Assembly (NCBI GenBank): GCA_020348925.1 | Contig: CP070758.1 | Span: 3,487,688-3,551,687, forward strand | Source: Gemmatimonadota bacterium | GTDB lineage: Bacteria > JBHIER01 > G020348925 | Direction: 5' to 3' | Length of the DNA: 64,000 nt | Shown: positions 1 to 64,000 of the stretch, piece after piece | How positions within the stretch are numbered: the stretch's first letter is position 1 | Layout: the number at the start of each line of letters is the position of its first letter | Program-made: the position numbers and the translations under genes | The notes under the pieces: generated by a model | The model's input: only the letters and a program-made list of their open reading frames with translations | Told to the model about the DNA's origin: nothing | Database searches by the model: none

Positions 1-34
1 GAGCCTTTAAAACGTACCGTGTCAGAATTTTCAC
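1..34 (-). CDS. N-terminus of probable LptF/LptG (YjgP/YjgQ) permease, truncated by window edge
   Basis: Minus strand reads GGGAGG SD, then GTG AAA ATT CTG ACA CGG TAC GTT TTA AAG GCT (MKILTRYVLKA), resembling the typical LptF/G start MKILxRYxxxE. Only 11 codons are visible. Confidence 0.45.
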   Translation of the reverse strand, partial: MKILTRYVLKA

Positions 35-215
35 CGATTCCTCCCAAACTCAGTATTCATTGGTGGCCGCATCTTCCCCTCGTTCTTTTCTTCACATTGG
101 AACCCGCTGTCTCGGGTGAACCATCTCTCTGCACTTTGAAATCGATCTCCACGGCAATATCCTCTATGCTTTCATCTCCCTGTCACGCAGTACGCTTCCA
201 AACGTTCAACGTGCG

Positions 216-2630
216 CTATGATAATGCCGCTGTTGGAAATCGAATTATAAATTCTGTGCCCCTTTCATCCCGCCCATTTTCTGAATCAAAGACATTGCAC
301 TCCAGGGTGCCCTTGAGTTGATCCACCAAGAGCATCACCATTTGCAATCCCAATGACTGAATGTTTCGGAGATCGATATCCCTTTCAAACCCAATACCAT
401 TATCTCGCACAGTCAAGGTAAGCTGATGCTCGCCTTGGGGATGAAAGCCGATGAAAATTTCTCCTGTGCGGTCCCCCGGGAAGGCATGTTTTAAGGAATT
501 TGACACCAGTTCATTAAGAATTAAACCACATGGAATAGCCTCGTCGGTATCCAGTAAAATGTCAGTCACGTCAATTTTTGCCTCGATGGTACCGGTTTTT
601 ACTCCATAGGACTGGAAGAGGTGATTCGTCAAACGTCGGATGTACTGAGATACGTTGATTTTTGATACGCTTCGAGATTGATATAATTGTTCGTGGATAA
701 TTGCCATTGATTTCACGCGGTTTTGACTTTTCTGAAGAAGTTCGAATATTCCTCCATCCGCAACCTCTCCTTTGTGAAGATCAAGCAAGCTGGATACAAC
801 CTGTAAATTGTTTTTTACTCGATGATGAATTTCCCTGAGAAGCACCTCTTTCTCTTTCAGCGCAGCTTTGATCTGTCCCTCGGATCGTTTGCGTTCGGTA
901 ATATCTATCCAGCAGCCGACAATCTCTAGCGGTTTCCCCGTTTCATCCCGCACGAGTTTCATCTCGTCGCGAATCCAGATATATGTGCCGTCTTTCCTTT
1001 GGAATCGGTATTCGCATGTGTGGAATTCCTTCTCAAAAATGGTGGGCAGATCTTCCACAACACGCTGAACATCATCAGGATGTATACGATCAATCCAAAA
1101 ACGAGGAGTTTCAAGAAATTCCTTCGGTTCGTATCCAACCATTCGAATGACGTTTTCGCTCAGAAAGGTGGCTTCGTAATTACCCGAAGTTTTTGCAGTG
1201 TAAATGACTGGCGACGTCATGGAAAGCAAATATTGGAGTCTTTCATTTGCCAGAAGAATCTGTTCCTCCGCTTGCTTGCGCTGGGTAATATCTTCGACAG
1301 TTCCTTCATAATAAAGCGGTTTGCCATACTCATTCCTGACAACTCTTGCACTTTCACGAATAAACACAGTATTTCCATCCTGTCGCACCCAGGCAGATTC
1401 GAGGCCAATAACCGCACCTTCATTTTCCATACGTTCTTTAAATGCCGCGCGCGGGTATTCCGGTTCGAACCCCGTTTCTTCTAAATTGCGGCGAGCAAGT
1501 TCTTCAAAGGAGGTATACCCCAGCATGCGCATCATCGCCGGATTCGCCATAAGTATCTGGCCGTCAGCTGTCGTCCGATAGAGACCGATCATAGCATTTT
1601 CAAAAAGGGTTCGAAACCGTTCCTCCGCCTCAATAAGAGCTTGTTCCATTTTCTTTCGCTCTGTAATGTCATGAGAAATAATCTGAACAGCATGTATTTC
1701 GCCATCGATATCTCTTAAAGGCTGAATGTTCGACCAAAACCATCGCTTCCCTGATGGGAGTTCCATGGCATCTTCGAAACCGCAACTCACACCTGAATCC
1801 ATGACTTGACGATTTCTCTCCAAGAGCTCAACGGCCTTGTCTGGAAAAAGTTCGTGCATCGACTTTCCAATAAAATGTTCTGGCGCTCCGCCAAGATTCT
1901 TCGCTCCTATGACATTTACCATCAAAACAATACCACTTCTGTCGAAAAGTGTTACCGGATTGCCCGAATGTTCGAACAGCAGTCGGTATTTCTCTTCGCT
2001 CTCCCGGAGTGCCTTTTCAGTTTGTTTGCGCTCCCTTAATTCCCGCTTAAATTGTTCGTTGATTCTATGGACTTGAGCTGTACGCTCTTCAACCATCTCT
2101 TCGAGGTGCTCGTAGTATCGCTGTAATTCCAACTCCGCCTGTTTGCGCTCGCTCATATCAACACAGGCACACAGACCCATCATCACCCTGCCAAGGGCAT
2201 CGCGGACAGGATAGGTATTCGCGAGGAGATAACATATCGATTTATCCGCCCGCTGGTCTTTCCATTCAAGGCTGTAAAAACTCTGTCCTTTAAAGACAGC
2301 AGCGAGGATTTTTTTCCTTCTCCGTCGCTCGCTTGAATCGGCCAATTTCTTCAAAAGTGACGTGTTGACAATCTCCCTTGGCCTGAGACCGTAAAGTTCC
2401 TCAAATGCTCTGTTCCAGATCTGGATGTTGCCTTCCCGGTCGAAACCGAAACAGGCGATGGGGAGGTTATTAAACAGCGTCCGAAACAATCCGTTTGATT
2501 CGTGGTGCATAGTCTCCAAGAGTTTCTCCTGAGACTCATTTGTTTCCGTTCCTTCACTCTGGTGACGCACCTCTTCCTGTTCCTCTGAACGATGAACCTG
2601 AGTTTTTCTGCTATCTTTCATCGCGTGCAT
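216..2630 (-). CDS. Multi-PAS/PAC sensor histidine kinase (HisKA_2 type)
   Basis: Four PAS/PAC repeats ending D(I/M)(T/S)xRK, H-box EIHHRVKNNLQ, N-box NELVSNSLKHAF, DNGIG, SLGL. Confidence 0.93.
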   Translation of the reverse strand: MHAMKDSRKTQVHRSEEQEEVRHQSEGTETNESQEKLLETMHHESNGLFRTLFNNLPIACFGFDREGNIQIWNRAFEELYGLRPREIVNTSLLKKLADSSERRRRKKILAAVFKGQSFYSLEWKDQRADKSICYLLANTYPVRDALGRVMMGLCACVDMSERKQAELELQRYYEHLEEMVEERTAQVHRINEQFKRELRERKQTEKALRESEEKYRLLFEHSGNPVTLFDRSGIVLMVNVIGAKNLGGAPEHFIGKSMHELFPDKAVELLERNRQVMDSGVSCGFEDAMELPSGKRWFWSNIQPLRDIDGEIHAVQIISHDITERKKMEQALIEAEERFRTLFENAMIGLYRTTADGQILMANPAMMRMLGYTSFEELARRNLEETGFEPEYPRAAFKERMENEGAVIGLESAWVRQDGNTVFIRESARVVRNEYGKPLYYEGTVEDITQRKQAEEQILLANERLQYLLSMTSPVIYTAKTSGNYEATFLSENVIRMVGYEPKEFLETPRFWIDRIHPDDVQRVVEDLPTIFEKEFHTCEYRFQRKDGTYIWIRDEMKLVRDETGKPLEIVGCWIDITERKRSEGQIKAALKEKEVLLREIHHRVKNNLQVVSSLLDLHKGEVADGGIFELLQKSQNRVKSMAIIHEQLYQSRSVSKINVSQYIRRLTNHLFQSYGVKTGTIEAKIDVTDILLDTDEAIPCGLILNELVSNSLKHAFPGDRTGEIFIGFHPQGEHQLTLTVRDNGIGFERDIDLRNIQSLGLQMVMLLVDQLKGTLECNVFDSENGRDERGTEFIIRFPTAALS

Positions 2631-2766
2631 TCCGCAACGGCTCTTTCGTATTTTTGAGGCACCTCAATATGAGGACCCCACATCGCGATGCTTTGACCGA
2701 ACGTGGCAGACTTCGCTTGTTGTGGTCTTTTTCTCATCGAAATATTCGGCGGTGAATGATTTCCAT

Positions 2767-3825
2767 CTAAGATTCTTTTCTCTCGACTACGGGCACAACG
2801 AGGGAATCGAGTTGCGCAGATTCGCTTTTCCCCAGGAGCCGAAGAAATCTTCTTATGATTTTTTCCTCGAATGACCACAGTTCCTTTTCATCAGCGGAGA
2901 AACAATCCATCCACCCACCAGCCATCATGCCATGGCCTCCGGCTCTCCCTTTCCTCCCCACGAGGCGTCGGATAATACGGCCGGCCTCGGCTCTGGGGTT
3001 TGATGTCCGGACTGAGATTATGAGTTTGTTCTCAAATCGTCCCAGACAAAGGGACCACGTCGCTTTCTCGTGCCTCAGGAGCAAATCGGCAAATTCTGGT
3101 ATGATATCCGGATTCTCAACCGATCCGATCCGAGAGCCAATGACATTCTTGTGGATGAACGCATTCTCCAAAGCATGATCGACGTACGTATAATAGGACT
3201 GGGGGAGTGGTGGAAATTCTATCTTCGCCAAGGTCCGCATGTTTGCCGAAGAGAACAGCGTCATGTAGGCTTTCACATCCGCTTCGGTAGCTTGGCGACC
3301 GAGATTTCTTGTATCCGAGGCTATCCCGTAAAAGAGTGCTGTGGCCAAAGGAGACGGGATCTCAAGAGCGGCTTCCTGTAAATACTCGGTCACAATGGTA
3401 GAAGTAGCACCGTACGTCTCTCTGACATCAACACACGGGGCGTTGAATCCTCTTCGCCGGGGATGATGATCGATAACCACGGTCGGTGCAGCCCACTGTG
3501 GTAAGGAATTGTTACCGGTGCCGGGTTGCGTGTCGACCAGGGCAAAATCCTTGAACGCTCTGAGATTCAGCTTTTCAACAGGTTCCAATCGAAGCTTCAG
3601 AAGACGCAGCATGGTTTTGTTCTCGGCACGACCAATTGTTCCTCCGTAGGCCGCTCGAACGCGAACTCCCCATTTGTTCTGAAACAAATATCTCAATCCC
3701 TCGGCGCTGGCCAATGCATCGGGATCAGGATTGTCGTGAGTGAGCACCACAAGCCTCTCGCCGGAGTGAGCCACCTGTTCGAGTTGAATGAGTTTTTCAT
3801 GTGTCACTGCGTCTTCATTGCCCAT
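2767..3825 (-). CDS. DHH/DHHA1 family phosphoesterase
   Basis: HDNPDPDALAS, VDT, IDHH, SDT, SVRT and GGH motifs. Confidence 0.9.
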   Translation of the reverse strand: MGNEDAVTHEKLIQLEQVAHSGERLVVLTHDNPDPDALASAEGLRYLFQNKWGVRVRAAYGGTIGRAENKTMLRLLKLRLEPVEKLNLRAFKDFALVDTQPGTGNNSLPQWAAPTVVIDHHPRRRGFNAPCVDVRETYGATSTIVTEYLQEAALEIPSPLATALFYGIASDTRNLGRQATEADVKAYMTLFSSANMRTLAKIEFPPLPQSYYTYVDHALENAFIHKNVIGSRIGSVENPDIIPEFADLLLRHEKATWSLCLGRFENKLIISVRTSNPRAEAGRIIRRLVGRKGRAGGHGMMAGGWMDCFSADEKELWSFEEKIIRRFLRLLGKSESAQLDSLVVPVVERKES

Positions 3826-3843
3826 GATGAATCCCGCTCTCTT

Positions 3844-4962
3844 CTATGTACCCAGATCGGTTTTGATTTGAAACAAATCCATAATATCTCTTCTGGTAAT
3901 GACACCGACCAATGTATCTCCGGCGAAGACGGGGAGTCGTCCCTGTCCGGTCCGAAGCATGATACTGAGCGCCTCAACGGCCTCACCTTGTGGATGAAGC
4001 TTCTCGATAGCGGGCAGAGGCGCCATGATCTCTTTGATCCTCGTCGTGGCCCATTGAGATCTGGGAATCTCCTTGACGTCGTGCAGCGTGACACATCCAG
4101 TAATACGATCGCCGTCAAGAACGGGAAAACCGTGAAACCGATGTTTAAAGAAGAAATCCTCGACAAGGGTGTCGAGGTTCTGCGAACCGTCAACGACCAC
4201 GACATCTCGACTCATCAAATCGCCTACAGTAACGCCTGACAGATTCTCTTTATACGCCACTCGCATGTAACTCATTTGAGCGGCCTGATGGAGAAACGTT
4301 CCGATGAGCACATACCATATGCCTGATAAGTTTCCTCCAATTACGCTGAGAATCCCAACAATGAGCAGAAGGTAGGCGAACATCTTTCCCGCGCGGCTCG
4401 CGATATTCGTGGCCTTTTTAAAATTACCCGTCCTCCTCCACAGGACGGCCCGCAAGACGCGGCCTCCGTCAAGGGGAAAACCTGGAATGATGTTAAACAG
4501 AGCCAAAACAACGTTGAGATATGCGACGTATCGAATGAGAGTGCCCACCTGAGGTGTGACGATGGAATTCATCAGAAATGCTACGATCCAGCACAGGAAC
4601 CCCAGAGCGAGACTCGTAACGGGACCTGCCGCGGCCATGTTGAGCTCCGAGGAGGCATCCTTTGGCTCTTCGGCCATTTCCGCCATACCCCCAAATATGA
4701 ACAGCGTGATGGTTCGTATCTCCATACCGTACCGTCTGGCCACGAGGGAATGGCTCAACTCGTGCAGGAGAACCGAAGCAAAGAGCATCACCGTGGCAAT
4801 CGAACCCTGAACCCAGTAGATCAACGGAGACATGCCGGGGAGGACTCTCGGGAAATACCCCGTCGCCAATCCCCAGGTGGCCAGCCCAAAGATAATGAAC
4901 CACGTATAGTCAATGGCTATCTGAAACCCGGAAATACGGACGAGATTCAATCTTCCGGTCAT
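3844..4962 (-). CDS. Site-2 protease (M50) with CBS domain pair
   Basis: HELSH zinc motif, FNIIPGFPLDGGR, several TM segments, two C-terminal CBS domains. Confidence 0.93.
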   Translation of the reverse strand: MTGRLNLVRISGFQIAIDYTWFIIFGLATWGLATGYFPRVLPGMSPLIYWVQGSIATVMLFASVLLHELSHSLVARRYGMEIRTITLFIFGGMAEMAEEPKDASSELNMAAAGPVTSLALGFLCWIVAFLMNSIVTPQVGTLIRYVAYLNVVLALFNIIPGFPLDGGRVLRAVLWRRTGNFKKATNIASRAGKMFAYLLLIVGILSVIGGNLSGIWYVLIGTFLHQAAQMSYMRVAYKENLSGVTVGDLMSRDVVVVDGSQNLDTLVEDFFFKHRFHGFPVLDGDRITGCVTLHDVKEIPRSQWATTRIKEIMAPLPAIEKLHPQGEAVEALSIMLRTGQGRLPVFAGDTLVGVITRRDIMDLFQIKTDLGT

Positions 4963-5095
4963 TCATTCTCCTTTTCCCTCAACCTCTGCACTCAGGAATA
5001 CCATGAGATCGGACATCCCAAAGCGTCTTGATGACGAACACCTCCTCGCAGACGAGTTGCGCTGAAAAGATGCTCCTTCATTCCGGCAACATACC

Positions 5096-5124
5096 AATAT
5101 AGAGAAGTGTTCGGAACAAGTCAA
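5096..5124 (-). promoter_or_regulatory. Sigma70-type promoter for the S2P-DHH unit
   Basis: TTGACT-17 bp-TATATT on the minus strand. Confidence 0.55.
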
Positions 5125-5207
5125 GAGGGGTCCTTTCAGCGACCACCATGTTCACTCATGAATGTAGCACCTCTTCGTCAATTCCCTTAAAGCCCCAACT
5201 GGGCCAT

Positions 5208-6239
5208 TTATGAGACACAAGTGCCGACAAGAGGGATTTCATTGCCGCAGCAAGGACAACTATGATCCCGCAGCGTATAGGTGAGAATTGAATATCGGTG
5301 TCTTTCGATGAGGAGTTTTCCGCACCGATCGCAATAGGTGTTCTCGGCCGGATGGCCGGGGATATTTCCCAGGTAGACGAACCGGAGACCCTGCTCATGT
5401 CCAATCTCTTTGGCTTTTTCCAAGGTTTTGGCGTGAGTTTTTTGTACATGGGACAGCTTGAAATGCGGGACAAAACGGGTCACATGCCAGGGTGTCTCTT
5501 CTCCAAGTCGCGTTACAATCCAGGCCGCAATATCTTTCAGCTCATCCACGTCGTCATTATACCCCGGGATAATGTTCGTAACAACCTCCACCCACATCCC
5601 CCACTTCCCCTTGGCCCGCTCTACGACCTTCAACAACTCTCCCACGTTTGTGACGTTGGCAATCTTTTTATATGTCTTTGGGCGAAAACCTTTGATGTCT
5701 ACACGGAAAGCATCCAGGTAAGGGCCGATGAGATCCAAAGCCTCAGGTGACATGTATCCGTTCGTCACATAATTGGTATACAAACCCGCTTGTTTGGCCA
5801 GCTTCGCTCCATCGAGAGTGTATTCGAACCACAGGGTCGGTTCGTTATACGTCCAGGAAATACCCTGACAGCCGTGCTCTTTTGCCAAAAACACAGCCTC
5901 TTCCGGTGAAATATACTGGCCTTCTTCACCGTTCTCTCTAGGCTCTTGATGGGCGATGTCCCAATTCTGACAACCGGGACACTTGAAATTGCATCCGTGG
6001 GAGCCCAAAGAAAAGGCTCGACTTCCGGGATAAAAATGGAAGAGGGGTTTGATCTCGATGGGTGCCACGTGTTGGACAACAACGCGACCGTATGCAAGCG
6101 AGTAGAGCCGCCCCTCCCTGTTACGACGCGTGCCGCAATAACCACGCTGCCCCACAGATATGGTGCACCGCCTCAGGCACATGTGACACCGAACGTCGCT
6201 GTTATTGAGGGGTTCGTATAGAAGACTTTCCCGAATCAC
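5208..6239 (-). CDS. amrS: AmmeMemoRadiSam system radical SAM enzyme
   Basis: CxxCxxxC N-terminus, PIEIKPLFHFYPG, CNFKCPGCQNW, TYNEP, C-terminal YLGN..TYC..C. GTG start. Confidence 0.9.
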   Translation of the reverse strand: MIRESLLYEPLNNSDVRCHMCLRRCTISVGQRGYCGTRRNREGRLYSLAYGRVVVQHVAPIEIKPLFHFYPGSRAFSLGSHGCNFKCPGCQNWDIAHQEPRENGEEGQYISPEEAVFLAKEHGCQGISWTYNEPTLWFEYTLDGAKLAKQAGLYTNYVTNGYMSPEALDLIGPYLDAFRVDIKGFRPKTYKKIANVTNVGELLKVVERAKGKWGMWVEVVTNIIPGYNDDVDELKDIAAWIVTRLGEETPWHVTRFVPHFKLSHVQKTHAKTLEKAKEIGHEQGLRFVYLGNIPGHPAENTYCDRCGKLLIERHRYSILTYTLRDHSCPCCGNEIPLVGTCVS

Positions 6240-6509
6240 TCAATCCCTTACACGCTTTAAGGGGGATGAAATATGGTTCTGCTATATCAAACAGCACCCT
6301 TTTTTCATTTTTTTCAAGGATCGTGCTATTGCTTGTTTTTGACAATCTGCTATTTGTGGTCCATCACATGCGATGGCCGACAAGCTCATGTATTCGTAAA
6401 TGAGAACAGAGGACGCTGAAAATTCGAGACAAAATCGTGATCAAGTGCTTAAGGAATGACATCGCAGCCGTCCGGAAATAACTTCATAGCAAGCAATACA
6501 ACGATCATG

Positions 6510-6820
6510 TTAACAGATACCAATCACATACTGGCGTTGATCGAGTAGGCACCGTCGCAGACGGATGGCCAAGGATCGGGCTACGGCCACGAAGGCTATA
6601 TTGGCTTCGGTGCCCTGAGCTCGAATGCGATTATATTTCGCCCTCAAATGTGGGTCATGCCTAATAACAGTCCAGGCGCTGTCAATGAGCACATGTCTCA
6701 GATAAGCATTACCTTCCCGGATAAAATGCCCAAGACGGACATGTTTCCCGGAAGAGTGCTGCGAAGGTGTCAACCCCAGATAACTGGAGAACCGAGTCGT
6801 TTTTCTGAATCTCTGAAATG
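6510..6820 (-). pseudogene. IS110-family transposase C-terminal fragment (Transposase_20)
   Basis: RFSSYLGLTPSQHSSGK..GNAYLRHVL..AVARSLA motifs. The N-terminal DEDD/RuvC domain is missing and agmatinase ends about 45 bp upstream. Confidence 0.85.
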
Positions 6821-6864
6821 TTGAACCCGGAGTTTTGGTTTTTCGTTCCGAGTTCAATGCATAA

Positions 6865-7668
6865 TTATCCCACCATCCTCGCCACGATTTCCTTCAATAT
6901 CTTAGCACAAGCCATGGCCGTGATGCCTGCTGGATCCCGGTCGGGATTGAATTCGACAATGTCCGCGCCGACAACAGCCGGCGCGTTGACATTCTGAATG
7001 AGTCTGATCGCTTGCCGTGTCGTCAATCCTCCCGGTTCGTGATGTGAGACGCCCGGGGCAAAGGCCGGATCGAGGACATCCACGTCAAAAGAGATATATA
7101 ATGGCTCGCTAAATTCGAAGCTGAGATCGTCATGCCAGTCCTTCATCTCATTCACTTCAACACCAAATTTTTGTGCCCGCTCGCGTTGATGACCATTCAC
7201 TGCTCTTATACCCACTTGAACCAGCCGCTCGACGAGTCCTTCCTCCATGATCCTGGCAAAGGGACAAGCATGGGAGTACCGATTCCCATCGAGTTCGTCA
7301 TAAAGATCAGGGTGGGCATCAAATTGGAGAACATGCAACCTGGGATACTTCTCACTGAAAGCCTTGATGATGGGATACGTCACCGCGTGATCACCGCCAA
7401 GTGAGATGGGAATGGACTTCTTATTGAGAAGGTCTGTAATGGTACTCTCGATCCTTTCCATTGGATTTTCAGAACTGTTGAAGGCGACATCACCGGCATC
7501 AACAATGACGGAATCGCCACCGAGATCCAATCCGCTCTCGCTCCATGTGTTGGTCGAATCACAATGGAAGGCATCCCGTATCTGTTGCGGTGCCTGTGCC
7601 GGGCCTCTCAAAAAAGAGGATTGCTTGTCGTCGGGAAGGCCAATGATGGCTATTTTTCTCTGTTCCAT
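6865..7668 (-). CDS. speB: Agmatinase (ureohydrolase family)
   Basis: GGDHAVT, DAHPD, SFDVDVLDP..PGG and VEFNP motifs. Confidence 0.85.
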   Translation of the reverse strand: MEQRKIAIIGLPDDKQSSFLRGPAQAPQQIRDAFHCDSTNTWSESGLDLGGDSVIVDAGDVAFNSSENPMERIESTITDLLNKKSIPISLGGDHAVTYPIIKAFSEKYPRLHVLQFDAHPDLYDELDGNRYSHACPFARIMEEGLVERLVQVGIRAVNGHQRERAQKFGVEVNEMKDWHDDLSFEFSEPLYISFDVDVLDPAFAPGVSHHEPGGLTTRQAIRLIQNVNAPAVVGADIVEFNPDRDPAGITAMACAKILKEIVARMVG

Positions 7669-7850
7669 AAGGCTTAGGGCACAAATGCTTCAAGCATGAT
7701 GGCATCGGACTTTCGAAGTCTGCAAGACTTCGAAAGTCGTGCGATTTTCTTGAGGAGATCGAAGGCCAAAACTCGACATCATTCGAAAGATATCTAACCT
7801 GGTATATTCATGTTCCGTTGAGTTTAAGGTGGTTTCATGAAGTATCCAGG

Positions 7851-8816
7851 CTAAATAGCCTCAATCGTCGAAGGCGGTTTCCCGGTTATGTTGTACGTGA
7901 CGCTCACCACCCCGGGCACTTCCGTCGTTATTCGTGCCGCCAATGTATCCAGAGTTTCATAAGGCAGTCTCGTGGGCGATCCCTCCTTGGCATCCGTGCT
8001 GTCCCAACATCTGACCTCTATTTGCAGTCCAAAGTCTCTCTTCCCCTCTCTCATTCCTGTAACCCTGTCTTCATGCAGCACCGCCAGATACTGAAAGGCA
8101 CCAACACCACCCAACTCCTCTTCAACAATTTTCGTAGCTTTGCGGACGGTTTCGACTCTGGTTGGCGTGACTTCCCCTATGACTCGTGTCGCCAGCGCAG
8201 GTCCGGGAAAGGGCGGTCTGCTGTACATCTCTTCCGGTAATCCCAAAACTCTCCCAACCTCCCGTATTCCCGATTTTCGCAGTTGGATTAACGGTTCCAT
8301 GACTTTATATCCGAACGCCTCTTCGGTGTCGATGCCGAGCTGCTCCAAGATATTGTGCTGTCTCTTGATGCCGGCCACGGTCTCTTCAACGTCCGTGTAG
8401 TTTGTACCCTGCAAGAGATAGTGTGCTTCGCTCTCTCTGATCAAATCGCCGAAAATATCTTTGTAAAATGTCTGGGTAACGGCCTCTCTCTTTTCTTCGG
8501 GATCGGTTTTCCCTTTCAAGGCATCAAAAAACCGGTCCTTGGCGTCAATAACCTCTATCGGAACGCTCAAATCTTCGAACCATGTGGCAATCTGCTGCGG
8601 TTCCCCTTCCCGCATGAGACCGCTGTCTATGAAATATGTCTTGAGCCGATCGCCCAACGCTTTATGACCCAACAACGTCACCACCGAAGAATCGACTCCC
8701 CCGGAAAGGGCATTGACAGCAAAGCCTGTGCCTACGGTAGAAGATATCTCCTCCACTTTCTGTTTTACAAACTCTTCTGGTTGGAGTTTTTCAGTCTTAA
8801 TTTCCTGAATGTCCAT
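7851..8816 (-). CDS. guaAB: GMP synthase ATP-pyrophosphatase subunit (split GuaAB type, no GATase domain)
   Basis: PP-loop SGGVDSS, DPEEKR, IKRQHN, PFPGPALA, KPPSTIE. 321 aa with no glutamine amidotransferase domain. Confidence 0.85.
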   Translation of the reverse strand: MDIQEIKTEKLQPEEFVKQKVEEISSTVGTGFAVNALSGGVDSSVVTLLGHKALGDRLKTYFIDSGLMREGEPQQIATWFEDLSVPIEVIDAKDRFFDALKGKTDPEEKREAVTQTFYKDIFGDLIRESEAHYLLQGTNYTDVEETVAGIKRQHNILEQLGIDTEEAFGYKVMEPLIQLRKSGIREVGRVLGLPEEMYSRPPFPGPALATRVIGEVTPTRVETVRKATKIVEEELGGVGAFQYLAVLHEDRVTGMREGKRDFGLQIEVRCWDSTDAKEGSPTRLPYETLDTLAARITTEVPGVVSVTYNITGKPPSTIEAI

Positions 8817-8856
8817 TTCGCTCTCCTGTTACTTCGTGCTGTTTTATCAGGTTCGG

Positions 8857-9630
8857 TCAATATGATTTGTCGCCACCCAGGAGCCCACCCAAGAGATCAC
8901 CCCCGATACCGGCGACACCCTTCTGCTCGCCCTTCTGTTGAAAGCGGGACGCAGCAAAGATGCGGTCGGCGAGTCGCGAGAAAGGCAGACTTTGCAGATA
9001 GACAAGCCCCGGCCCGGTCAATCTGGCGAGAAAAATTCCCTCTCCGCCGAAGAGGGCGTTCTTGAATCCACCGACAAATTGGATGTCGTAATCAACAGAA
9101 GGTGAAAAGGCCACCAAACATCCTGTGTCAACACGCAGCGTCTCATGAGCTTTAAGTTCTCTCGTGACTATTGTGCCACCCGCATGAACGAAAGCCATCC
9201 CAGAACCTTCGAGCCGCTGCAGGATAAATCCCTCACCGCCGAACAGGCCTGCTCCGATTTTTTTCGTAAAAGCTATTTCGATTTCGATACCTCTGGCGGC
9301 GCATAAAAAGGCATCTTTTTGACACAGAAATCGACCTCCGAGTTTATCCAGCTCGAGAGGAATGATTTTGCCCGGATACGGAGCACCGAAGGCAACATGC
9401 CCTTTCCCTTTTCCGTTATAGAGAAAGGTCGTGATAAAGAAACTCTCCCCGGTGACTATTCGTTTGAAGCCCTTGAACAGACCGCCGCCTGTGGACGTTT
9501 GCATTTCAATTCCCTCGCACATATACATCATCGCCCCGGCCTCCGCCCTGATTCCTTCACCGGGATCCAATTCGATTTCAACGAGCTGCATATCGTCGCC
9601 GAAGATTTTGTAGTCAATAATATCCGCCAT
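8857..9630 (-). CDS. TIGR00266/AIM24 family protein
   Basis: GDDMQLVEIELDPGE..AEAGAM, GESFF, FGGEGF, LQSLPFSRLA. ATG at 9630 chosen as start. Confidence 0.9.
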   Translation of the reverse strand: MADIIDYKIFGDDMQLVEIELDPGEGIRAEAGAMMYMCEGIEMQTSTGGGLFKGFKRIVTGESFFITTFLYNGKGKGHVAFGAPYPGKIIPLELDKLGGRFLCQKDAFLCAARGIEIEIAFTKKIGAGLFGGEGFILQRLEGSGMAFVHAGGTIVTRELKAHETLRVDTGCLVAFSPSVDYDIQFVGGFKNALFGGEGIFLARLTGPGLVYLQSLPFSRLADRIFAASRFQQKGEQKGVAGIGGDLLGGLLGGDKSY

Positions 9631-9812
9631 ATTCAAAACTCCCTGCAGTTCCTCCTGCCTCAATTCCTAACTGTCATTCCTGCCGGAATACCGGAATCCC
9701 CAAGACAGTAAGAACATGATGCAAATTGAAGAGACGCCTGTCTTATTTTACAGATGTTATCTCCGGAAAAATCCGACCTGTATTTCCTTTCAAAAATTAC
9801 TTTAACAAGGGC

Positions 9813-11930
9813 TTAATCTTTGATCATCTTCAGCGCCTCCTCCGCCGCCAGAATCATCGGCTCTGCTGAGATAGATTGACCCACGGCCTGCTGCATCCAC
9901 TGATCCGGGGTGATGGATCCGAGTTTGCACATCCGCTCCATCTCTGTCGCCAGATTTTTGTCCTTCATGTACTCTTCAACCTGAAAAGCGATAATGTGAC
10001 CCAAAGGATAGTCGGGCAGATAGAGCCCCGCATCGATCATGTGAGAATAAATGGCCAAGAGATCGACGTCCTTCTCACCGAAAATGGGTGCGTAGTACCG
10101 GTTCCAGACATCCTTGGCGATCCCAATGACCGCCTCTTTCAGTTCCGCCGGCGTGGCCTCGGGGTGATCGTACATCCAATGCCAGACCTTCATATCCACC
10201 AGGGCCACACTGGCGATCTCCGCCGTGGACCAGATGTTATCCAGGGCCTTCAGGTGTTCGGTCTCCGGATCGTCCTTGGTCAAACCCAGCAACTCCAGAT
10301 CCCGGGCCTGAAAGACAAAGGCAAAACCCTCGGTGAAGGCTGTATTGGGTACCCCCCGCAGCAGCGTATGATCGACCCGGCCCAGGGAAAAGACCTGTTC
10401 CACGTTGTGGCCGAACTCGTGGATGGCGATATTGTATCCCTTGTAGTTCATGCCCGTTTCCGGAACTCGGGTGCGGAGATGGGCCTTGTCACTGCGCCGG
10501 CCCGGCTCCATGGCGTGGCCGATGCCGCGGGAGGGATCGATATCGATTTTTGTTGCGAGATATCGGGCCGTCTCAGGAGTAAACCCGAGTTTCCGAAGCA
10601 AATTGGGCATATCGGCCTGGAATGCTTCCACCGTCGGATACCTCTCGGAGACCAGTTTGTCCAGCTCTTCCTCGTTATACGCTCCCCTGGCCTTGAACCC
10701 GTCGTACCAGATGTCAAAGGGACGAAGTTCTCGGCCCAGCCGCCGCTCGATGAGCTTGCCCGTGTTGGCCAGGGCTTCGGAAGAGAGCACCGCATCGAAA
10801 AGTGCTTCCACCTTATCCTCCGGGATTTCTCTGTTGCGCTGAAAGCGGCGATCCATTTTTGTCGGTGTGGTCGGATAGTACGGATCGGCTCCCTGTTCCG
10901 ACTTGAACATCCCCAGGAGCCTGGCGTAACGAGTGTCCGGTTCGCGTGAGTTGTCAACGGCTGTGCCCGGCTCTCCCTGCTCAGTCCAGGTCTTCGGGAT
11001 GTCCCCGTCAACGATGGATGAGACCGTCACCTCGTTGGTGGAAAGGGTCCAGTCCACAGCCGGATTGTTGATGACCGCATTCGGGATTTCCTGACGGATG
11101 ATCTTTTGCATAATCTGATAGATCATCTCCTGCTTGGGCAGTCCTTTGGGACTGGCATATTGGGCTTTCAATTCGTCCCGGAGATTCCAGTGCGTGATGA
11201 GCCTGAGTCCACGAGGGAAAGGCCGCTCCCCCTCCGGCGTCAGGATATGGTGCATGAAGATGTTGTATTCACTGATATAGTTGTCCGCCACTGCACGTGC
11301 TTGGTCGATCTGCTGGGAGACTTCCGACGGAACCCGGGCGGAAAACATCTCCGCAAGACGGGCCTGGGCCCATTCTTCCCGGGCCCACCCCGGCCCCAGC
11401 TTCAAACGCTCCTCGAGGGTATACAGAGGGAAATTGAGGAGACAGACGAAGGCGATCTTCGTTCTGAACATGTCGTCGTTGACATGAGCCCCTGGAGAAT
11501 ACTCGAAAAAAAGATAGTCAACGGGCAGAAGAGTACCTGTCTCGACGTCGATGTTCCAGCGCAGGTCCCGCTCCATCTCGGTAAGATGTCCACGTATGCT
11601 TTCGAACATGGCTTCGTACCGGTCGGCGGTCTTTTGAAGCACTTCGGGGTCGGTAATGAAGTACTTACCACAGAAGGCTGCAAACTCCTCGCCAGAACCA
11701 TCCTCGTCTCTCCAGAACTGAGTAACCTGATGCACTCCCTTTTCAATTCTGTCGCGCTGGTCCTCACCATGGGTGGCCACGAGGTCACTGATCACCGATT
11801 TTCTCTGGGCATCACTGATGTACAAATCCTGCGCCATGCTCACTCCCTCAAAACAGAACGAACAGAGTATTGCAAGGCTCACAAGACGCACAACAATGGA
11901 AACGACCGCTACACACGAACAACGAGACAC
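9813..11930 (-). CDS. Exported putative gluzincin metallopeptidase (M3/M32-like)
   Basis: HEFGH followed by FTEGFA and later YxxxYPLG. Hydrophobic N-terminus. GTG at 11930 follows an AAGGAGGTG SD. Confidence 0.6.
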   Translation of the reverse strand: MSRCSCVAVVSIVVRLVSLAILCSFCFEGVSMAQDLYISDAQRKSVISDLVATHGEDQRDRIEKGVHQVTQFWRDEDGSGEEFAAFCGKYFITDPEVLQKTADRYEAMFESIRGHLTEMERDLRWNIDVETGTLLPVDYLFFEYSPGAHVNDDMFRTKIAFVCLLNFPLYTLEERLKLGPGWAREEWAQARLAEMFSARVPSEVSQQIDQARAVADNYISEYNIFMHHILTPEGERPFPRGLRLITHWNLRDELKAQYASPKGLPKQEMIYQIMQKIIRQEIPNAVINNPAVDWTLSTNEVTVSSIVDGDIPKTWTEQGEPGTAVDNSREPDTRYARLLGMFKSEQGADPYYPTTPTKMDRRFQRNREIPEDKVEALFDAVLSSEALANTGKLIERRLGRELRPFDIWYDGFKARGAYNEEELDKLVSERYPTVEAFQADMPNLLRKLGFTPETARYLATKIDIDPSRGIGHAMEPGRRSDKAHLRTRVPETGMNYKGYNIAIHEFGHNVEQVFSLGRVDHTLLRGVPNTAFTEGFAFVFQARDLELLGLTKDDPETEHLKALDNIWSTAEIASVALVDMKVWHWMYDHPEATPAELKEAVIGIAKDVWNRYYAPIFGEKDVDLLAIYSHMIDAGLYLPDYPLGHIIAFQVEEYMKDKNLATEMERMCKLGSITPDQWMQQAVGQSISAEPMILAAEEALKMIKD

Positions 11931-11993
11931 AGCACACCTCCTTTTGGAATAAGGGTTTATGAAGAGAACACACAAACTCAAACATTCGCATTC

Positions 11994-14060
11994 CTATCTG
12001 AGTAAAACCATCCGCTTCGAATCTGTAAATGGTCCTGCTGTTAACCGGAAGAAGTATATCCCGCTGGAAACTTCAAGCCCATTCTCATCACGGCCATTCC
12101 AGCTCACAGTAAAATAGCTTGGTTCCTGCGCCTTATTTACAAGTGTTCGAACCTCCTGCCCCAGGATGTTGTACACTTTCAGCGTGGTCTGGACGGAGGA
12201 TCTATCATCTGCTATCTGATATCTGATATCTGTAGATGGATTAAACGGATTCGGGTAGTTCTGCGACAAATTGCAGGACACAGGGAGTGGCTCGGATTCC
12301 CAGGATTCCGGTTCTATGTCGGTCATGTATTGCCCGGTCAGGGCGTCAACATAAAAATCCATCGGATCACTCGTTGTTGAAGTATACCTGATCTTCCAGG
12401 CCGCATCATCCGGGATAAAGGGGTTGAAGTTCCGGGTGACTCCCCCCTCGACGGCCACACTGTCGTTCTCGGCCCGGTAGTCTGCGCCACCTGCAGCCTC
12501 CACAGTGGCCATAACGACATCACTATCCACCCATCCTTCCGGCAGGGAAACACGCGACGGCGGCTCCCAGATGTCTCCCTGGTGGAAAAGTATACCATTC
12601 GACCCAATAAATGCCCGGACCGAATCCTTGGCAGGTGAGAAATAAATATAAAACCAGGTCATGGCTTTGCCCGTGGGCGTGATTGAGCTTTGATGGGTGC
12701 CGACAAAAACCAGCTCGGCGTCGGAAGACCAGTCTGCGGCCGCGTCAGTGACGACATCCAGTGTGAAGCGGGCGGTGCTCGGCACGGGTTGCTGAATTTC
12801 AATAAATTCCCCGGTCAGCGCATCCAGGGGGATCATGAAATCTTCTTCGACCTCCTCGGATTGATACACATAGATCCACAGGACCGAAACCTCATTGGAA
12901 TCGGAAACCGTATGATACCCCGTCATTCTCTTGTCACCGCCAAACAAGTCAGCATTCGCAAGCACGGCTACCGTTTGTGCATCCGGGTGATCGGCCCGGA
13001 ATTGCGCACCACCGTGAGCCTCGGCGGTGTCGGCGGCCACATCACTGTCAATCCAGTCAGAGGGAAGAGCAACCGAATCCTGAGGCAGCCCATCATCATC
13101 ATCATCCAGTATTGCCCACTCCCAGACAATCTCGCTTGAGGCGGCGATTGAATAGTATTCCTCCTTTGATGGAGAGTAAAATTGAAAATTCCATATATAT
13201 CCCTCACCGGCAGGCGTCACCTCAGAGGCGGCAAGAACCAGGTACGCGTCGGGGGACCAGTTGACCGCCTCGATCAGCACGTCATCATACCGCTGCCTGG
13301 CGGTGATGGCCATCCAGGTCATCAGGACCATATCGACTCCCGTCGTTTCACCACTCTCGGAAGTGATGCGAGGATCGGGAAAACCATCATTGTCGGGATC
13401 ATAGACTGCGAAAATATCGATGCCCTGATGGGCCAATATTTCACCGTCCTGGTCGATGTCCTTAGCAGCCGCCACAAAAAAGGTATCTCCGGGGACATAG
13501 TTCAAGGTGTAGATCCCATCAACTGACGAAACAACAACCAGGGCCTCGGGCTTTTCATCAAAGAGCTTGTCGAAGAGGACCACCAGCGCATCGGTCGGAT
13601 TCCCCAGATCGGAGCTGAGGGTTCCGGAGACAGTTCCGGTGGGCAGGGCATCCCCGGTGGTGAAAGTGAAAGCGACCGGCTTATCTAATGGCTCTCCTGT
13701 TGTGCTGAAGGCGCCGATGAGTCCGAAGACATAACGTGTATCCGGTTTCAAGTGGGGATTATACAGTTCCACTGTTCTGAGATCCTGGCTGACGACTATG
13801 GAATCCGGATCGCCCATAAGATCCTCGTTGAAAAACATGCTGAGAAAAAAATCTTCCGGAAACTCGAAACGTACCGTTGTATCCACAGGAGCATCAAACT
13901 CGAATCGCATCGTAACCGATGTATCCACTCCAGTGGCCCCATCAGCGGGTTCGATTGAGACCACGTCCAGGCTCCAACTCGAAATGGGCAGGCTCAAGAG
14001 AAACAATCCAACGACAAGAAGGTACAAAAGTTCAACAGGTAAAGATTTTTGTGCTCTCAT
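11994..14060 (-). CDS. Secreted protein: Big_5/SbsA Ig-like domain, two internal repeats, T9SS/FlgD-type C-terminal tail
   Basis: Signal peptide, SIEPADGATGV..FTFTTG, two repeats with LPxxW(I/V)DSDV...GGAxxRA...DALTG, QNYPNPFNP...KRMVLLR. Confidence 0.8.
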   Translation of the reverse strand: MRAQKSLPVELLYLLVVGLFLLSLPISSWSLDVVSIEPADGATGVDTSVTMRFEFDAPVDTTVRFEFPEDFFLSMFFNEDLMGDPDSIVVSQDLRTVELYNPHLKPDTRYVFGLIGAFSTTGEPLDKPVAFTFTTGDALPTGTVSGTLSSDLGNPTDALVVLFDKLFDEKPEALVVVSSVDGIYTLNYVPGDTFFVAAAKDIDQDGEILAHQGIDIFAVYDPDNDGFPDPRITSESGETTGVDMVLMTWMAITARQRYDDVLIEAVNWSPDAYLVLAASEVTPAGEGYIWNFQFYSPSKEEYYSIAASSEIVWEWAILDDDDDGLPQDSVALPSDWIDSDVAADTAEAHGGAQFRADHPDAQTVAVLANADLFGGDKRMTGYHTVSDSNEVSVLWIYVYQSEEVEEDFMIPLDALTGEFIEIQQPVPSTARFTLDVVTDAAADWSSDAELVFVGTHQSSITPTGKAMTWFYIYFSPAKDSVRAFIGSNGILFHQGDIWEPPSRVSLPEGWVDSDVVMATVEAAGGADYRAENDSVAVEGGVTRNFNPFIPDDAAWKIRYTSTTSDPMDFYVDALTGQYMTDIEPESWESEPLPVSCNLSQNYPNPFNPSTDIRYQIADDRSSVQTTLKVYNILGQEVRTLVNKAQEPSYFTVSWNGRDENGLEVSSGIYFFRLTAGPFTDSKRMVLLR

Positions 14061-14185
14061 ACCTTCCCTCTTTTTCTGTGAAGGAGTTCATCTCTCCTCA
14101 AAGCGACTGGGAATTGCCTTTTCCCCACGACGAGAGACGTATGCGGCAAAAGATCCATACCAAAAGCTCACAGTAACAATGAGTA

Positions 14186-15514
14186 TCAGAGATACTGTTC
14201 GACCTCCCAGGGCGTCACCTGCGTGGAGAAATCTCTCCACTCTCTCCGCTTCGCACCAACAAACTGTTCGGTCAGATGTTTGCCCAGGGCCTTTTTGAGG
14301 ACAGCATCACCCTCCAGCTCATCAACGGCCTGGGCAATATTTCCGGGGAGCGTGGCTATCCCCATCTCCTCCAGCCGCTCGTCGCTGAAACCGTACACGT
14401 TCTCTTCGACGGGTTTCGGAGGCTTCCACTTTCGTTGCACGCCATCGAGCCCGGCAGCGAGCATACTGGCGAAGGCCAGATACGGGTTGCAGGATGTATC
14501 CGGACACCGCAGCTCCACCCGCGCTCCGACCCTGGCCTTACCCCGGGTCACCTGGGGAATTCGCAAAAGTGCCGAGCGGTTCACCCGACCCCAACAGACA
14601 TAGATAGGAGCCTCATAACCGGGTACGAGACGCTTGTAGGAATTGACCGTAGGGTCGACGACTGCAGCCAGCGCTCTGGCGTGCCGTATTTGGCCGGCCA
14701 GAAAGTGATAGGCCAGCTCCGAGAGATTGTATTTATCCCCTGGGGAGTAAAACAGGTTTTTCCCTCTCAGGTCGGCCAGACTCTGATGCACATGCATACC
14801 GCTCCCATTGATGCCGTAGATGGGCTTGGGCATGAAGGTCACTTTCAAGCCGCTGCCGATGGCATGGGTCTTGAGAGTCTGCTTCAGGGAAACGACGGCA
14901 TCGGCCACGCGTAAGGCATTGTCATAGGAGATGTCAATCTCATGTTGCCCCTGGCTCACCTCATGATGGTAGGTCTCGCACTGAATTCCCATTTGGGCCA
15001 TGCTTGTCATGGTATCCTGACAGATCCTCACCGCCCGGCTCTGGACGCCCAGGTCAAAATAGCCCTTACGGTCATGGGGAATGAGTTCCGGCAGTCGGTC
15101 CCGTTCCAGCAGGAAGAACTCGATTTCAGGACCAACATTGTAAACGAAGCCCAACTCCCTGGCCCGCTTCGCAACTCGCTTGAGGACTCCCCGGGGATCG
15201 CCCTCGAAGGGTTCTTCATCTGGAGTATAGACATCGCAGATGATCTGGGCGACCTTCCCCCCTTCGTTCGACCAGGGAAGGACTGAAAAGGTCTCGGGAT
15301 CCAGTTTCAGAAGCATGTCCGACTCGTAGATTCGGGCAAATCCCTGAATGGAGGATCCGTCAAACCAGACCCCGTGTTTTAAAGCGGAGCCGGCTTGTGC
15401 GGCCTGTATGGTCACTTTCTTCGGAACACCGGTGATATCCGTGAAGAGTAGATAAAGGAATTGGATCTTTTCCTTTTTTATCCTGGTCAGGAGCTCATCA
15501 TTTCGGGCGCCCAT
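14186..15514 (-). CDS. glnA: Glutamine synthetase type I
   Basis: FDGSSI, GPEIEFF, HHEV..GQHE, FMPKP..NGSGMH, SYKRLVPGYEAP, NRSA, ELRCPD. Confidence 0.95.
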   Translation of the reverse strand: MGARNDELLTRIKKEKIQFLYLLFTDITGVPKKVTIQAAQAGSALKHGVWFDGSSIQGFARIYESDMLLKLDPETFSVLPWSNEGGKVAQIICDVYTPDEEPFEGDPRGVLKRVAKRARELGFVYNVGPEIEFFLLERDRLPELIPHDRKGYFDLGVQSRAVRICQDTMTSMAQMGIQCETYHHEVSQGQHEIDISYDNALRVADAVVSLKQTLKTHAIGSGLKVTFMPKPIYGINGSGMHVHQSLADLRGKNLFYSPGDKYNLSELAYHFLAGQIRHARALAAVVDPTVNSYKRLVPGYEAPIYVCWGRVNRSALLRIPQVTRGKARVGARVELRCPDTSCNPYLAFASMLAAGLDGVQRKWKPPKPVEENVYGFSDERLEEMGIATLPGNIAQAVDELEGDAVLKKALGKHLTEQFVGAKRREWRDFSTQVTPWEVEQYL

Positions 15515-15737
15515 TATTCCCTCCTTTCATCTTCGCTCATTGACACCCAATTCCCTTCTCTTAAAAATTTCGAGGATGCGTCGGATTATTATCCCATTCA
15601 AAAACGATTCTTTTGCTTCAAAGAACACTCAGAACGTGTCGAAGATTCTCAACACGATCGTATTTCAATTCAAAACACTTGTATGAGCGACCGAGATCTT
15701 CTTCGGGTTTGACCTGCCGTCCGGTAAGATCGGCCAA

Positions 15738-15766
15738 ATAATAGCCCCGTAATAAAGACGTGTCAA
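15738..15766 (-). promoter_or_regulatory. Sigma70-type promoter of glnA
   Basis: TTGACA-17 bp-TATTAT on the minus strand, about 220 nt upstream of the glnA start. Confidence 0.7.
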
Positions 15767-15981
15767 GATGTTTTTTCAGAAATGCACCATCTCACGAAGA
15801 AATCCCATTTCTTCCTTGAATTCCGGGGCGAAATTGTTTTATTTTTGTGAAATTTTTGACCGGGATCTCTCATACGTGGTCACTGTACCATTCACCCATA
15901 CACGACTGTGCATACACGTATTCATGCGCATCCAAACAAAACCATTTAAATTCTTGTCCGATTTCCACCAAAGGACACGAC

Positions 15982-17487
15982 ATGCACCTTGAACGGGAAC
16001 GGTGGGCCAGCCGGGGCGTATTCATTGTCGCGGCCGTGGGAGCGGCCATCGGTCTGGGCAACGTCTGGCGGTTCCCCTATAAAGTCTATCAATCCGGAGG
16101 AGGTGCCTTCCTCATCCCCTACTTCGTGGCCCTGTTCGTGGCAGGCATTCCCCTGCTCATCATGGAGTTCGGACTGGGCCAATATTTTCAGGGCGCCGCA
16201 CCGAAAGCCCTCAACCGAATCCGACCATCATTTGAAGGCATCGGCTGGTGGGCCATCGGAATAAGTGCCCTCATCGCCATCTATTATTGCGTTATCTTGG
16301 CCTATGCCTGGAACTACCTCTTTCTTTCCATCGGCAAAGCCTGGGGCACGGACCCGGCAAGTTTCTACTCCGATCTCTTTCTCAAAAAGACTGCCGGACC
16401 TCACATTCAAGGGCGACTGTGTCTGCCCATCGTCGGCGGACTGGCCCTGTCCTGGATCGCCGTTGCGCTCAGCATCTACAAGGGAATCGGACGTGTGGGC
16501 AAGGTGGTCATGGTCACGGTCCCTCTGCCGGCTCTGTTGCTGGTCATCATGTTTTTCCGGGGCATCACCCTGCCCGGGGCGGGCGAGGGGATCGCCCTCT
16601 ATCTCAATCCCGACTTCTCGCGCCTGGCCGATCCGCACATCTGGCTCCTGGCCTTCAGCCAGGTCTTCTTCTCCGTCGGCCTGGGCTGGGGTATCATGAT
16701 CGCCTACGCCAGCTACCGGTCAAAGTCGGCGGAGATCAACAACAGTGCCTTCATCACCTGCCTGTCGGACGTCGGGATCTCGTTCTTCGGCGGATTTGCC
16801 GTCTTCAGCGCCCTCGGTTTCCTGACCCACGGTCTGACCGGGGTTGAGCTGGCCGGCAGAATGGACGCCATCGGCTCCGGAAGCTCCCTGGCTTTTATCG
16901 CCTACCCGCTTCTGATAAACGAACTGGGCTCCCTCGGCTCCCTTTTCGGCGTCATCTTCTTTATCATGTTACTGACCCTGGGCATCGACTCGGCCTTCGC
17001 CATGGTTGAGGCAGCCGTTGCCGGGCTCACCGACAAATGGCCTTTTCCCAAAGGAAAGGCCGTCATCATCTTCTGTTTTTTCGGCTTCCTCTTAGGGATC
17101 CCTCTCGCTCTGGGCTCTGGATCGCACTGGATCGACATCATCGATCACTGGATCGGCGATGTCGGGCTCGTTGCCGTGGCGCTCCTCCAATGTCTCGCTG
17201 TAGGTTGGTTTTACGATCTCAAGGAGCTCCGGGCCTTTGTCAACTCGGTGTCGGAGTTTCGAATCGGTCGCTGGTGGGAATGGTTCATCCGTTATCTCAT
17301 ACCGATGTGCCTCATATTGACGCTCTTTTTCTGGTTCAAGGGCGAACTGTCCGCACCCTTCGGCTCCTCAAACAATCCGCCATATCCTGAGTGGACGCTC
17401 TGGGTAGGTGGCTGGGGACTGACCATCGCACTCATCGTTGTGAGTTTTCTGTTGGGGCGCACCAGGTGGAAAAAGGAGAGAAAATGA
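15982..17487 (+). CDS. Sodium-dependent transporter, NSS/SNF family
   Basis: RERW..GAAIGLGNVWRFPY..GGGAFLIPY, about 12 TM segments. ATG at 15982 follows AAGGA. Confidence 0.95.
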   Translation: MHLERERWASRGVFIVAAVGAAIGLGNVWRFPYKVYQSGGGAFLIPYFVALFVAGIPLLIMEFGLGQYFQGAAPKALNRIRPSFEGIGWWAIGISALIAIYYCVILAYAWNYLFLSIGKAWGTDPASFYSDLFLKKTAGPHIQGRLCLPIVGGLALSWIAVALSIYKGIGRVGKVVMVTVPLPALLLVIMFFRGITLPGAGEGIALYLNPDFSRLADPHIWLLAFSQVFFSVGLGWGIMIAYASYRSKSAEINNSAFITCLSDVGISFFGGFAVFSALGFLTHGLTGVELAGRMDAIGSGSSLAFIAYPLLINELGSLGSLFGVIFFIMLLTLGIDSAFAMVEAAVAGLTDKWPFPKGKAVIIFCFFGFLLGIPLALGSGSHWIDIIDHWIGDVGLVAVALLQCLAVGWFYDLKELRAFVNSVSEFRIGRWWEWFIRYLIPMCLILTLFFWFKGELSAPFGSSNNPPYPEWTLWVGGWGLTIALIVVSFLLGRTRWKKERK

Positions 17488-17639
17488 CCATATCACTCGG
17501 TGGTTGGTTGACCCTGATCATAGGCGGTATTGTTCTCTACGGAGGACTCATCCTCTGTCTGAGCATTGCCTTAAAGAAGGGACGACATCTCCAATCGAAT
17601 AAAGAATCGGATAAGCGAGTATACCCAAATAATGCTTAA
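17484..17639 (+). CDS. MetS-family NSS transporter small subunit (51 aa)
   Basis: ATGA overlap with the transporter stop, AAGGAG SD, single TM with LYGGL..C..IA motif. Confidence 0.8.
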   Translation: MTISLGGWLTLIIGGIVLYGGLILCLSIALKKGRHLQSNKESDKRVYPNNA

Positions 17640-17653
17640 ATTAAAACAAAAGC

Positions 17654-17738
17654 TGTCATTTCTGCGCATGCAGGAATCTCCTCGATTTGCGCAACATACT
17701 TTCAATTAATGAGATTCCGGGATAAACCCGGAATGACA
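17654..17738. repeat. REP-like inverted pair (TGTCATT..GGAATC / GATTCC..GGAATGACA)
   Basis: Nested palindromes. Related copies at about 9672-9699, 27238-27325, 28580-28602 and 29497-29603. Confidence 0.7.
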
Positions 17739-18003
17739 TAGCTTTAAATCGTGGAAAGTGGTGCAGAACCATGTTCAAAACCAATATTCTTTTTAACTCT
17801 CTAAATATGTTTATCTTACGTCATATTTAAGTTGATTTAATGAATAATCCAGCTCGTGCGAACTACTGGAGACGAAATAAAAATCGGACGAATATTCAAG
17901 GTGAAAATTCTTGGTTTTCGTCGAAGCTGATATTAATATTATCCCGACATGTTTGAAAATACACAACCGGCATTCACATTCAATTCATCCAGGGAGCTGA
18001 TGC

Positions 18004-19377
18004 ATGAACGATCCTGAATCGATTCAGAGAGAGCAATGGGGTACGAAAATCGGATTTATCCTGGCGGCGGCCGGCTCGGCCATCGGCCTGGGCAACGTCT
18101 GGAAATTCCCCTATATCACCGGTGAAAACGGCGGGGCCGCCTTTGTCCTCGTCTATCTTTTCTGTATCGTCATCATCGGCTGGCCCATCATGCTGGCCGA
18201 GCTGACTATCGGCCGCAAAGCTCAGCGAAATCCCGTGGGAGCCTTCAAGATTCTGAAGCCCAACTCCCTCTGGTTCCTGGTGGGATCCCTCGGCATTCTG
18301 GCCGGTTTTTTCATCCTCTCCTACTACAGCGTCGTTGCCGGCTGGATGATGGCCTATGCCTATAAAGCCGTCACAGGGGTCTTTCAGAATTTTCCTGCCC
18401 CGGCAAGTGCCGGAGAACACTTCGGCCAGTTCTCCGCAAGTCCGTTATGGTCGATCGTCATCCACGCACTCTTCATGATCTTGTGCATATTGATCGTCTC
18501 CAAGGGCATCAAAGGCGGCATCGAGCGATGGAGCAAGATTCTGATGCCTGTGCTCTTCATCATTCTGATCCTTCTCGTTATTCGGGGCGTCACCCTGCCG
18601 GGTGGAAGCAGGGGCCTGTCCTTTCTGTTCAAGCCCGATTTCAGCAGCATCACCCCGACGGCGGTCCTCATCGCCCTGGGGCATGCCTTTTTCACCCTCA
18701 GCTTGGGCATGGGCGCCATGATTACCTACGGCAGCTACATGTCCGAATCCGAGAACCTGCCCTTCAACGGACTCATGGTCGTCTTTCTCGACACCTTCAT
18801 CGCCCTCCTGGCCGGCGTGGCCATTTTCACGTCCGTCTTTGCCATGAATCTCGACCCGACCGCCGGCCCCGGACTCGTCTTTCACGTCCTACCGGCCGTG
18901 TTTCAACAGATGCCAGGCGGGATCCTGTTCGGGACGCTCTTTTTTCTCCTCATGACCATCGCCGCCCTCACCTCAGGCATCTCCCTTCTTGAAGTGGTCT
19001 CGGCCTACTTCATCGACGAACAGGGATGGAAGCGGCAGCGAGCCGTTCTGAGCACCGGTGCGATCATATTTCTCATCGGTATTCCCTCGGCCCTCTCCTT
19101 CGGATTGATGAGGAACTGGACCTTTTTCTTCAAGATGAACGTCTTCGATTTCGTCGATTTCCTGGCGGTCAATTACATGCTGCCCATCGGCGGACTGATG
19201 ATCGCTTTCTTCGCCGGCTGGATCTGGGGCAGCCACAGAGTCATCGAGGAGATGAGAGTGGGCAATCCCAATTTTCTCGCCGGCCCCTACTGGAGCTTCC
19301 TCGTCCGTTTCATCACACCCCTCGGCATCCTCGTCGTCATCGGCGCCGTCGTCTTCGGCGGCGTGCGGTTTAATTAA
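18004..19377 (+). CDS. Sodium-dependent transporter, NSS/SNF family
   Basis: REQWGTKIGFILAAAGSAIGLGNVWKFPY, FFTLSLGMG..YGSY. Confidence 0.95.
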   Translation: MNDPESIQREQWGTKIGFILAAAGSAIGLGNVWKFPYITGENGGAAFVLVYLFCIVIIGWPIMLAELTIGRKAQRNPVGAFKILKPNSLWFLVGSLGILAGFFILSYYSVVAGWMMAYAYKAVTGVFQNFPAPASAGEHFGQFSASPLWSIVIHALFMILCILIVSKGIKGGIERWSKILMPVLFIILILLVIRGVTLPGGSRGLSFLFKPDFSSITPTAVLIALGHAFFTLSLGMGAMITYGSYMSESENLPFNGLMVVFLDTFIALLAGVAIFTSVFAMNLDPTAGPGLVFHVLPAVFQQMPGGILFGTLFFLLMTIAALTSGISLLEVVSAYFIDEQGWKRQRAVLSTGAIIFLIGIPSALSFGLMRNWTFFFKMNVFDFVDFLAVNYMLPIGGLMIAFFAGWIWGSHRVIEEMRVGNPNFLAGPYWSFLVRFITPLGILVVIGAVVFGGVRFN

Positions 19378-19582
19378 ATTCCTTTGAGTTCGTCCTAAAA
19401 CTCCAGAGTGACTCCACAATCATTGTGAGCCATGAACCACAGCGGTTCATAGCGTGGCAACCCCACTCGGGAAGGTGTTAAACTCCCTCTCGCATCCACG
19501 CATCATACTTTTTGGGGCAACATCTATACTCTTACCCCAGTGCGGAGCCTATTATTCACTGATCAGTAAAAGATCGACGTTA

Positions 19583-19984
19583 CTATTCCACAATGTGAGA
19601 TTTGAGATTGGTGTGTTCTGAAATCAGTTCGAAGTGATGATCAGAGTGTAGGAGAAGACACTTGGAGTTCAATGCCACTGAGGCGATAAGAACATCAGTT
19701 GATGGGATGGTCAGACCTTTCCGCCGAAGTTCGAAGGAGAGTCGGCTCGCAGAAAGCCAAACACGGTCTGTTACAGGCAAATAGTGGAGTGCCTGGAGCT
19801 CCTCCAAGAGCTCAACGTACTCTTTGGGCGTACGAGTCCCGCCAAGAAGCTCCACAAGAATCATCCCACACGTGGCGGCTGATCCTTCAGAAATGATTCT
19901 CCCTACCTCCTTTTTTGGAGCTTCCGGTGCCCCCTCCTTGAAAACCAAGATCCATAATGACGTATCGATAAGAACAGGACTCAT
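19583..19984 (-). CDS. vapC: VapC PIN-domain toxin
   Basis: LIDTS, ELLGG, DVLIA and SDHHF acidic PIN residues. Overlaps the antitoxin stop (ATGA). Confidence 0.9.
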   Translation of the reverse strand: MSPVLIDTSLWILVFKEGAPEAPKKEVGRIISEGSAATCGMILVELLGGTRTPKEYVELLEELQALHYLPVTDRVWLSASRLSFELRRKGLTIPSTDVLIASVALNSKCLLLHSDHHFELISEHTNLKSHIVE

Positions 19985-20184
19985 TCATCCGCCCGCATTT
20001 TTTCCAACTCTTTATGGGTGAGGTTCAGATTGAAATTTCCCAATCTGTTCACCAGCCTTTTTCTCCGTTTCGCATGAATAATCTCTCGAAGTGACATATT
20101 GATAAGTTCCCTTTTTGTCTTGGCCTTCGTCAACTTCATTGCTTTCTGGAGCAGGTCATCATCTATGTCAATAGTCGATCTCAA
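19981..20184 (-). CDS. vapB: VapB antitoxin
   Basis: MRSTIDIDDDLLQKAM..TKRELI..SL. TTG start after AAGGAGGTGA. Directly upstream of vapC. Confidence 0.88.
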   Translation of the reverse strand: MRSTIDIDDDLLQKAMKLTKAKTKRELINMSLREIIHAKRRKRLVNRLGNFNLNLTHKELEKMRADE

Positions 20185-20410
20185 GTGACATCACCTCCTT
20201 ATGCGAAATATATAAATATTATGTGCGATGTCAACACATTTTTTATGCCATATGTTACAGTATTTATCTCTAAATTATTAAACTGGTTCCATAACCCCTG
20301 TTTGTGAATCAAAGTGAAAGGGAATCTCAATTTCCAAGGCCACCGCACAAAAAAAGTGCCGAACTTACAATATTACATCGGCCTCTGACCACTGGTCACA
20401 AATAAATGTC

Positions 20411-20444
20411 AAACCTCCCGGAAGCTCGAACCTCCGGGAGGTTT
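20411..20444 (-). terminator. Intrinsic terminator hairpin
   Basis: AAACCTCCCGGA...TCCGGGAGGTTT just past the stop of 20498..21847. Near-identical hairpin at 29644-29674. Confidence 0.7.
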
Positions 20445-20497
20445 CTTCTTAGATCCTTCGCTTCAGCTCAGGACATGCTTTTAGACTTTTTTCTCCG

Positions 20498-21847
20498 CTA
20501 TTTCATGAGCACCATCCGTCTGGTGTCAGTGTCATTGTCTGTTTCGATTCGATAGAAATAGACACCGGCAGGCAATTGGGTCGCATCCCAGGAAATACTG
20601 TAATAGCCGGCCTCCAGCGCATCATCCACAAGATCACCAACAATTTGCCCCAGCATGTTGTACACCCTCAGCCTCACCTGACCCTCCTCCGGCAAACCAA
20701 ACTCGATGGTGGTCTCAGGATTGAAGGGATTGGGGTAGTTCTGGGACAGGACAAATTCCTCAGGCACCCCGGCTCCTGCCTTGGCCACCAACCTTTCACG
20801 CGAAGGCCGCCTCACCTCCAGCGTCACGTCGTCCGTCTTCGTCGCGCTCCCATCATCACCCACAATAGTCAATAGATAGTCCCCTACACCCACACTGCGC
20901 GTCACCTGGACCACCAACATCACCGTCTCTGATCCCCGGGCCGGCACCGTCACCACAGCACCAGGATCGAAGTAGTACCGCCTCGTCCCAGGCGGCAAGC
21001 CCGTCACACTCAAGCTCACCGAACTGGTGTAGCAATCGACGGAGCTGACCGTCACATCGTAGGTGGCCGTCCCCAGAAACCCTCCAAACCACTCCACCCT
21101 GGCCACAGCCGGGACTGCACTCACGTCGAAATCGGACGAGCCTCCGAAGTCCGGATCGTTCTGATCAACAAGCCCGTCGCAGTCGTTGTCCTGACCGTCA
21201 CACACTTCAGCGTTACCGGGGTAGTTATTGGGGTTGGCATCGTCACAATCACACACGGTTCCGGCCCCGTCGCCGTCACCATTGGCCTGATCCGGATTGA
21301 ACGTGCCCGGGCAGTTGTCTGTGGCATCATCCACGCCATCCCCGTCAGTATCCGTGAAAGTGGTGACGACATTGTATGCCGGGGAGGTATTCTTGAAGTG
21401 GATCCAGCCGATATTCTCCCCCCAGGCATAGCCGTCAAAGCTGCCGGTGAGAGGATCGATGGTTACTCCACCATATGTGGGATTGAAGTTGATCCAGCCT
21501 ACGTTGGTGCCCCAGGCGTAACCGGACAGGTTGCCTGAGACATCCCTGTTGACACCGTAATTCGTCGCTGAGGTGTTGTCGTAGGAGTGACCACCGTTGC
21601 TCTCATGGGTGCCCAGTCTGATCCAGCCGATGTTCTCGGCCCAGGCGTAACCCTCCAGGTGGTCGGCGTAGACCGTCACGCCGCCGTTGACTGGCCGGAA
21701 ATTGAGCCAGCCCACGTTGGTCCCCCAGGCCCACTTGTCCACCGGGTCGATGTTGCCGGTCTGTGCCTGGAGTACGCCACTTATACTCAGCAGGAGCAGA
21801 GCAGTCAATACGGAATATTTCATGCCCGCTATCATTTTCCTACTCAT
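20498..21847 (-). CDS. Secreted protein: AWxxNxGW repeat domain, TSP3 repeat, putative metal-binding (MopE-like) motif, T9SS-type tail
   Basis: Signal peptide from MSRKM (SD GAGGAGG), four (W/Y)AWxxN(V/I)GW(L/I) repeats, DGDGVDDATDNCP, CDD..YPG.AEVCDGQDNDCDG, QNYPNPFNP. Confidence 0.85.
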   Translation of the reverse strand: MSRKMIAGMKYSVLTALLLLSISGVLQAQTGNIDPVDKWAWGTNVGWLNFRPVNGGVTVYADHLEGYAWAENIGWIRLGTHESNGGHSYDNTSATNYGVNRDVSGNLSGYAWGTNVGWINFNPTYGGVTIDPLTGSFDGYAWGENIGWIHFKNTSPAYNVVTTFTDTDGDGVDDATDNCPGTFNPDQANGDGDGAGTVCDCDDANPNNYPGNAEVCDGQDNDCDGLVDQNDPDFGGSSDFDVSAVPAVARVEWFGGFLGTATYDVTVSSVDCYTSSVSLSVTGLPPGTRRYYFDPGAVVTVPARGSETVMLVVQVTRSVGVGDYLLTIVGDDGSATKTDDVTLEVRRPSRERLVAKAGAGVPEEFVLSQNYPNPFNPETTIEFGLPEEGQVRLRVYNMLGQIVGDLVDDALEAGYYSISWDATQLPAGVYFYRIETDNDTDTRRMVLMK

Positions 21848-21861
21848 AATGTTCCCTCCTC

Positions 21862-22302
21862 TCATCTCAGAGAAAAATGAAAAATCAAACATCGAAAAGC
21901 AAAATGACAGATGAAAATGCAAAATGACCTCTTTCCTTTCAGGGTCAATATGTTCGTTGCGAATATCTTGCTTATTTCATCCTGCTCCTTCAAAAACCAA
22001 TCCACTTCTTTTGCCCCTGCGCGTTTGCTATCCCGGAGAAGAGCAAGCCAGAGTTTACTCTCGTTGGCAGATTTCAATGACGTGTTGAGATAGTTTGTGA
22101 AATCCTTTTTACTGCTTCCCGACTGGCCCCCAATGTAATTCCCAGGAATAATTGCACCACTGCGCAACAGTTGATCTCCAAGTCTTCTGGAAACGTTGTC
22201 CTTTGGCAAGCCATCCAGGAATTCAATGAGCTTTAAAACAAACCTGTACAGCCTCTCCTTGAAATCCTTTTTGAATTTTGCCTTGTCATTTTGCATTTTC
22301 AT
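21862..22302 (-). CDS. Four-helix-bundle protein (TIGR02436 / IVS-encoded-like, Avd structural relative), possibly degenerate
   Basis: FKERLYRF..LP..LGDQLLRSG..NY..S.KDF..SLKSANE..WL.LL. The natural stop seems lost (TGA>TCA relative to the copy at 28427), adding about 21 aa. Confidence 0.8.
   Translation of the reverse strand: MKMQNDKAKFKKDFKERLYRFVLKLIEFLDGLPKDNVSRRLGDQLLRSGAIIPGNYIGGQSGSSKKDFTNYLNTSLKSANESKLWLALLRDSKRAGAKEVDWFLKEQDEISKIFATNILTLKGKRSFCIFICHFAFRCLIFHFSLR
21880..21941. repeat. 62-bp direct repeat, left copy (3' flank of the four-helix-bundle element)
   Basis: 57/62 identical to 28382-28443 by manual alignment. Confidence 0.9.
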
Positions 22303-22324
22303 TCTTGATCTTTGACTTGAAGAT

Positions 22325-23560
22325 CTACTGTCCTCCGCGCACCGGCCACACGGAGAGAAGGTTGCCCTTATTGTAGACAAACTCACGTAAAAATGGATCA
22401 CAGTCCAGGTTCACGCCCCAGGCGAATTCCGGCAAAGACCAGTAGGTAGTACTCGACCAGTAGATGCCCGGATACACGCCGGTAAAGGCGCGCGGAGTAC
22501 CTGAACAGACCGGCTCTGTTCCTTCCGCTAATGCATATAACTCAGTTTTCGTGGGCAAACGCCAATCGCCAACAACTGAACCATCACTTAGACCTGCATC
22601 CAAAGAATCAGGACACAAAACGCCCACACACCTCTGAGCATCATCATGATTAGTGCAGTCCTCCCACGGCTTTTCTCCACCCCAGTCAGCCTTTTTTAGC
22701 CATACCAAGCATGTCGTCAAATCAGTCACAGTGCCATCCCCATTATCACACCAGCGGGTTCCATTCATGGTGCCTTCGCATGTGCAACCGCCATGAAGAT
22801 TGCCCGATACGTTGAAGATGTTCTTTCCGTTCTTAATGTTGTCGGCAATAAGATCGGCATCGTTGGCCGTAGCTGTTTTCCCGGAATAGAATCCATTCGG
22901 GATGGAGAATGTTCTACTCCCTTCAGGTCCTGAGACGTTGCTGCCTTTCGCCATTGAACCCGTCAGTTCACTACCGTCAACCCAAGCCTTCTTGCCACTG
23001 AGAATATCGCCCGCAGTCGCATCACCGGAGCTGGTATTGACCACATTCGGGTCGCCATCGATGCCGAAGATATTCACTCCGCTCTTGATATTGCCAGCCG
23101 CCAAATCTCCATCCTGGGCTGTAGCCGTCTTTCCCGAATAGATCCCGTCCGGGATTGGAAAAGCCAGCGATCCCTCCGGCCCCAGCACATCGCTGCCTGC
23201 CGCGGCCGTACCTGTTTTCGGCCCCCATTCCCCTGAGGTCAATCCCCAGAAGGTTTTGCCGGACAGGACTTCAGACGCCGTCGCGCCATTGCTATTGTCC
23301 ATAGCTGGGGCTTTACCCATGATCTCGTTCAGGGTGTGCATGGTCGATGTCACCGGCCCGGCGGTGGGTTCGGTAAAGGTGCTCTGCGAACCCGCCGTGC
23401 CGTCGTTCAGGCGGTTGTAGATGTCCTCAAGAGTATAAGAAGATGTAGCACCGGGCGGATTGGTGGGGTCCGTATCCCCGGCATACTCCGACAACGCCAA
23501 AACCCATACGGAAAAAAGAATGAACACTATGGCAGCAAGGACTATGTTTCTCCTACGCAT
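22325..23560 (-). CDS. DUF1566 (Lcl C-terminal, CLec-fold) secreted protein, DGR-target-like (array gene 5)
   Basis: Signal peptide, DNGDGTVTD..LVW, DWRLPT..EL, YWSST..AW.V..NK..VWPVRGGQ. Confidence 0.9.
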   Translation of the reverse strand: MRRRNIVLAAIVFILFSVWVLALSEYAGDTDPTNPPGATSSYTLEDIYNRLNDGTAGSQSTFTEPTAGPVTSTMHTLNEIMGKAPAMDNSNGATASEVLSGKTFWGLTSGEWGPKTGTAAAGSDVLGPEGSLAFPIPDGIYSGKTATAQDGDLAAGNIKSGVNIFGIDGDPNVVNTSSGDATAGDILSGKKAWVDGSELTGSMAKGSNVSGPEGSRTFSIPNGFYSGKTATANDADLIADNIKNGKNIFNVSGNLHGGCTCEGTMNGTRWCDNGDGTVTDLTTCLVWLKKADWGGEKPWEDCTNHDDAQRCVGVLCPDSLDAGLSDGSVVGDWRLPTKTELYALAEGTEPVCSGTPRAFTGVYPGIYWSSTTYWSLPEFAWGVNLDCDPFLREFVYNKGNLLSVWPVRGGQ

Positions 23561-23669
23561 GATCCAACCTCCTTTCCAAATGCGTGGTGAATGGTGAATT
23601 ATGAATCATACAACCTCCTTATGTTATAGATGATTTGGTTGATGTGTTTTCCTTTCATCTCTTATCTAC

Positions 23670-23830
23670 ATCCCCCTAACCCTCATCAAAGGGGGATTTT
23701 TTGTGTGGCCCCCCTTCGAAGGGTAAATTCCAATCTCCCCTTGAGGTTTGCACCCTCCCATTCCCCACTGAGGGGGGGACGAAGGTTGGTAGTCCCCCCT
23801 TGAGGGGGGATTAAGGGGGGTGTTACCCCT
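23670..23830. repeat. Cluster of CCCCCTT(N)AAGGGGG REP-like palindromes
   Basis: Several CCCCC..GGGGG hairpins. Same family at about 26119-26165 and 28727-28927. Confidence 0.75.
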
Positions 23831-23942
23831 ACTCCCTTTCAAAGACCATACATTCATATTCATACATCCATAACCATATTCTCAGAAAAACGGCAAGATC
23901 GAATGTCTTGCGGTATATGGGCAGATGCTCGTATCGGGGCAT
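23829..23942 (-). pseudogene. Truncated DGR accessory-variability-determinant (avd)-like 5' stub
   Basis: ATG 26 nt after the DUF1566 stop reads MPRYEHLPIYRKTFDLAVF(L), continuing ENMV after a 1-nt frameshift. This matches the MAxYEHLPIYKKAxDLxxxxE start recalled for bAvd-like proteins. Not in the ORF track. Confidence 0.7.
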
Positions 23943-23968
23943 ATTTCTCATTAATCAAAATAACCAAA

Positions 23969-24802
23969 TCACTGTCCGGCACGCACAGGCCACACACAGT
24001 AGTTGGCGTAGCCCTTATTGCCGTGGACCACGTCGCCACTAACCGTGTCCACGCCATAGGCGTAGTATGGAAAGGTGTAGAATGAAGTACTAGACGACCA
24101 GTAGCCGGACTGCACATTATCGAACGGACCTGGTCTGCTGGATAGAATATACTCATTTCCATTGGTTATTCCGTCTAATTCATCCACAGTCGGCAGCCGC
24201 CAGTCACCCCACACAGAACCATCTGTGAGAGTAGTACCATCATCTCTTATTTCTGTTAGAGGTCTCATTATTGCGAGATCCCACTCCATCTTGCCACCTA
24301 AATAATTGGCATCTTTCAGCCATACCAAACCCGTGGTCATATCCAGTACCGTTCCATCACCTTGGTCACACCAACGAGTGCCGAAGAAATGAACACCATC
24401 GGAATACATTGTTCCATTGCAGGCTGACCCACCCGCAGATAACGCGCCGGTTTGCAGTCCCCATTCTCCCGCATTCACATTCAGCCCCCAGAATTTCTTA
24501 CCTGCCAAAACTTCGGTAGTTTTGGCACCATAGAGGTTGTTCCTTACCGGGGCAGCATACCAGATGTCGTTCAGGGTGTGCATGGTCGATGTCACCGGCC
24601 CGGTGGTGGGTTCGGTAAAGGTGCTCTGCGCAACCGCCGTGCCATACTTCAGCCGAAGGAAGATCATCTCCAGAGTGGAGGAATATGTAGCGCCGGGCGG
24701 ATTGGTGGGATCCGTGTTCCCGGTATACTCCGACAACGCCAAAACCCATACGAAAAACAGTACGAACGCTACGGCAGAAACAACTATGTATCTCCTACGC
24801 AT
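23969..24802 (-). CDS. DUF1566 secreted protein, DGR-target-like (array gene 4)
   Basis: Shared leader VWVLALSEY..DPT.PPG, DQGDGTVLD..GLVW, DWRLPT..EL, YWSS..VWPVRAGQ. Confidence 0.9.
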   Translation of the reverse strand: MRRRYIVVSAVAFVLFFVWVLALSEYTGNTDPTNPPGATYSSTLEMIFLRLKYGTAVAQSTFTEPTTGPVTSTMHTLNDIWYAAPVRNNLYGAKTTEVLAGKKFWGLNVNAGEWGLQTGALSAGGSACNGTMYSDGVHFFGTRWCDQGDGTVLDMTTGLVWLKDANYLGGKMEWDLAIMRPLTEIRDDGTTLTDGSVWGDWRLPTVDELDGITNGNEYILSSRPGPFDNVQSGYWSSSTSFYTFPYYAYGVDTVSGDVVHGNKGYANYCVWPVRAGQ

Positions 24803-24870
24803 GATCCAGCCTCCTTTTCATTCTAACCCTCCCTGTGAATGGTGAAAAGATACTTGTGTGATATAATTTA

Positions 24871-24918
24871 TATCATTTGAATCCCCGATCGGAGTCGAGG
24901 ACAAGCTTTAGATTTAAG
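24871..24918. repeat. 48-bp post-stop repeat with hairpin
   Basis: 45/48 identical to 27394-27441. Contains the minus-strand stem-loop TCCTCGA-CTCCGA-TCGGGGA. Confidence 0.85.
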
Positions 24919-24921
24919 CGT

Positions 24922-26001
24922 CTATTGTCCACCGCGTACCGGCCACACAGAACAATTGTCATTTTGTTGTATTAAGTCAAAGACTCCCACATCGCCATCA
25001 CTCAGGCTTACGTAATAGAAACCATGTTCACCAGGGTCCAAAGTACTCGTGCAGAAAGGAAGCCCAGTGAATACACTAAACGGATGCCCTGCAGGAAGAG
25101 CAGGTCCACTCTGTGTAAGATCAATCAAACTATGCAGCTCATTCACATTAGGCAGACGCCAGTCGTCGTAACCAGCAAATGAAAAATCGTTGCAGAAGTT
25201 AAGGGCGTCAATAACGCGATGGATTGCATGAGGAGCTCCTTTTGTCCACATCAGGCGGGTCCAGTTGTCGGTGACCGTATCATCACCATGGTCTGTGAAT
25301 CGAGCTCCCGTAAATCCGTAAACAGTATACGCACCACGAACACCAGTGCTCGGCGACCACTCTGGTAATACACCGAGTTGATACTCCCCATCCTGTCCGG
25401 TGCCTTCGCAGGGTATAACCAGACCCTCATCGTTTAAACATTTAGTTACCCCTGTTTTCGGGACTCTTGCTGCTCCGCTGGCTTCAATGAGGGTACCTGA
25501 GACTCCGAAGATGTCAATTCCGCTTCTGATATTTCCCTCCAGCAGGTCTCCATCTTGGGCCGTGGCCGTTTTCCCGGAATAGACACCATCAGGGATTGGA
25601 AAAGCTATCGATCCCTCCGCTCCCAGCACATCGCTTCCTGCCGCGGCTGTTCCTGTTTGTGTCCCCCATTCTCCCGAGGTCAGCCCCCAGAAAGTTTTGC
25701 CACTGAGCACATCCGCTGCGGTAGCGCCATTGGCTTCATCAACAGCAGGGGCTTCCCCCAAGATGTCATTCAGAGTGTGCATCGTCGCTGTGCCCAGTCC
25801 GTCGGTAGGTTCCGTAAATGGTCTCGGTCCATCCTCCGCGCCAGTAACCAAGCGATTATAGATGTCCTCCAGAGAGTAAGAGGATGTAGACCCCGGTGGA
25901 TAGGTGGGATCAGAATCACCAGCATACTCCGACAACGCCAAAACCCATACGGAAAACACGACAAGCACTACGGCAGCAAAGACTATGTGTCTCCTACGCA
26001 T
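24922..26001 (-). CDS. DUF1566 secreted protein (array gene 3, variable region drifted)
   Basis: MRRRHIV start after GGAGG SD, PKTG..GQDG, FTDHGDDTVTD..LMW, GYDDWRLPNVNEL, VWPVRGGQ. Confidence 0.9.
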   Translation of the reverse strand: MRRRHIVFAAVVLVVFSVWVLALSEYAGDSDPTYPPGSTSSYSLEDIYNRLVTGAEDGPRPFTEPTDGLGTATMHTLNDILGEAPAVDEANGATAADVLSGKTFWGLTSGEWGTQTGTAAAGSDVLGAEGSIAFPIPDGVYSGKTATAQDGDLLEGNIRSGIDIFGVSGTLIEASGAARVPKTGVTKCLNDEGLVIPCEGTGQDGEYQLGVLPEWSPSTGVRGAYTVYGFTGARFTDHGDDTVTDNWTRLMWTKGAPHAIHRVIDALNFCNDFSFAGYDDWRLPNVNELHSLIDLTQSGPALPAGHPFSVFTGLPFCTSTLDPGEHGFYYVSLSDGDVGVFDLIQQNDNCSVWPVRGGQ

Positions 26002-26112
26002 GATCCAGCCTCCATTCATATAGGGAATTGTAAATAAAGAACTGTCCAGTATCAATCATGTGACCTCCTTCTGGTATAGATAATTTTGTTGATGCATTTT
26101 CTGTCATCTCTT

Positions 26113-26211
26113 TTACATTCCCCTAACCCCCTTCAAAGGGGGAATTTTTGTGTGGCACCCCTTCAAATCATACGCCTCACGAAAAATGGGCAGGTGTTCA
26201 TACCGGGCCAT
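26113..26211 (-). pseudogene. Truncated avd-like 5' stub fused to a REP palindrome
   Basis: Reads MARYEHLPIFREAYDL, then runs into the TTTGAAGGGG REP spacer. Lies downstream of DUF1566 gene 26325..27161 and a GC hairpin. Confidence 0.72.
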
Positions 26212-26267
26212 TCTGTCTACTCATCCTTATCACTTTATTGATTCAATGCTCCTCGAAATCCTCGCGG

Positions 26268-26290
26268 GCAAGTGGGGACACCCCCCTTGC
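26268..26290 (-). promoter_or_regulatory. GC-rich hairpin 34 nt after the variable-region-like 3' end (candidate DGR target-recognition cruciform)
   Basis: GCAAGGGGGG-TGT-CCCCACTTGC, 9 of 10 bp paired, between the target stop and the avd stub. Confidence 0.55.
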
Positions 26291-26324
26291 ATCCCCCCAA
26301 CAAAGTATCAAAGTACCAAAGACT

Positions 26325-27161
26325 CTACTGTTCTCCACGCACCGGCCACACAAATGGGACGCTGTAGCTCTTATTGAAGTGGTGCACGGAGCCATCGGAC
26401 ATGACCACGATCCAGGCGTAGTTCGGAAGGTCCGCTAAGGTAGTACTCGACCAGTAGCTGCCCAACTCCACGCCGGAAAAGGCGCGCGGAGTATCTGAAC
26501 GGACTTGCTCTGTTCCGTGCGTTAAATCATACAACTCTGTTTTCGTAGGCAACCGCCAATCGCCTTCTGTAGAACCATCGCTCAAGTCTGCACCAGCACT
26601 TCCAGCCTTCAAAATGCCTGCTCGCGTATGAGCATCATCATAACCAATGCCGTCCACCCACATTTTTTGCCCACCCCAGTCAGCCTTTTTCAACCATACC
26701 AGGCATGTGGTCAAATCTGTCACTGTCCCATCTCCATTATCACACCACCGGGTTCCATTCATGGTGCCGGTGCATGTGCAACCGCCATGAAGACTACCGG
26801 TTTCCTCCCCCCAGTCACTGCCATCACTACCGTCGGTGCGTAAACTCCAATACTTCTTGCCATGTGCCACTTCCGCTTTAGTGGCTCCATAGGTGTTGTC
26901 CGCAACTGGCGCCTTGTCCATGATGTCATTCAGAGTGTGCATCGTCGCTGTGCCCGGTCCGTCGGTAGGTTCCGTAAATGGTCTCGGTCCATCCTCCGCG
27001 CCAGTAACCAAGCGATTATAGATGTCCTCCAGAGAGTAGGAGGATGTAGACTCCGGTGGATAGGTGGGATCAGAATCTCCAGCATACTCCGACAACGCCA
27101 AAACCCATACTACTAACAGGACAAACATTACGGCGGCAAGGACTCTGTGTCTGCTTCGCAT
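26325..27161 (-). CDS. DUF1566 secreted protein, DGR-target-like (array gene 2)
   Basis: MRSRHRV start after AAGGAGG, CDNGDGTVTDLTTCLVW, DWRLPTKTEL, YWSSTT..AW.V.M..G.V...NK..VWPVRGEQ. Confidence 0.9.
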   Translation of the reverse strand: MRSRHRVLAAVMFVLLVVWVLALSEYAGDSDPTYPPESTSSYSLEDIYNRLVTGAEDGPRPFTEPTDGPGTATMHTLNDIMDKAPVADNTYGATKAEVAHGKKYWSLRTDGSDGSDWGEETGSLHGGCTCTGTMNGTRWCDNGDGTVTDLTTCLVWLKKADWGGQKMWVDGIGYDDAHTRAGILKAGSAGADLSDGSTEGDWRLPTKTELYDLTHGTEQVRSDTPRAFSGVELGSYWSSTTLADLPNYAWIVVMSDGSVHHFNKSYSVPFVWPVRGEQ

Positions 27162-27442
27162 GATGTAACCTCCTTTCATTTTTCCCTTATCATGAGTCAC
27201 CTAAGCTGAGCGATTTAATAAGCATACTTTGCATAAATGTCATTCTGAACTGAGCAAAGCGAAGTGAAGAATCTTACTCGAATGGTGGGAGATTCTTCGC
27301 CCGATAAATCGGACTCAGAATGACAGTTACGTCAGACTTTGCGCCAGGAATCGCTCAATTCGAATTTCATTTAGATTTCAATTCCATTCTGTTTATCATT
27401 TGGATCCCCGATCGGAGTCGAGGACAAGCTTGGGATTTAAGG

Positions 27443-28348
27443 TTACTCTCCTCCGCGTACACGCCACAACAAGTAGAATTCGGTTTTAACGTAGAAGTCC
27501 ACGGAGCCATCTTCCAAGTCCACGGCCCAGGCGTAGACCGAAGTCGGAACGTCCTCGAACGTAGTACTCGACCAGTAGAGGCTCGACTGCACGCCGGTAA
27601 ACGGATGACCGGCTGGCAGATAAGGTGAGGAGAGGCCTGGATCAAAAAGGCTCCGCAACTCATTTATATTCGGCATCCGCCAGTCGCTGTAACCAGCAAA
27701 TGAAGATTTGCTTTCGGAAATGGCCATTTCCCAAGGAGTAGGCGGCCAGTAGGCACTTTTTGTCCACATCAAGCCGGTCAGATTGTCCGTCACCGTCCCA
27801 TCCCCATTGTCCGTAAACTGCGCCGTTCCATCATAACACTTGAACGACGCCCGATTATAACCCCCGAAGGAAGAACCAGGCCATGAAAGCACCACGACGG
27901 GCAGACCCCCATTCCGGTAGTACCCGTCATCTCCTGTGACATACGAGACAACCTGCCCGGTTTTCGCTACATATTGAGGCGCTGTGCCCGTTTGCAATCC
28001 CCAACTACTGCCACCACTGCCGTCGGTGCGTAAGCTCCAATACTTCTTGCCACATGCCACATCCGCTTTGGTGGCTCCATCTGTGTTATCCGCAACCGGG
28101 GCCTTGTCCATGATCTGATTCAGAGTGTACATGGTACTCCCCGGCCCACTGGTGGGTTCCGTAAAGGTACTTTGTGTACCGTCCGCTCCGGTGTCCAGCC
28201 GGTTGTAGATGTCCTCAAGAGTATAAGAAGATGTAGCACCGGGCGGATTGGTGGGGTCCGTGTTCCCGGCATACTCCGACAACGCCAAAACCCATACGAA
28301 AAACAGAACGAACATTACGACAGCAAGGACTATGTTTCTCCTACGCAT
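27443..28348 (-). CDS. DUF1566 secreted protein, DGR-target-like (array gene 1)
   Basis: KTGQ..GDDG, FTDNGDGTVTDNLTGLMW, GYSDWRMPNINEL, YWSSTT..AWAV..LWRVRGGE. Confidence 0.9.
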   Translation of the reverse strand: MRRRNIVLAVVMFVLFFVWVLALSEYAGNTDPTNPPGATSSYTLEDIYNRLDTGADGTQSTFTEPTSGPGSTMYTLNQIMDKAPVADNTDGATKADVACGKKYWSLRTDGSGGSSWGLQTGTAPQYVAKTGQVVSYVTGDDGYYRNGGLPVVVLSWPGSSFGGYNRASFKCYDGTAQFTDNGDGTVTDNLTGLMWTKSAYWPPTPWEMAISESKSSFAGYSDWRMPNINELRSLFDPGLSSPYLPAGHPFTGVQSSLYWSSTTFEDVPTSVYAWAVDLEDGSVDFYVKTEFYLLWRVRGGE

Positions 28349-28381
28349 GATCCAACCTCCTTCCTATTTAACAGAAATTGA

Positions 28382-28478
28382 AAAAATCAAACATCAAAAA
28401 GCAAAATGACAGATCAAAATGCAAAATCATTTCTTTCCTTTCAAATATTTGGGGTCACATCTTTGATCTTTGATCTTC
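28382..28478 (-). mobile_element. Internally deleted copy of the four-helix-bundle element (flanks plus last codons LKGKK*)
   Basis: Minus strand: AAGATCAAAGATCAAAG 5' flank, TTG AAA GGA AAG AAA TGA, then the 3' flank matching 21880-21941. Confidence 0.7.
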
Positions 28479-29103
28479 TCTCTGTTTTGTCAATCTTATC
28501 CCTAACACCCCCCTGTTATTCCGAAAAAAGCCAGGCCGCATCGAAGATCTGTCAATGGTAACAAACCAGATTTCTCCACTCATCCCGCCTTGGCGGGATT
28601 CCGTCGAAAGGACACATCATTTGTCCCACTCGTATCCCCGAATCCTTGGCCCCTTGAATCCTCTATATTAAGGGTCACCGCCTTGATCTTTGATCCTTTC
28701 TCTGTCATGTCACTCTTTTTCTTAACACCCCCCTGTAGTCCCCCCATGATATGGGGGACGATGAGAAGTCCACCTTTCGTATAGAAACCACCTCTAAAAG
28801 TTCCCCGTTTGTAAAGGAGCCACACCTCAAGTCCCCCTTTCGTAAAGGGGGATTTAGGGGGATTTTATAAAGGAAATGTTTTTTCATTGAAACAATCCCC
28901 TCTAACTCCCCTTTGAAAAAGGGGGGAACATTTTCCGCATCAACACAAGATATTCCCTCATCATGGTGGAATTGTTGTTATGAAAATAACCCCTGAGACC
29001 CTCAGATAACGTCCGTGATACAGAAAGCTATATACTTTTTCCGTTCTCCGTTTTCCCTTAGATTCCCCCGAATCCTTGAACCCTTGAATCCTTTAATTAC
29101 AAC

Positions 29104-29152
29104 AAAAAAACACCTTCTCCCTCATTCATTCAAACGAGGTACAGAAGGCGTT
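29104..29152 (-). terminator. Intrinsic terminator inside the leader of the DUF1566 array
   Basis: AACGCCTTCT..CCTCGTTT..GAATGAGG.AGAAGGTG hairpin followed by T7. Confidence 0.7.
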
Positions 29153-29316
29153 CTATACTCTGACGGAAAGATGGCTGCCGTAACCACCCTTCCTCCTTTC
29201 ATGAAGTCGTCCCTGTTAACTCAAGTAAACCATGAAGCGGATATAATATTTTAGGTTAAAGGGATCGCGGGTTGAAACTTTGTCCGCATGCATACCCTCT
29301 CTTATATTCAGTTTTG

Positions 29317-29345
29317 ATATTATGCAATTATATGTAAAATGTCAA
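29317..29345 (-). promoter_or_regulatory. Sigma70-type promoter upstream of the DUF1566 array
   Basis: TTGACA-17 bp-TAATAT in AT-rich context. Confidence 0.65.
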
Positions 29346-29744
29346 GCATTTTTTTTTATAATTTTTATGCTTTCCTCCAACAGATACTTTATGATCAATT
29401 TAGCTAATTTGTTGATAAAATATTAAGTTAATTGAACTGCTCTTCTGAGAGTTGAACTCCCACCGATTTGTCGATTTGTTGGGATAGGCATACAACTCAT
29501 GCCCCAGCATGGGATGACAGATACTGTGCCTGTCTTTGCGAGTGAAGCGGAGAAATCCGGGGTTGGCAGCACGGACAGATTACTCGTTACACTCGAAATG
29601 ACAAAGAGGTGTGAATCTTTGGATTCAAATCCGCACAAAAGAAAACCTCCCGGAAGTTCCAACCCCGGGAGGTTATTTGTTAGATCCTTCGACGAAGCTC
29701 AGGACATGCTTTTCGATCCTTCGACAAACTCGGGGCATGCTTTT

Positions 29745-32744
29745 TTACTTCATCAACACCATCCGCTTCGTCTCCGACCAATGGCTCCCAATTGACAACC
29801 GAAAAAAGTACACTCCACTGGGAACGTCATTTCCCTGCCCATCCCGCCCATCCCAGGTGACCGTATAGTATCCGGGCTCCTGAACCTCATCCACCAAAGA
29901 TCGTATCTCCTGTCCCAGGATATTATAAATTTTCAGGTTGGTGTGAACTGGAGATCCACTATCTGCTATCTGATATCTGATATCTGTAACCGGATTAAAC
30001 GGATTCGGATAGTTCTGCTGAAGACTACACTCAACGGGTGTCAGGAACTCCGCCTTTAAAAGAGCCATCAACCTGTTGTAGTGCTCCGGTGTCACGTGAG
30101 GTTGTACCATCTTCAGAACCTCCCAGGTCTCGTCCGTCAGGTCCGTTTTGCAGGCACCAGGCACACACTCCCCGGTTCCCAGGATGACGTTAGCGATACC
30201 GATCAAATCCAGAAGATCGACATCACCATCACCGTTACAATCGGCCGCAACGAGAGCACTCTCCCCCAATGACCAAATTCCCAGGATGTAGTTGACGGTT
30301 GTGACGATATCGAAAAGATCAACGATGCCGTCTCCGGTCACGTCCCCGCGGAGCACATCACACGCATCGCCTGTCCCGTCACCGTCACCGTCCTCCTGAC
30401 CCGGATTAAACACATTCGGACAGTTATCGTCGACATCACACACACCATCCCCGTCACCATCCGAGCACAGATCACCGACATAACGGAGAACCTGAACGCC
30501 GACGCCCATCCGTTCGGAGACAGGAACTCCTGAAGATCCATTGAAACTGTATACTTGCCCAGGACCTTCAGGAAACCACGAGCAGTAGTACGTCGGCTCC
30601 ACACCCAAACCGAGAAGGAGCTGTCCTCCGTCGGAAGCCATTGACAGAACGCTTTCATGAAGCTCATCGACAGCGGTGCGCCAGATCAGATTTGACCAAG
30701 TTCCGTTGTAGGAAAAGAGCTGCGTTTCGGGCAAGCCAAAACCGCGCCAATCCTTACTGTACCATAACAATCCCTGATACGACTCCATCTGCCAGATCTC
30801 CCTGTTTTCGAGATCGTAATCCAGACTCGTCGACCAATGCAGACCGTCGGACGTCCGGTGCATGCGACCGAGCCAGGCACTGGAATAGAGCTCCGCACCG
30901 TAGGCCTCAAAATCCCAGATACAGCTTCCGCCCAACTCGGCCACCTCCACGAAACCCGTCCCGTCAAAGCGTCCGATATTGTCCACACCATGATCGCCCA
31001 GATAGAGCAAACCGTCCTTTTCCCACAGATACGAGCTGCGCACACCGGCCCAGTCCGGATAGTCCACAACCAGTATCCAATTGTGAGGACCCATGTATTT
31101 GTAGAGCCGCGCCCCACCCCCTGTGGTGCCGGCGTAGAGATTCCCCTGATAGACGTCCAGCGTATTCACCATAAAATCCATATCATCGCCCACCAGCGTC
31201 CACACACAATCGCCGTCGTATCGCCACACCTGACCGATGGAATAGAAACACGGACTCCCGGACATCGTCCCGGCGTACAACGTGCCCTCGTAATCAACGA
31301 GGGCGAGCACGGAATACCCGAGCACAGGCGAAAGAGCATTCCAAGTACTGTCAGCATTATACTTGTAGACAACCCCGGGATATGTCCCTCCGGCGTAGAA
31401 GCCGCTCAGGGATGTGTCGTCCACACAGGGAGGAGGAGCCATGACTGATAGCTCGAAATCAATTCCGAAGGTCGTGTCCGATTCCTGAACCGATACCAGA
31501 GTGGCCTCCCCCCAGTGCGATGCCTCGAAATAGAATTGCCCCTCGTATATTGGGTCCCCGGACTCGCAGTCCCACCCCGGAGCTCCGACATAATAGCTCC
31601 CCGGGGGTAAAACACTTAAAACGTACTTTCCCGACGAATTCGTGCATGTTTCTGAATTTCGTTCTCCACTCACACTGAAAACGGTAACAAACGTGTTCGC
31701 AACAGGCGTCACTCCATCGCTCTCATAGACATAGCCAGAAAGAGACCCGCCTGTGCCCAATCTGAAGTCAATCCCGAAGGTCGTATCCGGAGCTTCCACC
31801 GAAACCGGCGTGGCATTCTCCCAATACGGAGTGTCGTCGTAATATTGGCTCAAATAGAGTCTCTCCCAGGTCAGACAATCCCAACCCGTGGCCTCCACAT
31901 AGTAGATCCCCGAAGGCAAGGCATGGGCAGTATATCTGCCGGTAGAGTCGGTGCAGGCGTATGAATAATAGAAGAAATCTTCATCCAGGACATCAATTTC
32001 CGTGTTCGCAACGGGCGTCACACCATCGCGCTCGTAGACATGACCGGATATGCCCCCCATGAGAACAGGAACATCGGTTATGCTTACACAGTAATAATGC
32101 CCGGGTCCGCCCTCCGAGCCGTGGGAGAAATCCCGAACAAGAAGGTAAAACGTTCCCGAATGAGGAAGTCTAAAATTCACGATCCGAGAATCCCAGCCGT
32201 CCGCGTCGTCGTTCTCCGCAAGGACTGTCGTGGTATCCGAATCGTACAGATAGATATATGAGTCCAAGGACGATCCGAGAACGGAAGCATCAATATCAAT
32301 GGTCACTTCATCTCCCTCGGAGCCCGAAAAACCGAAAATGTCGGTATCCCCTTGCGGATCTATGGTCAAATCACACAGGGAATCTCCGTAGGCGATCGGG
32401 GTCGCCTGATGAAAGAAGTCGTTGGGCTCGTAGTTGTCGATAGTGACCCCCGTCACCATGGTACTTTCGGAGCGGTGAACCTTCTTCGAGAAAACAGCCT
32501 CTCTCATTCTCATTTGTTGTTTCTTTCGAACGGCACTACCTATTCCAGGACGTTCGTTCTTTATATCATTCGCTCTTCCATTGAACGTGCTGATATCCTC
32601 TTTTTGCTGTGTGAGTATGAATTCGATCTTCGCCGGTGCGCCGCAGTTTTTATGCATCCCCTTCTGGGAGGAGGCAGAGGCACAAAGGAGTATGAGCACC
32701 ACGCCGATTCCAGACACAACATATTCGGGCTTCCGAAAAAACAT
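29745..32744 (-). CDS. Secreted multidomain protein: PPC domain, two carboxypeptidase-regulatory-like repeats, beta-propeller, TSP3, dockerin, T9SS-type tail
   Basis: YEPND..DTDIF..LDSYIYLYD..ENDD, (I/L)SGxVYExDG twice, DGDGDGVCDVDDNCP, GDVTGDG..D / ADCNGDGDVD..D, QNYPNPFNP. Confidence 0.85.
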   Translation of the reverse strand: MFFRKPEYVVSGIGVVLILLCASASSQKGMHKNCGAPAKIEFILTQQKEDISTFNGRANDIKNERPGIGSAVRKKQQMRMREAVFSKKVHRSESTMVTGVTIDNYEPNDFFHQATPIAYGDSLCDLTIDPQGDTDIFGFSGSEGDEVTIDIDASVLGSSLDSYIYLYDSDTTTVLAENDDADGWDSRIVNFRLPHSGTFYLLVRDFSHGSEGGPGHYYCVSITDVPVLMGGISGHVYERDGVTPVANTEIDVLDEDFFYYSYACTDSTGRYTAHALPSGIYYVEATGWDCLTWERLYLSQYYDDTPYWENATPVSVEAPDTTFGIDFRLGTGGSLSGYVYESDGVTPVANTFVTVFSVSGERNSETCTNSSGKYVLSVLPPGSYYVGAPGWDCESGDPIYEGQFYFEASHWGEATLVSVQESDTTFGIDFELSVMAPPPCVDDTSLSGFYAGGTYPGVVYKYNADSTWNALSPVLGYSVLALVDYEGTLYAGTMSGSPCFYSIGQVWRYDGDCVWTLVGDDMDFMVNTLDVYQGNLYAGTTGGGARLYKYMGPHNWILVVDYPDWAGVRSSYLWEKDGLLYLGDHGVDNIGRFDGTGFVEVAELGGSCIWDFEAYGAELYSSAWLGRMHRTSDGLHWSTSLDYDLENREIWQMESYQGLLWYSKDWRGFGLPETQLFSYNGTWSNLIWRTAVDELHESVLSMASDGGQLLLGLGVEPTYYCSWFPEGPGQVYSFNGSSGVPVSERMGVGVQVLRYVGDLCSDGDGDGVCDVDDNCPNVFNPGQEDGDGDGTGDACDVLRGDVTGDGIVDLFDIVTTVNYILGIWSLGESALVAADCNGDGDVDLLDLIGIANVILGTGECVPGACKTDLTDETWEVLKMVQPHVTPEHYNRLMALLKAEFLTPVECSLQQNYPNPFNPVTDIRYQIADSGSPVHTNLKIYNILGQEIRSLVDEVQEPGYYTVTWDGRDGQGNDVPSGVYFFRLSIGSHWSETKRMVLMK

Positions 32745-32889
32745 AGGAACCTCCTTTAAATCTCAAAGCTGTTTTGGCCTTTCTTCACATCTCCGACAAC
32801 AATCATGTAACCAAGGGACGATAAGAGACTTCGAAAAAACGACGAGTTCCGTTACACCAGAACCGACGTTCTTGAAAATGCGTGTTCCA

Positions 32890-33069
32890 TTAATCCAGCA
32901 GTATTTTCAAAGCTTTATTATATTCCGCCATGGCCTGTTGATATTTCCCCTGTTGAATGAGCCGATCGCCAAGGGTGATGTGCCAATTCTCGTTTCTCTT
33001 CTTTCTTCTTTTCATGTTTCGAGGCTTTCCCCTCCTTTTCCCCACCCCGTTTTCTGCCGGACGTTCCAT
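32890..33069 (-). CDS. Small basic protein with a single TPR motif (59 aa)
   Basis: MERPAENGVGKRRGKPRNMKRRKKRNENWHITLGDRLIQQGKYQQAMAEYNKALKILLD matches TPR consensus LG..G.Y..A...Y.KAL. Below the ORF-track cut-off. Confidence 0.6.
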   Translation of the reverse strand: MERPAENGVGKRRGKPRNMKRRKKRNENWHITLGDRLIQQGKYQQAMAEYNKALKILLD

Positions 33070-33526
33070 GATCAGCCCTTCCTGAAAGAGACATTGAACA
33101 CCAATGTCACATATAATTTAAATACAAGCGAAAGGAATGCCAAGATGCCAAAGAGTCTGATGTAAGCAAGTATCTTTTTGTTCAGCAGCCAATTACGGGG
33201 ATACAGGTGTCATTAAAAAAGAGAAGGTACGGATGGACCATTCGCCGAAAATGGGTGATTTAGCCCAAATAAAGGGGACAGGCCACTTATTCTTTCTCTT
33301 ACCCATGAAACGGGAAAGGATAGTCTGGGACGTCCCAAATACGCCATGGAATGAAGAAAAATCTGTGTCGTATTTGTGAGACAGGGAACAACAACACGCA
33401 TCGAATCCGGTTGCGAAATTCCAATTGCACCTCTTTTGAGGCTTCATTGCTCCCAGTCGCATCTTTTACTGAACCCCATTCGAAAATCGTCGCCTGACAA
33501 AAGTGCCTGTCCTCTTACTGAGCAGG

Positions 33527-33563
33527 AAAAAACCGCCCCAGTCATCGGACCAGGGCGGTTTTT
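33527..33563 (-). terminator. Intrinsic terminator
   Basis: AAAAAACCGCCC...GGGCGGTTTTT. Related hairpins at 36414-36451 and 48213-48249. Confidence 0.7.
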
Positions 33564-33591
33564 GCGGGGCGCGTTAACTGAAAATCAAGGT

Positions 33592-35970
33592 TTACTTCAT
33601 CAGAATCATCTTATTCGTGGCCGTGAATTCACCGGCTGTGATCCTGTAAAAGTACACACCCGTGGGCACATGGGCGGCGTTCCAGGTGACGGTGTATATT
33701 CCAGCGGACTGACGTTCACTTACTAAAGTGGCCACATTCTGTCCGAGCAGATTATAGACCGCCACATGGACCATGCACTCAGTCGGAATACCGTAGCTGA
33801 TATCCGTCTCCGGATTGAAGGGATTGGGATGGTTCTGGGCGAGTGAGAAACCACCCGGAACCGGACCGACCGCCTTGGCCCCTCCGGCATAGATGGCATC
33901 GCTGGTCTCGCCAAGATCGCTCCGAAACGTATACCCGGCCACGACCACATCGTCCACAGAGAAGTACCACCATCCGACGGGATCCTTGAGCTTGTCGGAA
34001 TTACAGGTTCCCACACCTGTCTTCTTGGTCATAAAGACATCGGAATCGGTCGTCAAGCCGTCCCAGTGACTGGAAACTGACGCGCGAAAAACCGGATTGT
34101 TGGCCTGATCCCATATGAGTACTTCGGCCACCGCGTTGGTCGTCTTTCCTTTCGTTACCAGAGAGAGATCGATGCTCTTCACCCAGACATAGGGGGCGGG
34201 AGCTTCCTCGATGGTAAAGTAACCGTCGGACACATCCGACCCGACATTGCTCGCGGCATCGTATGCTTCCACTTTCACCAGACACGTCGTCGAAGGCGTG
34301 TTGGGTACGGTCCAGTCATAGGTGCCAGGATTTCCTGATAGGTTATCGATGAGATCATAGTTTGAGCCGCCGTCATAGGAATAAAAGATGTCGGTCCGAC
34401 TCACGCCCACATTATCCGTCGCATCCCAGGTGATGGTATGAACCTGACCGACGGTCCAGATCTCGCCGCCGTTGGGCGCAGTGACGGTCACCTCGGGCGG
34501 TATCGTGTCGGTCACCATAACGGCCAGAACCGCCTCATAGGCGTCGATGCATCCCCATCCGTAAGTGTTGTCCTCGCCCGCTGTCCCTTCGTCCCGGGCG
34601 GTATTCATCAGAACCTGCTTGATGATCTGCACGTCGGCATTGGGGTTGGCCTGTCTCATCAGGGCGACCACACCAGCCACGTGAGGACCGGCCATCGAGG
34701 TCCCGCTCATTCGTACATAGCCCCCATTATTGTATGAGGAGTAAACGTAAGACCCCGGTGCGACCACTTCCGGCTTGATGGTCACACCGTCGCAGTCCGA
34801 GGGCCCCCGGCTGCTGTAAGAGGCAATGGGATAGGGCCAGCCATAATTTTCGGCGTCCACTGCACCCACGGAGAAATTGACCGTGGACGTATTGCAGATA
34901 TTGGCCGGTGATCTGTGGGTTTGCGCACTCGGCCCCTCGTTTCCGGCACTGAATGTGACCACGACGCCCGCGGCCTCGCAGGCCTCGATCGCCGTTTGCC
35001 AGCGGTAGTCGCAGTCCTCGTAATCATAGCCGAAGCGCCCGTCGATTCCCCAGGAGTTCTGCACCACGTCCGGAACGTCGTCGGTGGTGCCGGGATCACC
35101 GTCCGGATCGGCAAACCACTGGAAAGCGCCCAGAACGTCGTTATCGAACTCCGGGCCGACGCTCTGGTTGATGGAATTGTCAGCAATCCACTGCGCCTCC
35201 CAGGCGACGCCGACCGTATCACCGGTGGCATGTCCTGCCCCGCACATGGTCCCCATGGTATGCGTGCCGTGCCCATGGTTGTCCACAGGATACGTCGTTC
35301 CTCCTCCCAGAGCATCTCTCCAGCACTCCTGCCAGGGATGCCAGTTGCCTCTCCACCTATCGGTCAGGGCCGCGTGATCCCCATCCACACCCGTATCCAT
35401 ACCGCCGATCAGCCTGCCGGCCCCGGTATAACCCAGCTCATGCCACACCCTGTCCGCGTTGATGGCTCTGAGACTGTTGGTTACCCCTATGCCGAGAGTG
35501 GGAGAACCAGCCCTGACATCAACAGGATCGATCAATACGGCTCTGAAATTGGACTCAACAGCCTCCACCTCCGGACGCTGAGCGATACCGTAAAGTTCGG
35601 TCTTCGTCGCGGAAACAACGACTAAGTTCATTAACCAGTAAGGCGTATATCCTTTGACGACTCCTGCCTGCGCCTTGCTGTTGAGATAGCCCAGGAGGGT
35701 TGGCTGCGACCTGTCAGCCGCCTGCTGCAAAGCATGGATTACCCTTTCATGCCTCACGCCCAGGGGAGCTCTCTCCGCCCGTAAGGCGTTATCCAGAGCC
35801 CTTATGTTTGGACGATCCGTGAGATAGACGATGGCAGAGGCAAAGTCGTCATCAGAGATTGTACCCAAATAGGCGGCAAAATTCGGCTCAATCTCTCCGG
35901 CAAAAACCGGGAGACTCAAAACAACTGCCGCTGCCCATAATACAACTGAGTTCAATACAAGCTTTTTCAT
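33592..35970 (-). CDS. S8 serine peptidase (bacillopeptidase F-like) with T9SS-type tail
   Basis: Catalytic triad DTGVD / HGTHTMGT / SGTSMAGPH, signal and propeptide, PNGGE Ig module, QNHPNPFNP. Confidence 0.93.
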   Translation of the reverse strand: MKKLVLNSVVLWAAAVVLSLPVFAGEIEPNFAAYLGTISDDDFASAIVYLTDRPNIRALDNALRAERAPLGVRHERVIHALQQAADRSQPTLLGYLNSKAQAGVVKGYTPYWLMNLVVVSATKTELYGIAQRPEVEAVESNFRAVLIDPVDVRAGSPTLGIGVTNSLRAINADRVWHELGYTGAGRLIGGMDTGVDGDHAALTDRWRGNWHPWQECWRDALGGGTTYPVDNHGHGTHTMGTMCGAGHATGDTVGVAWEAQWIADNSINQSVGPEFDNDVLGAFQWFADPDGDPGTTDDVPDVVQNSWGIDGRFGYDYEDCDYRWQTAIEACEAAGVVVTFSAGNEGPSAQTHRSPANICNTSTVNFSVGAVDAENYGWPYPIASYSSRGPSDCDGVTIKPEVVAPGSYVYSSYNNGGYVRMSGTSMAGPHVAGVVALMRQANPNADVQIIKQVLMNTARDEGTAGEDNTYGWGCIDAYEAVLAVMVTDTIPPEVTVTAPNGGEIWTVGQVHTITWDATDNVGVSRTDIFYSYDGGSNYDLIDNLSGNPGTYDWTVPNTPSTTCLVKVEAYDAASNVGSDVSDGYFTIEEAPAPYVWVKSIDLSLVTKGKTTNAVAEVLIWDQANNPVFRASVSSHWDGLTTDSDVFMTKKTGVGTCNSDKLKDPVGWWYFSVDDVVVAGYTFRSDLGETSDAIYAGGAKAVGPVPGGFSLAQNHPNPFNPETDISYGIPTECMVHVAVYNLLGQNVATLVSERQSAGIYTVTWNAAHVPTGVYFYRITAGEFTATNKMILMK

Positions 35971-36355
35971 TGCGATATCCCCCCCAACATCTCTTAGAAA
36001 GGTTGACGCTTCCTGTTAACATACATTTTCATATGTCAACATCCCCCTCAGCCGGACAAAACACTTTTTTGAGATCACCCCCTCTTACAATTTGGGTTGA
36101 CGGTGAAACAGGACTCCTCGCTCCGTTATCACCCCCCTTCTTGTGGAATGGTTGTGACTCCCGGCCCGATTGACGAGGATCATGCGGCCGGAATATCCGT
36201 CAGGCGTGCGGAACAAAATCATCCCAACGTGAACGAAATACGCAGCATTCAAAAGTATTGTCGTCCGCGCCCTGTCTTGACAGCAACCCTAACTGCCAGA
36301 AATTCGTTTCGAGATCTGGTCGAGGTTAATCATATGTACGATGAAGTATGAACAT

Positions 36356-36384
36356 AGTATATATCATTCACACAACCGTGTCAA
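36356..36384 (-). promoter_or_regulatory. Sigma70 promoter of S8 peptidase 33592..35970
   Basis: TTGACA-17 bp-TATACT. Confidence 0.8.
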
Positions 36385-36549
36385 GAAGGAAAAGAGAACT
36401 TTTTTGAGCAACGAAAAAGCCGCCCCGGTTTCGAAACCGAAGCGGCCTTTTCTGTCTCTGCTTTTAACCGAGAATTCTCGAAATTCCTGCCTCCGTGAGA
36501 AAATAGAGACTTCCCAAGTCCCCGAGACTTCGGAAGTCTGACCTCAAAT

Positions 36550-39500
36550 CTACTTCATGAGGACCATCTTGCGCACAGCGCTGAAATCACCTGCGGTGAG
36601 GATGCAAAAATAGACACCACTTGGCGCCGATTCCGCGTACCAGATGACCTCGTGGTGACCCGGTGTCATTTCTCTTTTGATGAGGGTTTCCACCTTCTGT
36701 CCCAAAACGTTGTAGACAGCAAGATCCACATCACATTCCCTCGGCAATTCAAATGCGATCTTTGTTTTGGGATTAAAAGGATTGGGATAATTCTGGGCCA
36801 GACTGTACGCTTTCGGAAGGGGTACAACCTTTGCCGTGGCGGTCAGCATCGTTGCCTCATCAACTATGGCTTCAATGTCAAGAACAGCGCGGAACAACTC
36901 AGGGAAAGTTAATGCTACTTGAGAAAAATCCCGCTCACCGGCCGCAGCCACCCTGATTTCGTCCCCGTCGGTCCGCCACTCGACCAGTGCACCGTCAATG
37001 TGGACGGACGCAGGTCTCAGATCAGCAGCATTTCTCAGAACCAGATCCATCGCTGCCACCGGCTCGGAAAAAGTGAGGACGATCCCAGGATCGTTGATCT
37101 CAACCTCAATCCCGCCGGCGGCAATTTTCGGACCAGCCGATCCCGGCCAGTTCCTGCTCACGTCGCCCACGAGAACGGCATAAAAGTCCTGGTCCGGCAC
37201 GTCATCCTTGATCGACACGGTACAGCGAACGGGTGGAAAGAAAAGCCAGCTGCCAATACTGTTCTCCGGTATCAGAGGCGCGTTCGTGTTTTGCGTGACG
37301 ACATATTTCAGCAGTACCGAGGCGTCAAAGGCACTCACCGTCCCGTCACCCGTCACATCCGCAGCCTCCAGCTGACAGGAATCCAGGGTCACAGCATTGC
37401 AGATGGTCCTCAAGATCATGGCAGCATCGTAGGAGGTGATGGTCTGAATCCCGAGACCGCCCGCCTTCGAGGGGGTGACGCAATACTCCCCCGTCGACCC
37501 GTAGAGATGGTAAAACCAGTAGTCGCCGTTCTCATCCGTGGCATTCAGCATCACCTCATCGATCAAACCGTCCAGGTCGACGTCCCAGGTCAAGGTCATG
37601 GCCACATCATCCACGGCCACGCCCGTCGAACAGTACGACACGCTCCCGCCAATCGCATGGCGGACGACGATGAATACGCCATCATCATGGCAGGCGGCGG
37701 GCTCACCCTCGTTGAACATGACATGATCGATACACAGATAGTTGCAGGCGCCCTCCTCAGCCTCGGGATCGATCCAGAACCCCACGTACAGCATGTCGTA
37801 CCAGGTGCAGATGGGATCCGACTGGGGCAGCGGATAATTGCCGGCCATGGAGACGGCAATCGTGCCGCCCTCCTCATCTACGTCGTAGGTCAGCGCACCC
37901 CAGTTCTCCGTAATCAGACCTTCATTGCCCACTTCCCCCACCGTCATCAGCTCCGGATCGTAACACAGCACCAGCGTCACGGAAACAACGTCCAGATCGG
38001 CCAACGGCTCGTAGTCAGGATGGATCCGCACCGGAATCTCCAGCCACCCCCCGGCATGCCACGTCGTGTCCGGCCAGGCCACCAGAATCTCGCAATCCTC
38101 AACCACGATGGTGGTGGATACTGTATCGTAGAGCGGCTGGCCCGTCGTATGCGTCGACATGGCGATGAAGTCGATGTCCAGGGTGTCGCACGCACCCAGC
38201 TTCAGCGGACGCCAGCAGAATTCCATGGAGGTCGAGCCCAGACCCCTGACCGTATCCTCCCCGGCACCGTCGCACGGCTCAGGGTCCAGCTCCGACCACA
38301 GGACGATCGAGTCGTTGTCCGCATCCACGGCCACAATATCAAAACACTCCTCATACATCTCGTGGTAGTAAATTGTCTCATCCACCGCGGTCACCAGCTC
38401 CGGCGGACGGTTGACGATCACCATGCCCTCCTCGGCCGCAGTTTCCCACGAACCCTCGTCGAAGAAGATCTCCTCAATGGTGATAAAACTCGTATCCCCC
38501 GGAGTTGCAGAGGCATCCACCCAGAAGCCGAAATTGACCAGACACCCGCCGCACTCGATCCCCTCAGAGGCATCCCCACCTCCGATGAGCCAGAACTGCA
38601 CCGTGTCGTGAGCCCCTCCCTTGAAATGCCACTTGATGTCCCAGCCCGTCGAATCCAGACACGTGCTGTCATAGACCATGGTCGAATCGAACCAGACGAC
38701 GGTCGTGTCAAAGGAGATCTCCCCGTACAGGGTGTTGACGTAGAGACCGCTCATATCATCGGAATAGAGACACACATCGAAATACGAATCGGGTTTTTGA
38801 ATCACCAGCGGCGGCTCGATGCTCAGTGCCACCGTCGGATCGTCCCCGCTCTCCTCGATGACCAGGACGAACTCGTCGCTGTGAACCAAACTGTCCTCAG
38901 CTTCCCCGGTGACGCTCACGGTGTGGGCACCCAGAGGAGCGGCCATCGACGAACGAAGAGTCAAGACCGAATTGATCGATCCGGAGGGCATCGGTGTGAC
39001 CGGATCGGGGTAAAAGCTGGAGGTCACCCCGGCAGGTAATCCCTCAACAGTTAACTCGACGGCCTCATTGAAGCCAAGAAGTGAGGTAACTGTCGTCGCG
39101 ACCAGCGTCCCCCCCCGCTGTAGCACAAAGGCCGTGTCCTGTGCAACCGTTAGGGTGAAATCCGGCGCATCGATCACCTTCAACCTCACCTCGGAGGTGT
39201 GACGCAGCATTCCGGTCTCGTCCATACCGAGAAGAATGAACGGATGGATTCCCACCGGCGTCGTCGATGATGCCTCTACAATTAAGGTGGCATTCACCGA
39301 TCCGGCCGGCGGCACCAGCACCGGATTGGGTCCGAAGCCGGCGATCAGATTGCAGCACAGGTTGCACACACTCAGGCTCACCGGCCCGCTGAATCCACCC
39401 AATGAAATAACGGTCACTGTATACGTCGCAGTCTGACCCACTTCAACCATTTCAGGACCCGATGCCATCGTGTTCTCCGTCTGCGTCGAAACCAATTTCG

Positions 39501-42500
39501 CACCAGGCGCCATCGGAAGAACAACAAGCTGCTCCTTCGGATGAGCTGAGATATAGAAATCCCCGATAGGTGGAGACGGGGGAAAGTTTGTCGACAAGGT
39601 TATCGGTCCAATAATCCCTCCGAAGACACCGGTCGACCACTCATGAGTTTCAAGCATCTCTATGAATTCCCTGCAGGTATCGGAGAAGACGCGGGTCCCT
39701 TCAAAAACGCCCACCATCGTCAGGGTATAAAAGCTCGTCTCCCTGCCGACCACCTCCACACGGTATTCGCCCAATTTAGGGGCATGAATCGTCACGCTCA
39801 TCGGTTCGGGCCCGGAGCAGACCGCGCCGGGTATACCGCATTCGATCACACCAGTCTCATAACTGATCCAGCAGCGGTTTCCCTGGGCATCATAGACAAA
39901 CAGGTCGGCCGGGCTCGACAGCTCCCACCTGGCCCAGCTGTCCGGTGTAAAAGCTGTCTCCCACGTTTGCAGCCCGAGAATGGCTTCGGCTGTGGCCAAG
40001 ACCTTCTTCTCCGTATCTTCGGGATGATAGGGCGCCAGATCCACCCCTCGCCACCAGCCTTCGGTATCCTGCCGACTCAAGAGTTCCGCCGAGAAATCAT
40101 CGTACCAGGTGTGAGCATCGATCACCATGCTCTGCCAGAGCATGGTGAAGGCCTTCATCACGGTCATGACGTAGTAATAGTAAAACAGATTCGGATCAAA
40201 AATATTCCCGGGATTGTGATTGTGATATCCGGACTGAGCGAACAGCCAGTTTTTCCCGTCAATGATTCTTGAATCCGCGGCATCGAGACCGCAGCAATAC
40301 AAGGCCCAGATCCCTGCCGCCGTCATACTGGCATAGGAGGCGCCTCCACCCCAGGGTTCGGTTCCGTTTCCCGGACTGGTATAATGGAAGCCGCCATCCG
40401 GGTTCTGGCAATTGCTGACATAATCGATGGCAGCGTTCAGCCTGTCAGGATAATCCGACAGAAGGGGTCCTGGCTCGACTTTTAAAGCTAACAGGGCAAA
40501 CTGGGTGTTCGACATGTCGGCCCAATTGCAGGTGGGATATCCCCAGCCGCCGTAATCGGCATGCCCTGGATTATACGTACAGCCATCCGCCGCCAATCCG
40601 TAACATTGGGCCGACAAGAGATAATTCTTGGCGTCGTTGACAGCCGTAACCAAGGCAGGCGGTTCATAGTAGTCTTCTGTGACAAATAAAGCAGCAGACA
40701 GTGCCCAGACGACTATCGATGTCTCGTAGGTTTTATATGCACCGAAGGATCCGTCAGGATTCTGCTGGGTCAGGAGCCAATTCAACGCCGACCAGACCAC
40801 ATCCGTTGCATCCAGCGGATCGACGCCGGCATTGATGAAGGCCAAAGCCACCAGAGCCGTCACCCCCACACTGCCTGTCCCGGGCCCGTCTTCGTGGGCC
40901 CACGAACCATCAGGGTTCTGCACGGACTGAAGCCAGCACAGGGCTTTCCAGACGCCCGCCGTTGTTCCCACGAAGCCGTTATCGAAGAAGTCCAGATAGG
41001 CGCTCATCAAATCGTTTTTGGTGAAAACACTGGCACTGGCATCATCCAGTCCCCCGAACTGGAAGGATGTACCGATGGTACGGTATGGCGCCCCTGTGGG
41101 ATCATGGGCCACACCGCAGACATAGGACGGGGAATCGTTTTTGTGGATCTCCCTGGCAGGACATATGGGAGAGATCCGATCTATATACACATTCTCACCC
41201 GAATAGGTATAGTCCATACCCTGAAAATCGTTGGCCCCAAGAATCGTATTCAAGTCACCCTCATAGGGACCATCATCCAACCCATTGATATAAAACATGT
41301 CATGAAGGGCAGTCTGTTCATCATAGGCCCATGTTTCGCCCCCCTCCATATACAGTCTGCCTCCTCCATTCAGGTAATCCACAAGCTGTGTCACCTCCGG
41401 GAAACTGCTGTTCATTCGCAGACATTGCTGTGCTATACCCAGGCAGACAAAGACGTAATCGAAATCACCCAGTTCGAAATAACTGATTTCATCGGCAATG
41501 AGAGAGCTTTTTCCGTTTGCCGTGAGAGCAGCCTGCATGGCCACCGCACTGGTGCTGGTCACATCAGGAGGCAACCAGATGAGGGCATCCCGGTCGTTGT
41601 ACTGGGTCACCGTCACTTCAACGGGACTGTTGTCCGCCGTCAGTGAAACCACTTCCACTGTTCCGACTCGAAAATCGACACCTGCGTTTTCATTACAGTG
41701 CACCTGTATGGTCCCGTCGCCCGTTCCGCTGCTTCCGGAAATGATACTCAACCACGTACCGCCGCCGATGACTGAAGCGGTCCAGTTCATGCCCGGATTG
41801 CTGCAATCTACAGTATAAGTATAATCACCGGCCCGGTGACCCACGGTAATATTGGATGGTTGTACCATAACGCATTCCATCGCCGTTCCGGCATATTCAG
41901 CCACGAATAGATTTGGACCCAGGTTCTCCAGGATCAACGCTATAACTTCCGTCGTATCGGGATGAAACGCATGGCCGACTTCCGGGGTAAAACCGAAGAC
42001 CTTGTTTTTTGTCGTCTGCTCCCCGTACATCCAGTCGTCTGTGCCACCATTAACGAGGTACATGATACCCGCAAGGGGATTGCCATATTCGTATCCGTTG
42101 AAGGCAGCCATGCCCCCTGCAATGCATATAAATGTTGCATGATCGGGCGTGTTGGCCTCAATATAATTCCACGGGAAAACATACACATCGGCATGGGAAT
42201 GATAAGACAGGGCGATGACGAAATTGTGGGACTCTACCAGATCGCGGATGGCCTGGGTCTCCGGCTCGGAAAAGGCCGCCGTGCCGCGATACGTTGCGCC
42301 ACTCGTATTCGGACTGGAGCCATAATCATCATAACCCCACTGGTAACCGTAATTGCGGTTGAGATCGACTCCGTAGGTGCCATCACCGTTGTCCCTCCGA
42401 TTCTTGCGCCACCAGATATCATCGTTTCGCACATACTCCAGACCGTCGGGATTCACCATGGGAACGATCCAGACCTGCCGGTTGTCCACGATATTCGTCA

Positions 42501-43089
42501 CCTGGGGGTCCGTGCCGTAATTATCCACCAGATAGTTCATGAAATACAGAAGCAGCTCGGGTGTGATGATCTCCCGGGCATGGTGACAGCCCATGTACAG
42601 GATCTCAGGCTCAGCCGGTTCCTCAACGGCAACATTGTCCGAGATCTTGATGGCCCAAATGTCACGATCGGCTAAACTCTGGGTTTTTTCCCAACTGTCA
42701 CCGATATCGTACACCTTGGCGATACCCGGATGGGCGGCTTCCACGGCCTGCATCTCCGCCAGCATCTCGGCGTAGGAGTGAAAGTGGTCGAAATACTCCT
42801 GCGCCTGCAGTACTTTCGTTCTGGCTCTGAGATCCTCCATGAGAACAGTTATCTTGAAACCGAGCTGCTCGATGGCTGCATCCTCGCTGCCGCGGGCGAC
42901 AATATCGACGTAGTATTCATCCGGATTATAAAAGGCAACATCCGGACCGAGCTTCATCAGCTCAAGGATTTCGGCTTCAGTTTTCTTCGTGAGATCGACA
43001 CGGATGAGCTTCACTTCCCCTGTGTCCGAGTAGACCGCAGTCGACAAAACGCAGAGCACGACGGCAAGAGCAATAACGAACCTTCCCAT
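36550..43089 (-). CDS. Giant secreted M14 carboxypeptidase T-like protein with BACON, prenyltransferase/squalene-cyclase repeats, two cohesin-like domains, dockerin-like domain and T9SS-type tail (2179 aa)
   Basis: HHARE, RKNR, DLNRNY, SYHS, three QNPDG(S/G)(W/F) QW motifs, two cohesin-like (F/Y)D..F(D/N)EG modules, ADVTGDGTVSAFDA, QNYPNPFNP. Confidence 0.88.
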   Translation of the reverse strand: MGRFVIALAVVLCVLSTAVYSDTGEVKLIRVDLTKKTEAEILELMKLGPDVAFYNPDEYYVDIVARGSEDAAIEQLGFKITVLMEDLRARTKVLQAQEYFDHFHSYAEMLAEMQAVEAAHPGIAKVYDIGDSWEKTQSLADRDIWAIKISDNVAVEEPAEPEILYMGCHHAREIITPELLLYFMNYLVDNYGTDPQVTNIVDNRQVWIVPMVNPDGLEYVRNDDIWWRKNRRDNGDGTYGVDLNRNYGYQWGYDDYGSSPNTSGATYRGTAAFSEPETQAIRDLVESHNFVIALSYHSHADVYVFPWNYIEANTPDHATFICIAGGMAAFNGYEYGNPLAGIMYLVNGGTDDWMYGEQTTKNKVFGFTPEVGHAFHPDTTEVIALILENLGPNLFVAEYAGTAMECVMVQPSNITVGHRAGDYTYTVDCSNPGMNWTASVIGGGTWLSIISGSSGTGDGTIQVHCNENAGVDFRVGTVEVVSLTADNSPVEVTVTQYNDRDALIWLPPDVTSTSAVAMQAALTANGKSSLIADEISYFELGDFDYVFVCLGIAQQCLRMNSSFPEVTQLVDYLNGGGRLYMEGGETWAYDEQTALHDMFYINGLDDGPYEGDLNTILGANDFQGMDYTYSGENVYIDRISPICPAREIHKNDSPSYVCGVAHDPTGAPYRTIGTSFQFGGLDDASASVFTKNDLMSAYLDFFDNGFVGTTAGVWKALCWLQSVQNPDGSWAHEDGPGTGSVGVTALVALAFINAGVDPLDATDVVWSALNWLLTQQNPDGSFGAYKTYETSIVVWALSAALFVTEDYYEPPALVTAVNDAKNYLLSAQCYGLAADGCTYNPGHADYGGWGYPTCNWADMSNTQFALLALKVEPGPLLSDYPDRLNAAIDYVSNCQNPDGGFHYTSPGNGTEPWGGGASYASMTAAGIWALYCCGLDAADSRIIDGKNWLFAQSGYHNHNPGNIFDPNLFYYYYVMTVMKAFTMLWQSMVIDAHTWYDDFSAELLSRQDTEGWWRGVDLAPYHPEDTEKKVLATAEAILGLQTWETAFTPDSWARWELSSPADLFVYDAQGNRCWISYETGVIECGIPGAVCSGPEPMSVTIHAPKLGEYRVEVVGRETSFYTLTMVGVFEGTRVFSDTCREFIEMLETHEWSTGVFGGIIGPITLSTNFPPSPPIGDFYISAHPKEQLVVLPMAPGAKLVSTQTENTMASGPEMVEVGQTATYTVTVISLGGFSGPVSLSVCNLCCNLIAGFGPNPVLVPPAGSVNATLIVEASSTTPVGIHPFILLGMDETGMLRHTSEVRLKVIDAPDFTLTVAQDTAFVLQRGGTLVATTVTSLLGFNEAVELTVEGLPAGVTSSFYPDPVTPMPSGSINSVLTLRSSMAAPLGAHTVSVTGEAEDSLVHSDEFVLVIEESGDDPTVALSIEPPLVIQKPDSYFDVCLYSDDMSGLYVNTLYGEISFDTTVVWFDSTMVYDSTCLDSTGWDIKWHFKGGAHDTVQFWLIGGGDASEGIECGGCLVNFGFWVDASATPGDTSFITIEEIFFDEGSWETAAEEGMVIVNRPPELVTAVDETIYYHEMYEECFDIVAVDADNDSIVLWSELDPEPCDGAGEDTVRGLGSTSMEFCWRPLKLGACDTLDIDFIAMSTHTTGQPLYDTVSTTIVVEDCEILVAWPDTTWHAGGWLEIPVRIHPDYEPLADLDVVSVTLVLCYDPELMTVGEVGNEGLITENWGALTYDVDEEGGTIAVSMAGNYPLPQSDPICTWYDMLYVGFWIDPEAEEGACNYLCIDHVMFNEGEPAACHDDGVFIVVRHAIGGSVSYCSTGVAVDDVAMTLTWDVDLDGLIDEVMLNATDENGDYWFYHLYGSTGEYCVTPSKAGGLGIQTITSYDAAMILRTICNAVTLDSCQLEAADVTGDGTVSAFDASVLLKYVVTQNTNAPLIPENSIGSWLFFPPVRCTVSIKDDVPDQDFYAVLVGDVSRNWPGSAGPKIAAGGIEVEINDPGIVLTFSEPVAAMDLVLRNAADLRPASVHIDGALVEWRTDGDEIRVAAAGERDFSQVALTFPELFRAVLDIEAIVDEATMLTATAKVVPLPKAYSLAQNYPNPFNPKTKIAFELPRECDVDLAVYNVLGQKVETLIKREMTPGHHEVIWYAESAPSGVYFCILTAGDFSAVRKMVLMK

Positions 43090-43207
43090 GAAGTCCCTCC
43101 TCTCAACATGACATGGTGAACAGATCTATTGCATTTTCAATCGCTGCGAGGTAGTATTTCTTTTGTTCCCTCAACATAATGTATTACCGACTGACAGACA
43201 TATGGTT

Positions 43208-43236
43208 ATTATAGTATCGTTCACACCGTATGTCAA
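43208..43236 (-). promoter_or_regulatory. Perfect consensus sigma70 promoter of the M14 gene
   Basis: TTGACA-17 bp-TATAAT. Confidence 0.85.
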
Positions 43237-43297
43237 GGAAAATATGTTATTTTTCAAATGTACGTCTTCATTCGAAAGGACCTAATCCCTCTTAACA

Positions 43298-43334
43298 GAA
43301 ACACCCCGGAGTCTCATGAACCCCGGGGTGTTTC
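43298..43334 (-). terminator. Intrinsic terminator
   Basis: GAAACACCCCGG...CCGGGGTGTTTC. Similar hairpin at 45458-45492. Confidence 0.7.
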
Positions 43335-43352
43335 ATGCAGCGATACTATCCT

Positions 43353-45444
43353 CTACTTCATCAGAATCATCTTGCGCATGGCGCTGAATTCGCCCGCCGT
43401 GATGGTGTAAAAGTATACACCACTCGGCGCAGACTCCGCATTCCAGACGACCTCGTGATGACCTGCAACCAATTTTCTGCCGATTACTGTCTCCACTTTC
43501 TGTCCCAAAACGTTGTACACAGAAAGATCCACGTCACATTCTTTCGGCAGATCAAAAGCGATCTTCGTTATTGGATTAAAGGGATTGGGATAGTTCTGAT
43601 ATAAAACAAAATTTTTCGGGATACCTATACCATCGTGACTATCCTCAACAGGACAACTCTCAGAATAGTCCGGTATCAGTTCTACAGCTTTACAGGCTAC
43701 CGTATCCTGGCAAAATAGTTGTCGAATTCGTCCCTTCTTTCTATAATTGGCTAAACTCAGGAAAGCCATGCTCTGGTCCAAAATTAGGTAAACTGAAGCG
43801 CGTTCCCCAGTCTGCCAGTTCAATGAAGCAGGAAAACCGAAGTCTAACGTCCGAACACCATCCGTAACCGGTTTCTCTCGCTCCCAATGTTTCAAAGGCA
43901 AGCAAGTTCTCATACACCGTGTCAACACCAACGGTACTCAATGATAGGATGCAGGCATGAGGAACCAAAATGCAATCCTGCAAACATCCGTATCCACAAT
44001 ACTCCGTACCGTACGGTGGAAGTGCTGTGGCTGACCACCCCCAGGTCGGTGCACCGATGTGTTGAGCATGGCAGATTTGATCCAGCACAAAGTTTCGAGC
44101 AGATATGCGTAGACTATCCTTCTCGTCCAGAAAGATAGCGGGCAGAAAAGCCATAAACAAACCGCCACCATCCCAGCCGGGCTCATAATGCCACAAATCG
44201 GCATCAACACATTGCGGTGGTTCATGATGTCGATTGAGCCCATCCCAGGAACTACACGGTATTTTTTCTGTTCCTATACTGATGAAATGGGCCAGTCGAG
44301 AATCGGCACAGAGCCAATCATAGTGCCAATCCGAAGCGTGCCCATCCGGGTAGCGACAACCATATGGTACCCCCACGCCCTCATCATAAAACCAGCCCCA
44401 CTCCATGGCACTCAACAGGGCACTGACACGATCTGAAAACTCAGGCAGGCGCTGCCTCAGCAGGATAAGTCCAGCCGCAAGATTGCCGAGATCAACAAAA
44501 GAGATGCAGGTGTCACCTTTTGATGGACTCAAGGACACAACGTGGTTATGGGTCTGTGGAAAACCGTGCCACTTCCGGAAAAACTCAATGCTTGTCAATG
44601 TCCTGCTCAACGTGGCAACGGCATTCGTTGAGTCTTCCAATCCCAGGTCTATGGCCATCAAAAGGGAGGTAATATAGAGGCCGATATTCGTCACGTTCGT
44701 CTCCTCATCGAATGCCACATAAATTGGGACACCACTGCTATCCACAAAAGCGACTTCATCCAGGAAGATCGTCCCGCTTGGATGCATCCCATCATTGAAA
44801 CCGATGCTCAAACGACATAGTGAGGAGAGATCAATGTGATACGACAAGAAATCTTTGAGAGGAATACGCTTCCGCTCCCACGTTTGGCTGGCAGTGATCT
44901 CAGCACTCTGGGGCCGGCCCGGGAAATCGCCCTGACAATCACTCCACAGAACAAATTCGAATCTCTCACTACCTTGAGCGCCTTTGATCCAAATTTGTAA
45001 CCAAACAGCTTCACTCACATCAAAGCCCGGCGAATTCAAATTGTAGCTACCCCAGGTTCCAAACGGCATTTCGTATGTCACCTTCAATCCATAATGACCA
45101 CTCTGGCAACAATTGGGGCTCATGCAGCGACAGCTTGTCAGACAGGCCCCTGGTGCTACATTGATCTTGGGAACAGCACGGACGACAGCAAATTGTGGAA
45201 AAATATCAAAAAGTGAAGCGTCAAAACGATCATGGGGTAAGCCCGTACTTGATTCGACCAGAGCTGAAATGCACTCATACGTGGCACGTGTCAGTGAGTC
45301 CAAATAGGTTTCAATTTGTGGAGAAGACGAAGAGGTCGCATATGAAACAGTGGACGGTCTCAATGCCCCTATACTCAGCGGAATCACAAAGAACCACAAA
45401 ACGACCTTTGAATACACATGCATTTCAAAACCTAAATACCCCAT
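43353..45444 (-). pseudogene. Frameshifted glycoamylase/DUF3131-like (GH144-related) protein with CBM-like insert and T9SS-type tail
   Basis: ORF 43741..45444 has TGLPHD, TNVTNIGLY, ISFVDLGNL, GWDGGGLFM, WGWSA. The family C-terminus (FGF..N..YLILDQSM..L.NY) and tail are in ORF 43353..43931, with a frame switch near 43872. Confidence 0.75.
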
Positions 45445-45511
45445 ATAATGGAATAGACAACACCCCGGGATCTACCAGACCCCGGGGTGTTGCGTGGATT
45501 GATATTATCCT

Positions 45512-47668
45512 CTACTTCATCAAGACCATCCGTTTCGTGGCAGTAAACTCACCAGCTTTGATGGTGGAAAAATAGACTCCGCTCGGCACAGACTCCGCGT
45601 TCCAGGTGATCTCATGATGACCGGCCACCAGCTCTCTGCCGATAAGAGTCACCACCTTCTGTCCTAATACGTTGTACACAGAAAGATCCACCTCACAGTC
45701 CTTCGGCAGATCGAAGGCGATCCTCGTGGTGGGGTTGAACGGATTGGGATAGTTCTGAGCCAAACCGAACTCCCTCGGTACAAGAGCATCCTTTGAGGCG
45801 ATGCTGAAGTTCCGGGCCACCCGCTTGTACGGCGGGCAGAAATCCTCGTCCGACATGTCGGAGCCGCACATGCCGACGGCGTCGCAGCAAGTGACCTGGA
45901 CCCGGCACTGGTCCGACGGCGGACCGGTCACCGTCCAGTCGTAGGATCCCGGGTTACCCGACAACTCTGCAATGACCCACCAGTTCTGGCCGCCGTCAAC
46001 GGAATACTCGACAATGGTGGTATCTATGCCCACGTTGTCCGACCCATCCCACATGATGGTGTAAACCTGCCCGATGTAGAGCACCTCGCCACCGTTGGGC
46101 TGAATAACCGTCACAGACGGTGCAACAACAGCATCCAAGGCTTTGAACACATTGATCCTGCCGCTGCCCAAAAGGCCCTCGTAGCCGGGATTGAGGTCGT
46201 CGATGTTGTCGGTGTAATCCACGATCAGGTCGAAGATTTCCTGCCGGGTCAGAGTGGGATCGTAGGATTTGAGGATACCGGCCTCTCCGGTCGCATGAGG
46301 GGATGCCTGCGAGGTGCCACTGACCCAGGCCACATAGTTCGGGTTGTAGTGCAACGAGTACGTGCTAATCACATTTACCCCAGGAGCAGCAACATCCACC
46401 CACGTGCCGTAGTCCGACCACCAGGGTTTGACATCGCTGTTGTTGACGGCGCATACGTTCAGAACATCCGTCCGCTGTCCCAGATAGTCGGGAACGCTGT
46501 CACCGTCGTTGCCCGCAGCAGCCACGACGAGCACACCGTTGGCAATGGCGTAGTCAAGGGCCGCCCCCAGTCCCCCGGTGTTGGACGATCCCCAGCTGCA
46601 GTTGACGGCCGTCGCCCCCTTGTTCGCGGCGTAGTACATGGCCTGGGCGGCGAAATCCATGCGGACATAGCCGACCTCCTGCCCACCATAGTTGCCCGAC
46701 CAGCCGATCCGGAGGGCCATGACCTTGACGCCGTTGGCCGGATCGTTCATCCCCGCGTTCCAGCCGCCGGCAAGCCCGGCCACCATGACACTGTTGTTCG
46801 TAATAGCTCCCATGATGCCGCCCACGTGCGTGCCGTGACCGTTGAAATCCGTGGGCTCGTTGTCCTCCGTATAGCAGTCCTCACCCGGCCAGCAATTGCT
46901 CCCGCCGTTCACAAAGTCCCAGCCGATCCAGTCGTCGACATAGCTGTTGCCGTCATCGTCGACTCCTTTTATCCCATTGTACTCCGCCCAGTTGATCCAG
47001 ACATTCCCTTCGGTGTACGGCGACAGACCACCCAAGTCACGCGAGTTGTATTGCAGTCCCGTATCCAGATCTCCAAGGAGGATGCTGGCATCGCCGGTCT
47101 CCAGATCCCAGGCATCCGTGGCATCCACGTCGTTGTCATCGCTGTCGTAGAAATTCCACTGGTCGGACAGGAAATAGGGATCGTTCGGGATCGACTCGAA
47201 CACCCGATGGACACCGATCTTCTCCACATGGTCCACGCTCGGATTCTCCGAGTAGGCTTTCACGACGTCATCCAGACTCTTGCCCGAATCAAACTTCACA
47301 ATGTAGTACCGAGAAAGGTCGGGTGCATCCACACGCCTCACCTCGGCAGCCGTCTCAACATCAGGGAATTCCCGGTACATTTTGGTCACTTGAAACTCTT
47401 TGTTCACCATGTCCACAGCCGCAATGCCGGTCGTTATGATCCCTTCCTGTAAAACCGGCTGTACATTTGCCTCTCTCTTGAACTCCACTACAATGGCATC
47501 TGGCACGTACTGCTGATCCGCCTCTGCTATGAGAGAAGTGACGGGCTGGAAAGGAACCCGAATCTCTTTTAATCTCGTAATGTCTTGAACATCACCGATG
47601 CCCTGGGCCATGACACTCTGAGACAAGGCAAAGAGAATGAATGTACTCACAATTATTACGGTTTTCAT
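45512..47668 (-). CDS. S8 subtilisin-like serine peptidase with T9SS-type tail
   Basis: DTG / HGTHVGG / SGTSQASPH triad, PNDPYF, PNGGE module, QNYPNPFNP. Start MKTVII follows GGAGGGGGG. Confidence 0.92.
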   Translation of the reverse strand: MKTVIIVSTFILFALSQSVMAQGIGDVQDITRLKEIRVPFQPVTSLIAEADQQYVPDAIVVEFKREANVQPVLQEGIITTGIAAVDMVNKEFQVTKMYREFPDVETAAEVRRVDAPDLSRYYIVKFDSGKSLDDVVKAYSENPSVDHVEKIGVHRVFESIPNDPYFLSDQWNFYDSDDNDVDATDAWDLETGDASILLGDLDTGLQYNSRDLGGLSPYTEGNVWINWAEYNGIKGVDDDGNSYVDDWIGWDFVNGGSNCWPGEDCYTEDNEPTDFNGHGTHVGGIMGAITNNSVMVAGLAGGWNAGMNDPANGVKVMALRIGWSGNYGGQEVGYVRMDFAAQAMYYAANKGATAVNCSWGSSNTGGLGAALDYAIANGVLVVAAAGNDGDSVPDYLGQRTDVLNVCAVNNSDVKPWWSDYGTWVDVAAPGVNVISTYSLHYNPNYVAWVSGTSQASPHATGEAGILKSYDPTLTRQEIFDLIVDYTDNIDDLNPGYEGLLGSGRINVFKALDAVVAPSVTVIQPNGGEVLYIGQVYTIMWDGSDNVGIDTTIVEYSVDGGQNWWVIAELSGNPGSYDWTVTGPPSDQCRVQVTCCDAVGMCGSDMSDEDFCPPYKRVARNFSIASKDALVPREFGLAQNYPNPFNPTTRIAFDLPKDCEVDLSVYNVLGQKVVTLIGRELVAGHHEITWNAESVPSGVYFSTIKAGEFTATKRMVLMK

Positions 47669-48012
47669 AATGATACCCCCCTCCAAAAGGCACACCATTT
47701 TTGAAACAGACACGAGAACCATTTAACAAACAATGCCAGGAGCCACCCCCTTTCATTCAATGGAGATAGAGACACAGTCCGGAACCCTTATCACCCCCTT
47801 TCATGGAGATTCTGTGGCCGGTCTCGAGCGCATCACCCCCTTTTCGAGTTTAAGAAAGAAAAAAGTGAGATCGAAAAAATAACGGACTCTCAAGAACGAT
47901 CAAAGTATCCTTGCCACTCCATTCAGAGAGCCCATCTTCATAACCACAAAAGTCTGTCCTGGGAGAAGATCACGATTCCGATATCTGGTGTGCTGTTCTT
48001 AATGATTGTTTA

Positions 48013-48041
48013 ATTATAGGTATTTTTAGACGAAATGTCAA
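48013..48041 (-). promoter_or_regulatory. Perfect consensus sigma70 promoter of S8 peptidase 45512..47668
   Basis: TTGACA-17 bp-TATAAT. Confidence 0.85.
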
Positions 48042-48314
48042 GGAAAAAACGGGGGGCAGGCTCCCTTTTACCGCACTCTTTTCCGGAACTATTGTTGAAA
48101 CCGGCCAGGAAATTACAATTTTCGTAAGAATTCAGCCGCCTGGATGATTCCATGTCTTCCCGCTACTCCCCAGCGGGAAGACACAAATGTCACCCTCCTT
48201 TTTCGAGCATTGAAAAAGCCGCCCTGGTTTGACGACCGGGGCGGCTTTTCATGTCTTTTCAAAGATGAAGTGCGACTCCCGGAGCCTTGAAGACTTCGGA
48301 AGTCTGATCTTAAC

Positions 48315-50048
48315 TTACTTCATCAACACCATCTTGTTTGTGGCGGTGAATTCACCGGCAACAATTCTGTAGAAGTAGACGCCACTGGGCACATCGGAGG
48401 CATTCCAGGTGACACGGTGATACCCCGAATTCTGCATTTCATTCACCAGGGTGGCGATCCGTTGACCGACGATGTTGAAGATTTCCAATGTCACGTTGGC
48501 GTTCACGGGCAGGGTGTAGTGAATCTCCGTCTCAGGGTTGAAAGGGTTCGGAGAGTTCGAAACACTGAACACCTGCGGCACCATAAGTGTGACCGCACCA
48601 CCGGTTCCAAAAACGGGGCCGCTCTCGCATGCCATGGTCACATTGTTGGAACCAGGATCGTACGTATAGGACGCATGCGTCACGTCGGTCACCTCGAAAC
48701 ACCATTCACCCGAGGGTTTCTTCATCCCGGCAGTTTCGAAAGAGACCGTGCCGTCTCCAACGGTCACGTCACTGTAATCGCCTCCAGTGGGGCCGGTGGC
48801 GGTCACGGACACCGTGGCACCGGAAACCGGGTTATTGAGGTTGTCATAAATGGTGACTGTGCAGGTACCAATGTAGTTCGGGCCGACCTTTGCACGACCA
48901 ACGACCATGTCATAAACATGCACGGTAATGCCAACATCTGTGACGTTGATGTAGTCAACCTTCGTTTCGGAATCTGTACCGTATGAATTGGTAACCGTTA
49001 ACGTGACAGTGTACTTTCCCACAGCCGTATATTCGTAAACGGGATCTTGCGCCGTTGAGGTTCCACCGTCACCAAATGTCCAGTCCCATGTGTCAGGGTT
49101 TCCTAAGGAGAGATCCGTAAAATTGACCGTGAGCGGAACTGGTCCGGATGAGGGTGAAGCGCTGAATTCGGCTACCGGCGGGGCCGGTTGGCTTTCATAT
49201 TCGATATACATGTCGTCGATATACACCGGATCCAGGGAGGTATAGTCCCAGGAACGGTTGGTATCAGTGACACGGATATAGACGATTCCGTTGACACCGC
49301 CCGGGAGGTCGGCGGAGTACACCTGTTCAGCCGCACTGGCGACAGTCAGCAGGGCGTTATAGGTAACATCATCGGTGGAATAGGCGAAGGTGAAATCATC
49401 GCCATCGCTGTTGTCCGGTCGATAAGCCTCCACATAAAAGGTGGCCGATGTGGCGCTGCCGATATTGAAATTCCACTTGTGCTCGAGGTAGCTGTACCTC
49501 TTGCGGGGATGCCCTGTATATTCAACCTCAGTAATGACCTCGTAAACGTTATCACTGGTGTACGTGTCGGTGAAATTGCCCGTCACTGTGCCGATAACTG
49601 GAATATCGGACAAGGTGTAGGCTCTCATAGGTGGCTGCGGTTCGGTCACATCGATGTAATCAACTTTGGTGGCAATATCAGAGCCGCAGGCATTACTGGC
49701 GGTCAACGTCACTGTGTACTTCCCCTGGTTCTGGTACTCGTAGGTCGGATGCTGCTCCGTCGAGGTGCCACCGTCACCGAAATCCCACGACCAGGTATCA
49801 GGATTGCCTGTTGACAGATCCGTGAAATTCACCGTCAGTGGTGCCTCGCCACCGGTCGGATTCCCTGTGAAGTCGGCAACAGGTGAAGCCTGAACGGTGA
49901 CAAAGTCTATCTTCGTCTCGGTTGCGTTGCAGCCCTGTGAGCTGCTGCTGACCGTCAAGGGGACCGTGTAGATACCGGGTTCGTCAAAGGAGTAACTGGG
50001 ATTCTGGGCAGTGGACGTACCGCCGTCGCCGAAGTCCCAGTCCCAGCC
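48315..50048 (-). CDS. PKD-repeat secreted protein with T9SS-type tail (5'-partial, runs into the gap)
   Basis: Frame is open from the gap edge (GWDWDFGDGGTSTAQNP). Three WxFGDG PKD domains, SNSPNPFNP...KMVLMK. Confidence 0.85.
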   Translation of the reverse strand, partial: GWDWDFGDGGTSTAQNPSYSFDEPGIYTVPLTVSSSSQGCNATETKIDFVTVQASPVADFTGNPTGGEAPLTVNFTDLSTGNPDTWSWDFGDGGTSTEQHPTYEYQNQGKYTVTLTASNACGSDIATKVDYIDVTEPQPPMRAYTLSDIPVIGTVTGNFTDTYTSDNVYEVITEVEYTGHPRKRYSYLEHKWNFNIGSATSATFYVEAYRPDNSDGDDFTFAYSTDDVTYNALLTVASAAEQVYSADLPGGVNGIVYIRVTDTNRSWDYTSLDPVYIDDMYIEYESQPAPPVAEFSASPSSGPVPLTVNFTDLSLGNPDTWDWTFGDGGTSTAQDPVYEYTAVGKYTVTLTVTNSYGTDSETKVDYINVTDVGITVHVYDMVVGRAKVGPNYIGTCTVTIYDNLNNPVSGATVSVTATGPTGGDYSDVTVGDGTVSFETAGMKKPSGEWCFEVTDVTHASYTYDPGSNNVTMACESGPVFGTGGAVTLMVPQVFSVSNSPNPFNPETEIHYTLPVNANVTLEIFNIVGQRIATLVNEMQNSGYHRVTWNASDVPSGVYFYRIVAGEFTATNKMVLMK

Positions 50049-50049
50049 G

Positions 50050-50149
50050 NNNNNNNNNNNNNNNNNNNNNNNNNNNNNNNNNNNNNNNNNNNNNNNNNNN
50101 NNNNNNNNNNNNNNNNNNNNNNNNNNNNNNNNNNNNNNNNNNNNNNNNN
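50050..50149. other. Scaffold gap (100 N)
   Basis: Run of N. The true length is unknown. Confidence 0.99.
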
Positions 50150-50395
50150 CAGAACATCAAGTACATTCGCCCCGCCGTCACCATTGCAATCGGCCGCCCA
50201 GAGCTCCTCGCCGCTCGGCGGCGGTGACGTTCCCAGAACAATATTTACCGTCAGGACAGCGTCCAGAACATTAATGGCTCCATCACCATTAACATCCCCT
50301 CTCTCCCGCTGGATATCCCATGTGTAAGCTGAGCCATATAGCCCCAGCCCAAACAGGAGCATGGCCAATCCCGCATGTACGATTCGTTTTAACAT
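50150..50395 (-). CDS. N-terminus of a secreted protein: signal peptide plus dockerin (3'-partial)
   Basis: MLKRIVHAGL..., GDVNGDGAINVLD and ADCNGDGGANVLD duplicated Ca-binding loops. May belong to the PKD gene across the gap. Confidence 0.75.
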
Positions 50396-50644
50396 CCGTT
50401 CACCTTTCAGAATGTTGAGCCTTCAGAATTTTTAATACGCCACTTCAAATTACTTTTGTCGGTTACGGCTGTGAAGCCCCGAGGCAAGCTCTAGACAGAC
50501 CCGTATCGTTGAATGTTACGGTTACGGCTTGTTTCCCCATCCTTGATCGTCCATTATATATATGCTGGATGCAATTTTTTCAAAGGATATATATCCCTTT
50601 TCACCCGTTGCACAGGATATATATACTGCGCGATCTCATACACT

Positions 50645-52570
50645 TTAGTGGCGGTGATCGCGCTCGTACTCATGATCATAGTCGTGTTTGTAGTGATCGC
50701 GGTCGCGGCGGAAATGGTGGGATCGTGACGGATTGATCTCGTCCAGGGCCCAGACCGCCATGGCCCGAACTTCGGGCTCGGGATCGCGGAGGGTTTCCAG
50801 GAGAGCATCAACGATACGCTCGATGTCGCGGAGAGAATCCCACGTATCACGGATACCGATGAGGCCACAGTTGAAAGCCGCTTCTCGGCGCATGTCCGGC
50901 TTTTTGTCCTCAAGCCGCCTCAGTAATGAGGGCACGCTTTCGGTATAATCGATGGCCCCTTCATCGGCTCTGAATCCATCAGTTACTCTTTTCACCAGGG
51001 GTCCGTTCATCAGGGTGCCGGCCCAGACCTGGTCGTTCTCCCAGGATCTCCAATTCCAATCCGCGAAGATCTCCTCCCGGGCCCATCCGGCCTTTCGACT
51101 GCCTCTATTTTCAATCTCGCCCAGAGCCCACACCACAGCTGTTCGCATGTCTTTCTCTCTTTTGGAAATCTCAACCAACGGATCGATGGCAACCGGGTCT
51201 TCGATCTCTCCCAGTGAAAGAATAGCCATCTCACGCACACGTGGATCACTGTCTTCGAGAGCCCAGATCAGAGGGACGATCGATTTTTTGTCCTTGATCT
51301 CACCGAGGGCCCAGGCGGCAACCTGTCTCACATCGGCGGACCCGTCCCGAAGAGCTTCGGTCAGTGGTATCACAGCATCGTGATCCTCGTGCTCCCCGAG
51401 CCACCAGGCGGCTCTCTGACGGATTATGGGATCTCTGTGTGCTTCCAAGTCCATTATGAGATCACCCGTTACAGGTATAGACTGTCTAACTCCAAAAACA
51501 TCCAGTGTTATGAAGGGCAGCATCAGGACCATCAATGCCAGGGTGATGAGGACAAACTTCTCCGTGCTCAGTGAGGTATGGTTTAGCTTTTCATTCATGA
51601 CGCACCGAATCCTTTCTTTCAATCCGTTTTCTCTGGCCATGGTGACGGCATACATCGGTCTGGCCCGTTTCACGTGGGAACGGGCAACCTGGAGGAGGTA
51701 GGACGCATATTCGTGATTTCGGACACCCTGCTGCAGAGCGTAATCGTCGCAGGCCCGTTCGCGTTCCATAGCACTCCGGCGGCTTGCCAGCCAGACCAGT
51801 GGATTGGGCCAGTAGAAGGCGCAGGCAATTTGCGTAAGAAGATGAAGCAAATAATCCCAGCGGGCGATGTGGGCCAATTCGTGCAGCAGAACACTTCGTG
51901 TTTGCTCCTCGTTCCACGTCCGTACTTCAGGCGGGAATATGATCACCGGTCTGAATATTCCCCAGGCAAAGGGTATCGAGATGTTGTCGCTCACCAAACA
52001 GCGGACACTTCGCAGAAGACCGAGGCGGGTCGCCAGAGGGACGGGCAGGCTGGAGACATCCGACGGATCGAGGGGATGAGCGCGATGGGTGAGGGAGCAG
52101 ACACGAAGAAGATGGATGGTCAGCCTCACGAGGTTCAAAAGGACACCGATCCCCCAGAATCCCAGAAGTATCAGGGCCATCATCCTGAGAGGCGAGGGCT
52201 CAAACGGTTTGTTATCGGTGGTGGATTCTGATGTCTTCGCGGCATTCGGTGCTGTTGTGCTTCTTTCGCCCACAGGTTCGGGATCCAAGGATGTCGTGTG
52301 GGATACACCGGTTGGGCCCTTGGCGTCCAGCCAGATTTCCTCCAGGGAGCCAAACTGCCAGGACGGTACCGTGAAAGATACCAGAGGGAGAACCACCAGG
52401 ATGACAAAAACTGTGCTCCAGGCCAACTGGCGCGCCGCCGCTGAGGATCGCCTCAGCAGCAAAGCTACCACCCCTGCGGCCGTCACCAGCAGCGTCGCTT
52501 TCAAAAAAACAGCGACACCTATCTCTGCCGCAGCCCGTGCCATCATTTCAATAGTGACTGTATCCATCAT
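50645..52570 (-). CDS. BlaR1/MecR1-type M56 peptidase with HEAT repeats and His-rich tail
   Basis: HELAHIARWD, WPNPLVW..ERACD, repeated VR..AAWALGEI, ATGA overlap with the BlaI stop. Confidence 0.9.
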   Translation of the reverse strand: MMDTVTIEMMARAAAEIGVAVFLKATLLVTAAGVVALLLRRSSAAARQLAWSTVFVILVVLPLVSFTVPSWQFGSLEEIWLDAKGPTGVSHTTSLDPEPVGERSTTAPNAAKTSESTTDNKPFEPSPLRMMALILLGFWGIGVLLNLVRLTIHLLRVCSLTHRAHPLDPSDVSSLPVPLATRLGLLRSVRCLVSDNISIPFAWGIFRPVIIFPPEVRTWNEEQTRSVLLHELAHIARWDYLLHLLTQIACAFYWPNPLVWLASRRSAMERERACDDYALQQGVRNHEYASYLLQVARSHVKRARPMYAVTMARENGLKERIRCVMNEKLNHTSLSTEKFVLITLALMVLMLPFITLDVFGVRQSIPVTGDLIMDLEAHRDPIIRQRAAWWLGEHEDHDAVIPLTEALRDGSADVRQVAAWALGEIKDKKSIVPLIWALEDSDPRVREMAILSLGEIEDPVAIDPLVEISKREKDMRTAVVWALGEIENRGSRKAGWAREEIFADWNWRSWENDQVWAGTLMNGPLVKRVTDGFRADEGAIDYTESVPSLLRRLEDKKPDMRREAAFNCGLIGIRDTWDSLRDIERIVDALLETLRDPEPEVRAMAVWALDEINPSRSHHFRRDRDHYKHDYDHEYERDHRH

Positions 52571-52950
52571 GACCCTTTCTCCTTCTCCAACCACGCCTCT
52601 ATCCGTTCAATCTCTTCCTCGGAGAGTTTCCCGGAGGAAGTATTTAGCAAACTCAGGATGGCCCTGGAAGGTGATCCGCCGAAATACGTCCGAATCAGGT
52701 CCCGGGTCGCTTTCCGTGATGCCTTCTCGGCGGAGACAGCGGGTGAATAGATGTAACGGCGGTCATGTTTGCGGTATACGACGTAGCCCTTCTTGGCCAG
52801 AATGCCGAGGGTAATTCGGACGGAGTCATAACTGGTCTCATCGGGCATGCGCTGCACGACATCGGAAACACAGGCCTGGCCCAGTTGGTAGAGGATGTCC
52901 ATGATCTGCCGCTCCCTCTTGCTGAGATATCCGTTCTGCTGATCTTTCAT
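52567..52950 (-). CDS. BlaI/MecI/CopY family repressor
   Basis: LSKRERQIMDILY..SYDSVR..L..KG..YIYSP..FGGS. Confidence 0.92.
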   Translation of the reverse strand: MKDQQNGYLSKRERQIMDILYQLGQACVSDVVQRMPDETSYDSVRITLGILAKKGYVVYRKHDRRYIYSPAVSAEKASRKATRDLIRTYFGGSPSRAILSLLNTSSGKLSEEEIERIEAWLEKEKGS

Positions 52951-52966
52951 TCAGAGTTCTCCTTTT

Positions 52967-52984
52967 GTGTAAAATTTTTTACAC
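52967..52984. promoter_or_regulatory. Palindromic operator, probable BlaI-family autoregulatory site
   Basis: GTGTAAAA-TT-TTTTACAC, 16 nt upstream of the start, overlapping the -10 of TTGAAA-16-TAGTGT. Contains TGTA/TACA half-sites. Confidence 0.65.
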
Positions 52985-53314
52985 TATTTAGACACTTGGG
53001 GGTTTCAATTTGTTTCAATTTTTCCGAAACTGCTTTCGTACAAGAAAGTTGCCCTGCATTACCAATGATCTCCACTCGTTTCTTGAAATCGTACAAATAT
53101 GATACTGTGAAAACCGTACATCGGTTATTTGTAATTGTCCCAATGGAATATGATGTAAACCTTCATCATCTCAGGTGCGTCTCTTTTACAAAGTCTTTGT
53201 CCGACGAAATGAAACAAAGGTGTGAGTATTGTTGTCTCAAATTCGAAGAATTTGGAGGACGGAAAGAAAGCTTTCACATTAGAACCGGAACCTTATCCGC
53301 GAAAGGAGGAAATG

Positions 53315-54301
53315 ATGCAGAAGTTTTGTATGTGGGTCGTGCTGCTGTGCCTGATTCTGGGGTGTGGTGTTATCGATATCTCTGCGGATGTTGAGGAATG
53401 GGAATTTTCCGGTGTGACAAGAATCAAGGTGAAAGGGATATCGGGTGATGTGATCCTGCGCCCGGCGGACGGACGCACGGGCGTCGTCGAGTTGAGGGAG
53501 GATGTGCATCCGCGCAGCAGTTTCCACCCCACCGTGGAACAGGAAGGCGAGACGCTGTATATCAGAGAAAAATGGCGGGGGAATACCTCACGAGGCCGAG
53601 TGGAGTGGACTATCCTTCTTCCCGAGCAGGCCGATCCTCCATCCATTCGGATCAACAATGCATCGGGTAATCTTGATTGTCGGGGCGTCTCCGCCGAAAT
53701 TGATTTCGAAACGGCCAGTGGTGATATCGTTCTTTCGGAGATGAAGCTTGGTGACCGGTCCGATTTCAGTACGGCCAGCGGAGATTATATCCTCGAGAAT
53801 ATGACAATCCCTGAGGACGTTGATTTCAGCACGGCCAGCGGCGATTATGAACTGGAGAACCTCATGATCGAGGAGGGATGTCGATTCTCAACGGCTTCCG
53901 GTGATGTAAAATGCCGGAACTGCAAATGTATGGACGACGTGGAGATGAGTTCAGCCAGCGGTGATGTCGTTGTTCGAGACACGGAGCTTCTGGGGTGGAG
54001 TGAGTTTTCTTCGGCCTCTGGAGATGTTGCATTATTTTTCGATAAACTTCCCGGGCACGACATCACGGCCGGTTCGGCTTCCGGCAAGGTCGTCCTCGAA
54101 GTTGACGATTTCGGTGATGATTTTACACTGGTCATGATCAAGCGTGAGGACAGGGGTCGCATCTCCTGCCCCTTTGAATACAGTTACGAAGAAACCTTCG
54201 ACGATTATCACATCTATGAAAGAAGAGTTGTCGAGCGCGGTTCTGGCAAGCCAGAGATCGAATTACGCACCGCTTCCGGAAGGGTCATTGTCAGGGATTG
54301 A
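53315..54301 (+). CDS. DUF4097 beta-strand-repeat protein, possible lipoprotein
   Basis: Many (T/S)ASG(D/N/K/R) repeats, ILGC lipobox-like motif, AAGGAGG SD. Confidence 0.85.
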   Translation: MQKFCMWVVLLCLILGCGVIDISADVEEWEFSGVTRIKVKGISGDVILRPADGRTGVVELREDVHPRSSFHPTVEQEGETLYIREKWRGNTSRGRVEWTILLPEQADPPSIRINNASGNLDCRGVSAEIDFETASGDIVLSEMKLGDRSDFSTASGDYILENMTIPEDVDFSTASGDYELENLMIEEGCRFSTASGDVKCRNCKCMDDVEMSSASGDVVVRDTELLGWSEFSSASGDVALFFDKLPGHDITAGSASGKVVLEVDDFGDDFTLVMIKREDRGRISCPFEYSYEETFDDYHIYERRVVERGSGKPEIELRTASGRVIVRD

Positions 54302-54553
54302 TACAGCCGGATTTTTATGCGTCTCTTTCCGTTCGAAGACGCGTATTCATTGGATTTACGCTGGGGCAAGAGTTGTCCTCTTGCCCCTTAATACTCTGTA
54401 GTTTTCTGTACTTTTTCGAATTTATTCGATGGAAGTGTAAGCCCCGCTTAAGCAATCCCATATGGCATAAAACAATCCCTTCTTAAAACTTCTCATTTTT
54501 ATCATCAGAATTGTAAGACTTCAGAATTAAAATTGAATAAAGAGGTTTTCTAT

Positions 54554-54580
54554 TGCCCTAAAATAGTATAATTTAGGGCA
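54554..54580. promoter_or_regulatory. Inverted repeat centred on a TATAAT box
   Basis: TGCCCTAAA-N9-TTTAGGGCA, about 80 nt upstream of the YncE-like gene. Confidence 0.55.
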
Positions 54581-54661
54581 GTACGGTGATCTCATTTCTA
54601 AAAACAGGGACATAATGCATGTTCATGAACAGTGATACATGATGGTTGAAGGAGGAGTGAC

Positions 54662-56995
54662 TTGATTATGTTAAAGAAACGAATTATTATTCTGGTCCTA
54701 TGTTTGACTGTATCAGCGGGGGCTGAGATATCGGTGAAGACAGTGGATTTTTTGAAGGAAATCGGTGTCGAAATCAATGCGGCGGGGCCGCTGCTCGTAC
54801 AAACTGATCCTAGTCGAAATCGCGTCATTGTTGCGAACACTCTGAGCTCCTCGGTATCGATTATCGATGGAGAGACGCACTCGGTCGTGAATATCCCCAT
54901 TGGGGGACGGGCACTGCAGCATCTCAAATCCGAGGCGATGACTCTGAATAGAGGCACGGGGGATATCTGTCTCATTGCATCGAAGAGCCTCCACATTATT
55001 CATCCCGAAAAGAGATCCGCCAAGACGATTCCGACCGACGACCAGTTTGAATCCGTTGCCGTTGATGAAAGCACCGGCAATGTCTTCATCGCAGGGCGGG
55101 AGAGCGGGGAGATGGGATTCTATGAGGCGAAATCGCACAAGCTGAGAATGCGCACCTGGCTGGATCACAGGGAGAAACTCATAAACCTCAACCAGACGCC
55201 ACCTCCGCCAATTCGAAAGGTTGTTGCTGACAACGAGCTCCGAAAAATTATTGCCATCGATGGGTACACATCAACCCTCTATCTGTTCAATTCCGATGAC
55301 GGGCGGGCTGTTGATTCGAGGCGACTCGATCTTACCAGTGGCGGGCGCTGGCATCTCGCCGGTTACGATGAAAAAACCCATCGTCTGTATGTTGTCGTGG
55401 AGACGGATGCGAGGAAAGTGATCGAGGCGGCAAAGGTCGATGTCCTGGGTAACGATGATATCATTGTACAGCTTCCTGAATTCACCGAAGGTGTAGGAAT
55501 TATCTACAATCCCAAACGGGACGAGGTTTATGTTCCCTACGATAACCATCCATCGGTGCATGTTGTAGATTTTGAAAACGGAGGAAGGATTGATGAGATC
55601 AAACTTCCCGCCTATGGCAATGATGCCAGTGCCATCGATTTGGAAAATGATTACCTGTACATTGGGAGCTGGGCCCATGGTGAGATCGATGTTATCGATC
55701 TGCAGACACGAAAGCTCGTGAGAAGAATCGAGCATTTAGGGATTATTCCTCATATGTTCAGTATGGCTTTCAATCCCCTTACAAATTTGCTCTATATTCC
55801 AAAAGGTGCAACTGCCGTCAACGGCACCTTTGGTGCTGCGGTAAATGTATTGGATCCGGTCACGGAACGGTACGAGAAAATTCATACCGGCTGGGCACCT
55901 ATAGATCTCATCGAGCTGCAAGGAAGAAACAGCTTTCTCGTCTTTAACAACGAAGACCAGTTTGCCGAAGTCCATCCGAGCGGTCAATACGAAGTTCATA
56001 CAGTACCCTATGACTACCCGGTAGAGGCAGCTTACAGTCCGGAGGGCAATGTCTACCTTTCCTATGGGCCGCATCAATCCTACTGGCCGACCGTCTATAT
56101 ATGGGATGCAAAGAACGGTATCATTACAATTGACAAGGATGATCTCAGTTTTTATGACCGGCGTGTCCCCCGACAGGCCCACACAATGGCTTTGGATGTC
56201 GAAGGCGTTTTGTATTATAGTCAGAACAATTGGGGAGGGGAGGAACATTTCTTGGGGAAATTGCTGGATGAAGTTCGCCTCTTTGAACCAATCAAACGGA
56301 TTGCCCTCGGGGATACGGTTGTCAGGGAAATTAGCCAGAGGATCTTGCAGTACGATCCCGAATTGCATTGGCTCTATCTCGTTCGAGTGGGGGAAGGGAA
56401 CGAAGATCCAAGTATTCTTCAAGTCATCGATCCGGACTCGCAGAAGGTTGAGAAGAGGTTGTTGTTGGGTTTGACGGCCACAGATTTCATCGTAGAGACC
56501 GAGAATCTTTATATAGCCAATTTCGAATCGAATACTGTTTCGATTGTCGACAAAACGATTTTCTCCAGTCGTGAAATCGAAACTGGTGACGGTCCGCTCA
56601 AACTCTGCCTCTGTGGTGGAAAAGTTTACGTTGCAAACCATCTCAGCAATACGCTGCAAGAGGTAAAAGAAAAAGGCAAAGCGTTTCCAATTCCATATGA
56701 AGGATTTCCTGATAACCTCTTTGTTTTAAGAGAGAAGATCATTATTACCTCTCATAATTCTGAATCTCTTTATATTTTTCATTTCTATCCTTTTAATGAA
56801 TAATTTACCCTATTGCATTAGGAAATGTATACCTACGGTGATACAATATTCGACTCAGGCAATGTCTCTTTTTATGTGAGAGGTCAGTATGGCGATGCCG
56901 TCTTCTTTATTACCCAGGGTCAGGTGGATAGTGAAGGCAGGTTGTGGATTACGGATTTCCTTTCGGGGAAATTGTTTCTGATTGAGGAGAAATAG
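54662..56995 (+). CDS. YncE-like double beta-propeller exported protein with two in-frame stops near the 3' end
   Basis: Signal peptide and (Y/I)(V/I)AN..S..VS.ID blades. After TAA 56801 and TAG 56819 the frame continues ..DSEGRLWITDFLSGKLFLIEEK to TAG 56995. Confidence 0.7.
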
Positions 56996-57053
56996 AGCTG
57001 GAGCTCAGATTTCAGACGGCGTTCGAAATGGCAACTTCAAGATAGGAAAAACC

Positions 57054-57824
57054 TTGTTCATTGCCCTGACTCATATTGTCTCTCCCAACATCAGTCAATG
57101 CGAGGTAACGTATCGTAACAGGGAGCCGATCGACTACGATCGAGCGGTGAAGCAACATGAGGCGTATTGCCAATTGCTTCGTGACTGCGGACTCGATGTC
57201 ATCGAATTGTCGGTTAACCGCGATTATCCTGACTCGACGTTTCTTGAGGATACAGCTGTGGTTGTTGACGAAATCGCGATCATGGCCAATTTGGGAGTTG
57301 CATCCCGGCGAGGAGAAGTGAACGGCGTCGAACAGGAATTGGCCAAATATAGAAAAATAAGGCGCATTGAGCCTCCGGCTACCTTGGATGGCGGCGATGT
57401 GTTGAAAATTGGGAGGGACATATTTGTGGGGTTGTCACCTCGAACGAATGAGGCTGGGATTCAATCTCTGAAAAGGTTCCTGGCACCCTTTGGATATAAA
57501 ATAATTCCTGTCATTTTGAAGGATTGTTTGCATTTGAAATCCGCCTGTACTACTCTGGACAAGAAGGCCCTTTTGGTAAATGCCTCATGGCTGGATCTTG
57601 AGCCTTTTTCGAATTTCCGGATTATTCAGGTGCCGGAAGATGAATCTGAGGCGGCGAATGCGCTCAGAGTAAACGATACAATTTTCATGCATTCCGGCTT
57701 CTCAAAGACGGTTCAGATCGCTCGGGCCGAGGGATTTGCTGTCAAGACAACGGATATATCCGAACTCCTGAAAGCAGAAGCCGGTATGACCTGCTCGAGC
57801 ATCATTTTTGAGCACCTTGATTGA
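57054..57824 (+). CDS. Dimethylarginine dimethylaminohydrolase (amidinotransferase family)
   Basis: QH..Y, PDSTFLEDTAV, SRRGE, LDGGDV, RTN, LHLKS, EAGMTCSS. TTG start at 57054. Confidence 0.9.
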   Translation: MFIALTHIVSPNISQCEVTYRNREPIDYDRAVKQHEAYCQLLRDCGLDVIELSVNRDYPDSTFLEDTAVVVDEIAIMANLGVASRRGEVNGVEQELAKYRKIRRIEPPATLDGGDVLKIGRDIFVGLSPRTNEAGIQSLKRFLAPFGYKIIPVILKDCLHLKSACTTLDKKALLVNASWLDLEPFSNFRIIQVPEDESEAANALRVNDTIFMHSGFSKTVQIARAEGFAVKTTDISELLKAEAGMTCSSIIFEHLD

Positions 57825-57981
57825 AGCTCTCCAGGGAGAAGCCACTTTTGTGATTTGTTTTTCAGCTGTGTTCCCAGCACCTCAATATTATTTTCGGCTT
57901 GATTTTTTATCATAATAGTATTAACATTCTTATCCGGATTCTTTGTACGTTTCCAAACAATTGCTGAAGAAAGGAGCGAAC

Positions 57982-58401
57982 ATGGCAGAGGCGAGAGTGA
58001 AATGGGTTGATGGATTGCGATTTGTCGGATACAGTGGTTCGAAACACGGGATTCTCATGGATGCTGGCGAGAAGGTCGGAGGCACGGATACCGGAGCTCG
58101 CCCCGGAGAGATAATTCTTATCGCCTTAGGCGGTTGCACAGGCATTGATGTGGCTTCGATTTTGAACAAAATGAGAGTTCCGTTTCATGATATTGAGATC
58201 GTTGTCAAGGGCGAGTCTGCACCGGAACATCCCAAGTATTGGACCCATATCCAAGTGAAGTATATTGTGAAAGGAAAAAATCTTCCTGAAGATAAAGTGA
58301 AAAAAGCTGTTGAGCTTTCACAGGAGAGGTACTGCTCAGTGGGAGAGTCGCTCAGGAGGAATGTTGTCGTAGAGCATACCTATGAAGTACAAAGCGGATA
58401 A
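57982..58401 (+). CDS. OsmC family protein
   Basis: GARPGE..LGGCTGIDV..RYCSV. Confidence 0.9.
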   Translation: MAEARVKWVDGLRFVGYSGSKHGILMDAGEKVGGTDTGARPGEIILIALGGCTGIDVASILNKMRVPFHDIEIVVKGESAPEHPKYWTHIQVKYIVKGKNLPEDKVKKAVELSQERYCSVGESLRRNVVVEHTYEVQSG

Positions 58402-58503
58402 GGGGGATCAGAGGGGTTGAAAAGGCATTAGCGGGCGAGACTAGGCGAAAGAAAGAGAATGAAGATACATCCGACCGTAATCCGCTAAATTCGAGTTATG
58501 TGA

Positions 58504-58908
58504 ATGATTATTGGGAAGACGAAAATAAGGGTGATCTATGCTGACACCGATCAGATGGGTGTGGTCTATTATACCCGGTATTTCGAGTTCTTCGAGCGAG
58601 GGCGCACGGAATTGCTCCGCGAATTGGGTTCGCCGTATTCGGATATGGAGAAAGAGGGAGTGGGTCTGCCGGTTGTTGAAGCCCACTGTGAGTATAAAAG
58701 AGGTCCGCACTATGATGATGTCATCGTTGTGAAAAGTATGATCACACAAATACCACGCTCCACGATTCGGATCGACTATGAATTATACGACGAACCGGAA
58801 AAGACACTGTTGGCCACAGGTTATACAATCCACTGTTTTCTCAATCGTGATGGTCGCCCGACAAAAGCCCCCAAAGCGTTCATCGACCTGATCCGAAGAA
58901 ATCTATGA
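58504..58908 (+). CDS. Acyl-CoA thioesterase (YbgC/FadM family)
   Basis: RVIYADTDQMGVVYY..YF.FFE.GR. Confidence 0.92.
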   Translation: MIIGKTKIRVIYADTDQMGVVYYTRYFEFFERGRTELLRELGSPYSDMEKEGVGLPVVEAHCEYKRGPHYDDVIVVKSMITQIPRSTIRIDYELYDEPEKTLLATGYTIHCFLNRDGRPTKAPKAFIDLIRRNL

Positions 58909-58952
58909 CCCACCATACATGAACTTCTCGTTCAATTTTTATCACGGGATTT

Positions 58953-60032
58953 TTAGGTACGGAACATTCTGGCCAGATCTGCTGTGTTTTTCGGCGTCCA
59001 ACCAAATACCTTGCGCCACACATCAGTGCTTTCCATACAAAGGTAGATGAAAACATTTCGATTGTGGGATCGGATCTGCGAAAGGACTTTCGAGTACATC
59101 CCAACCCTGATGGGTTTGAGATAGCGCATTTTTCCATCCTGACCAGGGATAAATTCCTCATCAATGATCTTGCTCCGTGGGCATCGCTCCCGAATGATGG
59201 GTTTTAAACTTGGCGGGTAACGAAAGGTGCCGAGGCTGATCCAAACAATGTTTTGAGGATCGATATATTCGAATAACGATTCTACGACACTTTCATAACC
59301 TTCTTCCCAATCAGGAGAGTAGATTATTGGATCGAAGTGAAAAGCCAGTTTATATCCGGCTTCCTGACATTGTCGGGCAGCCTGTAACCGCTCTTCAAGG
59401 GATGCACACCCCATTTCCTCTTTGTCAATAATAGTCTGTGGATTAACCGACCAGGCTACCACCGTTTTACCACCATGATTTAAATCTAAGAGATTGTTGA
59501 TCTGATTCGATTTCGTCTTGAGTTCAAACAGGACATTGCTTTTTTTAGAAAAATAGGGTATGAAAAGTCTGCTCATTTCAGTAATATGGTCAAGCTCAAG
59601 ACTGTCCGTCAGCTCTCCGGTACCAATGCGCAGAGGCCATCCCGATTTTCTTTGAAGCCTTTCATCCATCTCTCGCATCAGATCGTTTATGTTGGCATAC
59701 ATAGTGATCAAGGGATTGTTGAAATACATCTGGAGGGCACAATAGGTACAGTCGAGTGGGCAACCGATGACAGGACTTAAAATCTGATAGTGACAGCAAA
59801 TAACCTTTGGAGTTCCGGGGCAGGGTTTGAGCATCCGACCTTTATAGCTGGTAATGAGGAGATGCTTTTTCCCCTGACCGATGGGATCGGGCTTGGAAAG
59901 AATTTCGTCGGTGGCAAGACGAGGATCATCGATGAACTCTATCGGTACGCCGGCAAGATTGTTGAGAATGGTTTCAGTAAAAGAGGCATTTTCGACCTCA
60001 ACGTCAATGTAGATTTTTTTTGGTTTGAACAT
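58953..60032 (-). CDS. Spore photoproduct lyase-like radical SAM protein
   Basis: CPGT...CC, GCPLDCTYCAL, GTGELTDSL, ELKTKS, HFDPI, YLCME. Confidence 0.85.
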   Translation of the reverse strand: MFKPKKIYIDVEVENASFTETILNNLAGVPIEFIDDPRLATDEILSKPDPIGQGKKHLLITSYKGRMLKPCPGTPKVICCHYQILSPVIGCPLDCTYCALQMYFNNPLITMYANINDLMREMDERLQRKSGWPLRIGTGELTDSLELDHITEMSRLFIPYFSKKSNVLFELKTKSNQINNLLDLNHGGKTVVAWSVNPQTIIDKEEMGCASLEERLQAARQCQEAGYKLAFHFDPIIYSPDWEEGYESVVESLFEYIDPQNIVWISLGTFRYPPSLKPIIRERCPRSKIIDEEFIPGQDGKMRYLKPIRVGMYSKVLSQIRSHNRNVFIYLCMESTDVWRKVFGWTPKNTADLARMFRT

Positions 60033-60046
60033 TTCTTTGGAAGGCT

Positions 60047-61012
60047 TTAGAGCATTTCTAAAATGGTTTCAAGCTCCTTTTGTCTGGAAAGAGCGGTAAG
60101 TTTGATGATAATCTCTCTTAATTCTTCCTCGTTTTTAAATGAAAAATCAACCTTCAATTTTTCTCCCTCAAGAAAGGGAGGAATTGAGAGGGATAGTTCC
60201 GGCGGTAGCTTCAACTGTCTCAGGTTGTTCTGTATTTTTTTCTCCAATGCAGCCAAGGCAGGAAACCGTTTTTCTTTGAGACGTTTTCTGATTGTTTCGA
60301 TCTTCTGAGGTGTCGGCATATTTTGATCCGCGAGTATTGTTTTCATTTCACTATCGATGATTTGGCTGGCCACAATCTCATCTCGGTGGCGGATTTCGTC
60401 AATATGTGTGAGAAACTCCTTGAGTTTGTTCGTGCCTAACCTGAGTGGAATAATGAGATCAAAGAGGTTCTTCTGATCCTCCCTTGAGAAGCTTGAAAAA
60501 AGAGCCGCATTACTGAGAGCGACATTATTTTCGACAATATACGCTTTGAGGTGATCGTCCAATTCCCAGAGTCGCATAACGTTTTGAAAAATTTTTTTAC
60601 CGGGTTCGAGATCTAAGAGAGGCATGATATCGGTGATGAGAGTCGCTTCTTCCATATGACCGATCTCACTCAATTTCCGCAGGCACAATGATTTCTCAAT
60701 GAGATTCATGGCACGACTTGTCACTGTTTGATGCAGGCTGAGTAAAAGGGCCTTTGCATCGGAGAGTTCGTCAGAGCTGTAGATAATACTATCAATCTGC
60801 TTCATGTTGAGGTCGATACAACTTTGTACTCTCTGAAATCCGGAGATGATCTGACAGTATTCTGTTGAATTTATCGTTCGAAGGATGATCGGATGGATAA
60901 GTCCAATAGCATGTATCGACTCGGTCAATCGCTTACGATGAGGCATATACGAAATTCGGAACCGATCGTTCCGAAGATCAATTTCGACAATTGGTACCTT
61001 TTTGTAGATCAT
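60047..61012 (-). CDS. ParB/Srx N-terminal domain protein
   Basis: LTESI..IGLIHPI..IISGFQRV. ATGA overlap with the GT2 stop. Confidence 0.75.
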   Translation of the reverse strand: MIYKKVPIVEIDLRNDRFRISYMPHRKRLTESIHAIGLIHPIILRTINSTEYCQIISGFQRVQSCIDLNMKQIDSIIYSSDELSDAKALLLSLHQTVTSRAMNLIEKSLCLRKLSEIGHMEEATLITDIMPLLDLEPGKKIFQNVMRLWELDDHLKAYIVENNVALSNAALFSSFSREDQKNLFDLIIPLRLGTNKLKEFLTHIDEIRHRDEIVASQIIDSEMKTILADQNMPTPQKIETIRKRLKEKRFPALAALEKKIQNNLRQLKLPPELSLSIPPFLEGEKLKVDFSFKNEEELREIIIKLTALSRQKELETILEML

Positions 61013-61842
61013 CTCAGGAACCTCTCATAATGTTCTTTCTTTCGTCTGTATATGTTCCATTCTTTCGTTTTTCCTCTCTTCTCATATCCTTGGGCCAGAA
61101 TCTCGCACCTCCGGACGATATCTCGAATGACGAGACCTCTTTGATCATCGGTCAAATTGGGATGCTTCAAAATATTTTCCAAGGCTGTAATTCTGAATCT
61201 GTCCATTCCCCAGTACTTTTGAGATAACTGATCGGGATGTCCGCCGCGTTTGATAATGAGAGGCTCAGGAATGAAATGGATGGGTGTCACCAGGGATGCT
61301 CTGAGCCATAAGTCGTAGTCTTCGCATGCTGGTAATTGTTCGTCAAAGAGCCCAACCTGAGCAAAAAGATTTCTCCTTATCAGTGCCGAGGAGAGACTGA
61401 TAATACAGAGGGGAATGCAGTACTGAAATATCCAGCCCGTGTATTTGCGATGATACTTTTTCGGGTTGACTCGAACCCCTTTTCGGATCCAAACCTCGTC
61501 TGTATAGCATATCTCGGCTTCATCAATCTGCTCAAAGATTTCCATCTGTTTTTCAAGTTTGCGCCTCGTCCAGAGATCATCCGAATCCAGGAAAGCAATA
61601 AATTCTCCCTGGGCAATACGCAACCCTGTGTTTCGAGTTTTGCTGATGCCAGCGTTCTCCTGATAGTGATAGTTGAGCCGACCTTGATAGGGTTTCAGTA
61701 TATCCCTGGTGTCATCGTCAGAACCATCGTCGATCAGAATAAGCTCAAAATCCTGATAGCTTTGATGGAGCACCGAATCAATCGCTTCAGGTAAAAAGGC
61801 GGCTCTGTTGTATGTCGGTATGATAACACTCACTTTCGGCAT
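61009..61842 (-). CDS. Glycosyltransferase family 2
   Basis: VSVIIPTYNR, DDGSDD, FLDSDD, CEDYDLWLR. Confidence 0.93.
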   Translation of the reverse strand: MPKVSVIIPTYNRAAFLPEAIDSVLHQSYQDFELILIDDGSDDDTRDILKPYQGRLNYHYQENAGISKTRNTGLRIAQGEFIAFLDSDDLWTRRKLEKQMEIFEQIDEAEICYTDEVWIRKGVRVNPKKYHRKYTGWIFQYCIPLCIISLSSALIRRNLFAQVGLFDEQLPACEDYDLWLRASLVTPIHFIPEPLIIKRGGHPDQLSQKYWGMDRFRITALENILKHPNLTDDQRGLVIRDIVRRCEILAQGYEKRGKTKEWNIYRRKKEHYERFLR

Positions 61843-61888
61843 AAAGATCAATATGTTCCTTACGTAAGAGACGTCGTAATAAAGCGAT

Positions 61889-62584
61889 CTATATATTCGT
61901 ACCAGGGTGTCCCCTCAAAACCCGCTTCATAATTTCTATAGTCACGAGAGCGACATTTTTAGAAGCGGAATCAACATTTTTTTTGAAATCAGTGAGCGCG
62001 TGCTCATCAGCACGGTCGGATATGCCTTTTATAACGATCCAGGGGATATTGTGCAATTGACAGATCCTGGCCACTCCTGCTCCTTCCTGCTCCACACACT
62101 CTCCTTGAAAGCGTTTCCACAATGCTTCCCTTTCATGTACTTCTTTTACAACACGATCCCCACTGAGAACGTCGCCAGCGACAGTTTTTCGCTTTTGCAT
62201 TGTTTCATTTGAAACCTGAAGGGCATAATGAAACAAATTTGCATCTGCGTAATACACTTTATCTTTCAAATTGTTATCATCGATGGTATCGTATTCGATG
62301 ACTCGCCTTGAAATAACAACATCACCTATCTTGCGTTCCGGGGATATCGCGCCTGCAACACCACAGTTCACAATAATGCCGGGGTGAAACCGTTCGATCA
62401 AGAGCCTCGCTCCTTCAGCCCCCTGCACTTTTCCTGAACCCGTTTTCGCTACCATAACATCCTCATCACCGTATCGAAGGAGGAAGAAAACATACGTCTT
62501 GATTGACTCTCTTCTGATCTCTTCAAGTTTCGAGCGCAGTGGTTTCGTCTCTTTTCCGAAGGCAGAAACGATTCCGATCCTCAT
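61889..62584 (-). CDS. mtnN: 5'-methylthioadenosine/SAH nucleosidase
   Basis: GSGKV, NCGVAG, SGD, VEQEGA, KGISDRAD. Confidence 0.8.
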   Translation of the reverse strand: MRIGIVSAFGKETKPLRSKLEEIRRESIKTYVFFLLRYGDEDVMVAKTGSGKVQGAEGARLLIERFHPGIIVNCGVAGAISPERKIGDVVISRRVIEYDTIDDNNLKDKVYYADANLFHYALQVSNETMQKRKTVAGDVLSGDRVVKEVHEREALWKRFQGECVEQEGAGVARICQLHNIPWIVIKGISDRADEHALTDFKKNVDSASKNVALVTIEIMKRVLRGHPGTNI

Positions 62585-62690
62585 GAGTGTTCCTCGTTTT
62601 TTCAAATCCTCTGTTTTATTTTGAGGATATGGAAAAGCCCCGCAGTGATTTCCGCAGGGCTTACTATGTTAGGTCACTTTCTCTAGAGTT

Positions 62691-62819
62691 CTATCTTTTT
62701 TTAAAGACAATGGCAAAGAGCAGGAATATGATAGTTACAATCCATAGTGGGTGGATGAGGAATCCTAAAGCAAATGTGGTGACGGCAAAAAAAACACAGA
62801 TAATCGTTAGACAACCCAA
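62691..62819 (-). CDS. Small two-TM membrane protein (42 aa), or read-through tail of the upstream gene
   Basis: TTG-GCLTIICVFFAVTTFALGFLIHPLWIVTIIFLLFAIVFKKR*, in frame with the TAG of 62844..63992. Followed by a hairpin at 62633-62662. Confidence 0.5.
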   Translation of the reverse strand: MGCLTIICVFFAVTTFALGFLIHPLWIVTIIFLLFAIVFKKR

Positions 62820-62843
62820 AACAGAATGTGCCTTGTCTTGATG

Positions 62844-63992
62844 CTACATGTATTTCCCTAAGATTTTCGCTACATTGAGATCGAACTCTCCGATGATCTG
62901 AGTCTCTTTTCGACTCCTGTTGGGATCATTTTCATTGATCCATTGGTAGAATCGCATATGACCCATGAGTGTCGCTTCTTGCGCAATGGGCAGAAAGAGC
63001 TTCTGCAGCTCGTTCTGGGTTATAATTTTTATTTTTCCACTCTTGACAGGCAAAAAGAAATCATTTTCCTCGATGACGATACGCCCGGTGAGCTGAGCAT
63101 CCTTTTTCTCTTGACCCTCTTCGAAGTAGTTTCTGAAACGATCGACCTTGTTGTATTCCAGCGTCATCGGATCGACGATATTTGCTGCGTAATCTTCAAC
63201 GCCCGCAGAATCCGGATTGAGGAAGGTCACAGGCTCCTCGCCACTGCCAACAAACTGCTTTTCATCAGGGTACCAGATACCTCCGGTATTTGTAATATTT
63301 CCAACAATTAAGATCGTATCGGGTGCAGAGGCGACAAGGGTGTACTTTTTCGTTTCAGTAATGATGGAATCGAGGGGGAAACTGAGAAAAAATTTGTTCG
63401 TTGCGGGGTGGAGCCAGGCGTCAAAACCAGAAATGCTCGAATATTCCTGATACCATTCACCTTTGAGCTGGTCAATTGTGACAGGTACGTAGGTATCCAT
63501 ATTCCGTTGGTGAGTGGCCAGACCTGCATAGCCGACACCTACAATCAAGGCCAACAGGACTGGGATAATGTATTCCCATAGCCACAAGCCTTTATCTCTC
63601 TTTTTCTTATCACCAATCAGCACGGTTGTTGCGGCTGCCACTTTACCGTAATCGGTTTCTTCGACCTCCTCGTGAAATTCCAGCGGAAACGCAAGGGCTC
63701 GGACAATGCCGTAGCCGGCGATTTTTTTGCCAACTCCGGCGTCAGTAATGAGCGTATCCAGTGCGGAATTCTCCGCATCATTTTCAGTATCCAAAGAGAA
63801 TGTGGCTTTGAGTTGAGCGTCGTCGAGTTTATATGTGATGCCCAAGCCATCAAGGTACTCCTTGGCGGCGTCTTCGCACCCTGCGACATCCAGTGTGAGT
63901 TTGTGGTTTGTCTTGTCAGTCTTGCGCTCAATCAGGGTGGGTACTTTCCGGTCATTTACATCCATTTTGACCCTCCCGACTTTGTTGGTCAC
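62844..63992 (-). CDS. Hypothetical single-TM membrane protein (probably 5'-partial at window edge)
   Basis: 382-aa open frame with TM segment YIIPVLLALIVGVGYAGL. No family recognised. Confidence 0.7.
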   Translation of the reverse strand: MTNKVGRVKMDVNDRKVPTLIERKTDKTNHKLTLDVAGCEDAAKEYLDGLGITYKLDDAQLKATFSLDTENDAENSALDTLITDAGVGKKIAGYGIVRALAFPLEFHEEVEETDYGKVAAATTVLIGDKKKRDKGLWLWEYIIPVLLALIVGVGYAGLATHQRNMDTYVPVTIDQLKGEWYQEYSSISGFDAWLHPATNKFFLSFPLDSIITETKKYTLVASAPDTILIVGNITNTGGIWYPDEKQFVGSGEEPVTFLNPDSAGVEDYAANIVDPMTLEYNKVDRFRNYFEEGQEKKDAQLTGRIVIEENDFFLPVKSGKIKIITQNELQKLFLPIAQEATLMGHMRFYQWINENDPNRSRKETQIIGEFDLNVAKILGKYM

Positions 63993-64000
63993 GTGGAATA

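What the first reader, a model, noticed from the sequence alone, without database searches (positions are those of the whole stretch)
22325..28348. Tandem library of five DUF1566/CLec genes with DGR-type variable-region signature but no RT or TR in the window
Seen: five co-oriented paralogues share a signal peptide and an invariant 27-nt stretch (plus strand atactccgacaacgccaaaacccatac, VWVLALSEY), and end in (V/L)W(P/R)VRxx(Q/E). In the last ~140 nt of four genes the scaffold codons (TAC TGG TCG..ACT, GCC, GTG, AAT AAG, GTG TGG CC) are largely conserved. The codons between them differ at positions 1-2 while position 3 stays C/T. Gene 26325 vs gene 27443: AAC/GTC, ATC/GCC, GTC/GAC, CAC/GAC, CAC/TTC, TTC/TAC, AAT/GTT. 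Gene 22325 has GGC, AAC, GAC, GTC, TAC and gene 23969 has GGC, GAC, GTC, CAC, GGC. This is the reverse of neutral drift. Established: diversity-generating retroelements mutate adenines of AAC/AAT codons in a template repeat, producing NNC/NNT codons in C-terminal CLec-fold domains such as DUF1566. Inference: this is a chromosomal multi-target array, either diversified in trans by a remote RT/TR or a frozen archive of DGR products. Gene 24922 has lost the pattern and looks retired.
Basis: partly seen in the sequence, partly recalled or inferred. Interest (0 to 1): 0.92.

Follow-up and report, generated by a model that had tools for sequence, protein, structure and literature searches.

The report
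Orphaned DGR-written lectin gene array
Five neighbouring genes for secreted lectin-like binding proteins still carry the codon fingerprint of a mutagenic retroelement (a DGR), but the genome no longer holds that retroelement, so they look like a frozen panel of once-hypervariable binding sites.

Summary
Five intact minus-strand genes all carry Pfam Lcl_C/DUF1566 and share an invariant 27-nt stretch that occurs only in these five genes. Homologous loci in two unrelated MAGs hold complete DGR cassettes of target, bAvd, TR and RT. I used the AAY codons of their template repeats as an external site map. At those columns, four window genes have NNY codons in 16-18 of 19 cases, against 10-15 of 29 elsewhere. 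Among four-fold-degenerate codons the count is 26/28 ending in C/T, against 27/68 and 302/586. Amino-acid selection cannot produce that. Gene 24922 lacks the signal. Two genes are followed by 16-20-codon stubs of a bAvd gene. The single-contig 5.04-Mb genome has no RT, no TR-like copy and no intact bAvd. The VRs are identical in contigs from four runs of two studies, while a nearby spacer varies. Verdict: relic, probably formerly trans-targeted, DGR targets expanded by duplication and recombination. The "frozen archive" reading is supported. Active trans diversification is not.

The parts
27443..28348 (-). Lcl_C/DUF1566 protein gene (301 aa). The VR-equivalent is about 27446-27592.
   Evidence: ORF. 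Pfam PF07603 E 8.8e-26. AF2 model plus Foldseek top hit Legionella Lcl C-terminal domain 8q4e_A, E 4.6e-5. NNY 16/19 at TR-AAY columns vs 10/29 elsewhere, p 8e-4.
26325..27161 (-). Lcl_C/DUF1566 protein gene (278 aa from ATG; an upstream GTG at 27200 is possible). The VR-equivalent is about 26328-26471.
   Evidence: E 1.4e-19. NNY 17/19 vs 10/29, p 1.6e-4; NNC 14/19 vs 6/29, p 3.6e-4.
26164..26211 (-). 16-codon stub of a bAvd gene (MARYEHLPIFREAYDL...), about 110 nt downstream of the stop of gene 26325.
   Evidence: tblastn of the L058 bAvd, residues 1-16, 62.5% identity. Translation of the spacer.
24922..26001 (-). Lcl_C/DUF1566 protein gene (359 aa from ATG; an upstream TTG at 26055 is possible). 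Its C-terminal segment has lost the NNC pattern.
   Evidence: E 3.8e-20. NNY 14/19 vs 16/29, p 0.16; NNC 4/19.
23969..24802 (-). Lcl_C/DUF1566 protein gene (277 aa). The VR-equivalent is about 23972-24115.
   Evidence: E 9.4e-16. NNY 18/19 vs 15/29, p 0.0014. Orthologue in metagenome locus L128: 78.7% nt identity over 936 nt, including the downstream spacer.
23883..23942 (-). 20-codon stub of a bAvd gene (MPRYEHLPIYRKTFDLAVFL...), about 27 nt downstream of the stop of gene 23969.
   Evidence: tblastn of the L058 bAvd, residues 1-20, 60% identity, E 0.002. The same stub and the same following sequence occur in L128.
22325..23560 (-). Lcl_C/DUF1566 protein gene (411 aa) with extra internal repeats. 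The VR-equivalent is about 22328-22477 and is interrupted by indels.
   Evidence: E 2.9e-14. NNY 16/19 vs 12/29, p 0.0034. Not significant in the cruder whole-core NNC test (p 0.16).
21862..22302 (-). Complete four-helix-bundle gene of the 23S_rRNA_IVP family (146 aa), in the position where a DGR would carry avd.
   Evidence: Pfam PF05635 E 2.1e-14, with no bAvd PF22296 hit. One of 4 PF05635 copies in the genome. BLASTP against the L059 bAvd is not significant (E 30).
20498..21847 (-). Neighbouring gene for a T9SS-sorted protein with N-terminal GW-type repeats. A homologue sits next to the DGR target in L059.
   Evidence: Por_Secre_tail E 6e-11. 55% identity over 151 aa to L059:8472-9071, E 2e-51. 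Its 5' leader 21829-21941 resembles 28330-28443 upstream of gene 27443 (79% over 114 nt).
28271..28297 (-). One of five copies of the invariant 27-nt core (VWVLALSEY). The others are at 27084-27110, 25924-25950, 24725-24751 and 23483-23509.
   Evidence: exactly five exact copies in the genome; none with up to 3 mismatches elsewhere.

Best explanation
The array is a set of five secreted or membrane-anchored C-type-lectin-like (Lcl_C/DUF1566) ligand-binding proteins. The C-terminal binding surfaces of at least four of them were written by a diversity-generating retroelement, and they are now orphaned and static. Shown: (a) the domain and fold; (b) the adenine-mutagenesis footprint, meaning NNY codons exactly where homologous DGR template repeats carry AAY; (c) stubs of the DGR accessory gene bAvd behind two of the genes; (d) no RT, TR or intact bAvd anywhere in the assembled genome; (e) no VR variation between contigs of four metagenome runs. 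Inferred history: a canonical cassette (target-bAvd-TR-RT, as in L058 and L059) gave rise to extra targets by duplication of 'target plus the first ~20 codons of avd'. These were diversified in trans by a shared or similar TR. The TR/RT core was then lost, or never entered this chromosome. The VRs have since drifted. The array was remodelled by tandem duplication and by homologous recombination through the conserved 5' module. Function today (inferred): a hard-wired panel of four or five different binding specificities on the cell envelope, possibly working with the neighbouring T9SS GW-repeat protein.
For: All five genes hit Lcl_C. The AF2 C-terminal domain has pLDDT 76-93 and its best PDB match is Legionella Lcl C-terminal domain 8q4e_A (E 4.6e-5), followed by C-type lectins. 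Homologues are common: 3229 proteins at E<=1e-3. Two homologous loci hold full DGRs with A-biased TR/VR mismatches: L058 15/16 and 17/18, L059 19/21. With TR AAY columns from those two loci as the site map, NNY is 16/19, 18/19, 17/19 and 16/19 at A-sites against 12/29, 15/29, 10/29 and 10/29 elsewhere. This matches bona fide VRs, which score 17/19, 17/19 and 18/18. Four-fold-degenerate codons give 26/28 Y at A-sites, against 27/68 at non-A sites (p 7e-7) and 302/586 in the rest of the genes (p 5e-6). Counting each distinct codon once per column gives 20/22 vs 15/35, p 2e-4. None of 20000 random column sets reach the observed 67/76. Synonymous identity at four-fold codons is higher in the VR (49/66) than in the adjacent scaffold (70/159, p 3e-5), as expected after homogenisation by a common TR. 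The bAvd stubs are shown. The stub and its flank are shared with L128, yet the VRs of gene 23969 and L128 differ mostly at codon positions 1-2. The third-position share of differences is 10/47 in the VR vs 64/145 in the rest, p 0.006. So diversification continued after the avd truncation. Absence of the engine. Static VRs: contigs of X1, X2, X3 and X4 show 0 differences over the VRs they cover, while X2 has 5 SNVs in the spacer 23764-23806.
Against: The runs were available only as assembled contigs, which drop minority variants, so low-level diversification cannot be excluded. The genome is one contig, but plasmids or phages of the same cell would not be in it (completeness 96.3%). Only two external TRs define the A-site map. 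The four genes are paralogues, so their codons are not fully independent; the unique-codon count addresses this only in part. Non-A positions differ by 17-31% between the window VRs, against about 1% in the active L058 system. This could mean long drift or several different ancestral TRs, and I cannot tell which. Whether the DGR core was ever on this chromosome is not shown. Only 3 of the 121 homologous loci fetched hold an RT within the available flank.
Confidence: 0.75

Rival explanations
1. The array is still being diversified, in trans, by a DGR core (RT, TR, Avd) on an unassembled plasmid, phage or other replicon of the same cells.
For: In two other genomes, Lcl_C targets with an avd stub (L081, L112) coexist with DGR-like RTs elsewhere in the genome, so remote targeting of stub-bearing genes is plausible. 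Related genes differ in a DGR-like way after the stub arose. Extrachromosomal elements would not appear in a one-contig chromosome.
Against: No RT, TR or bAvd is found in 5.04 Mb. VRs are identical in contigs from four runs of two studies, while a nearby spacer carries SNVs. No TR-like contig was laid on the VRs at >=85% likeness. Non-A positions differ by 17-31% between the VRs, which is incompatible with ongoing homing from one TR. A 17-nt VR scaffold word found only three seed-only matches in IMG/VR, and none had an RT.
Confidence: 0.1
2. The genes are ordinary paralogues that diverged under diversifying selection on the binding site, with gene conversion keeping the scaffold alike. No DGR was ever involved.
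For: Binding sites rich in Y, F, H, N and D give NNY codons automatically. Tandem paralogues do undergo gene conversion, as shown by the mosaic structure and a chimeric contig joint. Gene 24922, and the coarse test for gene 22325, show no NNC excess.
Against: The excess holds for four-fold-degenerate codons, where the amino acid does not constrain the third base (26/28 vs 27/68 and 302/586). It falls on the columns where independent TRs carry AAY (0 of 20000 random column sets match). C is preferred over T inside the core, against the genes' own usage. bAvd stubs lie directly downstream of two genes.
Confidence: 0.05
3. The genes were acquired horizontally as already-diversified targets, with avd stubs, from DGR-bearing donors. 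This lineage never had the RT/TR core.
For: The VR scaffold is very alike at nucleotide level across phyla: 74-78% identity of genes 26325 and 27443 to the L058 TR at non-A positions. The family is spread over many phyla. The only same-family genome searched (G001) has no homologue.
Against: Five paralogues share a lineage-specific 5' module and the 27-nt core. Related metagenome loci (L128, L141, L130) hold similar genes and arrays whose VRs differ in DGR fashion. Both point to diversification within this wider lineage rather than a single import.
Confidence: 0.1

Closest known systems
DGR target proteins of the DUF1566/DUF823/Fib_succ_major class ('category d', CLec2 VRs; type example Legionella LdtA), as described in Wu et al. 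2018, PMC5758913 (passages read)
   Same: The Pfam domain is the same, the VR lies at the extreme C-terminus of a C-type-lectin-like fold, and the protein has an N-terminal export signal. The VR scaffold aligns codon by codon with the TRs of two active DGRs of this class.
   Different: No RT, TR or intact Avd is found in the genome. The VRs are no longer alike at non-adenine positions. There are five tandem copies rather than one or two targets flanking a cassette.
Canonical DGR cassettes in L058 (Thermodesulfovibrionales MAG) and L059 (Desulfococcaceae MAG)
   Same: The target architecture is homologous: the conserved ~120-aa N-terminal module plus Lcl_C. L059 has the same neighbouring GW-repeat gene. 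A bAvd start follows the target.
   Different: Those loci carry full bAvd (PF22296), a TR with A-biased mismatches, and an RT with RVT_1 plus a C-terminal MutS_I match. The window keeps only 16-20 codons of bAvd.
Nostoc PCC 7120 paralogue all3226 with 'remnant TR-VR homology' and no nearby RT (Vallota-Eastman et al. 2020, PMC7517822; passages read)
   Same: A DGR target paralogue is left without its diversifier. The authors propose removal of diversification components once a good variant is selected.
   Different: That genome still has two DGRs. Here the whole genome lacks any RT and a five-gene tandem array is orphaned. The targets there are of a different class.

Membership tests
Diversity-generating retroelement (complete, active system) | DGR-clade reverse transcriptase | tested here: not met
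   PF00078 gives 0 matches in the own genome while the control genomes ring. tblastn with two DGR RTs gives a best E of 0.24. A six-frame scan for [LIVMF]GxxxSQ ... Y[x]DD gives 0 hits, and the control finds both RTs.
Diversity-generating retroelement (complete, active system) | Template repeat matching the VR except at adenines | tested here: not met
   blastn with word size 7 of the last 200 nt of each gene against the whole genome hits only the paralogues themselves. The TRs of L058 and L059 hit only the window VRs.
Diversity-generating retroelement (complete, active system) | Accessory variability determinant (bAvd) | tested here: not met
   Only stubs of 16 and 20 codons remain. PF22296 has no match above cut-off in the genome. 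The adjacent complete gene is PF05635, not bAvd.
Diversity-generating retroelement (complete, active system) | Target gene with a C-terminal VR in a C-type-lectin-like fold | tested here: met
   Lcl_C in all five genes. The AF2 model of gene 27443 matches 8q4e_A and C-type lectins. The VR scaffold aligns to two TRs.
Diversity-generating retroelement (complete, active system) | Adenine-specific mutagenesis footprint (NNY codons at template AAY sites) | tested here: met
   Met in 4 of 5 genes. Not met in gene 24922.
Diversity-generating retroelement (complete, active system) | Ongoing hypervariability of the VR within populations | tested here: inconclusive
   Contigs of 4 runs show no VR differences, but contigs hide minority variants and raw reads were not available.
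Lcl_C / DUF1566 (PF07603) | Match to the family model above the curated cut-off (34.9 bits) | tested here: met
   53.8 to 90.9 bits for the five genes.
23S_rRNA_IVP (PF05635) four-helix-bundle proteins | Match above the curated cut-off (33.8 bits) | tested here: met
   ORF 21862-22302 scores 54.1 bits. Whether it can act as an Avd was not testable.

The most novel reading that the evidence does not exclude
The first ~20 codons of avd that travel with the target genes may not be debris. They may be a conserved tag or cis-element marking genes as remote DGR targets. Stubs that break at nearly the same point occur here and in Nitrospira and Desulfobacteraceae MAGs that do have an RT elsewhere. 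After the diversifier was lost, this array may work as a germline-like cassette library. In that reading, homologous recombination through the invariant 27-nt 5' core reshuffles fixed binding modules; one chimeric form was seen in two runs.
Probability: 0.2. Interest if true: 0.6.

Novelty: new member of a known kind. Interest (0 to 1): 0.42.

Why it matters
DGR surveys start from the reverse transcriptase, so genomes that keep DGR-written genes after losing the engine go unseen. This locus is a clean example in a closed genome. It gives a simple, portable test for finding such fossils: a four-fold-codon NNY excess at template-AAY columns. That makes it possible to ask how often hypervariable binding proteins become fixed, how long the footprint lasts, and whether tandem duplication and recombination take over once targeted mutagenesis stops. 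It also cautions against counting such arrays as active DGR targets.

Tried and rejected
1. Relatives of the genome. Only one same-family genome (G001) was on hand and it has no homologue of the array (0 matches). Its RVT_1 hits are only 23-26% identical to DGR RTs, and no VR- or TR-like DNA lies beside them. This was uninformative.

2. IMG/VR scan with a 17-nt VR scaffold word. It returned 3 loci, all seed-only (17-18 nt), with no RT.

3. The adjacent 23S_rRNA_IVP gene as the DGR's Avd. It is PF05635, not bAvd, and is not similar to the L059 bAvd (E 30). It is one of four copies in the genome. I do not count it as DGR evidence.

4. The second Lcl_C locus (genome 3404170-3404996). It belongs to a different subfamily and is split over two overlapping ORFs. 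It has no bearing on the array.

5. Pfam on the conserved N-terminal module and on the internal repeats of gene 22325. No family was found at E<=1.

6. The TR/VR self-comparison of 80 genome loci found clean A-biased pairs in only 2; the L052 hits are tandem simple repeats. The 41 metagenome loci were screened only by tblastn for RT and Avd, not for TR/VR pairs.

8. Depth figures and uncovered bins of the laid contigs were not used as evidence.
Full report
WHAT IS THERE. The interval holds five intact minus-strand genes: 22325-23560, 23969-24802, 24922-26001, 26325-27161 and 27443-28348. Each ends in a Pfam Lcl_C (DUF1566, PF07603) domain scoring above the curated cut-off, with E from 3e-14 to 9e-26. 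They share an N-terminal hydrophobic helix and a conserved ~120-residue module for which Pfam has no family. A 27-nt stretch encoding VWVLALSEY is identical in all five and occurs nowhere else in the genome. An AlphaFold model of gene 27443 has mean pLDDT 72.8, with 76-93 over residues 170-300. Its best PDB match is the Legionella Lcl C-terminal domain (8q4e_A, E 4.6e-5), followed by C-type lectin-like proteins. The flanking genes encode T9SS-sorted surface proteins.

IS THE CODON PATTERN REAL? Yes. In the C-terminal core, NNC codons make up 48-60% in genes 23969, 26325 and 27443, against 23-26% in the rest of each gene (p 1e-4, 3e-4, 0.02). Among NNY codons, C is preferred over T, against the genes' own usage (p 0.004-0.015). 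Genes 22325 and 24922 are not significant in this coarse test. Between those three genes, third-position differences are the rarest class in the core and the commonest class elsewhere.

AN EXTERNAL SITE MAP. The family is large, with 3229 proteins at E<=1e-3. The C-termini of homologues look like classic DGR variable regions. I fetched 80 genome loci and 41 metagenome loci. A self-comparison of the 80 genome loci found two with clean TR/VR pairs whose mismatches fall on template adenines. These are L058 (15/16 and 17/18) and L059 (19/21). Both are canonical cassettes of target, bAvd (PF22296), TR and RT (RVT_1). I aligned the window's C-terminal codons to these two TRs. Columns were classed by whether either TR carries AAC or AAT. 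At these 19 A-site columns, genes 22325, 23969, 26325 and 27443 have NNY in 16, 18, 17 and 16 cases. At the 29 other columns they have 12, 15, 10 and 10 (p 0.0034, 0.0014, 1.6e-4, 7.7e-4). The genuine VRs of L058 and L059 score 17/19, 17/19 and 18/18. Gene 24922 scores 14/19 vs 16/29 (p 0.16).

The decisive control restricts the count to four-fold-degenerate codons, where the amino acid leaves the third base free. This gives 26/28 ending in C/T at A-sites. The comparison values are 27/68 at non-A sites (p 7e-7) and 302/586 in the rest of the four genes (p 5e-6). Counting each distinct codon once per column gives 20/22 vs 15/35 (p 2e-4). None of 20000 random column sets reaches the observed 67/76 NNY. 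This is a mutational fingerprint, not a product of selection on residues.

FURTHER DGR TRACES. tblastn with the bAvd proteins of L058 and L059 found the first 20 and 16 codons of a bAvd gene just downstream of genes 23969 and 26325. The stubs lie at window 23883-23942 and 26164-26211, and homology stops abruptly after them. Metagenome locus L128 is an orthologue of gene 23969, with 78.7% nt identity over 936 nt. It has the same stub followed by the same sequence. Yet the two VRs differ mainly at codon positions 1-2. The third-position share of differences is 10/47 in the VR vs 64/145 elsewhere (p 0.006), and non-synonymous codons are 26/45 vs 66/222. Gene 26325 against L130 behaves likewise (5/37 vs 107/221, p 5e-5). 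Gene 27443 against L141 is not significant (p 0.16). So stub-bearing genes were still being diversified after the avd truncation, which means in trans. Synonymous identity at four-fold codons between the window paralogues is higher in the VR (49/66) than in the adjacent scaffold (70/159, p 3e-5). That is expected if one TR, or similar TRs, once homogenised them.

THE ENGINE IS MISSING. The genome is one contig of 5,038,017 bases with 96.3% completeness. RVT_1 gives no match, while the control genomes ring. Two DGR RTs give no tblastn hit better than E 0.24. A six-frame motif scan gives 0 hits, while the same pattern finds both control RTs. The last 200 nt of each gene match only the paralogues. 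bAvd has no match above cut-off. The complete four-helix-bundle gene behind gene 22325 belongs to PF05635, is one of four such genes in the genome, and is not detectably similar to bAvd. I do not count it as a DGR part.

IS IT STILL VARYING? Eight public runs hold parts of the stretch. Four were laid, but only as assembled contigs. Contigs covering the VRs show no differences. This holds for gene 22325 in X1, X2 and X4, for gene 23969 in X1 and X2, for gene 26325 in X1 and X2, and for gene 27443 in X2 and X3. The X2 contig covering gene 23969 carries five SNVs in the spacer 23764-23806, so strain variation exists but avoids the VRs. Contigs hide minority variants, so this is evidence against brisk diversification, not proof. 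Non-adenine positions differ by 17-31% between the window VRs, against about 1% between the two VRs of the active L058 system. This also argues against ongoing homing from one TR.

ARRAY HISTORY. The genes are mosaics. The 5' modules of 24922 and 26325 are near-identical. The Lcl_C scaffolds of 26325 and 22325 are alike. The middle repeats of 24922 and 22325 match, along with their upstream spacers (76% over 666 nt). Genes 27443 and 24922 share a ~50-nt downstream element, and genes 26325 and 23969 share the avd stub. This suggests duplication of a two-gene unit. One chimeric contig joint (23471 to 27078, next to the 27-nt core) appears in X1 and X2. It is consistent with recombination between the 5' modules.

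COMPARISON WITH WHAT IS KNOWN. DUF1566-class proteins are an established DGR target category, with Legionella LdtA as the example (PMC5758913, passages). A target paralogue with remnant TR-VR homology and no nearby RT has been noted in Nostoc PCC 7120, together with the idea that diversification components are removed once a variant is selected (PMC7517822, passages). Term searches inside PMC10907252 and PMC8144416 for loss, remnant or inactivity found only an active/inactive classification by SNVs. The listings showed no paper describing an RT-less genome that retains an array of DGR-written targets. Supplements could not be read. I therefore file this as a new member of a known kind: orphaned DGR targets of the DUF1566 class.

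VERDICT. The DGR origin is well supported, and active diversification in this genome is not. Confidence in the relic reading is 0.75. Interest is moderate. The value lies in a clean fossil case, a portable test for such fossils, and the recurring avd stub.

Noticed in passing
L081:10490-10555, L112:10425-10568, L128:857-931, L130:2665-2730: bAvd genes truncated after about 22-48 codons lie behind Lcl_C genes in other lineages too (Nitrospira and Desulfobacteraceae MAGs, and metagenome contigs). L130 is cut by the contig end. The genomes of L081 and L112 hold DGR-like RTs elsewhere. The similar breakpoints may mean that the start of avd travels with duplicated targets for a reason.
   Followed up: partly
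window 20498-21847 and L059:8472-9071: The T9SS-sorted GW-repeat protein next to the array has a 55%-identical homologue directly upstream of the DGR target in L059. Both protein families start their mature part with a G-[DN]-x-D-[PS] motif right after the signal sequence. The gene's leader (21829-21941) resembles that of gene 27443 (28330-28443; 79% over 114 nt).
   Followed up: partly
window about 27231-27360: The spacer behind gene 27443 contains a ~130-nt element with about 25 copies in the genome. Contig depth is very high there in all four runs. It looks like a MITE- or REP-like repeat.
   Followed up: partly
window 23600-23860 and 28400-28900: The spacers are full of short G5/C5 hairpin-forming repeats (CCCCC..GGGGG units). 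One such unit directly follows each avd stub, so these repeats may have mediated the deletions.
   Followed up: no
L058:1716-3194 and L059:11449-12930: Both DGR reverse transcriptases of this target class carry a C-terminal match to MutS domain I (PF01624, E 6e-6 and 8e-7).
   Followed up: no
genome C1:3404170-3404996 (locus L002): A second Lcl_C locus of another subfamily, with a dockerin-like tail, is split over two overlapping ORFs (208 and 409 aa). This may be a frameshift.
   Followed up: no
window 23471 / 27078: Contigs in runs X1 and X2 join these two points with 5 other letters between, skipping 3606 bases. This is a minority form in which the 5' module of gene 26325 is fused to the body of gene 22325, so array copy number seems to vary in the population.
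   Followed up: no
window 19583-20184: Two small overlapping minus-strand ORFs (133 and 67 aa) upstream of the T9SS gene look, from recall only, like a PIN-domain toxin and its antitoxin. This was not tested.
   Followed up: no

Follow-up and report, generated by a model that had tools for sequence, protein, structure and literature searches.

DGRs are usually catalogued via their reverse transcriptase, so targets without a cassette go unseen. The closest described arrangement to the locus reported here is the canonical target-avd-TR-RT DGR (BPP-1 type; B1 of Wu et al. 2018, PMC5758913), in which a C-terminal lectin-like VR is followed by avd a few tens of bases past the target stop, a GC hairpin lies 3' of the VR, and VR variation is concentrated at template-adenine positions. 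In phage DGRs this hairpin or cruciform has a 4-nt GRNA loop (Guo et al. 2011, PMC3240598). MSL-containing DGRs, one of which is found in Legionella, form architecture D of Wu et al. (PMC5758913), who also describe non-adjacent or remote and tandem multi-target DGRs, as in Treponema denticola and in Stenotrophomonas with its eight tandem targets. In the main text of that paper, which has 0 occurrences of 'truncated', 'pseudogene' and 'degenerate', avd fragments beside remote targets are not described. In cyanobacteria, DGR target paralogues keep a remnant TR-VR likeness without a nearby RT, and Vallota-Eastman et al. (2020, PMC7517822) suggest that the diversification parts are removed once a variant has been fixed.

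Here we describe five paralogous Lcl_C/DUF1566 genes (g1 to g5) in the genome of a Gemmatimonadota bacterium (G000), within a stretch of 64,000 nucleotides that we refer to as the window; g2 and g4 are each followed by a short avd stub (stub A and stub B, respectively). The window shares with BPP-1-type DGRs the C-terminal lectin-like VR, the distance from target stop to avd, the GC hairpin (at g2) and the concentration of VR variation at template-adenine positions, but its avd is only 16 and about 25 codons long and there is no TR or RT in the locus or the assembly. The g2 hairpin is comparable to that of Guo et al. (PMC3240598), but its loop has 3 nt instead of 4. The likeness to MSL-containing DGRs lies in relatives with the same type of flank as g2 (L057 and L038), which have a MutS_I gene between hairpin and avd; in the window, hairpin and stub A lie about 50 nt apart with no msl in between. 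Paralogous targets in tandem, and a cassette-less target that was apparently still diversified, are shared with tandem and remote-target DGRs, but no cassette at all was found for this array. As in the degraded cyanobacterial DGRs, there are target paralogues without a nearby RT; in contrast to these, avd scars that belong to two lineages and can be dated mark the apparent loss, and a graded series of deletions is seen at this slot in relatives.

Our preferred reading, to which we give a probability of about 0.6, is that the stubs are scars of cassette loss beside native DGR targets in a decayed locus of a known kind. Current DGR biology is not overturned by this; known ideas on remote targets, degraded cassettes and target paralogues are extended. 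Short avd scars can reveal former DGR targets even where the genome assembly has no RT, tell two cassette lineages apart and date one truncation before the split from a metagenome relative, and the related loci present stepwise cassette loss from a fixed chromosomal slot, from full cassettes through internal deletions to stubs of the first accessory gene. Hints of continued rewriting of a stub-bearing target at template adenines bear on how secondary DGR targets are gained and kept. If the array is truly orphaned, hypervariable ligand-binding domains would have become a fixed, germline-like set of five paralogues.

Two avd stubs behind g2 and g4

The DGR-type VR of g2 (26325..27161, reverse strand, as are all features of the array; Pfam Lcl_C E 1.4e-19) occupies about the last 46 codons. 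Past its TAG, a flank that we call A-type (26255..26324) carries CTTTGG/CTTTGA repeats, reading TTTGGTAC TTTGATAC TTTG, followed about 36 nt past the stop by the GC hairpin GCAAGGGGGG-TGT-CCCCACTTGC, with a stem of 9-10 bp (one mismatch) and, folded as DNA, an energy of -10.2 kcal/mol (z -2.2). This flank aligns with those of the metagenome relatives L038, L029 and L057, the stem changes in L057 being compensatory, and the inverted repeat just 3' of the VR is conserved, with compensating changes, in the comparison with L038 and L057. About 50 nt beyond the hairpin, ATG 26211 opens stub A (26164..26211), MARYEHLPIFREAYDL, which corresponds to avd codons 1-16; the open frame has 32 codons, but the likeness to Avd extends only to codon 16-17. 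Stub A is joined directly to the g3 leader (26002..26167), which is homologous to the g5 leader (26167-25505 versus 23720-23064, 76% over 666 nt and 85% over 105 nt). No relative sharing stub A was present among the recovered loci, and the g2 orthologue L024 ends 4 nt past its stop.

The B-type VR of g4 (23969..24802; Pfam Lcl_C E 9.4e-16) ends in GCC GGA CAG TGA. Past this stop comes TTTGGTTATTTTGATT, and then ATG 23942, opening MPRYEHLPIYRKTFDLAVFL; the B-type flank between stop and ATG (23943..23968, TTTGGTTATTTTGAT...) is AT-rich, and a search for a hairpin between the g4 stop and stub B found none. Stub B (23860..23942) comprises avd codons 1 to about 25. One nt is missing between 23884 and 23883 and the repaired frame stops at 23862-23860, while the counterpart in the metagenome locus L048 reads ...AVFLENTVRGV and then stop in a single frame. 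The intact B-type Avd of L109 goes on ...ENIARNFSRYHKY where the stubs break off.

The stubs are almost certainly avd remnants of former DGR cassettes. When a profile HMM built from 120 Avd homologues was searched against 198,426 frames of the genome (stop to stop, at least 12 aa), stub B ranked first (E 2.4e-4, profile positions 1-20) and stub A fourth (E 3.1e-3, profile positions 1-17), with two full-length PF05635 genes from elsewhere in the genome at ranks 2 and 3. The full Avd of L057, used in tblastn against the whole genome, placed stub A at the top (E 0.002, 13/16 aa identical) and stub B next (E 0.012). Both stubs follow the N-terminal consensus M-A-x-Y-E-H-L-P-I-Y-K/R-x-A-x-D-L from profile position 1, and Y[ED]HLP[IV][YFW] is present in 103 of the 120 homologues, with Y as residue 4 in 91 of those. 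They do not make up the complete four-helix bundle of about 105-135 aa, the likeness ending at 16-17 codons in stub A and about 24-25 in stub B, and are evidently gene remnants, not potentially functional members of the bAvd family (PF22296 / NF033474). The features that a preliminary description of this DNA had listed are all present at the positions it gave, and it had taken the stubs for bAvd-like N-termini that break off early, one of them with a frameshift; the profile and tblastn rankings and the in-frame stub of L048 bear this out, and no full-length relative with an N-terminus like that of the stubs proved to be other than Avd.

The stubs are short and fragments of 20-32 aa give no Pfam match, which could be taken for chance resemblance or an assembly artefact. 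Little of sequences this short can be aligned to the Pfam model, which begins near Avd residue 5-9. With genome-wide ranks of 1 and 4 from profile position 1 and at an ATG, a location immediately 3' of gene ends of the VR type, a stub in L048 that is orthologous and junctions that are present in run contigs, this explanation can for practical purposes be dismissed. The junctions were seen in contigs of two sediment-metagenome runs, X1 (23698-24223 with 0 differences and 26089-26786 with 1) and X2 (23551-24304 with 5), which are possibly the source samples and hence not independent support, and whose contigs would reveal neither VR variants of low frequency nor a cassette that failed to assemble. 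A contig of X2 links 26305 to 24921 via 27 letters of CTTTGG-type repeat, at a depth of 5.4 and 85% likeness; it may belong to another strain.

Across 61 genomes, one same-family relative among them, the pattern TAYGARCAYYTNCCNATHTWYMG matched only in the source genome (the two stubs and one chance site). The relative (G001, 87% complete) has no match to g4, and RVT_1 matches are present in it. A search of genome contigs with the family alignment of the five-gene array gave 11 pattern matches, 0 of them confirmed, and the B-type avd pattern had a single match in genome contigs (L109) and none in viral contigs. Twelve of the 14 viral loci from the avd-motif search were discarded as chance matches inside other frames.

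The two stubs share 32/48 nt, with a pS of 0.95 versus a pN of 0.17 (Fisher p 2e-5), and derive from two avd lineages that diverged under purifying selection. Stub A, with its hairpin-bearing flank, groups with the avd of L057 (pN 0.06), and stub B, with its AT-rich flank, groups with those of L048, L058 and L109; the B-type flank itself recurs in L048 and L058, and a related version is found in the intact cassette of L109. These separate groupings and flanks agree with the earlier view that the stubs are homologous but diverged and stem from at least two DGR cassettes.

No full bAvd-type avd, TR or RT was found in the assembled 5.0 Mb. RVT_1 gave 0 matches at E up to 10 in the assembled genome, the best E from tblastn of three DGR RTs was 0.46, and blastn of the five VRs and two foreign TRs returned only the five genes, with no VR-like copy outside them. 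The absence of a DGR RT applies to the assembled draft, which consists of 206 pieces joined by 205 runs of 100 N and is 96.3% complete. Repeated VR/TR sequence often fails to assemble, and a live cassette may lie in unassembled sequence; unless it does, the array would now be orphaned and its repertoire frozen.

Cassettes and internal deletions in related loci

We compared the array with 80 metagenome loci carrying the same gene family. L057 has a full cassette, target-msl-avd-TR-RT, followed by a homologue of wNext, the T9SS-sorted protein (20498..21922; Pfam Por_Secre_tail) that is the conserved downstream neighbour of the array. Its domains are Lcl_C, MutS_I (E 6e-15; E 7e-15 in L038, the gene lying between hairpin and avd), bAvd (E 3e-9; at 37.6 bits, slightly short of the cut-off of 40) and RVT_1, and 22 of the 25 mismatches in its 149-nt VR/TR pair are at TR adenines. 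L109, from the genome contigs, has Lcl_C, bAvd (46 bits) and RVT_1, with 21/23 VR/TR differences at TR adenines, although the N-terminus of its target differs from that of the array family. In L013 and L022, target-avd-TR-RT stands behind Lcl_C genes, with 17/17 and 10/10 mismatches at TR adenines; together with L109 these score 46-52 bits on PF22296. Intact target-avd-TR-RT loci behind Lcl_C/DUF1566 genes, as the preliminary description had expected, thus do exist.

Other relatives hold only parts of a cassette. L038 has msl and then RT from residue 153, with no avd and no TR; in L029 msl is fused to the RT C-terminus; L049 and L065 have msl residues 1-40 and 2-63, respectively, and then wNext; L048 has avd codons 1-25 and then wNext, with the same stub B including its junction; and L058 has the avd start on a contig that ends at avd codon 22. 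A wNext homologue starts no more than 400 nt from 26 of the 67 family gene ends with at least 400 nt of downstream sequence, and on the right wNext delimits the slot in which relatives carry their DGR cassettes. A DGR part was near the gene in only 6 of the 80 loci, and for most family members no DGR linkage was seen.

The truncation of stub B is old, because L048 has the same one. L048 is colinear with the window from 24712 to 23793, which takes in stub B and 78 nt beyond, and the post-junction segment (23793..23870), which contains G/C hairpins, is identical at 67/77 nt; this segment marks a single old truncation event. Past 23793 the two part ways, L048 running into the next conserved gene and the window into the g5 leader. 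Stub B and the in-frame stub of L048 are identical at 66/72 nt, and a pS of 0.10 with a pN of 0.09 indicates divergence by neutral drift.

We propose that the stubs are the dead 5' remnants of two different bAvd-type avd genes, belonging to two DGR cassettes that would formerly have stood directly behind the native targets g2 and g4. The type A cassette would have had the order VR, CTTTGG repeats, GC hairpin, (msl), avd, TR, RT, and the type B cassette VR, AT-rich flank, avd, TR, RT. From avd codon 17 (A) or about codon 26 (B) onward, all the rest, TR and RT included, would then have been lost in internal deletions, so that each stub came to abut the leader of the gene that follows. An intact B-type cassette beside an array-family gene was not recovered among the related loci, and the right deletion endpoint is consequently not mappable.

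It is probable that the stubs arose by such deletion in place and not by co-duplication, in which a master target-avd-TR-RT locus would have supplied a copy of its VR, flank and first 16-25 avd codons to the 3' end of a paralogue. The paralogue would thereby have become an extra DGR target, the stub would be the reach of the copied segment, and there would never have been local cassettes. The pair L048 and L058 has only the VR, flank and avd start in common, 85-90% identical from the VR start through avd codon 22 (44/48 nt in the avd start) versus about 45-60% just upstream, and their VRs differ at 24/46 proxy TR-A positions and at 1/82 non-A positions. Because the two are near-identical there while their gene bodies are saturated (73/114 third positions differ), the VR-flank-avd start has its own history, which fits co-duplication of the 3' module as well as deletion. 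Copying is also favoured by L109, in which the target has another N-terminus and is followed by a flank, avd and TR that are related, and by the module mosaicism inside the window, and it predicts continued A-type change of the g4 VR after truncation. Against it, this one slot still contains the right-hand RT part in L038 and L029 and the start of msl in L049 and L065, so deletion in place is demonstrably frequent in the family. In addition, the very slot that in L048 and the window holds nothing but a stub ahead of the following gene is occupied by a full cassette in L057, and no genome was seen with a master cassette and stub-bearing copies together. We regard co-duplication as a possible but doubtful origin of the stubs.

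Co-duplication resembles the origin put forward in the preliminary description, but it stays within the family and involves no host capture. According to that description, 3' modules were copied with the avd start from at least two DGR cassettes and grafted onto a common secreted scaffold; taken as a capture model, the cassettes would be foreign, for example from phage, and the scaffold a pre-existing host protein that was not itself a DGR target. Two cassette lineages are indeed present, it was on viral contigs that the nearest full-length relatives of the avd motif were first met, and the paralogues have nearest relatives that differ between their 5' and 3' halves. However, a scaffold with the same N-terminal domain is already a native DGR target in L057, with a full cassette, and in L038, L029, L048 and L058, with parts of one; viral Avds are more distant (stub A has a pN of 0.27 versus viral L013) and viral targets lack the array N-terminus. 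The downstream flank elements are common to chromosomal-looking family loci, with the CTTTGG/CTTTGA-type repeat motif 3' of 21/66 family gene ends and a G4..C4 hairpin 3' of 9/66. Since the slot between target and next conserved gene shows a series of internal deletions, loss in place would explain the stubs, and a host array that captures DGR outputs need not be assumed. A mosaic structure does exist, in the two halves of g2 and in the part that L048 and L058 share; foreign grafting is very improbable.

Adenine footprint in the variable regions

Lcl_C is found in 5/5 genes, and their C-terminal VRs bear a footprint of adenine mutagenesis. In g2 versus its closest relative, L024, the mismatches at codon positions 1/2/3 are 16/18/7 in the VR and 15/13/41 in mid-gene, positions 1 and 2 exceeding position 3 in the VR only. 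With the TRs of other organisms as proxies, g2 and L024 differ at 26/42 positions where the L057 TR has A versus 22/112 elsewhere (p 1e-6), and g4 and L048 at 25/47 positions where the L109 TR has A versus 13/84 elsewhere, mid-gene divergence being about 12%. As the truncation of stub B is old and the g4 VR has changed at template-adenine positions since, g4 probably continued as a secondary target of a cassette acting in trans. This suggests that the g4 VR was still being diversified, and would have kept changing, after the truncation, an appearance that VR exchange by recombination could mimic.

A function of the stub itself, as a cis element for retrohoming recognition, a 3' UTR or terminator, or a small ORF, is improbable. 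Stub B is 92% identical to that of L048 versus 88% in mid-gene, but this is within sampling error for 66/72 nt, and the stub is frameshifted with a pN about equal to pS. BPP-1 homing needs sequence downstream of the VR, but only about 24 bp of it (Guo et al. 2011, PMC3240598). While 5' pieces of the first cassette gene survive in five separate loci, stub A is cut shorter, at codon 16, and folding found no stable structure specific to the stub. Speculatively, the VR, flank and first ~25 avd codons could form a portable 'target-conversion module' that recruits paralogues, with the avd start needed in cis for retrohoming, so that the stub-bearing genes would be working secondary targets and the array would be served by one trans-acting cassette, unassembled or recently lost. 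We consider this rather unlikely.

The five-gene array and its neighbours

Under the reading of cassette loss, the five Lcl_C genes would be a tandem family of DGR targets with 5' ends homogenised by gene conversion. Besides g2 and g4, the array consists of g1 (27443..28348; Pfam Lcl_C E 8.8e-26), which has no avd stub behind it and resembles g3 in its 3' flank (87% identity over 77 nt), and the long forms g3 (24922..26001; E 3.8e-20) and g5 (22325..23560; E 2.9e-14), the latter with a 3' half closest to g2. The array has a mosaic structure. In g2, the 5' end has its nearest match in g3 (86%) and the 3' half in g5 (79%; 26793-26406 versus 22799-22412, 78.7%). The gene g4 is colinear with L048, its apparent orthologue, at 78.7% over 936 nt (mid-gene 88%, VR 64.5%), but in the first 213 nt compared (24500-24712) the identity is 66%, and g5 matches the 5' ~258 nt of g4 (24563-24820) at 86%. 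These g4 comparisons make the shared 5' ends look homogenised by gene conversion, and module exchange between the paralogues has evidently occurred.

A second Lcl_C locus in the genome (3404170-3404909) has no avd match, and the flank motif is absent from it. The G/C hairpins 3' of the stubs were considered as a genome-wide repeat family, which was rejected on the whole-genome counts of 29 C5+..G5+ and 14 G5+..C5+ patterns (overlapping matches), with 3 distinct sites in the array spacers.

A four-helix-bundle gene (21862-22296) starts 28 nt past the g5 stop, an avd-like position, and was considered as a third, intact DGR Avd. It has no PF22296 match, is flanked by an 18-bp inverted repeat and is absent from 80/80 related loci, and this assignment was rejected. 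With 54.1 bits on PF05635 (cut-off 33.8) and 65.4 bits on TIGR02436 (cut-off 24), it belongs with the four-helix-bundle proteins of the 23S rRNA IVS protein family, which are distant relatives of Avd, and it looks like a separate cassette.

The array and its avd starts

We regard the array as a decayed or orphaned target array of a diversity-generating retroelement (DGR). It consists of five minus-strand paralogues in head-to-tail order, g1 (27443-28348), g2 (26325-27161), g3 (24922-26001), g4 (23969-24802) and g5 (22325-23560), and all five combine a conserved signal/anchor N-terminus with a C-terminal Lcl_C (DUF1566) domain. The features of the truncated avd starts (stubs) and their flanks given in the preliminary description are all present in the window (G000:C1:3487688-3551687). 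Stub A, behind g2, has its ATG at 26211 and translates as MARYEHLPIFREAYDL; upstream lie TTTGGTAC TTTGATAC TTTG and then a GC hairpin. Its likeness to Avd stops at 26164, and the leader of g3, homologous to that of g5, begins at 26167, directly joined to the stub. Stub B, behind g4, opens at ATG 23942; its frame gives MPRYEHLPIYRKTFDLAVFL and, past one missing base, ENMV. In the metagenome relative L048 the stub, identical at 66 of 72 nt, reads MAQYEHLPIYRKAFDLAVFLENTVRGV to its stop in a single unbroken frame, which bears out the frameshift.

The proposal that the stubs are Avd N-termini held up genome-wide. A degenerate pattern for the peptide common to both, run on viral contigs, matched 14 contigs and lay at an ORF start in two of them (L013 and L022). 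Each of these two ORFs encodes a complete bAvd-like protein (PF22296, 50 and 52 bits) and sits between an Lcl_C target and a template repeat (TR) with an RVT_1 reverse transcriptase (RT), and the mismatches between variable region (VR) and TR fall at TR adenines in 17/17 and 10/10 cases, respectively. With the L013 Avd as the query, 201 of 203 candidates matched at E ≤0.001; among the best 120 of these 201, Y[ED]HLP[IV][YFW] is found in 103, its Y being residue 4 in 91 of these, with the consensus M-A-R/H-Y-E-H-L-P-I-Y-K-x-A-L/M-D-L-x-I/V-Y-F-E-K/N-I-V-R. A profile built from these 120 and searched against the genome's 198,426 frames placed stub B first (E 2.4e-4, profile positions 1-20) and stub A fourth (E 3.1e-3, positions 1-17), ranks 2 and 3 being full-length PF05635 genes elsewhere in the genome. 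Pfam gave no score for either stub fragment.

The genome assembly, a draft of 5.04 Mb with 96.3% completeness, has 206 pieces and 205 joins of 100 N. In this assembled draft, an RVT_1 search found nothing even at E ≤10, tblastn of three DGR RTs reached a best E of only 0.46, searches with the VRs of all five genes and with two foreign TRs found no additional copy, and the avd profile found no whole gene of the stub-type avd. The array resembles the RT-less target paralogues and degraded cassettes noted in cyanobacteria in the consulted portion of PMC7517822. In the search listings and main texts covered, no account was found of avd stubs left as scars next to targets of this sort, and "truncated," "pseudogene" and "degenerate" have 0 occurrences in the main text of PMC5758913. 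The locus documents the loss of a DGR clearly and in a form that can be dated; as a system it belongs to a known kind. Such a stub-bearing array gives a useful hint on secondary DGR targets.

States of the cassette slot

Scanning metagenomes with the family alignment gave 177 pattern matches, of which 95 were confirmed and the best 80 of these kept. We inspected 81 family gene ends, 67 of them with at least 400 nt of downstream sequence, and in 26 of the 67 a homologue of wNext begins less than 400 nt behind the end. In the window wNext (20498-21922, minus strand) is the next gene downstream of the array and encodes a T9SS sorting domain, and its recurrence suggests a functional pair or operon with the Lcl_C family. 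DGR parts occur in few of the best 80 loci and always in the slot between target and wNext, except that L049 also has an unrelated RT on the opposite strand, 3 kb upstream. L057 carries target, hairpin, msl (MutS_I; a DGR accessory gene described in the part of PMC5758913 consulted), avd, TR, RT and then a wNext-like gene, with 22/25 VR/TR mismatches at adenines. In L038 target and hairpin are followed by msl with an RT from residue 153 (1256-2747) and then by wNext, without avd or TR; in L029 msl is fused to the RT C-terminus (2411-2965), in L049 and L065 msl residues 1-40 (7514-7633) and 2-63 (7052-7237) are left, and in L048 avd codons 1-25, each followed by wNext. The avd start of L058 is ended by the contig end.

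This graded series from L057 through L038, L029 and L049/L065 to L048 shows internal cassette deletions to be common in the slot, and the two remnants that keep the right-hand part of the RT are explained by deletion only. On this ground we favour deletion in place as the origin of the window stubs. The capture of DGR modules and their grafting onto a host scaffold, as proposed earlier, is needless and unsupported. Co-duplication, in which a copied 3' module would have created a secondary target, is a less likely but plausible rival: between L048 and L058, identity is 85-90% across VR, flank and avd start but only about 45-60% immediately upstream, a contrast that indicates at least one transfer of this unit from one gene body to another. 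Within the array, the closest paralogue of g2 is g3 at the 5' end (86%) and g5 in the 3' half (79%). Over its 5' ~258 nt (24563-24820) g4 matches g5 at 86% identity, and it matches L048 at 66% over the first 213 nt compared (24500-24712). The g2 mosaic and the greater likeness of the g4 5' end to g5 than to L048 point to 5' ends homogenised by gene conversion and to 3' modules that were exchanged.

Cassette lineages, age and probable later diversification

Stubs A and B share 32 of 48 nt, with a saturated pS of 0.95 and a pN of 0.17 (Fisher p 2e-5), so they diverged as working genes; copies of one dead stub are ruled out by the same values. Together with the differing flanks, this confirms the earlier claim of at least two cassettes. 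Stub A is nearest to the L057 Avd (36/48 nt, pN 0.06; 13/16 aa identical by tblastn), and stub B to the Avd starts of L048, L058 and L109, the last an intact B-type cassette (21/23 VR/TR differences at adenines) behind an Lcl_C target whose N-terminus differs from that of the family. The flanks parallel this split. The g2 flank, with CTTTGG/CTTTGA repeats and a hairpin, is common to L038, L029 and L057, the last with compensating changes in the stem; the AT-rich g4 flank (TTTGGT..TTTGAT) is common to L048 and L058, with a related version in L109. The g2 hairpin, 3' of the VR, resembles those downstream of the VR that the part of PMC3240598 consulted reports as needed for homing in BPP-1.

Colinearity between L048 and window 24712-23793 (78.7% over 936 nt) extends across the g4 stop, stub B and 78 nt past the stub; beyond this, L048 continues into wNext and the window enters the g5 leader, followed by g5 and a four-helix-bundle gene. 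The common junction dates the truncation of stub B, a single event, to before the two lineages split, and a pS of 0.10 and pN of 0.09 between the stubs show neutral drift since then.

The VRs appear to have changed after the truncation. With the TR of L109, from another organism, as a proxy template for the B type, the VRs of L048 and L058 differ at 24/46 A positions and 1/82 others, even though third positions in the gene bodies are saturated (73/114 differ); the two VRs resemble separate products of a single template. The same proxy applied to g4 and L048 gives differences at 25/47 A positions and at 13/84 positions elsewhere, with about 12% mid-gene divergence. This excess at A positions probably postdates their common truncation and implies either that a cassette acted in trans or that VRs were exchanged by recombination. 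Trans action and non-adjacent or tandem targets are on record for DGRs in the available part of PMC5758913. For g2 and its nearest relative, L024, the differences are 26/42 at A positions versus 22/112 at others (p 1e-6; L057 TR as proxy).

Setting of the array

The piece holding the array spans about -43800 to 50049 in window coordinates, with a scaffold join (100-N run) at 50050-50149. Another Lcl_C locus (G000:C1:3404170-3404909) lies about 83 kb before the window. The family model matches it in two neighbouring frames, open over 466 and 216 aa, and it may be one gene broken by a frameshift; neither an avd match nor the flank motif is present nearby. wNext and its homologues (loci L025-L098) contain a repeated Y-A-W-G-x-N-x-G-W motif. 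The 3' flanks of g1 and g3 (27394-27468 and 24871-24947) are 87% identical, contain a weak hairpin (GTCCTCGACTCCGATCGGGGA), are unlike both DGR-type flanks and are perhaps a terminator. Upstream of g1, 28349-29744 is 1.4 kb without a long ORF, in which short peptide-like motifs recur in several frames and a further C5..G5 hairpin lies at 28740; GC is lower (0.447) over 28001-30000. In the g1-g2 spacer, a short element (27238-27325) stands out in four sediment runs by its very high contig depth (565 in run X1 versus about 10-20 nearby); it has loose ends on both sides and looks like a widespread MITE-like repeat with GTCATTCTGA...TCAGAATGAC. The four-helix-bundle gene (TIGR02436/PF05635; 21862-22296, minus strand) starts 28 nt past the g5 stop and has an 18-bp inverted repeat (ATGAAAATGCAAAATGAC) on both sides. 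Immediately upstream of g1 (28330-28443) its tail recurs as a 114-nt copy with 79% identity, so the whole array stands between direct repeats, at both ends of which run contigs accumulate (depth about 100-130 versus about 10 nearby).

Follow-up and report, generated by a model that had tools for sequence, protein, structure and literature searches.

Knowledge of Shine-Dalgarno (SD) sequences that are not followed by a start codon has so far come from a few Firmicute genes and, most recently, from Escherichia coli. Ribosome standby sites have reportedly been described for MS2 coat and tisB. For lpp, standby loading has been tied to the very high translation of an envelope protein (PMC5924895). 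The STAB-SD of Bacillus thuringiensis cry3A binds the 30S subunit without initiating translation and stabilises the mRNA through a block of RNase J1, as reviewed in PMC4113751 from the primary work of Agaisse & Lereclus 1996 and Mathy et al. 2007. Similar motifs are reported in Listeria inlA, inlC and uhpT (PMC5449094), and several cry genes are described as carrying up to three upstream SDs, the role of which is given as unknown in that account (PMC12970973).

In E. coli, 806 upstream ribosome-binding sites were reported from 30S-seq, with strong SD-like motifs over-represented among them; these upstream SD (uSD) motifs bind 30S without initiator tRNA, and mutation of the focA uSD led to an approximately 10-fold lower expression (bioRxiv 10.1101/2025.04.04.647229). 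According to the same report, 9.6% of the E. coli uSDs are strong and most are weak or mild, with riboswitch, toxin, heat-response and translation genes over-represented among their carriers (bioRxiv 10.1101/2025.04.04.647229).

In the current study, we have analysed the leader of a gene for a secreted S8 (subtilase) peptidase in a window of 64 kb, by which we mean the whole stretch of DNA that was analysed. The leader carries three motifs that are complementary to the 3' tail of the 16S rRNA. Based on their sequence and distribution, we consider it fairly probable that they are start-less upstream SD elements of the STAB-SD or upstream-RBS kind, on which 30S subunits would dock so as to stabilise the mRNA or to stand by for initiation. 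In the openly accessible literature, no account of genome-wide or secretome-linked upstream SDs in such phyla was found.

Host genome and organization of the locus

The window belongs to a scaffolded metagenome-assembled genome of 5.04 Mb (49.5% G+C, 96.3% complete), the phylum of which comprises just two genomes in the GTDB set, the host included. The peptidase has a signal-peptide-like N-terminus, a subtilase prodomain, a catalytic domain, an Ig-like domain and a T9SS C-terminal sorting domain, with profile matches to Peptidase_S8 (1.9e-31), Por_Secre_tail (5.8e-09), Peptidase_S8_N and Big_7. Its start is the ATG at 47668, and orthologs align with it from residue 1. Genome-wide, at least 230 host proteins of at least 150 aa end in a T9SS sorting domain. 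The upstream gene, also on the minus strand, encodes a PKD-domain protein with a T9SS sorting domain, and a terminator hairpin is present at its end (48249-48214).

Initiation in this host is SD-led, with a GGAG peak at -11 before the first ATG in 3140 long ORFs and an enrichment of GGGG at the same place. The 16S gene is represented by a 5' fragment only, both in the host genome and in the phylum's other genome, and its 3' end is unassembled. Because of this, duplexes were scored with the canonical bacterial 16S 3' tail, which, in its commonly quoted form, we take to be the tail of the host. A profile search of the host genome revealed genes for RNase E/G and RNase Y, and a CPSF-like beta-CASP nuclease with scores below the family cut-offs. 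In the same 96.3% complete genome, neither RNase J (TIGR00649) nor CsrA (PF02599) gave a match.

Table 1. Features of the peptidase gene and its leader (positions in the 64-kb window; duplex energies with the canonical 16S tail)
Feature	Position	Strand	Remarks
Promoter, sigma-70-type consensus, TTGACA-17-TATAAT	48041 to 48013	-	12/12 matches
Stable hairpin followed by UUAUUUUUU (U-run)	47872..47936	-	Between promoter and motifs; -22.7 kcal/mol, z = -3.3
SD motif 1, GAAAAGGGGGTGAT	47832..47845	-	Core 172 nt before ATG; duplex -18.7 kcal/mol
SD motif 2, GAAAGGGGGTGAT	47790..47802 (47804 with the preceding AT)	-	Core 130 nt before ATG; duplex -22.0 kcal/mol
SD motif 3, GAAAGGGGGTGG	47743..47754 (47756 with the preceding AT)	-	Core 82 nt before ATG; duplex -19.5 kcal/mol
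TTG-initiated uORF, 22 codons	47665..47733	-	12 nt past the G-run of motif 3; UGA overlaps the main AUG (AUGA)
Shine-Dalgarno of the peptidase gene, GGAGGGGGG	47676..47684	-	7 nt before ATG 47668
S8 (subtilase) peptidase gene, secreted product	45512..47668	-	718 aa; profile matches

Promoter and leader

An earlier note on this DNA had described a perfect promoter, three extended SD motifs and a series of abutting mini-ORFs, all of which were confirmed, with start-to-start spacings between the motifs of 42 and 48 nt. Perfect copies of TTGACA-N17-TATAAT occur 23 times in the genome against 0.63 expected. Most of them precede genes for signal-peptide proteins or T9SS cargo, and the leaders behind them are often 200-500 nt long. 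For the peptidase gene, the promoter position predicts a transcript start near 48006 and hence a leader of about 335-340 nt.

Between this promoter and the motifs lies a stable hairpin with a U-run, for which an equally good fold was obtained in 1/200 shuffles. From its sequence, it resembles a terminator or attenuator, and may alternatively be a processing or stabilising structure. In the first case, it could stop many transcripts short of the motifs; as a processing site, it could place motif 1 near a new 5' end, by analogy with cry3A. The fold of the whole leader is nothing special (z = -0.37). A scan of 47300-48400 against Rfam (E up to 10) returned best matches that were all below gathering, none covering the motifs meaningfully. 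Besides, the promoter-proximal 161 nt have no paralogs in the host's own genome, and a comparison of the leader DNA with 60 other genomes gave just two chance-level matches of 21-28 nt. DNA contigs from four sediment runs cover 47560-48110 in part and show four single-letter differences, none of them in the motifs, a number too small to weigh. Among RNA runs, a search for the locus gave no match.

The three motifs

The motifs share the element (G)AAAGGGGGTG(AT). Within the window, AAAGGGGGTG occurs three times, always in the peptidase leader, while shuffled sequences had a mean of 0.21 copies and never reached three (0/100 shuffles). In the 5.04-Mb genome, it occurs 28 times, against 13 for the reversed control. 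For the genome scan, every GGRGG was scored for its duplex energy with the canonical tail, and with a threshold of -17.5 kcal/mol or below and gaps within 100 nt, the peptidase leader was the sole cluster of three or more sites in the genome (one among 621 sites, against a Poisson expectation of 0.02). A second leader in the same window has two copies, at 112 and 167 nt. The three units do not appear to derive from a tandem duplication, as TRF found none and they align with each other at the motif only.

Assuming the canonical tail, each motif is a 12-14-nt complement of it, far from the start codon. Behind motif 2, there is no ATG, GTG or TTG at a spacing of 2-14 nt. The sole start codon behind motif 1 is an ATG that lies 2 nt past the G-run, within the pairing region, and behind motif 3, a TTG opens the 22-codon uORF, which is probably incidental. 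Given transcription from the predicted promoter, the three motifs are SD-like sequences of the far 5'UTR (upstream of about -35) that probably lack a functional start.

Conservation of the motif in related leaders

Relatives of the peptidase were collected from metagenomes at 80 loci, of which 16 were left out as the match began at the edge of the locus. Among the 64 loci tested, six had less than 120 nt upstream, leaving 58 to be scored. A same-strand site (-16 kcal/mol or below) was found 71-169 nt before the predicted start in 18/58, and an opposite-strand site in 0/58. The earlier note had named a lack of conservation in homologues as an argument against a leader function; instead, the motif is present in all six loci with at least 55% identity (two of which, L025 and L026, have nearly one and the same leader), with the proximal copy 83-88 nt before the ATG, compared with 82 nt in the peptidase leader. 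L025 and L026 have two copies that are 40 nt apart; one upstream copy is the usual number among the orthologs.

When ten leaders (42-70% protein identity) were aligned, invariance was limited to columns within AAGGRGGTG and to a single base of the true SD; column identity averages 43%, and the remainder is unaligned. The spacer between the proximal motif and the SD shows no shared structure visible in 14 leaders. The phylum's other genome has no peptidase ortholog above 38% identity. It contains 32 copies of the 12-mer GAAAGGRGGTGA, against none of the reversed control, and the 30 sites examined in it comprise 13 real SDs and 15 start-less ones, all of the latter before signal-peptide-like genes.

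Tandem pairs with copies 25-55 nt apart were also found more widely. With one genome per species, there are at least 118 such stretches, against a random expectation of about 0.5 by our own estimate for equal-frequency sequence. Among the 80 pairs listed, the second copy is a true SD in 27. In 24 others, both copies are start-less and an SD-led gene follows 55-115 nt on, with a signal-peptide-like product in 22/24; some of these 24 are mutually orthologous, and two are probably contigs of the phylum's other genome. The gene lies at 116-230 nt in 11 of the listed pairs and nearer than 55 nt in three, and none was found in 15. The 24 start-less pairs listed include members of the Zixibacteria, KSB1, Latescibacterota, Omnitrophota and Thermodesulfobacteriota, as well as a Desulfosporosinus.

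Distribution of start-less sites in the host genome

The earlier note had also suggested a genome-wide search for such motifs in leaders, and very strong sites indeed proved to be enriched there. With gene starts and signal peptides called by crude heuristics (the signal-peptide call being a simple regular expression), 2984 genes were examined at 50-250 nt upstream for sites of -18 kcal/mol or below; the sense strand carries 90 of these and the antisense strand 8. No ORF of at least 30 codons lies behind 78 of the 102 sites found 40-300 nt upstream, and 52 of these 78 lack any ATG, GTG or TTG at a spacing of 4-12 nt, a fraction at the chance level (about 0.65 expected). The strongest SDs of this host are mostly situated away from start codons, with only about 31 such sites within 20 nt before a called start.

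In the 78 sites, the information content does not extend beyond the 13 letters GAAAGGRGGTGAT that complement the 16S tail, a result that is partly circular because the sites were chosen by that complementarity. Their central letters are GGAGG in 54/78 and GGGGG in 24/78. Accessibility of the 78 motifs did not differ from that with shuffled flanks (Wilcoxon p = 0.55), and the 40 nt before the motif gave no positional signal of a promoter just upstream.

The position of the sites with respect to the gene follows a clear rule. With refined starts, 133 start-less sites of -17 kcal/mol or below were obtained, none of which lies 25-54 nt upstream. The next two 10-nt bins hold two and three sites, followed by seven at 75-84 nt and a mode of 14 at 85-94 nt. 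Beyond 94 nt, there is a plateau of 4-7 sites per bin up to about 175 nt. An empty zone of 25-54 nt next to the true ribosome-binding site is what steric competition between bound subunits would predict.

Association with exported proteins

Genes preceded by the motif are biased towards exported products. Signal-peptide-like N-termini are found in 50/68 motif genes, compared with 1106/2984 overall, and T9SS sorting domains in 20/68, compared with 210/2916 of the others (odds ratio 5.4, p = 7e-8). The gene-class p-values overstate the case, since signal peptides were called by a plain regular expression and the paralogs included are not independent of one another. The bias was also seen among the 1018 genes that are preceded by 150 nt or more of free sequence, where 49/58 motif genes are signal-peptide-like against 555/960 of the remaining genes, and 15/58 have sorting domains against 83/960. 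In E. coli, mRNAs for membrane proteins decay faster. A speculative explanation for the bias is that translation of the mRNAs for exported proteins takes place at the membrane, which is also the location of RNase Y and RNase E.

Proposed mechanism

We propose that a 30S subunit would dock by base pairing on each motif of the transcribed leader, the free 3' tail of its 16S rRNA pairing with the 12-14-nt complement, in which the central G forms a G-U wobble. In the absence of a usable start codon downstream, the docked subunit would stay parked. Parked subunits could then shield the long leader from RNase E/G and RNase Y and so lengthen the lifetime of the mRNA, and subunits on standby about 70 nt before the true ribosome-binding site could raise the rate of initiation on the presumably highly expressed mRNA of the secreted enzyme. 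The peptidase leader would be the three-copy extreme of an element that is used genome-wide, preferentially on genes for exported and T9SS-sorted proteins.

Docking of 30S is the simplest reading because the letters complement the 16S tail, occur in the sense orientation only, are start-less and avoid the zone in which bound subunits would clash. The analysis establishes the sequence of the motifs and how far it is conserved, their biases for strand and gene class, the lack of start codons behind them and the rule of their position; 30S binding, a positive effect on expression and its division between stabilisation and standby are what we infer, the sign of the effect being taken by analogy from the described precedents. 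The comparative evidence, that is, the leaders of orthologs, the strand bias, the position and the occurrence in other genomes, favours the ribosome-loading or stabilising leader that the earlier note had put forward. The preferred distance and the empty zone fit standby and hand-over at least as well as a pure roadblock. The published block of RNase J1 is not simply transferable to this host, as no RNase J ortholog was found, and any protection would therefore act mainly against endonucleases or 5'-end-dependent scanning.

A bolder and rather doubtful extension of these data is a 30S parking system, ruled by position and biased towards the secretome, that would be common to several uncultured, mostly sediment-dwelling phyla and would hand an ordered queue of subunits to the true start. 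Its signature would be start-less SDs of maximal strength that are absent closer than about 55 nt, favour a slot about 85 nt before the ATG and take up additional slots at intervals of 40-50 nt. Such a system would be mechanistically distinct from the STAB-SD, as it would work without RNase J, and if it exists, it would be a dedicated translation-loading device for the mRNAs of exported proteins.

Alternative explanations

The motifs might instead act as decoys or throttles, with parked 30S subunits competing with the true ribosome-binding site, delaying initiation or sequestering subunits from it, and thus limiting the output of a secreted protease that could be harmful, or pacing it to the secretion machinery. 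All the sequence evidence for 30S docking fits this explanation equally, and the bias towards exported proteins could reflect the pacing of translation to secretion. However, the perfect consensus promoter and the strong SD of the gene itself point to high expression, and 0/133 strong start-less sites fall at 25-54 nt, the zone in which interference would be greatest. In the precedents that were tested, moreover, mutation of the upstream site lowers expression. We therefore regard a decoy function as unlikely.

Leaders regulated by CsrA carry multiple GGA sites. Spaced purine-rich sites with one at the SD, as in the peptidase leader, recall such CsrA-type leaders, and the bias towards one class of genes would suit a dedicated regulator, so that the motifs could be, as the earlier note had also considered, repeated sites for an RNA-binding regulator (either similar to CsrA or acting on the secretome and so far unknown) and not for the ribosome. 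Against this stand several observations. The GGA core is absent from the three copies and from the 24/78 sites with GGGGG genome-wide, and no CsrA homolog was found in the 96.3% complete genome. The information covers just the 13 16S-complementary letters (with the partial circularity mentioned above), and the same letters, those of the 16S-tail complement, recur in unrelated phyla. With these data, binding of a regulatory protein becomes a quite improbable explanation.

A third alternative is control by leader peptides, in which the motifs would be the SDs of a coupled mini-ORF relay or of the TTG uORF, gating ribosomes at the main start. The mini-ORFs are present as described, with the translations MRSRPATESP and MKGGDKGSGLCLYLH (each ending at a stop codon) and MKGGGSWHC..., the third being 54 aa long and running out of frame across the main start. 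The TTG uORF behind motif 3 also terminates overlapping the main AUG. Nevertheless, the ATG of uORF1 lies 2 nt from the G-run, and uORF2 and uORF3 begin at ATGs that come before their motifs and are not preceded by an SD. As for the ATGA and TGAATG junctions, they result from the TGA within the motif and from the AT that by chance precedes two of its copies. No orthologous leader has a uORF chain, a counterpart of the TTG uORF or a usable start behind the motif; in L025, L029, L030, L031 and L035, there is either no ATG, GTG or TTG at a usable spacing or an immediate stop. Genome-wide, starts behind the motifs are at the level of chance (52/78 without one against 0.65 expected). The chain of coupled uORFs that the earlier note had described looks incidental, and gating by leader peptides is very improbable.

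Two further explanations can hardly be upheld. The four G-runs of 5-6 (the three motifs and the real SD), at 42-66-nt intervals, could in principle form an RNA G-quadruplex with a long-loop fold that tunes translation, but quadruplex loops of about 40-60 nt, the length found here, are very unfavourable, orthologs mostly have one upstream copy, and the GGAGG of 54/78 copies is incapable of G5 tracts. The enhancement of translation by 5'UTR quadruplexes reported in E. coli (PMC11087576) speaks for such a fold, to which we nonetheless give next to no credence. Equally implausible is a DNA-level operator or activator site outside the mRNA, which at about 83 nt before the ATG would fall near -50 of an unrecognised proximal promoter with a short leader, but no credible -35/-10 pair was seen on reading the sequence between motif 3 and the SD, the promoter scan gave no minus-strand site there, and the motif is strictly sense-strand (90 vs 8), not palindromic, and in several phyla complementary to the 16S tail along 12-14 nt.

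Implications

The strongest ribosome-binding sequences of this host are mostly found off start codons, at a preferred distance before genes for exported proteins. The question of stabiliser versus standby thereby gains a natural data set with a clear geometric rule. Uncultured degraders of this kind may rely on start-less sites to express their T9SS cargo enzymes, and in genome annotation, such sites can mislead gene callers in which a strong SD is rewarded.

Comparison with known systems

The element resembles the STAB-SD in standing before a gene for a very highly expressed secreted or accumulated protein, and in the possible presence of multiple copies. However, the STAB-SD lies at the mature 5' end, whereas about 160 nt separate motif 1 of the peptidase leader from the predicted 5' end, and the proximal copy in this host is consistently placed about 83 nt before the ATG. 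The STAB-SD acts by blocking RNase J1, while no RNase J ortholog was found in the host, so that the leader appears to depart from the STAB-SD both in its position with respect to the 5' end and in the nuclease concerned. Besides, this host, from a non-Firmicute lineage, uses the element on dozens of genes, mostly with exported products.

Leaders bound by CsrA are similar in having several purine-rich sites tens of nt apart, the last of which overlaps the SD, but they differ in that the three copies of the peptidase leader have no GGA, csrA was not found and the conserved letters span the whole complement of the 16S tail. With neither the GGA sites nor a CsrA gene, the peptidase leader does not belong to this class.

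Standby sites share with the proposed mechanism the loading of a 30S subunit or ribosome upstream and its hand-over once the start site is free or unfolded. The classical standby sites are unstructured stretches that involve no SD pairing and serve structured ribosome-binding sites, whereas binding in this host would use long SD pairing, and no inhibitory structure is evident at the true ribosome-binding site.

The upstream ribosome-binding sites and uSDs of E. coli are likewise SD-like and start-less, and they are situated in far 5'UTRs, at times over 100 nt upstream and with several sites on some mRNAs. Those of E. coli bind 30S independently of the true ribosome-binding site and have a strong positive effect on expression, as is proposed for the motifs of this host. 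The latter differ in being near-maximal complements of 12-14 nt that leave the region below 55 nt empty and are most frequent at about 85-94 nt, and in their bias towards genes for signal-peptide proteins and T9SS cargo.

Overall, the kind of element is already known from STAB-SDs, upstream SDs or ribosome-binding sites and standby sites. To these, the present case adds an example outside the setting of RNase J, with three copies in a phylum of two genomes, a genome-wide distance rule with an empty zone and a bias towards exported and T9SS-sorted proteins.

Consensus promoters and leaders of secretome genes

Perfect copies of TTGACA-N17-TATAAT, the promoter of the S8 peptidase leader, were found 23 times in the whole genome of the source organism, where chance predicts 0.63. 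With three N16 copies added, signal-peptide-like genes, as called crudely by a simple regular expression, follow the promoter in 21 of 26 cases. Eight of these genes encode a T9SS sorting domain, and many of the genes behind the promoters have leaders of 200–500 nt. At least 230 proteins of this genome carry a terminal T9SS sorting domain.

Start-less Shine-Dalgarno motifs also occur as a pair in a second leader of the window, ahead of a gene for a signal-peptide, T9SS-sorted protein distinct from the S8 peptidase. The distal motif is GAAGGGGGGTGAT (core at 36137, 167 nt upstream of the ATG) and the proximal one AGAGGGGGTGAT (core at 36082, 112 nt upstream), while the gene's own SD is GGGGGGG.

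In the peptidase leader, a stable hairpin and UUAUUUUUU lie about 70–130 nt downstream of the predicted transcript start, ahead of the motifs. The hairpin could be an attenuator or a processing site, or it could form the end of a short, roughly 125-nt RNA transcribed from the perfect promoter. Most of the ten orthologous leaders aligned loosely share an A-rich patch (TTTCAAAA-like) about 25–35 nt before the ATG and 5' of the true SD; this patch may be an A/U-rich translational enhancer.

Features in the window and elsewhere in the genome
Feature	Coordinates	Strand	Remark
Start-less motif pair, second leader	36060-36145	-	gene start 35970
Hairpin, then UUAUUUUUU	47872-47936	-	-22.7 kcal/mol, z = -3.3
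Listed ORF, Dockerin_1 match	49955-50395		rejected gene model
Scaffold joint	50049-50148		100 N in a row
M56/HEAT-repeat gene	50645-52594	-	BlaR1-type M56 peptidase domain and many HEAT repeats, one fused protein
Beta-CASP metallo-beta-lactamase protein	L261:316-1722 = G000:C1:305725-307131		468 aa

Neighbouring genes and a candidate nuclease

The M56/HEAT-repeat gene lies 5' of those for the PKD protein and the peptidase, and it may encode a membrane protein that transduces signals for the local secretome cluster. The genome sequence consists of contigs chained via 100-N spacers, and the Dockerin_1-matching ORF was rejected as a real gene model because it crosses such a joint.

RNase J was not found in this genome, which encodes a beta-CASP protein that we regard as a candidate RNA 5'–3' exo/endonuclease. 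It is nearest to archaeal aCPSF1 and to the 'Cas14 MBL-CASP' model, both matches being below the cut-offs.
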